Shown here: positions 1-55,623 of the stretch, piece by piece
Numbering within the stretch: the first letter of the stretch is position 1
Layout: every line of letters begins with the position of its first letter
Assembly: GCA_963575745.1 (NCBI GenBank)
Contig: CAUYUJ010000147.1
Coordinates: forward strand, 62,001-117,623
Origin: Prorocentrum cordatum
Taxonomy: Eukaryota
Length of the DNA: 55,623 nucleotides
Direction of reading: 5' to 3'
Translations under genes and position numbers: made by a program
Notes under the pieces: model-generated
Told to the model about the DNA's origin: nothing
What the model saw: only the letters and a program-made list of their open reading frames with translations
The model's database searches: none

Positions 1-39
1 ACCGCACTTGTGAATATCGCCGCCAGTGGATCTCAACAT

Positions 40-790
40 GGGGCCACGAAGCGTGTGAGAGGTGCCGAAATTTGTTTGGGGACGCATGTGAGCTGTGCCA
101 CTGGGGCCGTCGGTGGAGCTCCCTGTCCTGTGAGGCCCCGAAACGTGTCAGAGTTGTGCCGAAATTGAGATGAACCGCATGCGACCCCCTCCCCCGAGGG
201 CTTTGGTGGAGCTCCCTGTGGGGCACGAAACGCGTAAAGGAGTGTGAAGAAATGAATTGGGACCCGCATGCGCCCCCCCTGGGGCTTCGGTGGAACTCCC
301 TGCCTGTGGAGCCACGAAACGTGTGATGGGTGTGCCGATATGTGCAAAAAACGCACGCCTAACCTCCATCCTGTGGGGCTTCAGTGGACCTCCGTGCGGG
401 GCCACGATGCGTGTGAGTGGTGTGCCATGGTGTGCGGAACCCTCCCCCTCCTGGGGGCTTCGGTGGAGCTCCTGGTAGGGCCACGAAGCGTGTGAGGGGT
501 GTGCCGAAAGAGGTGACACACCACATGCGAAAGCCCTCTCTAGGGGGCTTCGGTGGAGCTCCCTGTGTGGCTACGAAGCGTGTGAAAGGTGTGGCGAACT
601 CGGTGGGGAACCGCATGCGACCCCCCCTGGCTGGGACCGTAGGTGGAGCGGAGCTCCCTACGGGGCCACGGAGCACGCGAGGGGTGTGCCGAAATGGGCT
701 CGGGGACGCAATGTTCCCCCCCTCATCCCCCGAGGCCTTAGTTGAAGCTCCCCATGGGGCCACGAAGCGTGTGAGAGGTCTGCCGACATG
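40..790 (+). repeat. Tandem array of a hairpin-core satellite (diverged ~80-bp variant of the 77-bp family)
   Basis: The core ggggc(c)ttcggtggagctccc..tggggccacgaa(a/g)cg recurs about 9 times, separated by cgtgtgagaggtgtgccgaaa...ccgcatgcg linkers. The same core occurs at 28213-30472. Confidence 0.9.
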
Positions 791-869
791 GGCAAAGGAA
801 AGCAGACTCGAAAGGATGAGAGGAGAAGAAGAGACGAGGGGCGCTGCCTCTTCAAAACGAGGACCCAAC

Positions 870-1990
870 GTCCCGCAAGCTATGGAGATGAGGTCATTCA
901 ACGCATAGTCTGAGACCGGATTCACTCTCAAAACTATGACCTTGCCGCTGCAACGCCGGAGCTTCGCGGCCCTTCGCCTGGACAGCTGAGCGCCTGAGTC
1001 CCAACGAGGAAATACCTACCATTTCAGAGCTGCCTTTTTTTCTGCGCTCCCAACAGCGCGCCAGCTTGCCCCCGTACAAGTCTGAAGGGTTGGAGCGCAC
1101 AGTGCAGCCACCGCACTAACATCAGATGTAACACACCTGGCTCTGACCACCGTAAGTCGTTTGCCCTGTGCCTCCACATCCTTGGCACGTCAAGGATACT
1201 AACCTGGGAGAGCTGGGGTTGAAATTTCGACGAGTATCACATGAGGACACAGACGATAATCCAACCGAAGGCAACTTGTAACGCCTCGCTGTGTGGCACC
1301 TCCGAAAGGCTCCCAATGAATACAAGAAACATCCACGCTCTGCCCGGGGATTCTGACACGCACGACAAGACATCAAGCCATAACCTGAACGGACAAGGGA
1401 GATCCCCTTCGGCTGCGGTCGGGACAGGCCCCCAATCTGATGACGAACGATTTAGAAACCCACGTGGCTTGATTCCAGTACGTAATAGGCTGCGGCCGCT
1501 TCTAGAAGACTTTCGCCCGCCATTCAGGTTGGGGGTGCTCTGAAGGTACATGCGTACACAATGTCTCGAATACGGGGGCGGAGGAGGAGGAGTGGGAGGA
1601 CGATGTGCTCCACGTGCTAAGAACCGCACATCCATTGTGTCCAGACGGGTCTGGATTGCTTCCACTGCTTCACGTCAGGGGTGGCTCGAACCGTTTATCT
1701 GGCCTACTTTTGAAACGCATGGTGCCACAAGGGGCACGATGGTGCTTCGCGTCATCTGATCACAGTCGGTCCATGGGACCCTACCAGACTCTTGTTTGGC
1801 GATTGATCCCGTGCCACCCGCAACCATGGTGACGACAGATGCGGGATTCCCTGAATTATCGCACGGGCACGTAATCCAGGAAATCAGTCCAACATTGCAC
1901 GATGAACAACTAATTAGCCTGAGGTCGGGCACGTCCACCTACAGGCGGAGTTTGGAAGAAAAACAAGACATAGTCAAAAGTATCCAATGA
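870..1990 (-). pseudogene. Possible highly decayed LINE endonuclease/RT fragment
   Basis: Lower-GC island with broken frames. Only weak resemblances: ...SLVGSHGPTVI (SDH-like APE C-terminus) and ...KGREAPALQ (RPIALQ-like RT start). No catalytic motif confirmed. Confidence 0.25.
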
Positions 1991-2539
1991 TAGTCAAACA
2001 TGGTCGAAACATCGTCCCCAGACTATGGTTGACTATTTTTGCATTTTCCTCCTGTAGGGGGACATGCCCGACTGAAAATTAGCCCACTCCTTGGGAAGAG
2101 GCCACGCGGTGCACCATCGATCCTTGATTTGCCTGGCCACCTGGCGCCCGGTCCTGCCTTGTCCTGCCCTCAGATACTTCCGCAGCTCATCGCTGCGGTG
2201 CTTAGCGCTAAATCCTCTCGTTCGGCTTGGATCTGCCGAGCACCCTGCCCAGAGGGCAGAAACAGCACCCTCGTAGTGAACGCCTCTGCAGGCAAAAAAC
2301 ACCCTCAGAGTGAGCGCCCCTGCAGGCAGATCCTTCCAGTGAGCGCATCCGAAGAGGGACTCGGACAGGGCAGGACTGCTCAGTAATCGCCGAGGGCCGC
2401 CTGGCGATGGAAGCCCTCTGGCAAACACACCTGAACCGATCAAGGCAGGACTGATCAGTAAACGCCGCGGGGCCGGGCCGTCTGGCAAACGCCAACGATG
2501 TGGGGGCCGGGGTTTCTTCCTCCCTCGACTGCCGCGCCC

Positions 2540-2716
2540 TCCTCCTCATCCTCTTTCTCCTCCTCCTCCTCCTCCTCCTCCTCCTCCTCCTCCTCCTCCT
2601 CTCTCCTTCCTCCTCTCTCCTCTGTCCTCTCTCCTCTCTCCCCTCTCCTCTCTCTTCCTCCTCCTCTTCTCTCTTCCTCCTCTCTCTTCCTCCTCCTCCT
2701 CCTCCTCCTCCTCCTG
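2540..2716. repeat. (CCT)n / CT-rich microsatellite
   Basis: Seen directly. Similar tracts at ~3610-3670, 3915-3990, 12020-12065 (GGA), 43801-43853 (GGA), 47065-47135 (GGA), 51620-51795 and 52825-52885. Confidence 0.95.
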
Positions 2717-5700
2717 CCCCTCGCAATTCCTCCCTGGGTCGGGGCCCTTCCGTGCGCCCAGGGCGCGCCACCCGCTCCAGGGCCCGAGCTGTCCTCTGGC
2801 ACCCTGACTCCTGGCGCTCCCGCCGCCCCCCCCCCCTGTGCGCGCCCTGGCCCCCGCCTGGTCGCCTGGGCCCTCGCGGGGCCAGGCGGACGCCCTCGCG
2901 GCAGCAAGCAGCTCGAGGCTTGCAGTCGGCCGTCGACTCGGCCCGCGATTCGGCCGTCCCACGACGATCTGGACCACTGAGAGGGAACGTACAGGGGGGG
3001 GGGGGCGGCCCAGCCGGGGAAGCGCCGAGGTGAATCGGCGACACATCGCCGATCGGTCGGGCAACATACGCCCGATGGCGAATGCGCACGCTCTGTGCGG
3101 CGAGGGCCATGGGGCCCAGTGGGCGATGGGGTGGTCGATGCGCACCCCCCCCTCCCCTGAGCCCGCCCGGGCCCACTCTGACGTTGCCCCCGAGACGCCC
3201 ACGCGGCAGCAACCAGCTCGAGGCCTGCAATCGCCCGCCGACTCGGTCCGCGGCTCGGCCAATGATCTCGTCCCCGCTCTGGACGATTCGGGAAGTTCCT
3301 CGCCCACAGCCCGCGCGGCCGCTGGCGGGACGTGGCAGGAGCGGCGACATAATTGGGCACGCGCTGACACGGAGTATGGACCCATGGTTCTGGCGCGCGG
3401 GCGCCAGCTCCACGATCGGGAAAAACATCCCCCCGGGGCATGAAGCTGGTGCCGCCTGATTCGGCAACGGGGCGCGCTGGTTTTGTGTGGCAGCGGGGCC
3501 CGTCGCTGACCCACGTGCCTTTGCCCGTGTTTGCGTTTCATCAAGCTGGCACGGTGGACCTCGTCCCGCCTTCTCGTCCCCCTCCTTTTTTCCTCCGTGC
3601 CACTTCCCCTCCTCCTCCTCCTCCTCCTCCTCCTTTGTGCACCACTCCTCTTCCTCTTTCTCTTCCTCCTTCTCTGGCTCGCAGGGCGAGTAGACAACTC
3701 ACCAAGAGTGGGGGGATTACAGCCGAGACGTTGTGAGAGACACGATTTCAGCGCCCCTGAGTTCACACCCTCTTGCATCGCCTCCCTCTCTCTCTCTCTC
3801 TGTTCCCAATCCTCTGTGAGGGATGTCCTGGGCCATTTCACCCACGTGCCACTCATCCTCAATAGCCCTCTGCCTCTCCCCTCGTACTAGTACCTTACCT
3901 CACCTTTTCACCTTCTCCTCCTCCTCCGCCGCTGCGGCCTCCTCCTCCTCCGCCTCCTCCTCCTCCTCCTCCTCCTCCTCCTCCTCCCCTCCACCCTCTA
4001 ACCTTCCAGGTATCTCGCGTGCCCCATCAAGCAGGCTGCGACACACCCCGCCCTTGATGTCTTCAAATGGGCCTACAAAACAGACTCGCAAAGAGTCCTA
4101 GCCTTCGCGTACCTTGCCGTGGCAGCGGTCAGGCGCTTGAAGCTCGACCCTGCGCCAACGCGCCAAGGCGAGCCGTAATGGCCTTTGAGACGCGCGGCGG
4201 AGATGCACACATAATCTCAGAGAACAAGACGTGTTCGTGCCATTCCGCACGCTATCATCACACCTATGCTATCTACGCTCTGGCATAACCTTTGGCACCA
4301 GTGTTGACTTATGCTGTTACTGCCTACTCAGATCTGTGGCAGGCCCTTCCCCAAGGCACACGTACAGAACCGTTGTACGCCTGCAAGGGACACGCCCCAG
4401 ACCAGATATAATGATTGGCACAATTCGCCACTTGAAAAACTGCATCAGCAATGCAGTCTGCAGCGCAAGTGAACGGGATCCGCCGACCCCCGCTTGCCAT
4501 GGGTTGAGATGGTATGTGCGATGAGAATCAGGGGTCCAAAATGCTGTTCGAGGGCGGCTTCCACAACTCTCTTGCGCGTGTCCTGGGCCCTCCGAGCCTC
4601 CAGCTTCACTCTCGAACACCTCGCGAACACTTCCAAGATGCCCTGCAAGACGGATCCAGCAGGGCTCCTAAACGGCCAAGGGGCCCCAAGATGGCGTGGC
4701 CATGGAGCCCTCCAAGGGATACCCCGAGAGGCCACATTCCTTCAACATATTGCTGTTCAATACCATTCCGACGCGAGCGAGCGGAGGACGTGAGAAGGAG
4801 AAAGCCTGCTCAGAAGGCGGCGGGACTTCTCGGAGGCCCTCCGGCCTTTTAAAATATTTCCTTTGCCTTCGGGGAAGGCTCAAACAATTTCTTCTCATAA
4901 GGCCGGGGGATTTCCGAGCCTTCCGAGAAGGCTCGCCCCTTCTCACTTCCACTCCTGGCTCGCCGCCGAGCTGTACTGATCGCCCTGTCGCTTCCGATGG
5001 GATTCGGAGGCCTCGAGATGGCTCCGAGAGATCGCCGAAGAGCCGTCGAGCGGGGCCCAGGAGCGCTCCAGGCTGCCCGCCCTCCCCGGAGGCCTCCTGT
5101 GGCCCCCAGAGCGGCGGGCGGGCCCGGGAGCAGAGCTTCGGTCTCCAGGCGGGGGGCCCCACCCCCGGGGCCCCGGTGGCCTCCAGGAGGACTCGAAGAG
5201 GGGCCCCCCGCGGCCCCCGAGAGGGCTCCCGAAGACCCAGGGAGGGATTCAAGGACTCCCAAGCGGGCCCCAGCTCCCAGAGATATCTGAGTTCAGCATT
5301 GATGGCCTCGTTGTTTCACTGCATGCTACAAAGTACTCCGGACTGTTCGCCTGGACATCGTCTCTGAATAAACTACTGAATTGCATTCGCCCGTCCACCC
5401 TTCGTGGGTCGGCGGGATTTCCTGGTCTCTTGGGTGGCAAGTGAGATAGAGTGTTGCGCCTCCGCGCTCTGGATGCCAGCTGGGAGCAGAATTCACGCAA
5501 CCACGCTGTACATGCCACCCCGCCCATCTGTGTCCTTTCACCTGTCCACCCTCACTGCAACCTTTCGTCCTTCGATGGAGGAGGGGGGGGGAGAGGCGGT
5601 GAGCATGGAATTGGTGTGCCAGGAAACGAAACTTCGCTCCGTTCCCCCTGTCCTTTCCTGCTCTCCCATTCCCTTCCCCGCGCCCCCTCCCCGTCCCTCG

Positions 5701-6519
5701 CCACCACCCCTGTCATGGCCCTCTTCTGCCCATCTTCCCCTTCCCAGGCCCTCCCTCCCCTTCCCACTCCCTTCCAAAAGGATCCGCCAATCCAGCATCT
5801 CCGTGGTGATGCGCCCTGTCTCCACCAGGCCCCTGAGCTGGCGCTCGTCCGAGGGCTGGCCGGCCAAGCCGCGCCGAGCCATCGGCCTCACTCATCGCCA
5901 CTTCCTCTCCTTGCAGAAGGCCTTGAACTGCGCCTGATCGATCGGGCAACAATCCAATCCTGCTAGCACAATCACTGCTGTCACTGCGGCGAACAAAGCG
6001 TAACCGCGTTACGCCATGCACTTAAAGCACTACCACAATTCGGCAAAACTACCACTCCACTGTTCGCTCTTTGAAGGGGTGGCTGCAAATCGCCACACCT
6101 CGAATTTCATTACAGACTCCATTACGGAATCCGACCGTCTGCCCCACCCTTCCTTGAGGAACACTTCCCCTCTCCTCGTTCCTCATCATCCTCGTCCTCC
6201 TCACTCCCTTCCTCCCCCTCCTCCTCATCTTCCTCCTCGCGCTTATTCTCATCCTTCTTATCATCGTCCAACGCCTCAGCGTCATCTTCTTTGTTCGTCG
6301 GCACGAAACACATTCAATATCTGCATGACGTGAAAGACAAGCTCGCATTGGGAGACCCTGGAGCCGTGTCTGGGACAAGGTCCCGAACGTAAATGCAAGA
6401 AGCACGAATCGACTGATTCTGAACGAATTATCCCAAACTTTCTGGAAACCTCCCAAGGACAACCAGAAGTCTCACCGTGTCTGTACACCTTCAGGGTTCT
6501 GTGGAGAGACATCCGACTA

Positions 6520-6708
6520 CTGCAGGTTCGTGTCGTGTCGACCCCAGCGTTGGTTCCCGACACCGCGCTGGATCGTTCAACCTTGAACGATCGGCCGTCT
6601 CCGCAACGTCCGATCGTTCAACATCGATCGATTCTGGGTCGCCGGCGGCGTTCAAAGTTGAACGTCGGCGGCGGGGTCGCCGCCGGTCGACACGACACGA
6701 ACCTACCG
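6520..6708. mobile_element. MITE with 24-bp terminal inverted repeats and TA target duplication (Tc1/mariner-like)
   Basis: Left ctgcaggttcgtgtcgtgtcgacc versus reverse complement of right cggtaggttcgtgtcgtgtcgacc (2 mismatches). TA at 6518-6519 and 6709-6710. Second copy at 47321-47500. Confidence 0.85.
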
Positions 6709-7597
6709 TATGCAGCCATCCAGTATCGATGCCTCGCCCAAGGGCCACGTACCGGACTCAGGAGCAGTTCCAAGCACTCCTCGGAGCAGGGCGAGTCGAG
6801 ACAACGGCAACTCAGCCCCGGCCCCCAGACCTCTCAAAAGGGCCCGAACGCACCGCTCTTCCGAGCTGCGCCCAGCCGTGGCGACGAGGGCGCCCCCGAA
6901 TACCAACGACAACTGTCTCACATCGCCCTCCTCTGAGTTCACACGAGTCGCACGCTCTCAGTGCCCCCAGAAGGAGGCCCCCAGCTCCGAGAACCAGGAG
7001 ACCGCTCGCCCGCGACAGGCCGGGGGACGCAAGGGGCATCTGGGAGCACAGAGGTGTCTCGAAGAACACTCTCGCTGCAGCCTGCTGCTCCTCCCGCCCT
7101 CCAATCCCCCTCCCTCCCTCCCTGCCCCTTCCCCTCCCTCCATCCCTCCTTCCCTCCAGCTCCCTTTACACCAGTACTGTTGGGCGGAGCCCGATTGCCA
7201 ACCGCCGCGAAACCTCAAGACGAGGGAGAATGCCTTGTAGCAAGGACCGCATAGCGGCGACCTGAGATCTCAATATTGAAGTCTGGACCACATGGCTGCA
7301 ACCCTATAGCGGTGACCAGAAATCCAACATAATCAAGCACAACCCCCGAGGCCAGAACTGTGTAACAACTGTTCGCCAATAACCGAACTTCCGCACCATG
7401 ATCCTACGACTGGGATTCATTCGCGGGGGCAGGACATCCAAACATTTGAGGGAACGACCGCTTCAGTGGTGGACAAAATCCCCCTCCCTTTCTAGAACAG
7501 GGACCCCCATCACCCCGTCCTCTCTGGAACTGGTCCCCTACATTCTCTCCGCCGAAAACCCCGGGGGTTGAACCCCTGCTCCCTCGCCGCCGGCGAA

Positions 7598-7892
7598 TGA
7601 CGACGACAACAACAGCGACAACGACGAACGGGCATCGTCGCCGTCGCCATCGCCGTCACCGTCGTCTCCGTCGTCGTCGTCGTTCTCGTCGTCGTCAATG
7701 GCGGAGTCGTCGTGGGCGACGTCGTCGTCGTCGGCGAGTCGTTCGGGCGGAAGGACAAGTCGTCGTCGGTTGCCGTCGCTGGGCGTCGTCGGCGTCGGCG
7801 CGGGCGTCGCAGCCGTCGTCGCCGCCGCCACCGCCGCAGCTGTCGTCGTCGTCATCATCGTCGTCAGCGAGTCGGTCGATCGGGCGCAACAT

Positions 7893-7928
<36 letters not shown>

Positions 7929-7929
7929 T

Positions 7930-7971
<42 letters not shown>

Positions 7972-8060
7972 TCGTTGTCGTCGTAGTCCTCGTCGTCGTC
8001 GTCGCGGGCGAGTCGGTCGGGGGGTCAGACAGGACACGTCGTCGTCCTCCTCGTCGTCGC
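7598..8060. repeat. (GTC)n microsatellite tract
   Basis: Long degenerate gtc/cgt run. It produces the poly-T/S/V/D/R ORFs in the track. Confidence 0.95.
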
Positions 8061-8199
8061 TTGCCAGCGTCGGGAAGGATGGAGTTCGACTCCTCTACAC
8101 CCCCGACTTTCACTAGAGATACAAGCTGCAGCGGACGCAGGCGCGATGCTCTTAGTCTCTGCTTTGAAATCCCTTCGAAGTCAAAATGACCCCCAAGAG

Positions 8200-8580
8200 G
8201 GCTTCCAAGAAAACCGCGAAGACACCCAACTGGCGCCAGATGGTGCAAAACAGCTCAAGAAGTTCTGGAGACAGTCTCAAGACGGCCCGAGAGGCTCTCA
8301 AGACGGCCAAGAGGGCTCCATGAGGCCCTCCATGAGAGCCCGAGGAAGCAACAACCAATGATTCTCTTTAGGTTTTTCTTATTTTGAGGTTCTCGCCTTT
8401 CTTGGCTTCCGACCGCTCAAGACGGCCCAAGAAGCTTCCAAGATAGCTCCACTGCAGCCTATGAGGCCCCAAAGAGGGCCCCAAACCGGCCCAAGAGGAC
8501 GCCAAGATCGCCCAAGAGGCTCCCAAGAGGGCCCTAAGACCTTAAGACAGCCCTGAAGCGTTCCAACAAGGCTCCAAACA
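8200..8580 (+). repeat. ccaaga-based ~11-bp minisatellite
   Basis: Repeated gacggcccaaga/ggctccaaga. Same family at ~10560-11090, 14100-14250 and 33755-33800. Confidence 0.85.
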
Positions 8581-8764
8581 ACTTTCTCTTCCTCGTCCGC
8601 ATTTTCTCCATCTCATCCTTCTCCTCATCCTCTTCATCCTCCACCACCATTCCGCTTTCTGATACATAACTTCTCCCTGTCGCACCCCGAGGCCGGTCGG
8701 AAGGGCGGGCCAGGCATTGCGCCTGAGACTTCCTTGCTATTTATGACCCTGAAACGTTGACAAC

Positions 8765-9105
8765 AGTTTCACAGATGGAGGGCGGGTCGTTTTCAAAATG
8801 TGGCTCTCGCCTTAGCGCTGCGCACATTCGCAACGACAAATTACAAGAGTTTCACTGACTGAGGTCGGGTGATTTTCAAACTGTGGCTCTGGTCTTAGCG
8901 CTGCGCACACATTCGTCTAAACAAGTCAAAGGTCCCACGGATTAAGGGCGGGTCGTTTGCAAAATGTGGCTCTCGCCTTAGCGCCGCGGGCATTCGTGTT
9001 TAAGACATTGCAAGAGCTTCACGGATTGAGGGCGGGTCGTTTTCAAAATGTGGCTCTCGCTTGAGCGCCGCACACATTCCTTTCTAACAATTGCAAGAGT
9101 TTCAA
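8765..9105 (+). repeat. 83-bp tandem repeat, 4 units
   Basis: tgtggctct starts at 8799, 8882, 8965 and 9049. Unit core gagggcgggtcgttttcaaaatgtggctctcgccttagcgctgcgcacattcg. Confidence 0.9.
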
Positions 9106-10329
9106 GGGTTCCATGGTCAACGTACCAGAAGCGGGGTTTTGGAGAGATTCAGGATTCTGAGGATGTAACAGTTACGTGGATTCGCGGTCTTGGAATCCCA
9201 AGAATGGCGTTCTGGCACGATTCAGGATCCGTCGAGACGCAACACTCAGGTTGATCCGTGGCGTTGGAGTCACGGGAATAATGTTTCGGCATGCGTCAGG
9301 GTCTTCAAACCGTTGTCTTCCAACAAGGCAATTCCCTCAGAGGAAATGAACTGTTCTAGGGGCCTGTGAAGAGGGAGTTTTGAGGGAGGGTCTACTCCAA
9401 CATCGTCGATGACTCTTGGGTTTGCACTGGTCCTCCTCCTCCTCCTCCTCCTCCTCGTGGGTGCGTCATTGAGCTGCCCGTCTGTCTGTCCACACGCGCG
9501 CGATCGTGCGGCCCATGTGCACATCCAGGCTCGGAGGCGCAAACGTACTCCTAAAACTACCGTCGGCGGCGCGCGCCCAGGGGGAAGGCAGATGGGGTGG
9601 GCCTTGTCGGGAGGCTCCGAGGGCTTCTGGCCACCTAGCGAGGCCACGTGGGCCTTCTCAGAAGGCCTGCGCCCTCTCACTCGCCCGCGACTGAGGGCGG
9701 CCAGGGCCTGTGGCGCGCCTGCCTACAGCAGGTGAGACCCCCTCAGCCTACCGCGAGTCTGCCCTCTCCGCTGTGAAGGCAGGGGCAGGGCTCTACCTAA
9801 ACAGTGTGTTCTAGCTTTCGTGTTGCTTTCCATCGTTTTGTCTTTTTCCCGCCTTGGTTGCAACAGACAACTAAGCGGGAGCGGCCCACGAAATCGCAAA
9901 CACACCTTTTATGTCGAGCCCTGTGGGGGAGGCGGCGGCGCCATGTCCGCCAAGTGGACCTGGGCATCCAAGCCCTGGTTGTCCAATGTCCACGCGCAGC
10001 CCGGCAGAATCCTGCCGCCGAGCGGAAGTGGAGGGATCATGGGGTGCAATTGTAAATGGCGAGGGGCTCCTTGGGGGAGGGAGCGGAGGGAAGAGAGTAA
10101 TACTGAGAAGACGTTGACGGGAGAAGGAATATTTACGTTCCCCCCGTCTCCTAATCCCACCCTCCTTCCTACTGGTAAAACTACCCGCGCCCATGCCCCT
10201 ATCCTCATTCCTTGCTGGTGTACGACCCCCACTCTGCCACAGCACCGGCCGATAGCAACGTCAAACAACAATACGAAATCAACATGATTTTCGTTTCAAC
10301 ATGGAAAATCTACCGTCCATGTTGCAAAA

Positions 10330-11230
10330 TGCATGGCAAGAATGGGACGGGGCCAAACTTCCGCGTGACTGGCCAAAATGTCGGTCTCGCCTCGGCGCTG
10401 GGCTCATGTTTCCAAAGAATCCCACCAGCCCTCTGGGCGTCGGTGGTTTAGGGCGTTTCCTCTTCCACCCCTCCCTCTTCCCCTTCGGGGAGGGGTTTAC
10501 CCCTCCGACTACCCCCTGCCCTGGACCTGAACGGGGGGGGCCGCGGGTAGTTAGAGCGTCCAAGATGGCCCAAGATGGCTCCATGAGGGCCTCAGAGCAG
10601 CCCAAGATAGCGTCGAAGATGGCTCAAGATAGCGCGAGATGCCTCGGTATAGCTCCGAAGATGCTCCAAGACGCTCCAAGACCGCTCCAAGACGGGTCTA
10701 AGTGGCCAAAAGAGCTCCCCAATGACGCCCCGACCAGGCCAAAATGCTTCAACACCATGGGGAAACATAATGTTTTTGGCGTTATCGCTTTTGCGCTTCC
10801 GATGCCCATCCGAGGCCTCAACATCGCTCCAAGATGGCCCAACACGGGTCCAATAAGGGACCAAGAGAGCCCCAAGACGGTCCCAAGAGCGCCCACGAGC
10901 GCTCCAAGATGGGTCCAGGAGGCGATTTTGGGTGCTCCTGAGGGGGGGGGCGTAATTGAGGAACCCCCCTTCGTTGACCGACATCCCCCAAGATGGCCCC
11001 AAAGAGCGCCCCAAGAAGGGGCCAGCCGAGCCCCAAGGGCCCCAAGACGGCCCCAAGAACGCCCAAGAGCGCTCCAATAATGTTCCAAGATGGGTCCAGG
11101 AGGCGATGTTTTTTTTTGGGGGGGGGGGCCAAGCGGCGGGGACCGTCCTGTATGACTGGGGGGTGTAATCTCTTACACCCCCCTCGGCCATTGAGGCCGC
11201 AAAAATCACCAGGACCTAGCTCAAATTAAC
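10330..11230 (+). repeat. Dispersed composite repeat (non-autonomous element) with internal ccaaga minisatellite
   Basis: Blocks ccaccagccctctgggcgtcggtggtttagggcgtttc and gatgggtccaggaggcgat..gggtgctcc recur at 13830-13935. Perfect hairpin ggggggtgtaa-tctc-ttacacccccc at ~11158-11183. Confidence 0.75.
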
Positions 11231-12377
11231 GGACGCCTTTTCAACCAAAGGGGCCGTGGTGGCAAAGTTATGCTAAGCATGCACAGAATAGACACCCAAA
11301 TGAACATTACCGTCACGCCGGACAGTGAGCTCAAATCCAGGTTGGTTCTGAGGTCAAAACAAAGCGAAAGCATTACAACACATGACAGGCTTATCCAGAC
11401 ATCGTACGGGCTTATCTAGAGGTTTACCAACTAAAAGAGAACACTGGGCCGGCGCCCTTTCCGGGAAAATTACCCTGGCGACGTACCCAACCCCTGCGCA
11501 ATGCGGGGCATGAGTAGTTTGGGAGACGTTATAGCAGGAGGAGGGAGGGAGGCGGGAGGAAGGAAGGTGGAGACTACAGTCCCTTATTCAAAACGAATAC
11601 CCAACCAAGGAGGGTTGGGAAACATATGTTTCCTGGTGGGAGGGCTCGGACAAGCCACCCTGTACATAATGCAACTGACTAAAACCGTCTTGAAAGCTGA
11701 TGAAATCCGAACCCATAACTGCATATGGTTGGGTCCTTCGCAAGGATATTGTTTTACTCTCCTGCTAAACGATGCAGGAGACAAAAGGGTCTGCGCCAAA
11801 GGAACATCGCACTCCAGGCAGCTGTAGAGGAAGGCGAAGGCAGAGTGGAGGACGCGGAGAAGAGGGAAGAGAGGGGAATGGCCTTCGGACGTAGCTACGG
11901 TGCGGCCCAAGGGTGGTAGAATTTGCTGTGCCTCTCCCGCTTCTCGGGGTCAGTTCAGAGCAGCGCCGGACGAGCCAGATGCGAAGGGCGCTGAACAACC
12001 GACTGCGCATCAGCACCAGGAGGAGGAGGAGGAGGAGGAGGAGGAGGAGGAACGAGGAGGAGGAACGAGGAAAAAGCGGGGGAGTCAGAGACGTTCCTGG
12101 AGCTGGTCCAGAGTGAACGATCGAAGCTGTCGCAGCAGTGGACTTCGCCCTGCAAAGGGGGGGTCACGTATAGTGTATTGAAACCTGTATTGAAAATGAA
12201 GCGAACGTGGCCTCAAAACCCGGCACCACGGTCTTCCAAGAACCATGCTGCCATGACGGACTTAAACGAACACCGTGCTGCGTCTTGCCTTGGACCGCTC
12301 GTTGCCATTGCGCCGTTGACTTCATGCTACGCCTGAATCGCATAGATGGCCTCTGCCTCCATCCCGAGCGCGAATTG

Positions 12378-13679
12378 CTAGTTTGTCAATTCCATTTCGA
12401 ACTTGCTTGCCAAACACTTCCAGCCAACATCAAGGCACGCCCGCCTCAGAATGACACACGTGCTCGTGCACAGGGGCACCTTCGCCTGCACGGCGTCCCT
12501 GTACAGTTCGACGGCGTATTCAACACGCTGGATCATGCTGCATGCATAAATTGCATGGTGGTAGGCGAACCGGTCGGGCTCGAAGGACTGCTCCCGCATC
12601 GAATCGAAGATGGTAATGGCTTTCTCGAACTGGTCACTGCACGCGTAGACCCTGATCATCGTGCCATAAGATCTTGCATTGGGAGCCACTGCGTGGTCCG
12701 CCATCTTCGTGAACAACTCGTGGGCCGCGTCGTGCATACCATGCTGGATTAAAACACCCAACACTACATTGTACGCCGACTGCCGGAGCTGAATCCCTGA
12801 GCGCTCCATCTCGTTGCTCAACTCCAAGACGAATGCTGGATTGGAACGCTCGTGGGCCACAACGATAGAACGATATACCTGATCGCTAAGGGTGACGCCT
12901 GCGCTCTTCATTTTCACGAACCATTCCACGACATTCTCCGGAGGCTGATACTTCCACGACGCCAGCAATCGATTCTGAAGAGTAGGCGACGGGTGGACTC
13001 CATGAGCCCAGACTAGATCAAGAACCCGCAGTCCGTCCATCTAAATGCGCTTGTCATCGAGAGTATCAACGACGAGCTTGAAGAAATTGTTTGATAGGGC
13101 CTTGTGAATGAGGTTTGCACCAGGAACGGTCCCCTTATTCAACATCTGATCGAACAACATCACAGCTGCGTCTCCGTGACCAAGTCTGACGGAGGAATGC
13201 ATCACTTCCAACACTTCTGGAAGTTCGTGAGTCACGCCCTCTCTCTGCGCGCGCTCGACGATGTACACGTCAGACTTCGATCGTTGTGCTTTGAGGCGGC
13301 AATGAGTATTGCGTCGTTTCCTATGCGACGCGCGTTCCTTGACGGAGACTGCGCAACAAGCTTCGCACCTACTGTCGAACATCGCCTTGTCGATCAACGA
13401 CGTTGTAGTGGTCAACTGATTCACGTTGGTGATCTTATCCGTGTTCTTCGTATTGCGTGGATCGAGGAAGAAGCCGAGAACGCAGAGCGATAGCAAGAAC
13501 GTGTCGATACCGATCTGGAGACTTGTTCCTCCAAAACTGCTGGACGTGGCAGTGAAAACGGGACGTAACGCGTAGAAGGCCGCGCAGAGCGAGGCGACCC
13601 CCATAGTAAGACTGTGGGCGGCACGCCCCTCGGAGAAGTGCCGATAGGTCTGCTGCGCCGTCGCAATATACATTGGCAT
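12378..13679 (-). pseudogene. Intronless pentatricopeptide-repeat (PPR) protein retrocopy with one in-frame TAG (13041-13043)
   Basis: PPR motifs AYNVVLGVLIQHGMHDAAHELFTKMADHAVAPNA, SYGTMIRVYACSDQFEKAITIFDSMREQSFEPDR and AYHHAIYACSMIQRVEYAVELYRD. ORFs 13041..13985 and 12378..13040 abut in the same frame. ATG at 13679 lies ~100 nt downstream of the SL stack. Hydrophobic N-terminal segments. Confidence 0.88.
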
Positions 13680-13779
13680 CTGACACACTGGGAAAATAAA
13701 TGCAATAACGATTAAGGATGTGTGCTTAAACCTTGGATATGATGTTGCCCACGGTCGGGCCAATCCAAACTGGGGCCGG

Positions 13780-13831
13780 CTTAAGCCACAATTGCTGAAA
13801 CGAAAATGGCTTGAGCCAGCATGGCTACGGA
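13780..13831 (-). other. Genomic DinoSL plus two tandem relict SLs
   Basis: Minus strand reads tccgtagccatgctggctcaag (20/22 to DCCGTAGCCATTTTGGCTCAAG), then ccattttcgtttcag (11/15) and caattgtggcttaag (12/15 to CCATTTTGGCTCAAG). Confidence 0.93.
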
Positions 13832-14260
13832 TGGGTCCAGGAGGCGATGTTGGGTGCTCCCGAGGGGGGGCGTAATTCCACCAGCCCTCTGGGCGTCGGT
13901 GGTTTAGGGCGTTTCTTCCACCCCTCCCTCTTCCACGCCGGGGTGGGCCTGGGCGGGAGGGGCGGGGAAGTGTCAGGGCGTCCAAAACGGCCTCGGCGAG
14001 AAGCCGAACTCATTGATGTTACTGGGGTTTTGGCCCCGTTTTGGCCTCCTGAGGGGGGGGCGCTAATTTGTGCCCCCCCTCCGGTGGTCGATCTCCTCCA
14101 AAATGGCTCCAAGAAACGCCCAGGAGGCCCCAAGAGTGCCCCAAAATGGCCCCAAGAGGCCCCCAAGAGGCCCCCAGGAGGTCCCCAAGAGGATCCCAAG
14201 CGGTCCAAAGTGGCCCCCCCGAGGCACCCAAGACGCCGAAAAGCCCCTCAGGACGGCCCT
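13832..14260 (+). repeat. Second, rearranged copy of the 10330-11230 dispersed repeat
   Basis: Shares the gggtccaggaggcgat and ccaccagccctctgggcgtcggtggtttaggg blocks and the ccaaga minisatellite. Abuts the SL directly. Confidence 0.75.
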
Positions 14261-15099
14261 CTACTCGGCTGGGCGTCGTTTCTGGATGGGCTGGTGGGGA
14301 TATTTCTTTGACTGGCGGCTCACAAGGACAGATCCAGGAAACGGGGCGGTCTCGGCTGGGGCACAGGGCGAGATAATTGGCGGCGACGGCGCAAAGGCCG
14401 ACGCAGCAAGTGCACGTGCCAGAGACAAAATGCCCCCCGTTAAGATGCGGGCGACCCGGGAACGGGGACGCGGCATCATAAGGAAACGAACGGAGGAGGA
14501 ATCGCAGTGGCGCCAGCTCGATCCGTACCGACCAGCGCGTAATGGCGTGGGTCACGCCGCGCTGTGGCAGCACGGAGGGCCAGTGAGGCCGCACCGTCCA
14601 TCACGACGAGGAGGCGAAGGAGCGAGGAAAGGCGGCGGGCGCGAGAGCACGCGCGGACAAACAATGGGGGGAACCGAGGAACGCCTTAAGTGGTGGGGAT
14701 ACTTTTTGATCTGCGGCTCCAAGGACGATTCCAGAGAGCGGGTCGTAGCAAGCTTGGGGCGGCAAACAAGATAATTGCCAGCGGGCCAAAAACCAACGCC
14801 GGAATGCACATGCGAGGGGCAAAATGAACCTCATGAAGCCGAACAATGATGGCGGCAGACACGAAGGCCAGCGGAAGGTCGCACAGCGGCGCCAGCTCCC
14901 GAGGCGCAGGCCTGCGAATGACCCGAGGGGAACGCGAAGAGAAGAAGCAGAGGCGAAGACAGGCGCGAAGACACAGAGCACCTCATGTGCTCGAAGACTG
15001 GCCGTGTGGGGGGAAGTCCTGCCAAAGGATGAACCACTTGTGCAGGGAACCGCCCCCCTCAGGCCCTCCAGCCAGCACCTCAGGTGGCCTTAGCCAGTT

Positions 15100-15261
15100 T
15101 GAAGGGGAACTGGAACACACAAATAAATAGACACAAATAAAATAATCCCCCATAGTTTCGCATATTTTCCGGGTTGTATCTTCCCCCCCACTTCCCATAT
15201 TTTCCCATATTTTCATGGAAATCGACAAATAATTGTGTCTGTGTGTTTTTCCCCCTCCTGA
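15100..15261. mobile_element. AT-rich MITE with 5-bp target duplication (CAGTT)
   Basis: cagtt at 15095-15099 and 15262-15266. Imperfect TIRs agggg..aacacac..gacacaa / ttgtgtctgtgtgtttttcccc. Abrupt AT-rich island. Confidence 0.65.
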
Positions 15262-16130
15262 CAGTTGCGGGGTGAATACTGGAGGAAGGAGAGGCGCAAG
15301 TGGGCCAAGCGACGCAGACTGCCGAGGGCCCAACAGAGCGTTGCCAGGGGCGTGTCTGGGGCGAAAGGTCGTCGGCGTCGCGCAGTGGGACGGGCCCGTC
15401 GTTGGCAGGCAGAGCCAGCCAAAGGATGAACCACTTGTGCAGGGGCGTGCCTCACCTGGGCCCACCCGCAGGCGGTGGTCGAGGGGCCCGTCACTGCAGT
15501 CGTCGTGAAGGAAGAGGGGGGGGGCGCAGCCGATAGCCGCAAACCGGTATAATACCAAGGAGGAGGAGGGGGGCCAGGTGGCGACGCAGGCAGTCGAGGA
15601 CCCAACATTGCGTAGTCGGAATGTAATCGAAGGGAAGGCGCCTGCCTGGTGGGAGGGACACTCCACCAGAGCATGGCCACCAGTCGTCGGATGTACTCCG
15701 TCGCAGGAGCTGGGGGAACAACCTTCGCAGCAGTGGGCCGGGCCCGCCTTGGGAAGGAGGAGCCTGCCAAAGGAGGTGCCACTTGTGCAGGGCAGCGGCG
15801 CCACCGGTGGCGGTTCCCCCGTATGGGCCAGAGTGCGGGCCGGCGGAGGGCTGCGTTGTCCTGTGTCTGGATGGCTGTCCCGTGGTCTCCCTGCTGTGAG
15901 TGAGGCGCAGTCAGAGGGCGGCAGTCGGACGGAAAGTCCAGAAGGGGATGCTCCGCGGCCTCCGCAGCCCCCGTCGCTTCCGCCGTGACTTCCCGCACCT
16001 TTCCTCTGGACAGTGCCGCGTGGGCCGGGCGCCACCGACCCAGGTGCAGCTGCCGCTGCCGGGTCCAGTCGACGTTGAGGCCCAGCGCGTCGCTGAGGAC
16101 CCGTACGTCGCACTTGTGGCTGCGGAAGGG

Positions 16131-16290
16131 CTCCAGGAAGAGGTGGCAGGTTTGCGGGTCGTGCCGAAGCGGGTCGAGCGCGCCCTTGCTGCCGGGCACA
16201 AAGTGCCGCTTGGCGAAAGCGCGCCAGGTGCCAGTGAAGGTCGATCCGAGTGTGACTTGGAGTCGTCGCATCGCTTCGCCGGGCGTCTCC
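16131..16290 (-). pseudogene. Dinoflagellate W-x-x-F...G-x-x-DP-x-RHD domain inside a repetitive low-complexity ORF
   Basis: TWRAFAKRHFVPGSKGALDPLRHDPQTCHLFLE in ORF 15213..16976. Resembles a short module I recall from dinoflagellate RNA-binding proteins; not verified by search. Confidence 0.45.
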
Positions 16291-18550
16291 CCGGGGAGGT
16301 CCCACTGGATGTTGTTGATTCCTGTTTTGTGCAACTGCTGCCCCGTGTTGGGGTCTTCGGGCTCTGGCGTGGCCGTGTGTGGCCGTGTGTCCTGGCCGCA
16401 AGTTTCCACAGCAAAGGCCTCGCTGCCCTGGCTGGGGGACTCGCGATCTGCTCGCGACGGCTCCAGCTGCGCGCCTGGCAGGACTTTGCGGGGAAATGCA
16501 GGCCTCATGGTTGGCCGCCAGGCTGGCGCGGAGCGGCGGGAACTGCTCGCAAATGGGAGGCCTGTGCCAGGATGGGAATTGCGCCCATGTCCTGCAGTAA
16601 GAGTGCCTTGCGCAGTACTGGGCGCCCGCGTATCCCGAGTCGTCTGCCTCAGCCTCAGCCTGGGGATGCCCCCCTTGCGCGGCGCGGGGGGAACATGGCG
16701 CAACCTGTGGGTTGCGCCCATGTCCTGCTGCGAGAGTGCCCTGCGCAGTAGGAGGAGGAGGAGGAGGAGAGGAGGAGGCGCAGCCGATAGCCGCAAGATC
16801 TGGCAAATTGAAGGAGGAGAGGGGATCGGCGATGCATCCTCGCGCGGGGCAAGTCGCGTCGTCTTAGATGGCTCTTTCCTCGTAAGCGTGCGTCCGCGTA
16901 TAGTGGCCCGAGTCGTCTGCCACAGCCTCAGCCTGGGGATGCTCTCCGAGCACGGTGCGGGGGGAACATGGCGCAACCGCGTCGTTGTCGGCGTCTACGT
17001 CGTCGACGTCGGCGTCGGCGTCGTCGGCGTCGGAGTCGGCGTCGTCGTCGGCTTCGGCGTCGGCCTCGGCTTCGCCTGTGCCGAGATATGGGTTGTGCCC
17101 ATGTCCTGCTGTGAGAGTGCCCTGCGCATGAGCCGTGCACTGGTCGCTGTATGTTGCCTCCTCTCGAGGGTCGTTCGTATGAGCCGCGCCCTGGAAACTG
17201 CATCCCGGAGGACAGCTGGCGCGCTGGTTGCACTGTGGGGGGAATTCCGCGGCTTCCGCAGCCTCCGCCGTCTCCGCCGCGACTTCCCCCTCCATTCCTC
17301 TGCCTTGCTGGTGCAGAGGGCTGCTGACGGACAGTTTGACCAGAGGGGGGTACTCCGCGGCTTCCGCCGCCTCCGCCGTCTCCGCAGTGACTTCCCGTTC
17401 CTTCCTCTGGCCTGCTGGCGCAGCTGAAGGGGGGGGGGGCGTTCGCGTGAGCTGTGCGCTGGTCACTGCAGGCTACCTCCTCTCGATTCCCCTCCGGGAC
17501 ACCGTCGTCTGACCACGATGTGGGGGGTGGCATCGTGGCTTCTGACTCAAACGCGCGTCGATCCCCATCTGGGACGTTGTCTTCAGTCGACGAAACGGCG
17601 GGGGAAGGCAAGCTGCCGCTGCTGCTGCTGCAGCAGCAGCTGCGGCAGCTGTGGCGCAGCCGATCACTGCCAGGGGGCGGAGGGCGAATCGGCGCGAAGA
17701 GGTTTCTCTCGACGAGCCGGCGTATGGCTTCGTTGTCCTGCGTCTGGGTGGCAGCTCTGTGGTCTCCCTGCAGCGTGTGCGCGCGTGGCTCCCCCAGAGG
17801 ACTGCTGGCGGGCTGATTATCCTGAAGGGGATGTTCCGCGGCTTCCGCAGCCTCCGCCGTAACTTCCCACTCCTTCCTCTGGCCTGTTGGCCCTGCTGGA
17901 GGGGGGGGGTCGTTAGTGTGAGCTGACCGCTGGTCACTATGGGCCACCTCCTCTCGATTCCCCACTGGGACATCGTCGTCTGTCCACGATGCGGGGGGTG
18001 GTATCGTGCCCGCAGCCTCAACCGCCTCTCGATTCCCCTCTGTGACGTCTTCGTTTGTCGACGAAACAGGGGGTGGCACGCTGCCGCTGCTGCTGCCGCT
18101 ATGTCCAGATGCGTCGTCGTGCGTGGCAGGGCCCTCTGTCACGGCGCGGGGGGAACTGCTCACTATTGGGGGGCCAGTGCCAGGATGGGGGTTGTGCCCA
18201 TGCCCTGCTGTGAGAGCGCCCTGCGCAGTGCTGGGCGTTCGCGCATAGTGGCCCGAGTCGTCTGCCTCAGCCTCAGCCTGGGGGTGCTCTCCTTGCGCGG
18301 CGCGGGGGGAACATGGCACAACCTGTGGGTCGTGCCTGTGTCCTGCTGCGAGAGTGCCCTGCGCAGTGGGGGGAGGGGGGGGGGAGGGGGCGCAGCCGAT
18401 AGCCGCAAGATCTGGCAAATTGAAGGAGGAGGGGGAGGGGTCGGCGATGCGTGCTTGCATGGGGGAGGTCGAGTCATCTGGGTCGCGGTCGTGGTCGTCT
18501 TCGGAGCCGTCGTGGTCGCGGTCGTCGTCGACGTGGTTGCGAACGTGGAC

Positions 18551-19798
18551 CTCGGCGAGGCCGAGCGGGCCCCAGTGTCCGACGGGCGCCTGCGCGCTCA
18601 GCTCGCTCTCGAGGGCGCGGAGCGGCGAGTCAGTGTAGGTCACCCCGTCGCCCCAGGCGGAGCCCGTGTGGTTGTCCTGGAAGAACATCCCGATGGTGGC
18701 CGTCCTGGTCAGGCGGCCTTCGGCCAGCTCCGCGGTCAGGGGCCGCCTGTTCTTCTCAGGGTCCTCTATGCCGCCCCCCTTGAACCCGCCGAGGGCCCCG
18801 AAGTGCGACTTGCCGAAGCCCGCCTCGGTTCTGCTGAGCTTGCCCGGGGGGCCCCTTGGGCCCTGACTGGCCGAGTGGCGCTCGAGGGGGCCGTAGAACA
18901 GGAACATTCGCACCCAGTCGGCACCAGACGCCTTGCCCGGAGCGCTCAGGCCCGTCGGAAGACTCGCAAGGGCAGGTCCCTCGGGGACGACACCTCCCGG
19001 CCACAGGGGAAAATCCTGTACGATGTACCCTATGGCGGCCCACGTGGCGACGCGGCCGTGCTTGACCTCGGCGCCCCTCCTCCTGCGGAGGACGTCCGCG
19101 CCGACGTCCTTCGCAAGGCCGGGCGGGCCCCAGTGGCCGACGGGCGGCTGCAGGTCCCATTCGCTCTCGAAGGCGCGCAGCGGCGAATCCGTGCAGGTCG
19201 CCCAGTCGCCCCAGGCGGAGCCCACGAGGCCGTCCTGGAGGAACGCCCCGACGATGGCCATCGCGCCCAGGCGGCCGTTGGCCAGCTCCGCGTTCAGGGG
19301 CCGCTTCATCTTCTCAGGGTCCGCGGCGTCGTCCCCCTTGTGCACCTTGAGGGCCCTGAAGTACGACATTCCGATGCCCACCTCGGAACCGCTGGGGCCT
19401 GGGTTGCACCCGCATGGAACCGACTCGCAGTAGAGGCTATGCGCCACGATCTGCAGCCAGCCTGGTCCTGGCACCGTGGGGAGGGCGGCCAGACCGTTCG
19501 GGGTGTCCTCGAGTTCCCTCTCGAAAGACAGGGAGATCTCGCCGGGAGACTTGCCGGCGGCCTCTGGCGTGTTGTAGCTCATCATGGCGAGCGTGCTCAC
19601 CCGCCCATCCTTGCTCTCTGCCTCGCGGCGTCTCTTGAAGGCCGCGGCGTCGACAGCCTTCGCGAGGTCGGCAGGGTCCCAGAGGCGCACTGGCGCCTGC
19701 GCGTCCAGCTCGTTCCCGATGGAGCGCAGAGGGGGGCCCGTGCGCGGCGCCCAGCCGCCCCGCGTGCTGCTCGAGAGGCCATCCTGGTAGAACATCCG
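18551..19798 (-). pseudogene. Decayed chlorophyll a/c light-harvesting complex (LHC/FCP-type) polyprotein: two full units plus flanking partial units
   Basis: ELDAQAPVRLWDPA...FKRRREAESKDGRVS; LNAELANGRLGAMAIVG; EVKHGRVATWAAIGY. Spacer DSPLRA|FE is typical of dinoflagellate LHC polyproteins. Intronless, with many conserved residues altered. Confidence 0.92.
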
Positions 19799-20757
19799 GG
19801 AATAGGTGGGATCAGCAGCCAGCTGTATACCGGCTCCACCACGCACGCTGTCTGCAACGGCGCTGGGCGGGGGCAACTCCGGCGAGACTCCTCCACGAGC
19901 ATTGTCGTCCAGCGTGTGGGTCAGAGGAGCCCCCGTGCGCGGGGCGCTCTCGTGCCCCATGCGTCTGGTGGGGCCGGGCCTGTGGCCACGCAGAGCAGTA
20001 GAAAGACAGTCGGGCACAGGAAAGAATGAAGAAGAAGCCGTAGAGGTCGAAGTGATAGGTAGCTCATCAACCACAAAAGAGTGGGTAGAACCGTGCGAGC
20101 CATAGAGATGGTGTTCCCCGTGGGACACTGGAGACTGCCACATCTGCTCCTCCATGGGAATCGGCGAGAAAGAGCCCGCCAGGGAGCCAGCCGCGGAGCG
20201 TTGTCCCCCAGTCGATCGCGAACGACCCTGCGAGGATGAGAACAAGACGCCGTGCGAACGCGCCGCCTCACCAAGGCCAGTGCCCCCCGTACTTGCTGTT
20301 ACCGTAGCTGTCAACTCCCGTGAGACGCTGACTATATCCATCTCAGATGCGCCATACACTGGCCCCTGCCCAACATGTGGTTGTAATAGCTGACGACGAC
20401 CATCAGATGAAGAACGTGAAGGTGCAGACAATGAAGGTGAAGAAAAGGAGCCGCCAACGGCCGAATCAAGAGGCTGAGCTGGTGCACACTCGATGCCTCC
20501 AGCGGCCCCCGTGTCCAGACGATGGGGTTGCCCAATGTGCTCTCCTCATTCCTGCGCACCGATCGGGTTGATGGAGTGCGTCCCGCCCGAGAGCAAGGCG
20601 CACGAGTGAACGGCCCACCCGACGAAATACGCCGTCCACTCGCACTTCGTGACTTCTGCGCGAAGAGGTGGCACCATAGTCGCTGGTGAAGAAAAGCGCG
20701 TGAACCATCTGTAAGTAACCAGCGACTCCCGGTGCGGACTTGGACCGGGCACCGTGC

Positions 20758-21119
20758 ACCGTGGTAGAACATCCCGATGGTCGCCATCATCGCCAGCCTT
20801 CCGTTCGCGGACTCGGCGTTCAGCTTGTCATCGAACTTCACCTCGAGCGTCGGGGAGATCTCGCCCGGAGACTTGCCAGCGACCTCTGGCGTGATATATC
20901 CCTTCGTAGCGGGCGCGCTCACGCGCGCATCCTTGCTCTCTGTCTCGCGGCGCCTCCTGAGGGCCGCGGCGTCACCGTCCTGCGTGAAGCCTGCGGGGTC
21001 CCAGACGCCTACTGGCGCTTGCGCCCCCACCTTGCTCTCGAAGGCGCGCGGCGGGGAGTCCGCGCACAGCGCCCAATCGCCCGCCCGCTGCTCGAGAGGC
21101 TGTCCTGGTGGAACATCCG
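20758..21119 (-). pseudogene. Second LHC polyprotein fragment with internal deletion and frameshift
   Basis: RMFHQD../GDWALCADSPPRAFESKVGAQAPVGVWDPAGF...RRRRETESKDARVS...FDD|KLNAESANGRLAMMATIGMFY. The middle helix region is missing. Confidence 0.9.
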
Positions 21120-21398
21120 GTAGTAGGTGGGTGTTGTACTCCTTGAGTGGGGCAGATCTAATGCCGAGAAACGTGTGGAACATGTCAAAACTGTTCCATA
21201 GCTAATCCCATTGGAACCCACCTGAGATCGAATCTGCGCAAAAAAATCCCCCCCTCAGACCAGGGGGCGACCGGGCAGGTGGCCATGCACGGCTTGCCAA
21301 CTGCATGCTGTCGAGCTTGCCCCCTTCTAGGGAGGCCTGCGCCACCTCCCAGCTTCGCTTAGACGACAGGCAGCGGGGCGCCCCGCCAAGCCCGCCAT

Positions 21399-22075
21399 CT
21401 AGGCCTCGCGCCGCGACGGCATTCCGCCTCGGGCACGAAGCTCGTCCCAGAGTTCCTTCTCCAAGCCAACTTGGCCAGCCCGGCGCACGTCCACCGAGCT
21501 CGTGCCATCGAAATCCCGGATGAGGCCGATCCACATCATGCGGAAGTCCGGCGGCGTGGCTGCCGCAAACAACAACTCCCAGACCCGCGGGCGGCCCTCC
21601 CGGGGAAGTGCGAACTTCGGCCGGAACTTGGCCAGCGCATGGTCCGACTTCTTCTCCGTGCCGTCCTTGAGCCAGTCCGTCACCGGCTTGATCAGCTCTG
21701 CGGGAAGACTCTGGCCGGCCTCCAACAGCGTCTTGAGCTCCTGCAAGACCACACCGTGCGTGAAGTGCTTCTTGCTGCCCCACTCGTGGGGCGCCTCTCC
21801 GCCGGGGGGCCCGCGCCGGCCTCGAACTTCGGGCGGCTCGGGTGCTTGAACCACGCGTCGATCAGGCCGAGCAGCTTCTTCTTTATCCCAGTGTCCTTGA
21901 CCAAGATGACGAGCGACGTGGCGTTTTTCAGGTCGTTGACGTCCTGGCCGGTGTACAGGGCGTAGCGCACCAGCTTCATGAAAAAATCGTTGTCCGTGAG
22001 GTTCCCAGAACTGCTCGCCGCGCCAGGGCTTTGGCCGCCCACAGCCCGGCGCTTCACACCGCCACTGGCTGCCAT
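21399..22075 (-). pseudogene. LINE ORF1-like protein (~225 aa), one frameshift at ~21790-21850
   Basis: Two overlapping protein-like frames (MAASGGVKRR...LLGLIDAWFKH / HEWGSKKHF...PREGRPRVWELLF...GLEKELWDEL). Intronless, preceded by an SL-like motif. The ORF1 assignment is inference. Confidence 0.5.
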
Positions 22076-22214
22076 GATCTGGAGCGGGCGCGGGCCATTG
22101 CCAGCGCTTGCAAAAGAGCCACATTGCCCATTCGCTGCAGCGAAGACTGCTTCAAAGGAGCTCGTGGCGTCAATATGTGCCAAAAGTTGGGCCAAAACTG
22201 CGGTCAAGTAAAGC

Positions 22215-22889
22215 AATGCATCCTGTGACCAGAACAAGAATAATAGTCGAAGTATGTCTGTGCCTCCACCGCACTGACAAGATAATGCGTACCCGGTATA
22301 TTGTGTGCAAGACCACGTACCACGTAATGCGTACACAGTATGCTTCTGGACCGTCAATGCCGCAAATGTGTCGTGGTTTGTTTGTTTGTGTTTCTTTGTT
22401 GAAAACCAATCACACTGACAAGATCATGCGTGCCCGATAATATCACCTACTGTACCAATGTTTGGGAGGTCACTGATAAACAACATAATATCTCTGGACA
22501 GTCAATGCCGAAAACGCCATGCATCCTGTGACCAAAACAAGAAGAGAAATTGAAGTATGTCTGTGCCTCCACCACACTGACAAGATAATGCGTACCCGAT
22601 ATATTGTGTGCAAGACCACGTACCACGTCATGCGTACACAGTATGTCTCTGGACCGTCAAAAGACACGTACCACGTCATGCGTACACAATATGTCTCTGG
22701 ACCGTCAATTCCGAAACTGTGTCGTGGTTTGTTTGTTTTTGTTTGTTGGAAACCAATCACACTGACATGTGCAAAACCACGTACCACGTCATGCGTACAC
22801 AGTATGTCTCTGGACCGTCAATGCCGAACATGTGTCGTGGTTTGTTTGATTTTGTTTGTTGAAGACCAATCACACTGACAATATAATAG
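22215..22889. repeat. Lower-GC modular tandem repeats (continued at 23620-24049)
   Basis: Modules gcatcctgtgaccagaacaa, cactgacaagataatgcgtacccgata, ccacgtaccacgt and tctctggac(c/a)gtcaatgccgaaa recur in shuffled order. Confidence 0.9.
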
Positions 22890-23620
22890 TATCACCTACT
22901 GTACCCATGTTGGGAGGTCGTTGCTAAACACTCGGTCGATCTGTCAACATGACCTAAATTGAAATAGAACGTGTCTACAATGTAAAGCACGCTCTGACTG
23001 TGTATGTACCCCAGAGACTGCATTGGAGGAAGATGATAATGTACGTGTGCAGCCCAACACTGACAAGATAATGTGTACCCGATATATTGTGTGCAATACC
23101 ACGTACCACGTAAGTGCATATCACATACTGTACCAACAGTTCCCAGAACTATTGACGTAGTGCTGCGTAGTGCTGCGTAGTGCCGCGGTAGTTCCGTAGT
23201 GCTGCGTAGTGCTGCGTATTGCTGTGAAATGCTGCGTAGTGCCGCTTCTGGCGCTGGTGTTGCTGGTGATGGTGCGTTGGTGCTACTGGCGCTGGTGCTG
23301 CTGGCCGCTGGTGGACTCTGCACAACCTGGTGGGGTTTGTGTACTTTGTTACGGTGGGCGGTCTGCACAAGCTGGTGGAAACAGAGTCTGCACAAGCTGG
23401 TGGAAACCCGTTGCTAGGGGGGGGAGAGGGAGGGTGGTTCGGGGCATAAAGGTGAGGCGTGACAGAGGTTGGTGTCTGTGGAGAGCCCGGCGGCGATCCG
23501 GCGGCGTGCGCAAGTGACGCTGTGGCGGCCCGCCGCGCGCGGGACAAAAAAAACAGGTGCCACAGTTCGGACATGAGTGCGTATTGCTCTTGACTTCTTT
23601 GTTTAGGAATCGGACTTGGT
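22890..23620 (-). repeat. Duplicate of the LINE 3' end (copy of 24050-24810)
   Basis: Near-identical from atcacctactgtacc.atgttgggaggtcgttgctaaac to gacttctttgtttag. Includes (cgtagtgctg)n and the last CPxC zinc finger. Confidence 0.92.
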
Positions 23621-24049
23621 CAAGATAATGCGTACCCGATAATACCACCTACTGTACCAATGTTGGGAGGTCGCTGAAAAACAACATAATATCTCTGGAC
23701 AGTCAATGCCGAAAACGCCATGCATCCTGTGACCAGAACAAAAAGAATAATCGAAGTATGTATGTGCCTCCACCACACTGACAAGATAATGCGTACCCGA
23801 TATATTGCGTGCATGACCACGTACCACTTCATGCATGCACAGTATGTATCTGGACCGTCAATGCCGAAAATGTGTCGTGGCTGTGCCAATGTTGGGAGGT
23901 CGCTGATAAACAACAAAATCTCTCTGGACAGTCAATGCCGAAAATGCCATGCATCCTGTGACCAGAACAAGATGAATAATCGAAGTATGTATGTGCCTCC
24001 ACCACACCGACAAGATAATGCGTACCCGATATATCGTGTGCAATAATAA

Positions 24050-27000
24050 TATCACCTACTGTACCAATGTTGGGAGGTCGTTGCTAAACACTCGGTCGAT
24101 CTGTCAACATGACCTAAATTGAAATAGAACGTGTCTACAATGTAAAGCACGCTCTGAATGTGTATGTACCCCAGAGACTGCATTTGAGGAAGATGATAAT
24201 GTACGTGTGCAGCCCAACACTGACAAGATAATGTGTACCCGATATATTGTGTGCAATACCACGTACCACGTAAGTGCATATCATATACTGTACCAACAGT
24301 TCCCAGAACTATTGACGTAGTGTTGCGTAGTGCTGCGTAGTGCTGCGTAGTGCCGCGGTAGTTCCGTAGTGCTGCGTAGTGCTGCGTATTGCTGTGTAGT
24401 GTTGCGTAGTGCTGCGTAGTGCTGCGTAGTGCTGCTTCTGGCGCTGGTGTTGCTGGTGATGGTGCGTTGGTGCTACTGGCGCTGGTGCTGCTGGTCGCTG
24501 GTGGAGTCTGCACAAACTGGTGGGTTTGTGTACTTTGTTATGGTGGGCGGTCTGCGCAAGCTGATGGAAACAGAGTCTGCACAAACTGGTGGAAAACCGT
24601 TGTTAGGGGGGGAGAGGGAGGGTGGTTCGGGGCATAAAGGTGAGGCGTGCCAGAGGTTGGTGTCTGTGGAGAGCCCGGCGGCGATCCGGCGGCGTGCGCA
24701 AGTGACGCTGTGGCGGCCCGCCGCGTGGGGGACAAAAAACCATGTGCCACAGTGCGGACATGAGTGCGTATTGCTCTTGACTTCTTTGTTTAGCAATCTG
24801 ACTCGGTCGATCCACTGGTCGTATGGCATCTGCTCGCAGGCCCGGCAGTGTTTAGTGCATTTGGAAGTGCCAGAACTGCCCGGGAAGGTTCTGTGGCAGA
24901 AATGGCATTCGTGAGCATTCCTGTCGGGCGGCAGGTCGTGGAGCGGCAGGTCAACTATGGTCATCTGGCGGGTTTGTTCCCGGAAGGGCTTGGTCGCGCG
25001 GTATGCCCGTGCAGCTTGGTGCCATAGTGCTGGCCAGGCGTCGGAAGGTGTCTCGGCTGCAGGGGGAGGAGGAGGAGGAGGGGCGGCTTCGGCCGCAGAC
25101 GCAGGGCGTCGTAGTGGTCCTGCTGCTGCCGGGCGACGGAGAATCCCTGCCCTGGACTGGAAGCAGGCGCCGGGCGATCGGCAGGTGCTGCTGCAGCCTC
25201 CGGGGCAGGCTGAGGATCGGGAGCTGGGGCGCCCGGGGCCGCTGCGGGGCGGCGCAGGGCTTGGGGGGCGGAAAGATACGGATACGTGTTGTCCCCGGAC
25301 CTCTCTTGGGGTGCGTTCTGACTAGAATTTCGAGGCGAATCCAGCGGTGACAACGAGGATTCCCCAACTGGACCAGGAAAGGCCGAAAACGAAGGGGGAC
25401 AACACGCATTCGTATCTTTTTCTCCCCCGAAGGGCAGAGGCAACTGCGGGGCGGTGCATCGTGCCGGCCATGGTGGGAGCCAGCGGCGCCGAAGCGGAGG
25501 CAACGGGGGCTGTGTCATCTCCGGTAGGTGGCGGAGGAGGCGGCGCGCCGGGCGCGGCAGCGGGTCGGCGGAGCAGGGCTCGGCGTGTTCGAAGCTCGCG
25601 TTCTCCAGCGGGAAGAGCGGCACACGTCCCAGCATGTTTTTTCAAAGAGCTGAGCGTCCCTGTGTAGACTTGGCAGTGTGGGCACATGTGCCGGCCTTGG
25701 TCGGTCGGGGTGGCCCCGTCGGCTGCGGCAACTCGGGCCTGCGCGGCGGCAGCCCGCCGTTCCGCCAAGCCGCCAGGGGAGTGTTTCTGTTGCCAGGTCT
25801 GCGCATGCTCATTTTGTCGTTGGGTCTTCAGCCATGTCTTGATCAGGTTCCGCCAGCGTGCGCCTGAAGCTTCCCGAGCCACGTCCGTCCAACGGGTGGG
25901 CCAGTCTTTGGGAGGAATGTCCGTCAGAGTGAGGAGTTCGGTAATGAGCCGCCACCAGTATTGCCGTGTCGTACATCTTCCTCGGGCGCCATGGACCGTG
26001 GCTTCAGGGCGGAGCCAGGGCCAGAGCATTTGACGCTCGACTCGGTCGGCGGGTAATCGAGCCAGGTGGCCAATGTACTGCATTGCACGGAATTCAATTT
26101 CCCTGCGAACCGGGCGGAATCCGCAGCGGTGTCTCACATCCGCCATGGCCTGCTGATCGTCGTGCATTGTGAGTCGTCGTTGTCGGCAAAGACCCATGCA
26201 GACCCGGGTCAAGAATACCTGATACTGCTTGTATTCGTTGCTCGTGAAAGACCGACGCTCGCAAGCGTAGAGTAGACAACTCTGGATGACTGCTCGGGCA
26301 ACCTGTCCAGTGCGCTTGGGGGACAGGCCGAGTCGCGGGAGCTGGCGGGCGAGTTTGCTCCAGAGCTTGGCAGCGGCGGCGAGACGGCGCTGCGTGTCGA
26401 TCTCCTGTCCTCCATCCCATTGAAGCCATCCACCAAAAAACCGAACACTGTCGGTGAATAGCTGTGCAGGATCGTCGTCTGGAGTACCGGGGCGTGGTGG
26501 TAGGGGTCGAACCCCAGGCTTCAGTCGACACGTTTTCCCCGGGTGCAGTTCCTCCCTCCAAGTACGTAGGGAATGCGCCATATTAGATTCCACCGTGGGG
26601 CGTTGAGATTCTCGGCATATTCCCGTGGTGTCGTCCGCAAGCAGGAGGCAGAGGAGCCGAATCAGTTGTACCTGGCGGCCCATCTTCCGTTCCGTACGCC
26701 TCGATGGCTCTCCATGTATGCGATTGTTGAAGGAACGGCCTTCCCAGTTCGACGCCGTGGTGGCCTCGGGCCTGCTCCCCCAAGAGGAACTCGCGGATGG
26801 CGAAATTGTGGTAGAGGTTGAAACATGCCAGTGAGGACCCGCAGCCTTCTCTGAAGCCGATGGCTAACGTAAAAAGATCCGATAGCCCTTCACGAATACG
26901 GATTTGGTAACTCGTATAGTCGTGTAGACCAGAAAGTACCCGGAGCAGGCGAGGGGGAACGCCGAGTTTGTGGAAAAGGCGCCACGCTAAGTGGCGTTGC

Positions 27001-28200
27001 GCCCTTGGGTATGCCTTCGCAACGTCCCAGAATACCAGTACTAGGTGGTCCCACTCGGGCTGGGATGCTGTGTCAATTTCCGTACACATCTCGACCAGGA
27101 CCGTAACGACGAAGAGCGGATCCACACAGCGACGTCCCGGGCGGAACCCCCATTGAAAATCGTGTAATACGTGCTGACGCACGGACCATTGAGAAAGGCG
27201 TGACCCAACTATTCTGGATAGTAGGCGCGACAGAATGCTGAGCAGAACGATTATCCTGTAATTGGTCAATTCTTTGCGATTGCCCTTGTGTTTGTACAGA
27301 AAGATACCGATACCTCTTTTCACAAGGTCGTGCCAGTGGTTTGGGTGGCAGTCCCACATCTGCCAAATCAAGTGCATGACGCAGAAGATCGTGCGCGGGC
27401 CTGCCGCGCGTAGCATCCCGGCTGTGACCTCGTCCGCGCCTGCCGAGTTGTCCCGGAGGTGGTAGATAGCAGAGGTCACTTCGTCGGCCGTGGGGAGGGC
27501 GCCAAGCGTGTCATCAACCTGTCGTACGGGCACAGAGTCCAGGACAGCTCCGGGGATCTTGATTTTGGTGCCGCTCACGTTGATCGCGTGCTCGCGCAAG
27601 TCCTTCAGTCGAAACCGTCCCCGTCCACTGCTGTCCTCCCCGTGCATCACAATGCCCAGCCATGGTAATAGAGCGTAGAAGGCACCCATGTCCCGATTGT
27701 GCATCGCCTCTTCCACCTGCGTGATCGTGTGCTTGACGTGTCGCCAGCGGGCCCTCGTGCGGACACGGTTCAGGGTCTTCAGCGCCGTCCTGTGGGCCAG
27801 CCGAGCCCGGCCATCCGCCGGCGTGCCGGCCGTTCGGCGGACCTCTTCCCAGGCAGTCTGCAGGCTGGAGCGGAGGACGTCGATGTGGATCATGTCGTCG
27901 TCGGTGTGCGGCATGGTGATCTGGCGCGGGCGTTTGCGGCCAACAATGCGTTCCAGTTCCTCCACCAGAATGCTGGAGAGCTCACCCCAGTCGTACGGAA
28001 TGTCTTGTGGATCGGGAAAATCCCCCTGCATAAACCAAGGATCCCCTTCTCCATCTTCCCGGGGAGGGCGTGGTCCAGGACCGCCGGATTTGCTGGTGCG
28101 GCGTCGTCGGGGTGCGGTCTCCGTGGTGGGAGTGGGGCGGACGCTGTCCAGGGCGTCGCGGTGCGGGTCGAGGGCGCGCCAGAGACGAAGGTGGCCTGCT
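24050..28200 (-). mobile_element. 5'-truncated RTE-like LINE: ORF2 reverse transcriptase with several C-terminal zinc fingers, plus 3' UTR
   Basis: RT motifs SAGADEV, NYRIIVLLS, FQWGFRPGR, FWDVAKAY, GFREGC, LLADD (after a frameshift at ~26680) and VRFFGGWL. Fingers CPHC..KKHAGTC, CHFC..KHCRAC and CPHC..RHSVTC. Confidence 0.92.
25261..25430. mobile_element. 170-bp MITE with 36-bp TIRs and 5-bp target duplication (AGGGC), inserted in LINE ORF2
   Basis: Left ttggggggcggaaagatacggatacgtgttgtcccc versus reverse complement of right tcgggggagaaaaagatacgaatgcgtgttgtcccc. agggc at 25256-25260 and 25431-25435. Removing it restores ...VASA-LRRPAAAPGAP. Confidence 0.88.
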
Positions 28201-28212
28201 GCGCCCTTGTTC

Positions 28213-29716
28213 CGCATGCGAACTGCGCCACTGGGGCCTTCGGTGGAGCTCCCTATGGGGCCACGAGCGCTGCCCTGGGCGGGGGGGCCGCGTGCGAACT
28301 GCGCCACTGGGACCTTCGGTGGAGCTCCCTATGGGGCCACGAAACGCTGTCCTGGGTGGGACAACCGTATGCGACCTGCGCCACTGGGGCCTTCGGTGGA
28401 GCCCCCTATGGGGCCACGAAGCGCTGCCCTGGGTGGGGGAACCGCAAGCGACCATCCCCACTGGGGCCTTTCGGTGGAGCTCCCTATAGGGCCACGAAGC
28501 GCTTTCCTGGCTGGGGGACCCGCATGCGAACACCCCCGCTGGGGCCTTCGGTGGAGCTCCCCATGGGGCCACGAAACGCTGCCCTGGGTGGGGGACCCGC
28601 ATGCGAACGCCGCCAGTGGGGCCTTCGGTGGAGCTCCCTGCGACCTGCGCCACTGGGGCCTTCGGTGGAGCCCCCTATGGGGCCACGAAGCGCTGCCCTG
28701 GGTGGGGGAACCGCAAGCGACCATCCCCACTTAGCGCTGCCCTGGATGGGGGAACCGCATGCGAGAGCAGCCACTGGGGCCTTCGGTGGAGCTCCGTATG
28801 GGGCCGCGAAGCGCTGCCCTGGGTGGGGGAGCCGCTTTCGGTGGAGCTCCCCATGAGGCCACCCAGCGCTGTCCTGGGTGGGGGAACCAACCGCATGCGA
28901 ACACCCCCAGTGGGGCCTTCGGTGGAGCTCCCTATGGGGCCACGAAGCGATGCCCTGGGTGGGGTAACCGCATGCGACCCCCCCCCCGCTGGGGCCATCG
29001 GTGGAGCTCCCTATGGATCCACGAAGCGCTGCCCTGGGTGGGGGAACCGCATGCGAACGCGCCCACTGGGGCCTTCGGTGGAGCTCCCTATAGGGCCACG
29101 AAACGCTGCCCTGGGCGGGGGAACCGCATGCGATCTCTCCCCCCCCCCCGCTGGTGCCATCAGCGGAGCTCACATTAGTATGGGGCCACGAAACGCCGCC
29201 CTGGGTGGGGGACCCGCATGCGAACGCCGCCAGTGGGGCCTTCGGTGGAGCCCCCCATGGGGCCACGAAGCGCTGCCCTGGGTGGGGGAACTGCATGCGA
29301 ACACCCCCGCAGGGGCCTTCGGTGGAGCTCCCCATGGGGCCACGAAGCGCTGCCCTGGGTGGGGGAACCGCATGCGACCCCCCCCCCCCTGCTGGGGCCA
29401 TCGGCGGAGCTCCCTATGGGGCCACGAAGCGTTTCCCTGGGTGGGGGGCCCGCATGCGACCACCCCCACTGGGGCCATCGGCGGAGCTCCCTATGCCATG
29501 GATGGGGGAACCGCATGCGAACGCCCCCACTGGGGCCTTCGGTGGAGTTCCCAATGGGGCTACGAAGCGTGTGAGAGGCGCGCTGGGAGCAGAGGCAAGG
29601 AGGGGGGGAGGGAAGAGGCGGGAAGAGGGTGGGGAGGGGGAGGAGGAGGAAGGAAGGTGGGGCGCGGGGCGCTGTCTCTTCAAAACGAGGACCCAACGCC
29701 ACTGGACGGTTGGGAA
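28213..29716 (+). repeat. 77-bp hairpin satellite array with terminal module
   Basis: Unit actggggccttcggtggagctccctatggggccacgaagcgctgccctgggtgggggaaccgcatgcgaactgcgcc. Ends in cgtgtgagagg, a purine tract, then ctcttcaaaacgaggacccaac..gttgggaa. Confidence 0.95.
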
Positions 29717-29915
29717 CAAGAGGATGGCGGAACAAACCACACCGCTGGGGACTGCCCCGCGACTGCCTTGGCGCTCCGCGCGCAAGGGCGGCATCCCGCG
29801 CACCCCCTCGTGGCGCCAGGCCAACATGAGGCCGACATGAAGTCATCCAGCTTGAGAAATTATCCTGGCGAAGGGCCCGACCATACGCAATTGTTCGTAA
29901 CGCGTTGTGGGTGCC

Positions 29916-30472
29916 GCTTTCGGCGGGGCTCCCTATGGGGCCACGAAGCGCTGCCTTGGTGGGGGAACCGCAAGCGAACTGCGCCACTGGGGCGGGCCTT
30001 CGGTGGAGCTCTCTGTGGGGCCACGAAACGCTGCCCTGGGCGGGGGGGCCGCATGCGAACTGCGCCACTGGGGCCTTCGGTGGAGCTCCCTAGGGGGCCA
30101 CGAAGCCCTGGCCTGGGCTGGGGGCCCCCATGCAAACTGCGCCACGGGGGCCTTCGGTGGAGCTTCCTATGGGGCCACGAAGCGCTGCCCTGGGTGGGGG
30201 AACCGCATGCGAACTGCGCCACTGGGACCTTCGGTGGTGATTTCTATGGGGCAACGAAACGCTGCTCTGGGTGGGGGAACCGTGAGCGAACTGCGCCACT
30301 GGGGCCTTCGGTGTAACTCCCTATGGGGCCACGAAGCGCTGCCCTGGGTGGGGGAACCGCAAGCGAACTGCGCCACTGGGGCCTTCGGTGGAGCTCTCTA
30401 TGGGGCCACGAAGCGCTGCCCTCTGCGGGGGGACCGCATGCGAACTGCGCCGCAGGGGGCCTTCGGTGGAGC
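29916..30472 (+). repeat. 77-bp satellite array (~7 units)
   Basis: The 77-bp period is visible in the ORF track (ORF ends at 30090, 30167, 30244, 30321, 30398). Confidence 0.95.
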
Positions 30473-30899
30473 TGCCCGCCCCCCCCCCAGCCCTTCGCCC
30501 TCTCCACAAGGAAGGCGGGGAGGGGCCGCCTCAAACGGCGGGGTGGTGTCCGGCTGTCGCCCAACCTCAGCGCGATGCGCGGCCGCGGACAGCACTCGTG
30601 TGCGAGCGATGCCACGCGCCAACCTCGAGGCGCCAGCATGCGAAGGGGGGGCCCCTTCTTGATGCGCCTAAGTTTCCCCGTCCATTGCGAATGGTAGGAA
30701 GGCGCTCTCCAAAAAGTTGGCGGCCGTCAGTGGTGGCCGCGCGACCTCGTCTTACGCAGAAATGCAAATCGCGCGAGTCCCAGCGGGCCAGGGCGCGGGG
30801 CCCGCGAAGGAAAGCCCCGCGAACCTCCACGCGGCCCCGAACCTGAAGGGCAGCGTTTCTGGGAAAAGCAGCCAGGACGTTCAAGCGCGCAACTGGCCT

Positions 30900-33800
30900 T
30901 GCAGGCGCATAAACAGGCCATCCCTGGACGAGAGAGCCGCACATGCAGCGGTGAAGTGCGCTGCCCATCGCCTCGAAGCGACGCGCAGAATTCCAAGCGG
31001 CGACCTCTAATTTGGAGCCCCTCCTGGGCACCTCGCGGCCGGCGCTGGCTTTGTCCGCGGGGCCCTCGCGCGGGTCGACAGCAGCCGCGTCGGCAGAGGC
31101 CCTTCGGGCCCTGCGCCGCATAAAAGCAACGGTGGCATCTCAGAGATCAGTCTTGGGTTCCGTGCTGACCAGACTGAGGGGCCAGGGCCTGCGGGCTGCC
31201 TCCACAGCCGCGTCATCAGCAACCCAGCTGCCGACAACTTTTCATGGCCACGTAATCCGGGACTATCTTCAGTGACGAGGGGGCCCATGCAGCGCGCGCG
31301 GAACCATCTCTGCCATCGACAGCGGTTTTAATTCTAAACCACATGTCCAAAATAGCGCCAACAATATTCCGAGCCCCCCCCCCCCCCCCCCCCCCCCCGA
31401 TTCCAACGCGACAAATGGAAATGGTCCGCGACGTATGCGATGCGTCTTGTGGTCTGCTCCAAGGCCAAGGCGAAAGCCTGCCATTCTCATCGAGGCACTG
31501 TTTGCCTTCGACAACGCAGGACATCCGGGAGACCGCCGAAGACTTCCCCGGGCCCTCAACCGTTTGCAATGGCCCACCGAATGAACCACAGCAGCTGCTG
31601 AGCCGCACCGCCCCCTCCCAGGGTCGGATGAAAACTTACCTCCAGAGCCATCGCCAAAGACGAGCGCCGCTTCAGGATCTCTGGATGCCGAGCAGTTTCG
31701 GAGGCTCTGGGAACCGAGGAAAGGGCCGAAAAGCTCAGGATCAGGGCCACAAAACAACTGGATGTGCGAGCTCCACAGGAGGGCCCCTGGGAGCCACGGG
31801 GCTGGGCTGGCCTCAAAACCCGCGAGGGCATGGGGCACCAAATAATGACTACTGCTATCATCAGAGTGACCTACGTTGCGCTTGCAGAGCCAAATCCTGC
31901 GCAGCAAACTGTCACCCTCCTTGAGACAACGTGGGCGCGACTTTTTCTCTGGGGGGCCCAGCGGGCGCTGGCGCCCCTCGCCCACTGCGCGCCAGTGGTG
32001 ACGCGCGCATTCAGGCCGAACTGGTCGAGCGCCGGACTTCGCGAGGCGGCGCAGTTCTCGCCTGGCCCAACAGATCTGCACCTCGAAGAAGATCCCCCCC
32101 CCCCCCCCCCCCCCAGCTTCGCGAGCGGAGGCGCGCGCCCGCATCTGCCTCCGAGTATCCTCGACGAGCTCGTCCAAGACCTCCGAGACATCGAAACCTT
32201 CAGCTTCGAAGTTGGGCAATCTCGAGGTAGGGGAATGCCAATTGTCCCAGGCACCATGTGGAGGCTGCAGCCAATGCGTGGCCGAGCGCGGCAGCCGTCG
32301 ATCATCAAGGACAGCGGCAACCAACCCCGACAGAAGGCTTTTGACCACGGACCACCCGCGACTGCCCGCATCCACACATCTGCCGAGAACAGCAGGCCCC
32401 GCTCGTTCAACGCGATCATGGATGCTGGCGTCACATTTCCCAGACAGAATACTCTGCGCCAATGATCGACGAAACTCCAGGGCAGGGCCCTCGAGCCCAT
32501 GGGTCATGGCCAAAGATGTGGCGAGGCACCCGCCTCTGATAGGGTCCGTGCTTGGAATCCAACGTTGGTCGGACACGATAGAGAGGGATCATGAGGCAAA
32601 CGTTGGAACGCATATCCAGCCCATATGTGCATGCGCGGCCCGGCGACAGAGGGCGGCATCAACGCGACGCAGAAGGGCGTCGTGGACTCGAGCGTCGGGC
32701 CTAGGCGCGCGACGCGCACGCCGACCCTGACAGCCTTGCCCTGCAGTCGTTGCTCCTGTTTCGCGGCGTTGCACAGGCGCGCAACATGCCGCCCAAATGA
32801 GAGCTAGCTCGCGCCCGCCCCGCCCTCGTGCACCACCCCCCCCCTCCTCCCCGCGCCCCCTCCCCTTCGACTTATCCTCGTCGTGCCCGTCCGATTCCCC
32901 CCTTCTTCGTGCCCCTCCCCCTCCTCCTCGTGCCCCTGTCCCCTTCCGCCACCGCGCGGCGTTCCCCCGTCGCCCTCTTCCGCCCGACGCGCTGCCCCCC
33001 CCGCCTGCGCCCTCGCCGCCCCCCCCCCCCGCGCGGCCATGCACAATTCATTCCGCCTCCTTCTGTCCCCCCGCTTTCCTCGCCCTCGCGACGCTGGCGC
33101 CGATGCCGCAATTCCCCCCGGCCCCCCCCCCCCCCCTGTTTCATCCCCCGGCCCCGTCGCCGCCCCTTCTCGCGCGCCCTTCCCCCTCCCATCGCGCGTC
33201 GCCCCCAGGCGCCCGCGCCCGCGTCCTCCCGAACCGCGGCCCCCTCCGTGACCGGCAGGGAGATCGGCGGGAACTCCCGCCCAGGCGCCGCTCCAGCTGG
33301 CAGCGCGCAGCGCGCGCGCAGTTGGGCGCGCGAGCTGCGCGTTTCGCCCGCGCACAACGCCCCCCCAGGACGGGCCGGGAGGATAGCGAAACGCCCCGCC
33401 CAGTCACCGCCGCCTGCGAGGAGCGCGCTTCAAATTCACATGGGAGAAAGATCTGCGCGCGCAGGTCACGCCGCGACCTGCGTGGACGGCGGGCCCGCGC
33501 GAGCGATGACGCAAGTGGGCGCAAGAACGGCGCGCGCAGATCGCACCTTGATCTGTGCATTTGGGAACGGCAAGCGCTCGCCACCTTGAAGGCGCCCCCG
33601 CTCTGCCAAGCCAGAACCGAAGTCGACGTCCCCAGCTAGGGGGAGTGCGAGTGCACGCATCCCTCGCCCAGGGCGGCCCCCAGGGACTGCGAGCGCACGC
33701 GTCCCGGGCCCGGGGCGGCCGCCGCGGGGCGCGGCGCCGCGGCTGCCCCCAGCGGCCCCAAGACGCCCCAAGAGGGCCCCGAGGGGCCCCCCAAGGAGGC

Positions 33801-36800
33801 CCGACGCCAATTCGACAACACGACAGATGTCACGTGTCTTGGACGTCTGAACGAGCGTAGCTCGAAGCGTCGCCGTTCGGACCGCTGCGCAGGCGCGGTG
33901 GCAGACTTTGCCGCGGGCGCCATAGAAATTATGCGTCGCCGCTGCGACTGCGTCTGGCGGCCGGCGCCCCTTCTTGGAGCGCGCCCCGAGCGTTTGTTTG
34001 CCTCGCGGGCGCGCTGCCCCACCGCGCATTTTTCTCGGGGCAAGCAGGGGGGGCGAGGCGGGGCCGCGGATGGCGGGGCAGGGGGGCATGGAGGATGAAC
34101 GAGGAATGAGGGGGGGAAGAGGGCGCTCCTCCGCCAGAGCCGCGGCCGCCTTCGACCCTATCTACGGAGCAGAGAAAAGAAACGGAGGCAAGGGGGGCGC
34201 CGACGACGGGGGGCGAAATGTCAGCGGTCCGCAGATATACGACATGATTGCGATTCGGGTGGGCACGAGTTCTTCGAGGCATGCCAATCCCGACCCTTGC
34301 TGAATTCACGAACTCCTCCAAACTGCGTCGACGCCGCGCCCCCTGCACCCCCTCCTATGCAACGGCCTCGCGACAGGGGGGCAGTGGATTCGAAACCCGC
34401 GCTCGAATTGGCCGCCTGAGGCGATGAACCCTGTGCCTGGAACCCATGGGAACTCTGAGGTGCAGCGCCTATGGTCCACAGGCCTTGAGCCGCTCGACGG
34501 AAAGCAGCGCGGCGCCTCAGCCTGGTGATTTCTCCAGCCTTCTTAGCTCCAGCAGCCAATCTCTGAATGGATTTCTTTGCAATTCCCCGACGGCCAGCTG
34601 TTGCGCCGACGCCAAGATCCACGCCATTTAATAATAACTTCGCAGGGATGTCATGGCGTCGTAGAGATTGCGCTACTTCACGGCCATCTTGGGCGCTCGA
34701 GGCAGCGATGGCCGACGCGTCAGAGATGATTAGACGACGCGAACGAGCTTCCTCGCACGGCACCTGCGTGGATGAGAGAAGCTGCCCCTTGACCACCTGC
34801 CTCGGGCCGCCCTAATTCCTAGCAGCTGTGCCATCGATGAAAACCAAAATGGTGGCGGAAGCAGCCCTGTGGTGGGCTGTCTGACGCAGCTGATGCACTG
34901 GCGTCTTGGCGATCCTTACACCATGAGGAGAGCCAGCCACTCAGGGCCTTGCGGAATGGATGGGTTCAGTAGGTGCAGTGGCGCCGCTCAAAATTGGACC
35001 TCCAGCAGCGCCACAGCGGGAGGGAACTCAAGAGGAAGAGCCGCTTCCGAAAGCAACACCCAGGACAACGAGTCGTATAACTTCTCGAAGCACAGCGGCA
35101 GCGTGGCGGTAGAGATACAAGGGGACGCCGCTGTCTCGTCAATCAGCGCGCGTAAAAGCGCAGCTCGCAAAGCGCTGCTACCTGCCAGTGGCGCCCCAGA
35201 GCTGACGGGCCCTCAGACCATGGGGATCTGACTCCATATAGACTGCGACTGCGTACCTTCGCAGTCTCAGGCAGGCAGCAATCCCACGACTCGCTCACCG
35301 CCCGTGGGCTTGAGTAGAAGTGCCCCATTCGTGCCCATCAGCCGCGAGGGCCATCTACATGCAGCTTCGATGTCCTCCAACAGCTGCGCCTGAACTCCAT
35401 GCGTCCTTCGGGGGGAAGTCGAGCACCCAGAGGTGCAAGAACGCCCGCCCCCGGTGCCTTGCCAGGTAACTTCCCGACGACCTCATCAATTCTATCCAGA
35501 TCAGAAAGTGGGAGCGGTTCTTCGGAAGCCAGCCGTAGAAGGCGGGCCATGGTCTGGAGGATGTCGTCGAACGTGTCAACCGGATCCGTCCACAACTTCT
35601 CCCAGCTGCTGCGCTTGAGCTCGATTTGGCTGGCAGGGTCAGCCGGCGCCCTCCCAGGAAGGGTGGGTGCGCGACTGAGCCAGGCACCTTGACCATGGCG
35701 CAGGTTGTCTGGCTTACTCTCCCACTGCACCTTGGCCCAGGAGACGAACTCACAGCGACGCTTGCACATTGCTCTGCCTTGGGCTCTTCCTGCCAGGCAC
35801 TCAGCGAGCGAAACCAGATCTTCTAATTTGGCCTCCGAGGAGCTGCTGAGTAAGCTGGCCCATCGTAGCCAGCGGGCGCGGTCCTGGGCCCCTTGCTTGC
35901 CGAAGTACTCACCAGCGTCGAGGTGCTCCGCCCACAGACGCCGCGTCTGGAAGTGACCTAGACATGCCGCCTGCTGACTCGGATCTTTACCGCGTCGACG
36001 AAGGGCTTCGTATCTTTCCAAACTGGTACGGGCTAAGCCCCATTCTGCAAAACCATCGACAATGAGGGTTCGTCCAGGCGCTGCCTTCGGCCCCTGCCAC
36101 TGAAACCCACAGGCTCTGCTGAGCTCCGCTGTCACTTGAGGGGGCCCATGGTGACTGGTGATGTCGTCTGTCTTGAAGACCCAGCCGGTGTAGGCGGCCG
36201 CGACCTTGTCCAGGCCACCTGAATTGACCTGCCCCAAGAAATGGCGAAACCGAAGGTGCGCACCTTCAGCGCGTCCAGGGCATTCCCTGGCCGCAGTTGG
36301 TCATGACCCTGCAGGAATATGAAACGTTGCGGCATCTTCTGCTGCATCAGTGGGCTGTTTCTCGTCATGGAGAGTGTCGAACTCCAGCTTTGGGACCTCA
36401 TCGGGCAATGCGGCCATGCGCTTGGCCAGGTTCTCGGCTCGCTGCTTGGGCCGCTTGCTGCTGAGGTTGATTGTCTCCTTAGGCCGTAACACGCGAGGAA
36501 GTGGCTGTGCCAGTTGAAGGCGTTGATGCCGATGCCCCTTGAAGGCCCATCGGGCGTCGAGCTGGAGCCCGCACTGGGTCTTCCAGCGGGCTTCAAAGCA
36601 CCCCCGCAGCTCGAACTTGTCCTTGGTGCCAGCCTTGGCCTGCGCATAATCGATCAAAGAACCCCCTGGTGGGCTTGCCGCGCGTCGTTTTGCAATTGGG
36701 CGGCAACAGGACCTCACCACCAAGGCGATCAGGTCATCCAGACTTGAGCAGATCCTGCTGAACGAAATTCCAATCGGGGTCAACCAGACTGCCCACGAAA

Positions 36801-37230
36801 GATGCGGCCGCTGATCAGATCGGCCTGTTCCTACCACTGGTGCCAATACCAAGGGACATATACAGTGCCAGCGCCGCTAGGTTGCCAGCAGACAGATTTA
36901 ACACCATCGCGGCGAAGCCTTTGAATGGGGTCAGTGACTCGGCTGGCTAAAGCATGCTGGCGCGCACTTTGGAATGAAGTGACAGCTAAGTGCTTCCTGG
37001 CCAACGTCAGCTCGCCCCCTGAGGATCCTCCCCTGCCAGTAGGCACGCTGCCCGTGGCCGAAGATGTCCAAACGTCCTTGTTGAGATCCTGCTTTGCCTT
37101 GGAGTGGAAGGCTTTGGCGGGGCATGCGCACAAATCGCAGCACATCAGAGGGGGGCCTAAGCCTAAGCAAGACATCGATGTGTTTGGGGTCTCCACTCCG
37201 TGATGTTGCCACACAGAAGTGACATTGTAC
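30900..37230 (-). mobile_element. Decayed LINE ORF2 (APE endonuclease - RT - RNase H), interrupted by ~1.8 kb of other sequence at ~32580-34400
   Basis: Endonuclease: LCGNITEW (~37200), GRGGSSGGELTLARKHL, GGSLIDYA. RT: GKAPG, FEKLYDSLSW..LEFP, LVFIDG (~34835, catalytic DD site), GVDLGVG. RNase H: VFGDGSGGKFSSDP..RCG, GPLQTV, ADAAA. Many frameshifts. Confidence 0.82.
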
Positions 37231-37724
37231 CACCTTCAGTGGGCGATCGCTTGGGGGGCTGAGTCGCAGTGGCAGGAGGCCCCCCCTGCCTTGGGAACTT
37301 CAAATCCCTTTCCTTCGCTGCCCGCAATCAAAGACCCCCTGCTATCATCCATAACATCACAACACCCAGTAAGCTTGGCCCCAGTGCGCTGTCCGCCCCT
37401 TCCGACCACAGAGATATCGGCCACCTCGGGCGGGCGCATCGAAGGGGCCTTCCTCGGCTGAAGCTCATGCTTGTGGTGGAACGCAAAGACATGCCCCAGC
37501 TTCCTTTTCGATGGCTCCGAACGGGTCGAGCTCGAGATACAAGGTGGTAGCACCTTTGTGTGAAATATCTGCAGGGGCCGTGTCCGTTGGCAACGAAATG
37601 GCGACTGCTCTCGGGCGCGCGGCCGCGGATCCTGACTGTTTTTTTCACCGGGCGCCGCCGACCTTGACGAGCGATCTCGCGACTCCGTGGCGACGTGAAC
37701 CTGCCCCCCAGGCGTTTCAGAATT

Positions 37725-38235
37725 TGGCAATCGAGCCGCGTCCTTAGGCGACGAAGGGGCAGGAGCGCGCGAGGAGCGCGCTCCTGCTGGTTCTGGCAAT
37801 ATTTCAGAAGAGACTGACGCGCGATCTGACGCCGCCGCGGCGACGCGAACCTGCCCGGCTAAGCTGGCAGGATTGGCTGCGTGGTAGAGCGGGGCCGCCC
37901 AGAGGGGCGCGCGTCTCCGGCCATTGGCTCCGCAGCAGGACAGCTAGAAGAAAACCGCCCTGGGGCGCGCGCTTCCCAGGCCACTGGCACGGACATGCCA
38001 CCGGCGGACACCTCTAAGGGTGAAGGGGAGCAAAGCCGCCCAGAGGCATGCACCTCTCTGGCCACTGCCTCCGCAACAGAAGGACAGCCATGATCTGGCA
38101 ATCGAGCCGCGCCCTTAGGGGGCGACGAAGCAGGGGCGCTCGAGGAGCGCGCTCCTGCTGGTTCTGACCGTATTTCATAAGGGACTGACATGCGTTCTAA
38201 CGCCGACGTGGCGCCGTGAACCTGCTCGGCTAAGC
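37725..38235. repeat. ~140-bp direct repeat pair (37725 and 38096) in the putative ORF1/5' region of the RNase H LINE
   Basis: tggcaatcgagccgcg.ccttagg..gacgaag..gaggagcgcgctcctgctggttctg occurs twice. Related shorter repeats at ~37900-38000 and 39120-39350. Confidence 0.8.
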
Positions 38236-39759
38236 CGACAGAGTTTAAATGTAGAGAACAGGCAGAGTCCAATGGCGACGATGACGCGACGACGCCCGAG
38301 GAGCACGCCGCCGTTGGCCCCGACTGTTCCTCGGCCCCTGCTGCAGGCCGTCGAGGATCGTCGTCGTCGTACTCCCTCGGAATGGTGGGGGTTGCTCGAT
38401 CCCCAAGCACTTCGCGCATCTCATCCGGAAGCCGCCGCAAGGGCTCGCGAGTGGCTCGAGATGGCTGCTGCCCAAGCGTCACGATCCTCAAGACCAGCCA
38501 ACACTCCATGATACTGCAGAGTGCCGTCCCCCTGGTGGTCGGCACTAACGCCATGCTTCCTTGCGGAGATCCACGGCCAGGTCAGACATCGGACGGCCAT
38601 CGCTGATCACCCGGCGCGCTTCGCGATGCGAGCTGTGTTGCAGGACCTCAACAACATAAGCAACGCGCCAGTCCATCCGGGATTGCTCACCGCCGTCAGC
38701 GCTGGCGAGGTCGGGGATCCAACTGGACATTCGCGAGAGCACCCCATTGAGGAAACGTGTCTCAGCCGTCTCGCGGGGCAACTCGCGCGGAAGATCGCGC
38801 GTGCCTGCAGGAGGAACATCACCCGCACCAGCCGGAAACTATCGACCACCATGCGGAAAGATAGTCTTACGCGGCCTGGAAGATGCAAGTGCTTCTTGAA
38901 CTTGAAGAGACGAATCTGCACCGTTTCTGTCGGTGATGAATACCGCCGGGGCGCATGTGTCGGAGGCTGCCCCCAATTCCCTGGCGTCCTCCGCGCGGGC
39001 CCTCGGGCTCAAAGCCTGCCCCCTGCCCCCGCCGCTCGACGAAGACGGGGCGCGCGCGCGCCGCCCCGGAGAGCGCGCCTTTTCGGGCCACGGGTGCTGA
39101 AGACGGGATGCGCCATGCCATGGCCCAGAGGAATGCGCATCTCTGGCCGCTGGCCCCGCGGCAAGATTGCGCGTCGAACGCCGCCCTCGGGCGTGCGCTT
39201 CCCGGGCCACTGGCTCGGATAAACCGCCGGCAGACGCCTCTGAGGGCGCGGGAGAGCGAGGGCGCCCAAAGGAATGCGCATCTCTGGCTGGCTCCGCAAC
39301 AAAGCGCAGCCATGAAGCCGCCCTGCGGGGCGCACTTGCCAGGCCGCCGGCTCGGGCAAGAAACTCCCATCGCGCGCCGGCTCCTCGGCTAGGGGCAGAA
39401 ACTCTGCCCCGTCACATGGCCCGGGGGCGGATCGCCCCAGGGGGCGACCGACGACGGCAGGGCGACGGGCTCCGATGTCCTCAGCCTGCTGCAGCTGCGG
39501 CCTCGCCCGAAACAAGAACGTCGGAGAAGTGCGGCGGGGCGCGCCGGCGGAGCTGTCGGATTCTGGCCGCCGCGAAATTGCGGAAGCGCGCCCGCTCGAC
39601 GCGGGCGGACGCGCGCGGCCAATATTTCAATTCATGATATGCCGTGCAATAACAATCTAATAGTCGAGCGACGGGAAGTAAACTGGACTCGAGAGAGCGG
39701 CAACGGAAAGAACAACGAGGCTCGAGCGCCCGAACGCTACGTGCAGCGCGAAGAACACC

Positions 39760-42700
39760 GTTTGCAATGCAGGCGGGGGCGTCACGGGCAAGACGATTCA
39801 GTGCAAGAATCGTGAGATCTAGTTGGCGGGGGCTGAGGAAGGGTGTCGACTACGGCGAGGCGATCACGCGGGGCGGAGCGGGTGGGGAGACAGGGAGGGC
39901 AGAGAGGGCGGCCTCAGACTTCCTCTGGAATCTGGGAGATCCGGATGACGGCATAACGGGGATCGGCGGCATCGAGTTGTAGTTCGAGATGAGGTGGAAA
40001 ATGGGCGAGCTGAGGTAGACGGGATTCCTCTTCCAACCGAGGGCCGTATCACCAGTATCTTCGCATTCGGGTGCGGTTTGGGCTTGAAAGAAAGCGGCGG
40101 ACGTGACGGCAGTGCGACGCGTGGCTACTCGAGCAGCATAGGGGGGCCCCAGTTGTTGAGATTATGCAAGATGCCTTGGGGGATAGAAATGCTGGGGGCG
40201 TTCGTCGCGCGCCGTTGAGCTTTGCGAACGGCCGCGAACGCTTGCTTGGTGGGCGTGCGAAGCTGCGCGACGCGCGAGAGGACAAAGAAGGACAGGAGGT
40301 TGAAGCAACCAAGGGACTTGCAAAGCCCCGGCCAGAGGCTCTGTACATCGTGGGCTCTGGAAGCGCACTTGGTCGGGGACCGGGGGGGGCGGCCAGGAAA
40401 CCCCGTCTTTCCCAAGGGTAATCCCAAGACGCTTTCCACGAACCTCGAAGGGCAGCTCATCGGGGCAGACGCCGATGGCGCCCGTGAGGAACTTGCAGCG
40501 CGAAGCGCTGAGTGGCCCAAGCGGGCCAAGATGGGACTTCCTCGCATGGGCGCGAAGTCCCGCGGCAGAACCTGCAACCTTCCAGGCCGGCAGAAGGTCT
40601 TAAACATCTGGAAGACGTCGGCAGAGGCCGCGCCGGCGTCGACGGCCAACGTTGTCAACTAGCTCAAATCTCGGGGCACCCTGGTCAGCGCGTGCCCGAG
40701 CGGGAAATAATGCCGGCGAGGGGGCGTCCTTGTTTGATCCCATGGGGGGCCAGGAACGAGTGCCCCTGGGGGCCTCAGAAGTTGACATCGATCGCGACAT
40801 TGGCGCACAGGGCCTGGATGCACCGCAGCGTGAAAGACTGGGGCCCCATGCATGCCAGGACCCAACATATCATGAGGAGTGCGGCAGGCCAGGGAAGGCC
40901 AGCCGAACGTCGCAATAGAGCATGCCAGCGCGTTCGTGACCAAGCTGAGCACGCCGCGAGGGCAGCGCGAGTGTCGAGGTCGATGCTGTTTCTGTTCATG
41001 TAACGGCCTGGGATACAGCCCGTCTGGTTGGCTAGGACTGTTTGGGGTGGGGATCCGAGAGAGCGTTTTGTTGATGGCGAGCGAGACGAGCTTGTTATCG
41101 GCGTTGGGCTTGCGTGTCATCTGTGCGTTCGCGTCATCTGGGTCATTGCCCATGGCGTTGAAAAACGGCCACGCCCCGGTTGAATACCTCGGGGTGGCCG
41201 TCCTGCTCGAGCAGGACGGAGTAGAGACGGCGCCGAGAGTCGACGACTGCTACCCCCCCTCTTGCGCAACAAGCGCACGGGGCGCCGTCGGGCCCAACGC
41301 GCGAACCCCCAATCCGAGAGACCAACTTTTCAAATTCGGGGCGCCCCTGTTTCCAAAACGCCAAGTCGGGGCAGGGCTGGGCGAAATCTCTAAGCGGTAG
41401 TCGGCCCTCGTGAGAACCTGGGCTGCCGCGGTGCACTTTGCCCCAGAGGGGGGGGAGATACGAAGCGACCTGCTCTGGCTCGGCGATGGCCTTGCCAGCC
41501 GGGTCGGAGCTTCTTGCGCGTGCTGGTCCGAGACGGGCTGTTGCCCAACGCCCTTCAAGTGCTGCTGGATGTGCTCGAGCTTCAGCGCGTTGCGGCGGGG
41601 GCGAAAACCTCGCGCGCCCAACCGCGCGCCAGGGCGCGGGCGCAACAACTTGGCGAGGGGCGGGCAGGCGAGCGGGGCCTCGTCGATAGGCCAGCGCTGG
41701 CCGCGCAGGGCGCCGCGAAGATAGGACAAGGACCATCTTTTCCTCGAGGGACTTGTTGGCGTGCTCAACGCTGCATTGGAGAACGTTCTTACTGGCCTGA
41801 ACGGGGGCATCTATCATCTGGGAGCGTTAGACGAAGGGGTCGGTGTCGAGTGGGCCGACGATATCTATGAGCTGCTGCGCGTGCCAGGAGGGGACCCTGA
41901 AACCCATCTTGCCACCGGGAGATAAAGCGAGACATGCCGGAGCGTGGCCTGGGAGGTAGCCGACTTTGGAGATCGGGGCAAGGGCGAGGGACTTGGGGTG
42001 GAATTCGAGGAGAACGGGGCCGCGTATGTTGGTGCATATGACATCGATGGGACTCATACTCGCGACCTTCTGGGCGCCCTCAATCTCCTGCGCGGCGCGG
42101 CGCGTCGAGAAAGCCTGCTCCGCCTCGCAGACCGCCGACGTCCAGCGAGGAAAAGACGGCGGCGCCGTTGCTCGACTAATTCACCGCCCCACTGGCGCGG
42201 AATGAGCCTCCCCCCAGGCTCGGAAAGTTGAAGTCCCCGAGCACGGAGCCAGTGCTTGAAGTGAGCTCGCAACGCAGGGCGGAGACATATGGGAACGCCT
42301 CCGCCAACCTTATCTCCGAAGAAGGACCCACTCCCCCAAGAGTCGATGACCTCTGAATATTCAGAAGCGAACTTTTGGCCTCCTGGATGAGCGCGATTTG
42401 GCACTTCTGAATGTATGATAGTAGATGTGATAACAGATTTTTGATGGTATCCAGGCACGACGTGAGTCCTCCAAGGAGTGGTCGAGCGTTCCAAGACACA
42501 AGACTGAAATGGGTGATGCATCTGTATGGAGACTGACTGGGCCCGGGAGCCAGGGATGGGTCGGAAGCGCTGGGGGCCAGCCGCGAACGGAAGCCTGGAA
42601 GTTTCACGAGACGAAGAGGACCCAGACGAGGTGGAAGCCCCAGAAGACGAGCCGAACGTACAGGAAATACGATCATGCGTGCACGAGCGGTATGGGATCT

Positions 42701-43799
42701 TCATGCCTGGCGAAGCCGACAGTGCAATCTCATCTATGCTGATCAGCATGTGAAACCCCTAGCTGCTCCTCGCGGCGCCGATGATGGCAGCGGCCTGCTC
42801 GGGGGAAATGCCAATTTGCACAACTTCGATGAAACAAATCTCGAACTGCCCGAAATCGCCCTCCTTCATGTGGAGAGCTCGTGGATGACGTCGCTGGCTG
42901 CGATGGACAGGATGCCGCGGAAGCCGCTGACGCCAAAATTGTACTGGAGGTCGTTTCATGAGCCGACTTGCCGAAGACGCTGACTGACTGCTTGCCACTC
43001 ATTGCCGAAGACCTGGTTCTTCTGGCGGACAGAAGTTGGGGGCGTCTTTCCTGCAGCGGACCATACATTGGTGTTGGCGGCGGAGTCGACCCAGATGATG
43101 CCGCACGCGCGGCCGTGGTCGACGAACGCGGTGGCGTCGAAAAATCACTCGAACGAGATCGAGTAGCTCTTGGCGGGGTTGTGCGCCTCGATGGTGATGC
43201 GCATTGCGCGGATATGGGATGGCAAGAGCGTGAAGAGGTTGCGGCTGTGAGCTTCCATGGTCGTTGCCAGCACGGGGCGAATGAGGCCGCCGATCCAGAC
43301 CTTGCACGTGTCGTGCTCCTCCCTTGGCCGCGTCTGAACACTGCTGGGTGGGGCGGAAAGCCTGCGCTTCGTCGCGGGAGGCCCATCACACGAGCTGGAA
43401 ATTGATGCTGCCGAAGATCCTGCCGTCGACTCGACTGCTGCCATGCGCTTCTCCATGCCTGTGCGGGGAGGACTGCCAACGCGCCAGCTTCGAAGGACAG
43501 ACCCATGTTACTCTTAAGCTGCGCGAGCCTGGAGTTGATCTTCTGCATGGCTGAGTCCTGGGCTGAGTGTCTCACGTACTGCCCGGAGGCTCGGGGGCGC
43601 GGTCTCGATGCTGGACAAGCGACTCGTGATGCCGCCAAGTTGCTCGAGTGTCTGCTGGATGCCGTCGCCGACCGCCGCCATGGCAGGAGACTGGTGAGAA
43701 AAGAGGAAATGCCCGCCCGAGCTTGACAGTGGACGTCGCTCTTTCAAGAAGAGCTGCCGCGCTCAAATGGGGTCTGTCCTCACGTTGAGCCAAAATGGC
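39760..43799 (-). mobile_element. Full-length decayed LINE (ORF1 + endonuclease-RT ORF2) beginning with an SL core
   Basis: ORF1 ~43681-42759 (coiled-coil-like start, then KVWIGGLIRP). ORF2: LVSWNAR..IALIQE, LGDFNF, VGPDGAP, NADNKLV, GIKQGRPLAG (~40720-40745). The 3' boundary is approximate. Confidence 0.85.
43785..43799 (-). other. DinoSL core (nt 7-21)
   Basis: Minus strand gccattttggctcaa, 15/15 to the SL. It lies just downstream of a ~53-nt (CCT)n tract and ~105 nt upstream of the ORF1 ATG. Confidence 0.8.
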
Positions 43800-44526
43800 A
43801 GAGGAGGAGGAGGAGGAGGAGGAGGAGGAGGAGGAGGAGGAGGAGGAGGAGGAGAGTCAGCATGATCACGGGGCGGAGGCGGGGAAAAAGAGGACGGCAA
43901 CGGCGAGACATGAATCGGGTCCAAATCTGTTGCCCTCGCGGCGACAGCGGAATTCCGAGAGACGGAGGCCAAGTACCGGTCCTGAACCGAGGCCACCGCT
44001 GCGCAGCGGGAGCGCCACTTTAAGGACCAAGGACGTTTCCTTTGGGTAGCATCTCCCTAAGCCAGGTTCATAGAGCAGTGTACAACCAACATGACAACGA
44101 ATGCAATGAATAAAACGAATGCGCACTCAGGACTATGAACCAAGAAAGCCTCGTGCGATGACGCTTTGACGCTGTGCCGCACCAGCATGCTTTGTCGACC
44201 GAAGACGCTCCGAGGCAATCTCCTGTCAGTCTCTTGGCATCCGATGCGCAAGGTCAACAAGGCACGGAAAGGGGCGGGTCAACGGCAGGAGAGCGGGCCC
44301 TCGTCCTCGCCCTGCTTGAGGAGGGCCAGTGGAGACCACCGCGGTGAGACAACGGCGGCCCAGATCCGTTCAAAATCGGTCCCCGGAGCCCTTCCGATGC
44401 CCAGAAGCACGAGTTTTCCCGGCTGCGTCCCTTGTCTCGCCTGGCCTTCCTCCGACCGTAGTCTCCTCTCATCCTCCTCCTGGATCTGTCCTGTCCCCAC
44501 TTCCCCCCAGAGATACCCAAATTAGA

Positions 44527-44742
44527 GGCCTCCCAGATGGGGTCCGAGTAGAATAGGGTCGGAGGATCGCGCCGCATCGCCGATGCATCGGTGATGCATC
44601 GGCGGCTTTATCGGCGACGTCGGCCATGCATCGGCGACGTCGACCTGGAGAAATCGGGCTCCACATTGATCCGCATCGCCGATGCATCGGCGATGCGACG
44701 CGAACCTCCAACCCCATCTACTCGGACCCCATCCAAGAAGCC
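44527..44742. mobile_element. Foldback/MITE element with ~65-bp inverted arms
   Basis: gatggggtccgagtaga..ggagg.tcgcg.cgcatcgccgatgcatcgg is mirrored by ccgatgcatcggcgatgcgacgcgaacctcc..tctactcggaccccatc. Internal gatgcatc palindromes. Confidence 0.8.
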
Positions 44743-45776
44743 ACCGTGGCGCCTGGGCACGGAGTGGGCGTGTCCTCAGGTCCTGGGACCAATCCTCTCA
44801 GCCTCAATCCTCACTCCTGAGGGGTCTTCAAGGGGCCCGGACCCCTCGCTTTCAAATCTTGTTGGGTTTGGCGCGTCGTCTCGCGTGACTTCGTCGGGCC
44901 CAAGAGGGCCCGAACCCACAACCCAGGCACGGTGGCGGGCTGAGTCGAAAGCCACTACGGGGCGCAAGAGCGGAGAGGGCAATCCGCTCCTGCTCATGTG
45001 GCGGAGGGCACGGTTCATCATCGTGCGCTGCTGATCCAGAGGCAGCGGGCCTCCGAGAGGGCACGACACGAGCGCGGGCTTGGAGAAGGAGGGGATGAGG
45101 AAGAAGAAGAAGAAGAAGAGACGAGGGAGAGAGGGGGAGGAGAGTAGAGAAGAATAGAGAGAGGGAGAGAGTTGGATAGATGTGTCTATATCTACATATG
45201 TATATCATATAAATATATGTAGAGAGAGAGAGAGAGAGGAGAGAGAAAGAGAGAGTAAGCGAGTGAGAGAGAGGGGGGGGGGGGGGCGAAACACGGGGGA
45301 GAGGAAGAAGAGAGACGAGATGTAGAGTAGATGCATAGATAGGGGAGGAAGGAAGGGAGGGAGGGGGGAGGGAGAAGGCAACTGCGGACAGGCGGAAGCA
45401 CAACACACACACAACGAGTAAGGGAGGGAGGGGGATGAAAGCGGGAAGGAAGGAAGGAAGGAAGGAAGGAAGGAAGGAAGGAGGGGAGGCTAAGGTACGG
45501 GAAGGAATTTGATTATGATAGGAGGGATCGGAGGGGAGGGGAGCCAGGGGAGAGGAGAGAAAGACAGGCGACGGGCCAACGGGAAGGGTTGGGAGGGGAA
45601 GGGAAGGGACAAGGGAGGTCGGGATCCAAGGAAGGGCTGCTAATGGCGGGCGGGGAAGGGTGATAGCGCGGGAAGCAGGACACCATGACTCGGCAACTCA
45701 AATTGAAACCCCTCATCCTTCCCAACCCTCCTCCTCTTCCTCCTCCTTCCCTCCCTCACTTACGTCCGACTACCTA

Positions 45777-45930
45777 CCAAACCACCCCAACCCAACCCGA
45801 AGACCCAAATGTCGGGTTCGGGGGGAGGGTCCAGGCTCCACATGTATTTTCCTCAATTTTCCCCGACGCGCTCCCGCCCCCGGGAATGGAGGGCACATTG
45901 GGGCCTTCGGGTTGGGTTGGGGTGGTTTGG
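45777..45930. mobile_element. 154-bp MITE with 36-bp TIRs
   Basis: ccaaaccaccccaacccaacccgaagacccaaatgt versus reverse complement ccaaaccaccccaacccaacccgaaggccccaatgt (2 mismatches). Flanks are TA (left) and TG (right). Confidence 0.82.
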
Positions 45931-46269
45931 TGGGTGGTGCATGTCCGCTTCAACTTTCCTCTGTCCCTCTGGGAATCTATCCCCTCCCTCCATCGTGCTC
46001 CTGTTCCGACTACTGCTGCTGCCCCTCCTCCTACATCGTCCTGCTCCCGCCCTTGTTCCTCCTTCCCCTCGTCTTCCTCATCCTCGTGCTCCTGCTCCTG
46101 CCTCTTGCCTCTTGCCTCCGCCTCCTCCGCATCCTCGTCCTCCTGCCTCTGTCTGCCTGTGGGGAACAGAAGACGCAATACTAACACCGTTCAGGCTCCT
46201 TGCTCGGAGGCGTGCCTGGCCGCGCCCCTGCCTCTCGGCGGCGTGCCGAGCGGGAAGTGGGACGGGCTC

Positions 46270-46570
46270 GGAGGAGGCCCGGGAAGCTCCTCAGATGGCC
46301 GGAGGCCCTTTGAGCCCTTCGAGAAGTCCTCGGTGGCCTCGGAGAGAGGCTCCGAGAGCTCCCCAGAAGGCCAGGAGCCCTCTGAACTTCCTGAGAAGTC
46401 CCGTGGCCTCGGAGAAGGCTCGGAAAGCCCCTCCGATGGCCAGAGGCCTTCAGAGCTTTCCGAGAAGCCCGCTGTGGCTCCGGAGAGAGGCTCCGAGAGC
46501 TCCTCCAGAGGCCAGAGGCCCTCTGAGCCGTCCGAGAAGCCCTCTGCGGCTTCGGAGAAGGCTCAGAAAG
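46270..46570 (+). repeat. ~71-bp tandem repeat, ~4 units
   Basis: gagaag(t/c)cc recurs at ~46321, 46393, 46463 and 46534. Related degenerate sequence at ~4800-5050. Confidence 0.8.
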
Positions 46571-47320
46571 CCTTTCCCCTCTTCGCGGCGGGGGAAGGCG
46601 GGGGGGAGGGAGGGGGAGGGAAATAGAACTGGAAATGGTGAGTTCGCGAAGCGAAAGAGTTAATTCAGGATAGGTGCGTCGTCTGGCTCGTTGCTCCGAC
46701 AAAGAGAGGACCTTTGGCGCCAGAGACCACCTCCAATCATGTTCAAATGTTCAATGCGTGTCTTATTACGCTGTTTCGTGCAAGGCTTCCCTATGTTCCT
46801 GACCTGTTGGGAGGCGAAATAGCCACTTGATATACAGAACCAGAGATCAAGTGTGCTATGATATCTGAGATCGTGTGTGGGGGGTGCAGCCACCCCCACG
46901 CACAGTGGACATTGAAACCCTTAAGGACCCCTTTTGACACACCCTCTAAAGACACAAGCTGAAAACAAAACGAACTAAGCGATTTAATCAATTGTTTCTT
47001 GGATGCGGACCCGTGATAAACATAGCAAGAACGGCCATCTTCATGCAACGTAGGGAGGGGAGGAATGGAGGAGGAGGAGGATGAGGAGGAGGATGAGGAG
47101 GAGGATGAGGAGGAGGAGGAGGAGGAGGAGGAGAAGAAGCTTTTCGTGGTTTCGGAGAAGGCTCCGCAAGCTCTCCTCGGGCTTCTGAGGAGGCGGGCCT
47201 TCCCCCCCCTGGCCGCGCCGCCGGACCTCCCCCGGCCAGGCGGGGCGGCGGTTGGCCTAGGATGCCGCGCGCGGAGTCTGTTCCCGCCGACGCATCCTCC
47301 AGGGCGACGAGATACCTACG

Positions 47321-47500
47321 CGGCAGGTTCGTGCCGTGCCGACTCGGGCGCCGGTCTTTGACACCGCGGGGATCGTTCCACCTCGAACGATCGGCCGTTT
47401 CCGAAACGTCAAATCGTTCAGCATCGGCCGGTTCTGGGTCGCCGGCACGTGGAGCGCCGGCGGCGGGGTCGCCGCCGGTCGACACGGCGCGAACCTGCCG
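47321..47500. mobile_element. Second copy of the 6520-6708 MITE
   Basis: cggcaggttcgtgccgtgccgac ... gtcgacacggcgcgaacctgccg. Shares the internal ggatcgttc..gaacgatcggccgt. Confidence 0.85.
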
Positions 47501-48999
47501 CACACATCCACCCGGGCCCAGGAGCGGTGTCTGCGGCCTCCTGGCCTGGCCAGGCATGCATATGAAGCCCGCTCCTGAGCACGGGGTGGGCCAGGCCTCG
47601 GGCGGTGGCGTGCAGGCATCTCGCCACCCGCCGTCCTCGGAGGTCGCGCCCCCGCTCAGGAACTTCGAGCCCTGGATCACGATGCGGCGGCCCGCCTGCC
47701 CCCCCCCCCCCCCGGGGCGGCGGGCGGGGGCGCTCGGCTCTCAAGCGCAGGCGGGGGCATCGGGCTGGCGGCGTGCGTGGCGCGCTGGGCCCCCCCGTCC
47801 GCTGTGTTCGGGCGGGTGGCACGGTGGGAGCTCGACCACAAGGTCTTCCATCGTAGAACTGTCGAAACCCAAGAAACCCAGGGCACCCTGGAGGCAAGCA
47901 GGGTGTTTCTTGGCAAGGGCTTCCACTGCATTGGGGGGTGGCCCAATTGGGGGGTGGAGAGAAGGGCCACACATGAGCCCTTTCGGGCCCCTGTTGGCTC
48001 GAAAAGGGGCTCCCAAGGGCGCCTTCAAGGCCCCTTTTTCTTCACCCCCCATGTGGGTCACCCCTCCATTGCCACCCGCCCGAATTGTCCTGCCCCTGCA
48101 GCTCCCCCGTCTTCGCCGCCACCCCTCGGCTTACAGCCTCGGTTGAGCTCGCCGGTCCGCCCCGCGTGACGCGCTGGCCCCCTCCAGGCCTCATCCTGTG
48201 CAGTCAGTTCGCTACCACCTCCTACCTCCTGTGCAGTCACCCGCCCCGCGCTGCCCTCCTCCTGTGCAGTCATCTCGCTACCGGGGGGGGGGGCGCCAAA
48301 TACGGAGCGAAGGGGACGGTCTGGGCATGGCGGGCCTCGGCCACTGACAGGCTCTCCGACCAAGGGCCGAGGGACGGGCCGACAAACCCGAGCCCCTGCT
48401 TAACCCAAAGTGGTCACAATTCAGCGTCCTGACTGCAGCTCTTCCTCCTGCACCGCCCCTGGGCTTACCCTGGCCCCTCTGATCCCCCCAGTACACCCGC
48501 CCTCCTCGCATGGAGCACGCTGTGGTTGCCAGGCGCGGGAAGCGCAAAATAGAGGAGTGGCCAGAATCTCCCCTGATGGCTCGTGCTCGGCGTCTGGCAC
48601 TCTCGCGCCACCTGCCAGCCGCAATACCCAAGGGCAGGGTGCCCAAGGACGCAGCAAGGCGTTCAGGAATCGGCGGCAACGAACCGCCCTGCTCGCCAGG
48701 CTCTCAAGCGACGCCGTTTCGCTGCTTACTCGTCTGGGAATTAATTACTGCATTGTGTCAGGGAGAATCCAGTTTGTCACTGCCCTGGGATCATGTCTCG
48801 CTCGACGATATCCTCATATGAACAAATCATGACCGTCGTCGACACCGATGCGGATGATCGCACCAGCCCACTGGGCGTAGGTGGCTGAGCGGTTCAGCTC
48901 TCCAACAAGGGCAGAATGTCGTTCCCTGAGCTCTGGGATCACGCCCCATGAGATACACGTGCATAGGCATCTGTCCCAGAACTGCGGTCGCTGACGCCT

Positions 49000-49300
49000 T
49001 CAACGCCAACATCCTGAGGACGATATCGACCTGAATCCCCGCCCACCTCCAGGCGTGGAAACGCTGCAATCAGAAATCAACTCCGGCTGGTGCCCATTGC
49101 ATCGCGAGCTTGTCCCCCCTGTGAAGACTCCTCGCGAATGAGCCATCCTAGGAGAACAGGAGGACGAATGTAGAACGGGCTGGGTATTTGCACGGCCCTC
49201 GAACGGCACGATCACTACTGTCGTCGTCATGCTCGCGGAGGTGGACACGATGACTTCGAACTTCTTCAGTGGAGTCCGAAGAACTTGCTGGAGCAGGGCA
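49000..49300 (-). pseudogene. Possible Ty1/copia RNase H remnant
   Basis: Only weak motif echoes across frames (STSASMTTTVVIVPFEG; LIREE..LAMQWAP; VDIVLRML). Confidence 0.2.
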
Positions 49301-49844
49301 AATTATCTGCAACACGACTCGTCCGGGCACCCCGACACCGCCGCGACGTCGCCGGAAACGCCGCCGCTCGACACAACCTTCGCCGTGCCTCCTAACTGCA
49401 CGGCTGCAGATTGTGGTGTCAGTAATTACCCTTGGGTTGAGGGCATGCAGTCACCCTGAGCCCAAAGTGGTCCTTATTCCAGCGTCCTGACTATTCCTTG
49501 CGGAGGAGAGCCTCCGCACCATCGCACGCGGGCTGCCCGATCACCCCATGCTGTGCTCCAGCAGTGCTGCAGACCGTTGGATGCTGCAGGATTGCTGTCT
49601 GCGGACTGCGCCATTCGGTAACACTGACGGTGCTGGCGGAGGCTTCCTGTGCTGTGGCGGCTGCCTTGACATCGGCTTCACTGCGCCACGCGTGGGGGGC
49701 ATCCGTTGGCGAGCTCTAGCAGCCCGATGGTCCCTGTCCCGACCACTCTCGCTCCTCATCCCTGATCCTTCCGTTCTCAATGTGCCGCTCCCTCCCTCCC
49801 TCCCTCCCTCCCTCCCTGCACCCACGTCTGCGCTCTGCTCGCGG

Positions 49845-50450
49845 GAGAACGCCCACTGGGAGACCGCCGCGCGCAGCCGGCTGCACCTCGGGCGACGCGC
49901 CTGCCTGCGCCACGCCAGGCTGCCAGGCGGGCAGCTCTGCGGACGCCCGCTAGACGGCCGCGGCCACCACGGCGCCACCTGCCAGAACGGCGCCGGCGTC
50001 GTGCGCCGGCACGCGTGGCTCGTGTGCCGGCTGGGCGGCCTGCCGCGAAGGTTGCGGCACGAGCAGCCACTCTTCGAACAGAGAAGGTCCCCGAGCGGGA
50101 CGGGCAGCCGCTCGGCCGAGAGACGGAGCGCGCGGTGATCGACCTGGAGTACCAGGACGATGACAGGCGACACTGGCTCGATGTCGCGGTGCGAGATCCG
50201 GCCGCGGGAACACGGGCGGATAGGCGAGTGGCCGCCCAGCAGGGGGGGGAGCGCGACAAGCCCTCGCGTTACCCAGGCGAGCGCCTGGCCCCCTTCGTCC
50301 TCGATGTCGGGGTGATACTGGGCGCCGAGGCCCCTCTTTGGCGGAAGGCCGAGGTAAGCAGGCAGGACGACCAGAAGCAGCAGCCCGAGCTGGCCCGCGC
50401 CCACCAGGTGCTGAGCTGCGGGCTCCAAAAGCGAGCGCGCGCGCCAACAG
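49845..50450 (+). mobile_element. 3' fragment of a CRE/R2-type non-LTR retrotransposon (zinc knuckle + restriction-like endonuclease)
   Basis: ENAHWETAARSRL..CGRPLDGRGHHGATCQNGAGVVRRH, then after a frameshift RAVIDLEY..WLDVAVRDP..ERDKPSRYPG..LAPFVLDVG..LGAEA. This is the order expected for RLE-clade C-termini. Confidence 0.8.
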
Positions 50451-51006
50451 CGCGCCGCGGCGGGCCTGCGCTAGCCCCGTTTTGGGGGGGCTCTACCTCC
50501 TCGTCCTCCTCCTCCTCCTCCTGCCCTCCCCCTCTTCTTCCTCCTTCTTCGCGATAGTGTAACGCCTGGTCCCACGCCTGGTGTACGCCTCCGTGTTCTT
50601 CGCGCGCCTGGTTCCACGCGACCTCGGCGAAAGGGCCATCAGAAGCCCCCAGGAACCGTCAAGAGCGGCCACTGCTGGCACCCACCCACCCCTGGCCTCC
50701 CTCCAGGAGGCGTGGATTTTCACTTTCTGCTTTTGCTTAGGAGCCGTCTTCTCTCCCTCCACCTCTGTCCCTCTTCCCCTCCCCCCCCTTCTGTCTCCCC
50801 TCCCCCCGGCGTGCCCGGCGCGTGCGTTCGTGCACGGCGGGCACGCGCAACCTTCTGAGATCTCCGCGATCGCACCGGTGCAGTCGGGCCGGGGCTCCAG
50901 GTCCAGCTGGGCCGTTTCGCTCGGACGCCGCACAGCGATCCGAGCCACAGCTGGGGCGCCCTTGAGGCGTGAGCAGTCGGCGGACTGGCAACGGGGGACC
51001 CCGAGG

Positions 51007-51269
51007 GTCTGTCTGCCTGCCTGCCTGCATGCCTGTCTGTCTCTGTCTGTCTGTACGTCTGGCTGTCCATCTGTCCATCTCTCTGTCTGTCACTCTCTCC
51101 GTCTCTGTCTCTGTCTCTGTGCCTGTGCCTGTGCCTGTGTCTGTGTCTGTACCTGCACGCGCGCGCATGTGCTGTTTTCAACCCTCTACGCCTCGACGCT
51201 GCACGCGAGGCTGCGACGCCAAAAGGTCTGTTTCTGTATCTGCGTCTGTGTCCGTATCTGTGTCTCTGA

Positions 51270-51327
<58 letters not shown>

Positions 51328-51422
51328 TGTCTGTCTACCTCTGTCTACCTCTGTCTACCTCTGTCTCTCTCTCTCTCTTTCCCTCTCTGCGTCTGCTTCT
51401 CTGCATCTCTCTCTCTCTCTAT
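51007..51422. repeat. (TCTG)n/(TC)n microsatellite
   Basis: Seen directly. Confidence 0.95.
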
Positions 51423-51798
51423 CCAGCTTCCGTTCTCCCCTTCGCGCCGTGCTGCGACCTCCGAAAAAACCACTGCCCGCGCCTGCAGACTGGCGGCGTC
51501 GCACAAGACCTGCCGGACGATCTCCTCCACTCTCCACGGTGGGACCGAACTGAATCACTCCCCCCATCCGACTCCTCCATCGTCACCCACGTTGCTTTGC
51601 TTCATCATCTATCTTCCACCATCTCCTTCTCCATCCCTCCTTTCTCCTCCTCCTTCTCCTCCTCCCTCCCTCCCTCCCTCCCTCCTCCTACTCCTGCCTC
51701 CTTCCCTCCCTCCCCTCCCTCCCTCCCCCCCTCCCTCCCTCCCTCCTTCCCTCCCTCCCTCCCTCCTCCTTCTCCTCATCCTCCTCCTCTTCCTCTCA

Positions 51799-51839
51799 AG
51801 CACATGTGGCTCGAGGTTCATCCGTAGCTTTTGGCTTAG
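51799..51839 (+). other. Degenerate SL-like motifs
   Basis: agcacatgtggctcgag and tccgtagc--ttttggcttag follow a long pyrimidine tract and precede ~1 kb of lower-GC unique sequence. Confidence 0.5.
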
Positions 51840-53099
51840 TGATGGGCCTCCAGTGCCTTCTCGTGGCGCTTGGGGGGCTCCGATTTCTGCCGCGGACTTC
51901 GTCTTGCATCAGCCGTCGGATGGCGAGACTGGGCAAACCGTGAGTATGGCTTCGGTGGCGGTACACGGTGAGTAGCTCCTGTATTATTGGTCAGCCCTCG
52001 CTGGTACTGGCTTGGGCACGTGCCGATCGGTGTCATTATGTTCATGTATGGCCTTGTTGGCAGGTTCTCAATTCAGTTCATTTGATACTGCAGTTTCTGT
52101 CGTGCTTGTATATATTCCTATGCTGTACAAGTTTTTTTCATCGTGCCCATGGGATACCCACTGGGTTGTTACCCACAGGGTCTTGCGGCACTTTTTAGGT
52201 GTGACAATACGCTTGAGGACGGGCTGTTTACGGAGTGGGCGTGGCTACGGCTTTGCTGCATGACTGTTTGTGCTCGTGGTTGGCGGCATCAGTCGTATTC
52301 TCCTGTTTCCTTCGATTCAGCTGTTTCTTGGGTGTAATTGTCACTCCCATCAATTGTCACGTGGTCAGTTTTCCCCGCTCGTCGTGCAGAGCGTCTCGAT
52401 GAGCATGCAGGTATGGGACTTCAGCTGTCGGCGGTACTTCCTTTGGTCGGCTGGGGCGAGGTGGTTTGTAGGCGAGGCGAGCTCATTGATCGGTTTGAAT
52501 TAGCCCAATGATCTACAATGTCGCCGTGTCGGCACAGCTAGGGCCTCATAGAGTCAAACTCACTGCCGCTTAGCCACTGGCTATGTCATTGTGGAGACGT
52601 TTCGGAAAATTGGTTCCAAATCATTTGTGTTCATATTGGGCAGGCTTGGTAGTTTCTGTGGTATTGCTATGAAGGTCGTGTACGGATCGGCTTCTGCGGC
52701 TGGCAATATTCATCAGCTCCCTGCTGGCTCCTGGCCTTCGTCTTCTGGTTCGTCTACTTCGATTTCGAGCTCAGGGGGCGGCTTGTGTATCGTTTAGGCT
52801 ACGCCTTGGCAGAATCCCTAGAATTCCTCCTCCTCGTCCTCTTCCTCTTCCTCCTCCTCCTCCTCCTTCTCCTTCTCCTCCTCCCTACACCACGTTCTGG
52901 CTCCTCTTCCAGCACCTCGGGTCGGACGAAAGGGGGATAAACCAAGGAGAGGATTGGCGTACCAGCTCATGTAATTAGTTGACCTCTCTGCCTCCCTGTT
53001 CCTCCTCCACCTCCCCCTCCATCCCTACCGCCCTTATTCATATCATCAGTATACTCTTTTTTTCATCCTCTTCCACCTCCTCCTCCTCCTCCTCCTCCG

Positions 53100-53101
53100 C
53101 C

Positions 53102-53177
<76 letters not shown>

Positions 53178-53219
53178 CATCCTCATCCTCATCATCATCA
53201 TCATCATCATCATCATCAG

Positions 53220-53260
<41 letters not shown>

Positions 53261-53450
53261 GCATCATCATCATCATCACCATCATCATCATCATCCTCTT
53301 TCTTCTCCCCCTATACCACGTTCCACCATCACCATCATCATCACCACCACCACAACCACCGTCATCAGTATCATCATCACCATCGTCGTCATCCTCATTA
53401 TCACCACCATCACCACCACCACAACCACCATCAGCATTACCATCGTCATC
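53100..53450. repeat. (CAT)n/(CAC)n microsatellite
   Basis: Seen directly. Confidence 0.97.
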
Positions 53451-53451
53451 G

Positions 53452-53903
53452 TGATATGCTGTTTCGTTCGGCGGAGAATTGTATTCTGGAACTGACTGCT
53501 CGCGGCGATCAGCGGGCTGCTCCTCCACAGCCGAGGGACGAGGAAAACGGCCTCCTCCCGAGAACAATCACGGACAAGCAAAGTCGAACTGGCTTAGACC
53601 CGAGACTCCTTCCTGGGCAGGGCAAGCGGCGAATCAAAAAAAGGGCTTCGGTCGCAGCGGGTGCACGCAAGAGAGAAGCCCGACCACCGCTGCTACAAAC
53701 CTGAAGCGACACCCCTCTCCCCACGAATCATGTCCGCGCACGCATCCCCATGACATGCTGTTTCGTTCGGCGGAGCATTGAATTCTGGAACTGACTGCTC
53801 GCGGCGATCAGCGGGCTACCCTTCCACAGCCGAGGGACGAGGAAAACGGCCTCCTCCCGAGAACAAGCACGGACGAGCCAAACTGGTTTCGGCCCGAGAC
53901 TCC
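53452..53903. repeat. ~155-bp direct repeat pair (53452-53610 and 53751-53903) at the distal end of the YR element
   Basis: tga.atgctgtttcgttcggcggag.attg.attctggaactgactgctcgcggcgatcagcgggct...cccgagactcc occurs twice. Confidence 0.9.
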
Positions 53904-53910
53904 CACCCCC

Positions 53911-54545
53911 CTACACAGGGTTGAGGTTATATATTGAGGCTCTCGCAAGTGACACTAAAGACATAACGAGCGCGCGGTTCAAACCGTCAGGCCTCTTAAT
54001 TACAAATATTGCGCGGCTTATGCCGCCACTGTGTGGAAGCCCTGTGCTATCGCTGATTCCGGTGAGGCTGCGGCGCACACGATGGAGCCCTTCCAGGTCT
54101 TCGGGCTCGAGCCCAACGTGCATGGAAGTGCAGCGGTACCTCCGAGACGCCCCGAGCATGCATCTATTCCTCGTGAATTTCCTGCCACCGGCGGCAGGCA
54201 AATCCTCAGTACTAGGCGTGAGATGTGACCTCGCCCGATTCCCCTCTGGCATCTCAAGGACAAACGGAACTCGAACCTTTCAACGCATTCTACCAAGGCG
54301 ACTCAGTCTTCCGGCGAACCGTTTCACCTTGTAGCGGTTACATCGGCTGCCGCTTGCCTTGCTAGCACCTGGCAGCGCGGGCGAAACAAACAGGAGCAAC
54401 GCCTCCTTCCGCCTCAGATGGCCCGACACTCGCTGCTCCAGCGGAACGCCCAACCTCTGGTCGCCGAGCGCGTCTGCGCGCCGCGTCCAAGTGGGTGTGC
54501 CAGGGGGGGCCAGCTTTAATCCGACTGTGCTCGCGCGGTGTCCTA
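53911..54545 (-). pseudogene. Decayed C5 DNA-methyltransferase-like ORF downstream of the recombinase
   Basis: LKLAPPGTPTWTR (motif IV PPC-like, Cys lost), then RCMLGASR and LEGLHR..TGISDSTGLPH, resembling the C-terminal parts of dinoflagellate retroelement Dnmts. Frameshifted; recognition is from memory only. Confidence 0.45.
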
Positions 54546-55292
54546 TCACCAGCGCGTTGCTCCGCGCGGCGAGGGCTGGATGCCGCCTGGCGGCGGTGCC
54601 GCGCGGCCCTGCAGCAAGGCGGGCCCCCGCTCGCGCAGGCGCTGCTCGCCGTGGGCTAGAGGCGTCAGGTTGCGGATCTGCGTCCGCTGTCCCAGCCGAA
54701 CGCTCTTCTTGTACCTGGTCATGATTTTCAGCTGGGGCCCTCCTCCGCGGCGCTGCGCTTCCGCCAGGCTGCGCCCGCCCGTGGCGCGGCCGCTGCTCGC
54801 TCCCAAGCGCCGCGCCTGGCGCGACGTGGCCCGCCGCAGCTGACGCAGGATAATGGGGTCGTCGAGCTGCCGCGCTGTCCGTTGGTGGTTCAACCTCTGC
54901 AGCACTTCCAGAACAGGCCCGAGCCGCAGCGGCCGCGCCGAGTCCAGCTCCACGCTCAGGTCGGACTCCCCAACCTGGTCTGCCGTTGCCCACTCTTGCG
55001 GGCGCATGAGCAGCCCCCAGCGGCGGCCCCCACCGCGCGGCTTCACGATGTCCCCAGGGCGCAACCTGAAGAGGAAGGACGGCCTCGGGTACGTCGAGAC
55101 CGCCAGCGCTAGAAAGACTGCCATCATGCGGTGGCCTCTCAGTACCGAGCCAAGCATAAGGACGCACCAGGTAATCAGCGGCTCTGACATCCTGGCTCTG
55201 CCATGATAGTGGAGCGACGCGAGGTAACGAACGAGACGCGCGCCCATCGTAAGAAGTCCTGGTGGCCACCTCTCCTTCACCTGCTTCAGCAC
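54546..55292 (-). mobile_element. Tyrosine recombinase of a DIRS-like retrotransposon (decayed)
   Basis: Box I STYPRPSFLFRLRPGDIVKP, then WGLLMRPQE...GESDLSVELD. Box II RSLAEAQRRGG...MTRYKKSVRL with the catalytic Tyr. The element probably continues past the window end. Confidence 0.82.
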
Positions 55293-55623
55293 CCGATAAG
55301 TGCTGGGCTCGCGCGCGCGGCGTTGCTGCGCTCGACTCCAGGCAGCGGTCGATTATCACTTCGATCCCGGTCGCTCGAACGTCCGCCCGGTGCCTTTGCC
55401 TCGCCCGTCTCAACAGCCTCCGCTGGCGCTTGGCAGCGCTGGCGGCCCCTGACTCGCTGGTAGTGCCGCTCGAGCTTGCTCTGGCTGATCGAGCCTGCCT
55501 CCCAGTGATGCGCCTTCGGGCGTCGGCAGCCTTGGGCTCCGATGCCGCCTCCAGGCCCACTGTTAGGGCAGCGGCCGTCTCGCTGGCTGTCGGTCTCGGC
55601 GACGCCTGCGCCTGCCTGCTCTC

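Follow-up and report, generated by a model that had tools for sequence, protein, structure and literature searches.

Slamovits and Keeling reportedly described, in 2008, dinoflagellate retrogenes that carry a relict of the dinoflagellate spliced leader (DinoSL), and are said to have interpreted them as 'recycled processed cDNAs'. An association of a different kind is found in SLACS, CZAR, CRE and NeSL, non-LTR elements with a REL-type endonuclease that insert into spliced-leader (SL) RNA genes. (What is said here of papers cited by PMC number, PMC7245778 excepted, refers to the parts of those papers that were available to us.) Dinoflagellate retrogenes tagged by relict DinoSL sequence are documented in several studies (PMC5585692, PMC6050394, PMC3942190), the relict TTTT motif has also been proposed as a core promoter for them, and in a published model for these retrogenes the AG of the relict SL serves as a new trans-splice acceptor (PMC5585692). 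In two Symbiodiniaceae, 'RNA-dependent DNA replication' is over-represented among the genes with DinoSL relicts (PMC5585692), and the available parts of two of the studies state that the reverse transcriptase that makes the SL-tagged retrogenes is unknown (PMC5585692, PMC6050394). In Schistosoma mansoni, SL-containing retrotransposons have been interpreted as trans-spliced and then retro-transcribed (PMC5832876). The L1Tc/ingi elements of trypanosomatids have an internal promoter, Pr77, and their transcripts are unspliced (PMC1874656, PMC8190864).

Here we describe a locus in a 55,623-nucleotide window (the whole stretch of DNA that was analysed) from Prorocentrum cordatum, in which a relict DinoSL precedes an element that is best explained as a non-LTR retrotransposon with a putative ORF1, an APE-type endonuclease (EN) and a reverse transcriptase (RT). 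Its features, listed in the direction of the coding strand, are these:

43864..43881, minus strand: upstream half of a weak direct repeat (CCCGCCTCCGCCC--CGTGATC), with its partner at ~39882-39862
43801..43854, minus strand: (CTC)18 microsatellite, directly 5' of the SL relict (TRF and sequence)
43785..43799, minus strand: relict DinoSL core GCCATTTTGGCTCAA, SL positions 7-21 (exact match)
43682..43784, minus strand: 103-nt leader, from the SL relict to the first ATG (read from the sequence)
42760..43681, minus strand: putative ORF1 remnant (three-frame translation; assigned by position and by eye only)
41923..42520, minus strand: putative APE-type endonuclease remnant (Atlas features, hhalign and chain-test blocks)
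40400..41340, minus strand: putative reverse-transcriptase remnant, in all three frames (20-block colinear chain)
39760..40399, minus strand: region downstream of the RT remnant, without an A-rich remnant (the earlier note put the end of the element at 39760)

The locus resembles the dinoflagellate DinoSL retrogenes in having a 5'-truncated relict on the coding strand, less than 500 nt upstream of an ORF, and in its probable origin from a retroposed trans-spliced mRNA. It differs from them in that the retroposed RNA seems to encode retrotransposition machinery (EN and RT), and in that the LINE copy is without the AG of the relict, is adjoined by a microsatellite and has no visible poly(A) remnant. 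As with SLACS, CZAR, CRE and NeSL, a non-LTR element and SL sequence are physically associated; the present locus, however, lacks an SL gene context, and its endonuclease remnant is of the APE type. Among the Symbiodiniaceae RT gene models, SL relicts likewise lie upstream of reverse-transcriptase genes; those models are treated as retrogenes, with their element structure undescribed in the available part of the paper (PMC5585692). As in S. mansoni, SL sequence lies within a genomic retrotransposon copy; that case differs in phylum and in SL, and its authors also weigh assembly artefacts (PMC5832876). The trypanosomatid L1Tc/ingi elements are, like the present one, LINEs of genomes whose transcription is polycistronic and whose SL trans-splicing is universal, but their internal promoter is the opposite solution to the promoterless trans-splicing that has been proposed for this element (PMC1874656, PMC8190864). 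No description of DinoSL at LINE 5' ends was found in an incomplete search of the literature, and the supplements of PMC5585692 may list cases.

The spliced-leader relict and its adjoining array

On the minus strand, GCCATTTTGGCTCAA at 43799..43785 matches DinoSL positions 7-21 exactly (15/15), with DCCGTAGCCATTTTGGCTCAAG from PMC7245778 taken as the DinoSL sequence. When compared to the DinoSL 21-mer, 17 of the 21 positions are identical; positions 1-6 are missing, position 22 is C instead of G, and position 6 is T instead of A, so that the AG of SL positions 6-7 reads TG. The relict begins at G7, which places its truncation at or near this AG, and the acceptor itself is not preserved. Scanning the whole window for DinoSL with at most 2 mismatches returned 2 matches, when 0.09 were expected and none of 100 shuffles gave 2. 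The relict lies on the coding strand 103 nt 5' of an ATG, within the 500 nt upstream of an ORF that are expected for a DinoSL-tagged retrocopy, and we estimate (from 2 strong relicts in ~111 kb of strand sequence) a ~0.3% chance that an unrelated SL would lie at most 150 nt upstream in the right orientation. The arrangement reported in the earlier note, a (CCT)n tract, a CT and an SL core upstream of the ORF1 start on the minus strand, is borne out by the sequence.

Beyond the relict the sequence continues with C and then GTGAGG, which resembles a splice donor. Compared by eye, however, the leader is unlike the intron signature of the fetched SL RNA genes, GTA[AC]A..GGCT..TGC..GCAGGCCTTTTT, which occurs in 30 of the 38 distinct GT-starting continuations of the fetched SL loci. 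The first AG dinucleotides 3' of the pyrimidine tract are those at 43780 and 43775, which lie in the leader, 19-24 nt beyond the lost AG of the relict.

Minus-strand positions 43854..43801 form a perfect (CTC)18, or (CCT)n, array (TRF: period 3, 18.0 copies, 100% matches), and only CT separates this array from the SL core. (CTC)18 is among the 12 perfect arrays of CCT/AGG type, 18 nt or longer, in the window, and direct contact between array and relict would occur by chance in ~0.13% of cases (about 0.0013 per site). When the flanks of the window's CCT arrays were compared, they had a generic pyrimidine-rich context only and no repeat family in common. Only a degenerate CT-rich stretch is found on the 3' side of the element; there is no CCT array on that side of the LINE copy, and the same microsatellite does not lie on both of its flanks. 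Among SL contexts elsewhere, the upstream 25 nt are 90% or more pyrimidine in only 1 of 249, and one other SL in the fetched DNA (L116) is adjoined by a (CT)n array. (CTC)18 is best explained as DNA of the flank or of the junction, its type of microsatellite being common in this genome.

Putative endonuclease and reverse-transcriptase remnants

From 39760 to 43682 there is no intact ORF on the minus strand, whose three frames contain 14, 25 and 16 stops. The longest open stretch is 316 codons, and the longest ATG-initiated ORF (272 aa) looks out of frame. (It is mildly surprising that, in an element so heavily decayed, 15 of 15 bases of the SL are intact.) The ATG at 43681 starts a frame of 55 codons (MAAVGDG...), and an RRM-like 'KVWIGGL' was noted by eye at 43303-43283, in the same frame but beyond stops. 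The distance of ~1.26 kb from the SL-side start to the start of the EN fits a leader plus an ORF1 of ~300-380 codons. A word search with the ORF1 piece found no relatives, and its best Atlas score was 0.75, with nothing informative. Because ORF1 has no detectable relatives, it is by position only that the first 1.2 kb is linked to the EN-RT remnants.

The EN remnant contains the motifs VSWNARPL (42499), IALIQEAK (42397), GDFNF (42238) and PGHAPACLAL (41952). 'IALIQEAK' and 'GDFNF' are ~52 codons apart, when compared to ~130 in reference proteins, which places an internal deletion of ~80 codons in the middle of the domain. An Atlas search with the EN region gave a score of 0.92 to Exo_endo_phos clusters (recognition 2826), with 10 of the 10 best family-bearing matches falling in one clan; hhalign placed the remnant weakly (E 0.068) on the EN N-terminus of A1, at the expected position in the profile, and the EN blocks of the chain test scored 19.2 and 16.3. 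The EN piece had 0 matches in a phmmer search of 1.84 billion representatives, and a PDB search gave nothing relevant.

In the RT remnant, the motifs are GPDGAP (41295), NKLVSLAINK (41096), QTGCIPGR (41026), GIKQGRPL / SPALF (40741-40705, split by an internal frameshift), CDVRLAF (40914) and GKRLGITLG (40437). The EN and RT remnants follow each other in the right order and form a colinear chain of 20 blocks with a score of 168.2. None of 150 shuffles (140.4 +/- 7.6) and none of 58 real controls (135.3 +/- 9.5) reached this score, and LINE2, the positive control, scored 262.8. An earlier, 9-block version of the test gave a marginal outcome: 5 of 200 shuffles scored as high as the target, as did 3 of 58 real controls.

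Searches of other kinds did not detect the RT. Pfam gave no EN or RT match at E<=0.1 in any of 21 stop-to-stop pieces, RVT_1 included, and with the N-terminal piece of the RT a word search gave 0 matches, PDB nothing relevant and hhalign nothing. With 4 EN+RT proteins, which had been found via a second LINE, the best tblastn match in the target had an E of 0.37; an HMM built from these 4 sequences had no positive-scoring match there, and frameshift-tolerant profile alignment under 5 parameter sets could not tell the target from its reverse, the other strand or shuffles. The EN and RT assignments are putative and rest on the motif chain, the Atlas feature match and the weak hhalign placement, and the statistical case for a LINE is modest. 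Note that the earlier note had called the element a full-length LINE with ORF1 followed by an EN-RT ORF2; the order of the EN and RT remnants agrees with that description, whereas full length does not, there being no intact ORF and a deletion within the EN.

Element ends, copy number and neighbourhood

Neither the target-site duplication nor the 3' tail of a LINE was found at this copy. There is no A-rich tail or poly(A) remnant, the best 12-nt window holding 6 A. The direct repeat has a local alignment score of 12, which is at chance level, as 8 of 300 shuffles reached it and so did 5 of 85 real segments of the window; it may, but need not, represent a target-site duplication. Such duplications spanning the CCT tract were a check proposed in the earlier note; the only direct repeat found is this chance-level one.

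A tblastx comparison within the window found only low-score, low-complexity matches and no second copy of the element. In one low-coverage DNA run, which contained 15% of the element's words, the depth was approximately that of a single copy, positions 43488-44235 were not covered, and the pieces listed included only 3 short diverged ones, in an identity range of 80-86%. No RNA run was among the sequencing runs listed as containing the stretch. Scans with the full 21-nt DinoSL yielded 126 metagenome and 119 viral-collection loci (245 loci, 1.75 Mb) on dinoflagellate-like contigs. None of the 245 loci had similarity to the target element or an EN or RT match downstream of an SL; one contig, with two overlapping SL loci, had a weak RT match (E 0.0012) upstream of its SLs. 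The EN+RT alignment had no relatives in viral contigs.

SL-tagged retroposition does operate in this genome, because the same window holds a recycled PPR retrogene with an SL (2 mismatches) and two degenerate relicts upstream of its PPR ORFs. No pyrimidine tract lies upstream of the SL of this retrocopy. The element has the orientation of the host genes in the window, the Chl a/b-binding polyprotein and PPR, both of which are on the minus strand.

Discussion

The locus, with its SL core, array, ATG spacing, decay and EN-RT motif chain, probably represents a retrocopy, now dead, of a LINE mRNA that had been SL-trans-spliced; the copy has frameshifts and an internal deletion, and its SL would be a passive relict. 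The LINE mRNA would receive the dinoflagellate spliced leader by trans-splicing, like other nuclear mRNAs; reverse transcription of the SL-capped mRNA would then yield a cDNA extending to approximately SL position 7, and the copy would therefore open with GCCATTTTGGCTCAA, the relict that is usual in such cases and that, as in dinoflagellate retrogenes, passively marks the 5' end of the mRNA. That the RNA template was SL-trans-spliced is the simplest reading of a same-strand relict 103 nt before the first ATG, and the proposal in the earlier note that the LINE RNA was SL-capped has this on its side and is otherwise inference. Master copies, like the host genes here, would depend on read-through transcription and trans-splicing rather than on a promoter of their own. 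For the most part, the known retrogene model would lead one to expect an SL relict at a decayed LINE copy. The contact between array and relict is unaccounted for if the SL is a passive relict.

One might instead regard the region as no LINE at all, and the motif chain as a chance product of GC-rich sequence in three frames. All standard homology searches were negative, the frameshift-tolerant alignment did no better than its controls and the 9-block test was marginal; we nevertheless find this very unlikely in the face of a 20-block chain score that no shuffle (of 150) and no real control (of 58) attained, an independent Atlas search that gave Exo_endo_phos (recognition 2826) and an hhalign placement of the EN N-terminus where the profile would have it. 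It is also quite unlikely that the locus is composite, with an SL relict that came from another retrocopy or is an orphan, and with the true 5' end of the LINE fragment elsewhere. SL relicts are frequent in dinoflagellate genomes (PMC5585692), and the unity of the first 1.2 kb with the EN-RT remnants is positional only; against this stand the common strand, an ATG with good context at a distance of 103 nt (a ~0.3% coincidence) and the ~1.26 kb to the EN start, into which a leader and an ORF1 of ~300-380 codons fit. Extremely improbable, in our judgement, is an origin related to SL genes, be it through a LINE that targets SL RNA genes or through a template-switch chimera from LINE RNA to SL RNA. 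The splice-donor-like C + GTGAGG after the SL core is what such an origin would have in its favour, but the continuation is without the intron signature of SL RNA genes (by eye), SL positions 1-6 are absent and with them a complete 22-nt exon, the SL scan of the window gave no second SL part on the 3' side, the endonuclease remnant is APE-type and not REL-type, and an Rfam search gave nothing.

The reading closest to the earlier note is that the pyrimidine microsatellite and the relict SL together make up a 5' module that the LINE family inherits, a portable trans-splice acceptor through which a promoterless element is cut from host read-through transcripts. The array touches the relict, at about 0.0013 per site by chance, and would lie within the insertion if the weak direct repeat were a target-site duplication; the sense orientation within a block of minus-strand genes fits read-through transcription, the pyrimidine tract, with AGs after it at 43780 and 43775, resembles a 3' splice site, and L116 provides another SL that is adjoined by a (CT)n array. 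Inheritance, however, needs a second copy, and there is none in the window or among the 245 SL loci. Moreover, in this copy the AG of the relict has been lost to TG, which speaks against the relict as its trans-splice acceptor; the repeat that resembles a TSD does not reach significance (8/300 shuffles, 5/85 real controls); that the 54-nt array is perfect while the element next to it has mutated heavily points to slippage at a later time and not to old inheritance; and a tract of at least 90% pyrimidines in the upstream 25 nt is found at only 1 of 249 SL contexts elsewhere and is missing at the window's PPR retrocopy. We consider this reading unlikely. The suggestion that (CCT)n is a preferred target fares no better, with no CCT array on the 3' side and no such tract at the window's other SL-tagged retrocopy. 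Note that the idea of a relict AG as acceptor is an application of a known model and not a new mechanism, because it has already been published for dinoflagellate retrogenes (PMC5585692). Rather improbable, too, is the broader proposition of a promoterless LINE lineage with a heritable pyrimidine-microsatellite and relict-SL module, whose machinery also makes the SL-tagged retrogenes that fill these genomes.

A single decayed copy cannot settle the role of LINEs and only marks a family that is worth collecting from the whole assembly. If the LINE copy itself carries an SL relict, then LINE mRNAs enter the pathway from trans-splicing to retroposition, and LINE reverse transcription can reach the SL. 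If true, LINEs would be a plausible source of the machinery behind the retrogenes, and one would have to ask how genomes that have no conventional promoters express their LINEs.

Results

A spliced-leader relict adjoins a CTC array

The earlier note had placed a spliced-leader (SL) core directly after a (CCT)n tract, at the start of a LINE-like stretch on the minus strand (39760–43853). This arrangement was confirmed by a TRF array and by an exact 15-nt match on the same strand:

directly before the array, minus strand: 5′ flank, ending ...GATCATGCTGACT
43854–43801, minus strand: (CTC)18 array (TRF: 54 nt, period 3, 18.0 copies, 100% matches)
43799–43785, minus strand: SL core GCCATTTTGGCTCAA, following the array and then CT
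downstream of the core, minus strand: C, then GTGAGGACAG...
43681, minus strand: first ATG, with a core-to-ATG gap of 103 nt

Comparison with the dinoflagellate SL (DinoSL), printed in PMC7245778 and PMC5585692 as DCCGTAGCCATTTTGGCTCAAG, identified the 15-mer as exact SL positions 7–21. Positions 1–6 are absent from the element, which reads T at position 6 and C at position 22, and 17 of 21 bases agree with the SL 21-mer. A start at G7 is the usual extent of SL relicts, whose form PMC6616646 gives as AGCCATTTTGGCTCAAG. Two SL matches with at most two mismatches were found in the window, as compared to 0.09 expected, and two were reached in none of 100 shuffles. At the looser threshold of at least 14 of 21 SL bases, the whole window holds 11 sites, 10 of them on the minus strand; because this total is near the shuffle mean of 8.55, only the two best sites are clearly real.

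We considered whether the core might derive from an SL RNA gene or an SL RNA chimera. Among 245 SL-bearing loci (L001–L245) fetched from other dinoflagellate-like contigs there are 259 distinct full-SL contexts, 39 of which continue with GT, and the SL RNA intron signature GTA[AC]A..GGCT..TGC..GCAGGCCTTTTT is present in 30 of 38 distinct GT continuations. The continuation in the element (C GTGAGGACAGACCCCATTTGAGCG...), compared by eye with these loci from other contigs, lacks that signature. Moreover, the loss of SL positions 1–6, the failure to find a second SL part on the 3′ side and an Rfam search that found nothing all argue against such an origin, which is therefore unlikely. (Note that many of the 245 loci sit in bins labelled as giant-virus MAGs; these bins thus seem to contain dinoflagellate nuclear DNA.)

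The element is probably a heavily decayed LINE

The element had been described as a full-length LINE, and its present state does not bear out an intact one. From 39760 to 43682 the three minus-strand frames contain 14, 25 and 16 stops, and the longest ATG ORF (272 aa) has a composition like that of out-of-frame reading. Pfam matched the APE-type endonuclease (EN) or reverse transcriptase (RT) at E ≤ 0.1 in 0 of 21 stop-to-stop pieces, phmmer with the best EN piece gave 0 matches among 1.84 billion representatives, and word-based searches with one ORF1 piece and one RT piece likewise gave 0. PDB searches with pieces of the element returned nothing relevant. Nothing was found in the element by tblastn with four EN+RT reference proteins (P0001–P0004) or with an HMM built from these four sequences, and a frameshift-tolerant profile alignment did not tell it apart from controls. 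The EN remnant is short by about 80 codons, and no A-rich remnant was seen on the 3′ side. The ORF1 assignment is putative, based on position and an RRM-like KVWIGGL seen by eye; neither word search nor Atlas search found relatives of this region.

To look for residual motifs, blocks were picked from P0001–P0004 by conservation alone, and the highest-scoring colinear chain was sought, each block being allowed in any reading frame and the spacings being bounded by those of the reference proteins. For 9 blocks the score of the element was 85.5; 5 of 200 shuffles and 3 of 58 real window segments scored as high. For 20 EN-RT blocks its score was 168.2, which none of 150 shuffles (140.4 ± 7.6, maximum 162.7) and none of 58 real segments (135.3 ± 9.5, maximum 154.7) attained; the second LINE of the window (LINE2), our positive control, scored 262.8. 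The blocks picked by the 20-block chain are classical EN-RT motifs, including:

42238, minus strand: GDFN
41952, minus strand: SDH-like PGHAPACLAL
41295, minus strand: GPDG
41026, minus strand: Q-GC-PGR
40914, minus strand: D-RLAF
40741–40705, minus strand: GIKQG, a frameshift, then SPALF

In an Atlas feature search, the EN piece fell with Exo_endo_phos and endonuclease-reverse-transcriptase clusters at 0.92–0.91, the ten best family-bearing matches belonging to one clan (recognition 2826), and hhalign aligned SLVSWNARPL...IALIQEAK with the N-terminal WN...E part of the EN profile (E 0.068). Taken together, the chain test, Atlas and hhalign speak for a LINE, by now heavily decayed, that had an APE-type endonuclease and a reverse transcriptase.

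The relict as the probable 5′ end of the element

The relict lies on the coding strand and about 1.26 kb ahead of the EN start, a distance that fits a short leader plus ORF1. An unrelated relict in the right orientation and no more than 150 nt upstream is expected in about 0.3% of cases by our estimate, which assumes two strong relicts per ~111 kb of strand sequence. No second copy of the element was found in the window or among the 245 SL-bearing loci, and the only sequencing run found to contain the stretch, a low-coverage DNA run, gave a single-copy-like depth of 2–9, plus a few pieces at 80–86% identity. The interpretation in the earlier note is partly supported, in that the RNA template of the element was likely SL-capped.

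The window is rich in CCT/AGG-type arrays, with 12 perfect ones of 18 nt or longer spread over both strands (0.62% of its length). As the probability that a random site falls 2 nt or less from the end of an array is still only ~0.0013, the array and the relict are probably linked in some way. The suggestion that (CCT)n is a preferred target finds no support in this copy, the 3′ side having a CT-rich stretch only and no CCT array. For a target-site duplication (TSD) across the tract there is only a weak direct repeat between that stretch and the 5′ flank (score 12), a score also attained in 8 of 300 shuffles and in 5 of 85 segments of real sequence; taken as a TSD, this repeat would put the array within the insertion, where it is required by the model in which the pyrimidine tract and relict act as a trans-splice acceptor. 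The other SL-tagged retrocopy of the window, a PPR gene, has no comparable tract upstream, and of 249 SL contexts in the fetched loci only one is preceded by 25 nt with a pyrimidine content of 90% or more. In L116 (221–321 of a 340-nt metagenome contig) a (CT)n microsatellite abuts a full DinoSL; none of the other contexts clearly parallels the microsatellite-SL contact of the element. That the array is perfect while the element next to it is heavily mutated suggests continuing slippage more than an old inheritance.

Genomic setting

The window (G+C ~0.62) is DNA of dinoflagellate type in which SL-tagged retroposition operates. Its other features are:

12381–14009, minus strand: PPR-repeat ORFs
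13832–13780, minus strand: complete 22-nt DinoSL, mismatched at two bases (TT to GC), with two degenerate relicts immediately behind it; the PPR-repeat ORFs lie downstream
16931–21201, minus strand: light-harvesting polyprotein gene, its long ORFs holding several chlorophyll a/b-binding domains (3.5e-35 and 3e-15)
~25300–28100, minus strand: LINE2 (RVT_1, 1.1e-10)
44423–44700: very high-copy repeat with palindromic 11-mers of GCATCGGCGAT type

Judged by its sequence, the PPR locus is a classical, multiply recycled dinoflagellate retrogene. The element shares its strand with both recognisable host genes (the polyprotein and PPR). LINE2, which also provided the route to P0001–P0004, is unrelated to the element and better preserved. 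Its 33% identity to P0001 and P0002 starts at about residue 389, so the endonuclease part is missing and LINE2 is 5′-truncated; it has a C2HC zinc-finger-like motif downstream, runs into a 77-bp tandem array (28212–30473) and lacks an SL relict. In the DNA sequencing run X1, many contigs end or branch at the 44423–44700 repeat, where summed contig depth is 20401 in the last bin versus 2–9 in neighbouring sequence.

Discussion

In the published retrogene model, as set out in PMC5585692, dinoflagellate retrocopies are re-expressed by trans-splicing at the relict AG; the same text proposes the relict TTTT/TTTG motif as a core promoter and reports enrichment of relict-DinoSL genes in 'RNA-dependent DNA replication'. 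In the present copy the AG is not kept and reads TG, the first AGs downstream of the tract being at 43780 and 43775. SL-containing retrotransposons of Schistosoma were interpreted as trans-spliced, retro-transcribed elements (PMC5832876), and an internal promoter is how the trypanosomatid L1Tc deals with the same problem (PMC1874656). The kind of element is thus already known; in the part of the literature covered, we found no description of a member that has a LINE body together with an SL relict. Because the retrogene model is already published, the mechanism put forward in the earlier note, a candidate promoterless LINE with SL-capped RNA, amounts to an extension of that model to an element that possibly supplies the machinery.
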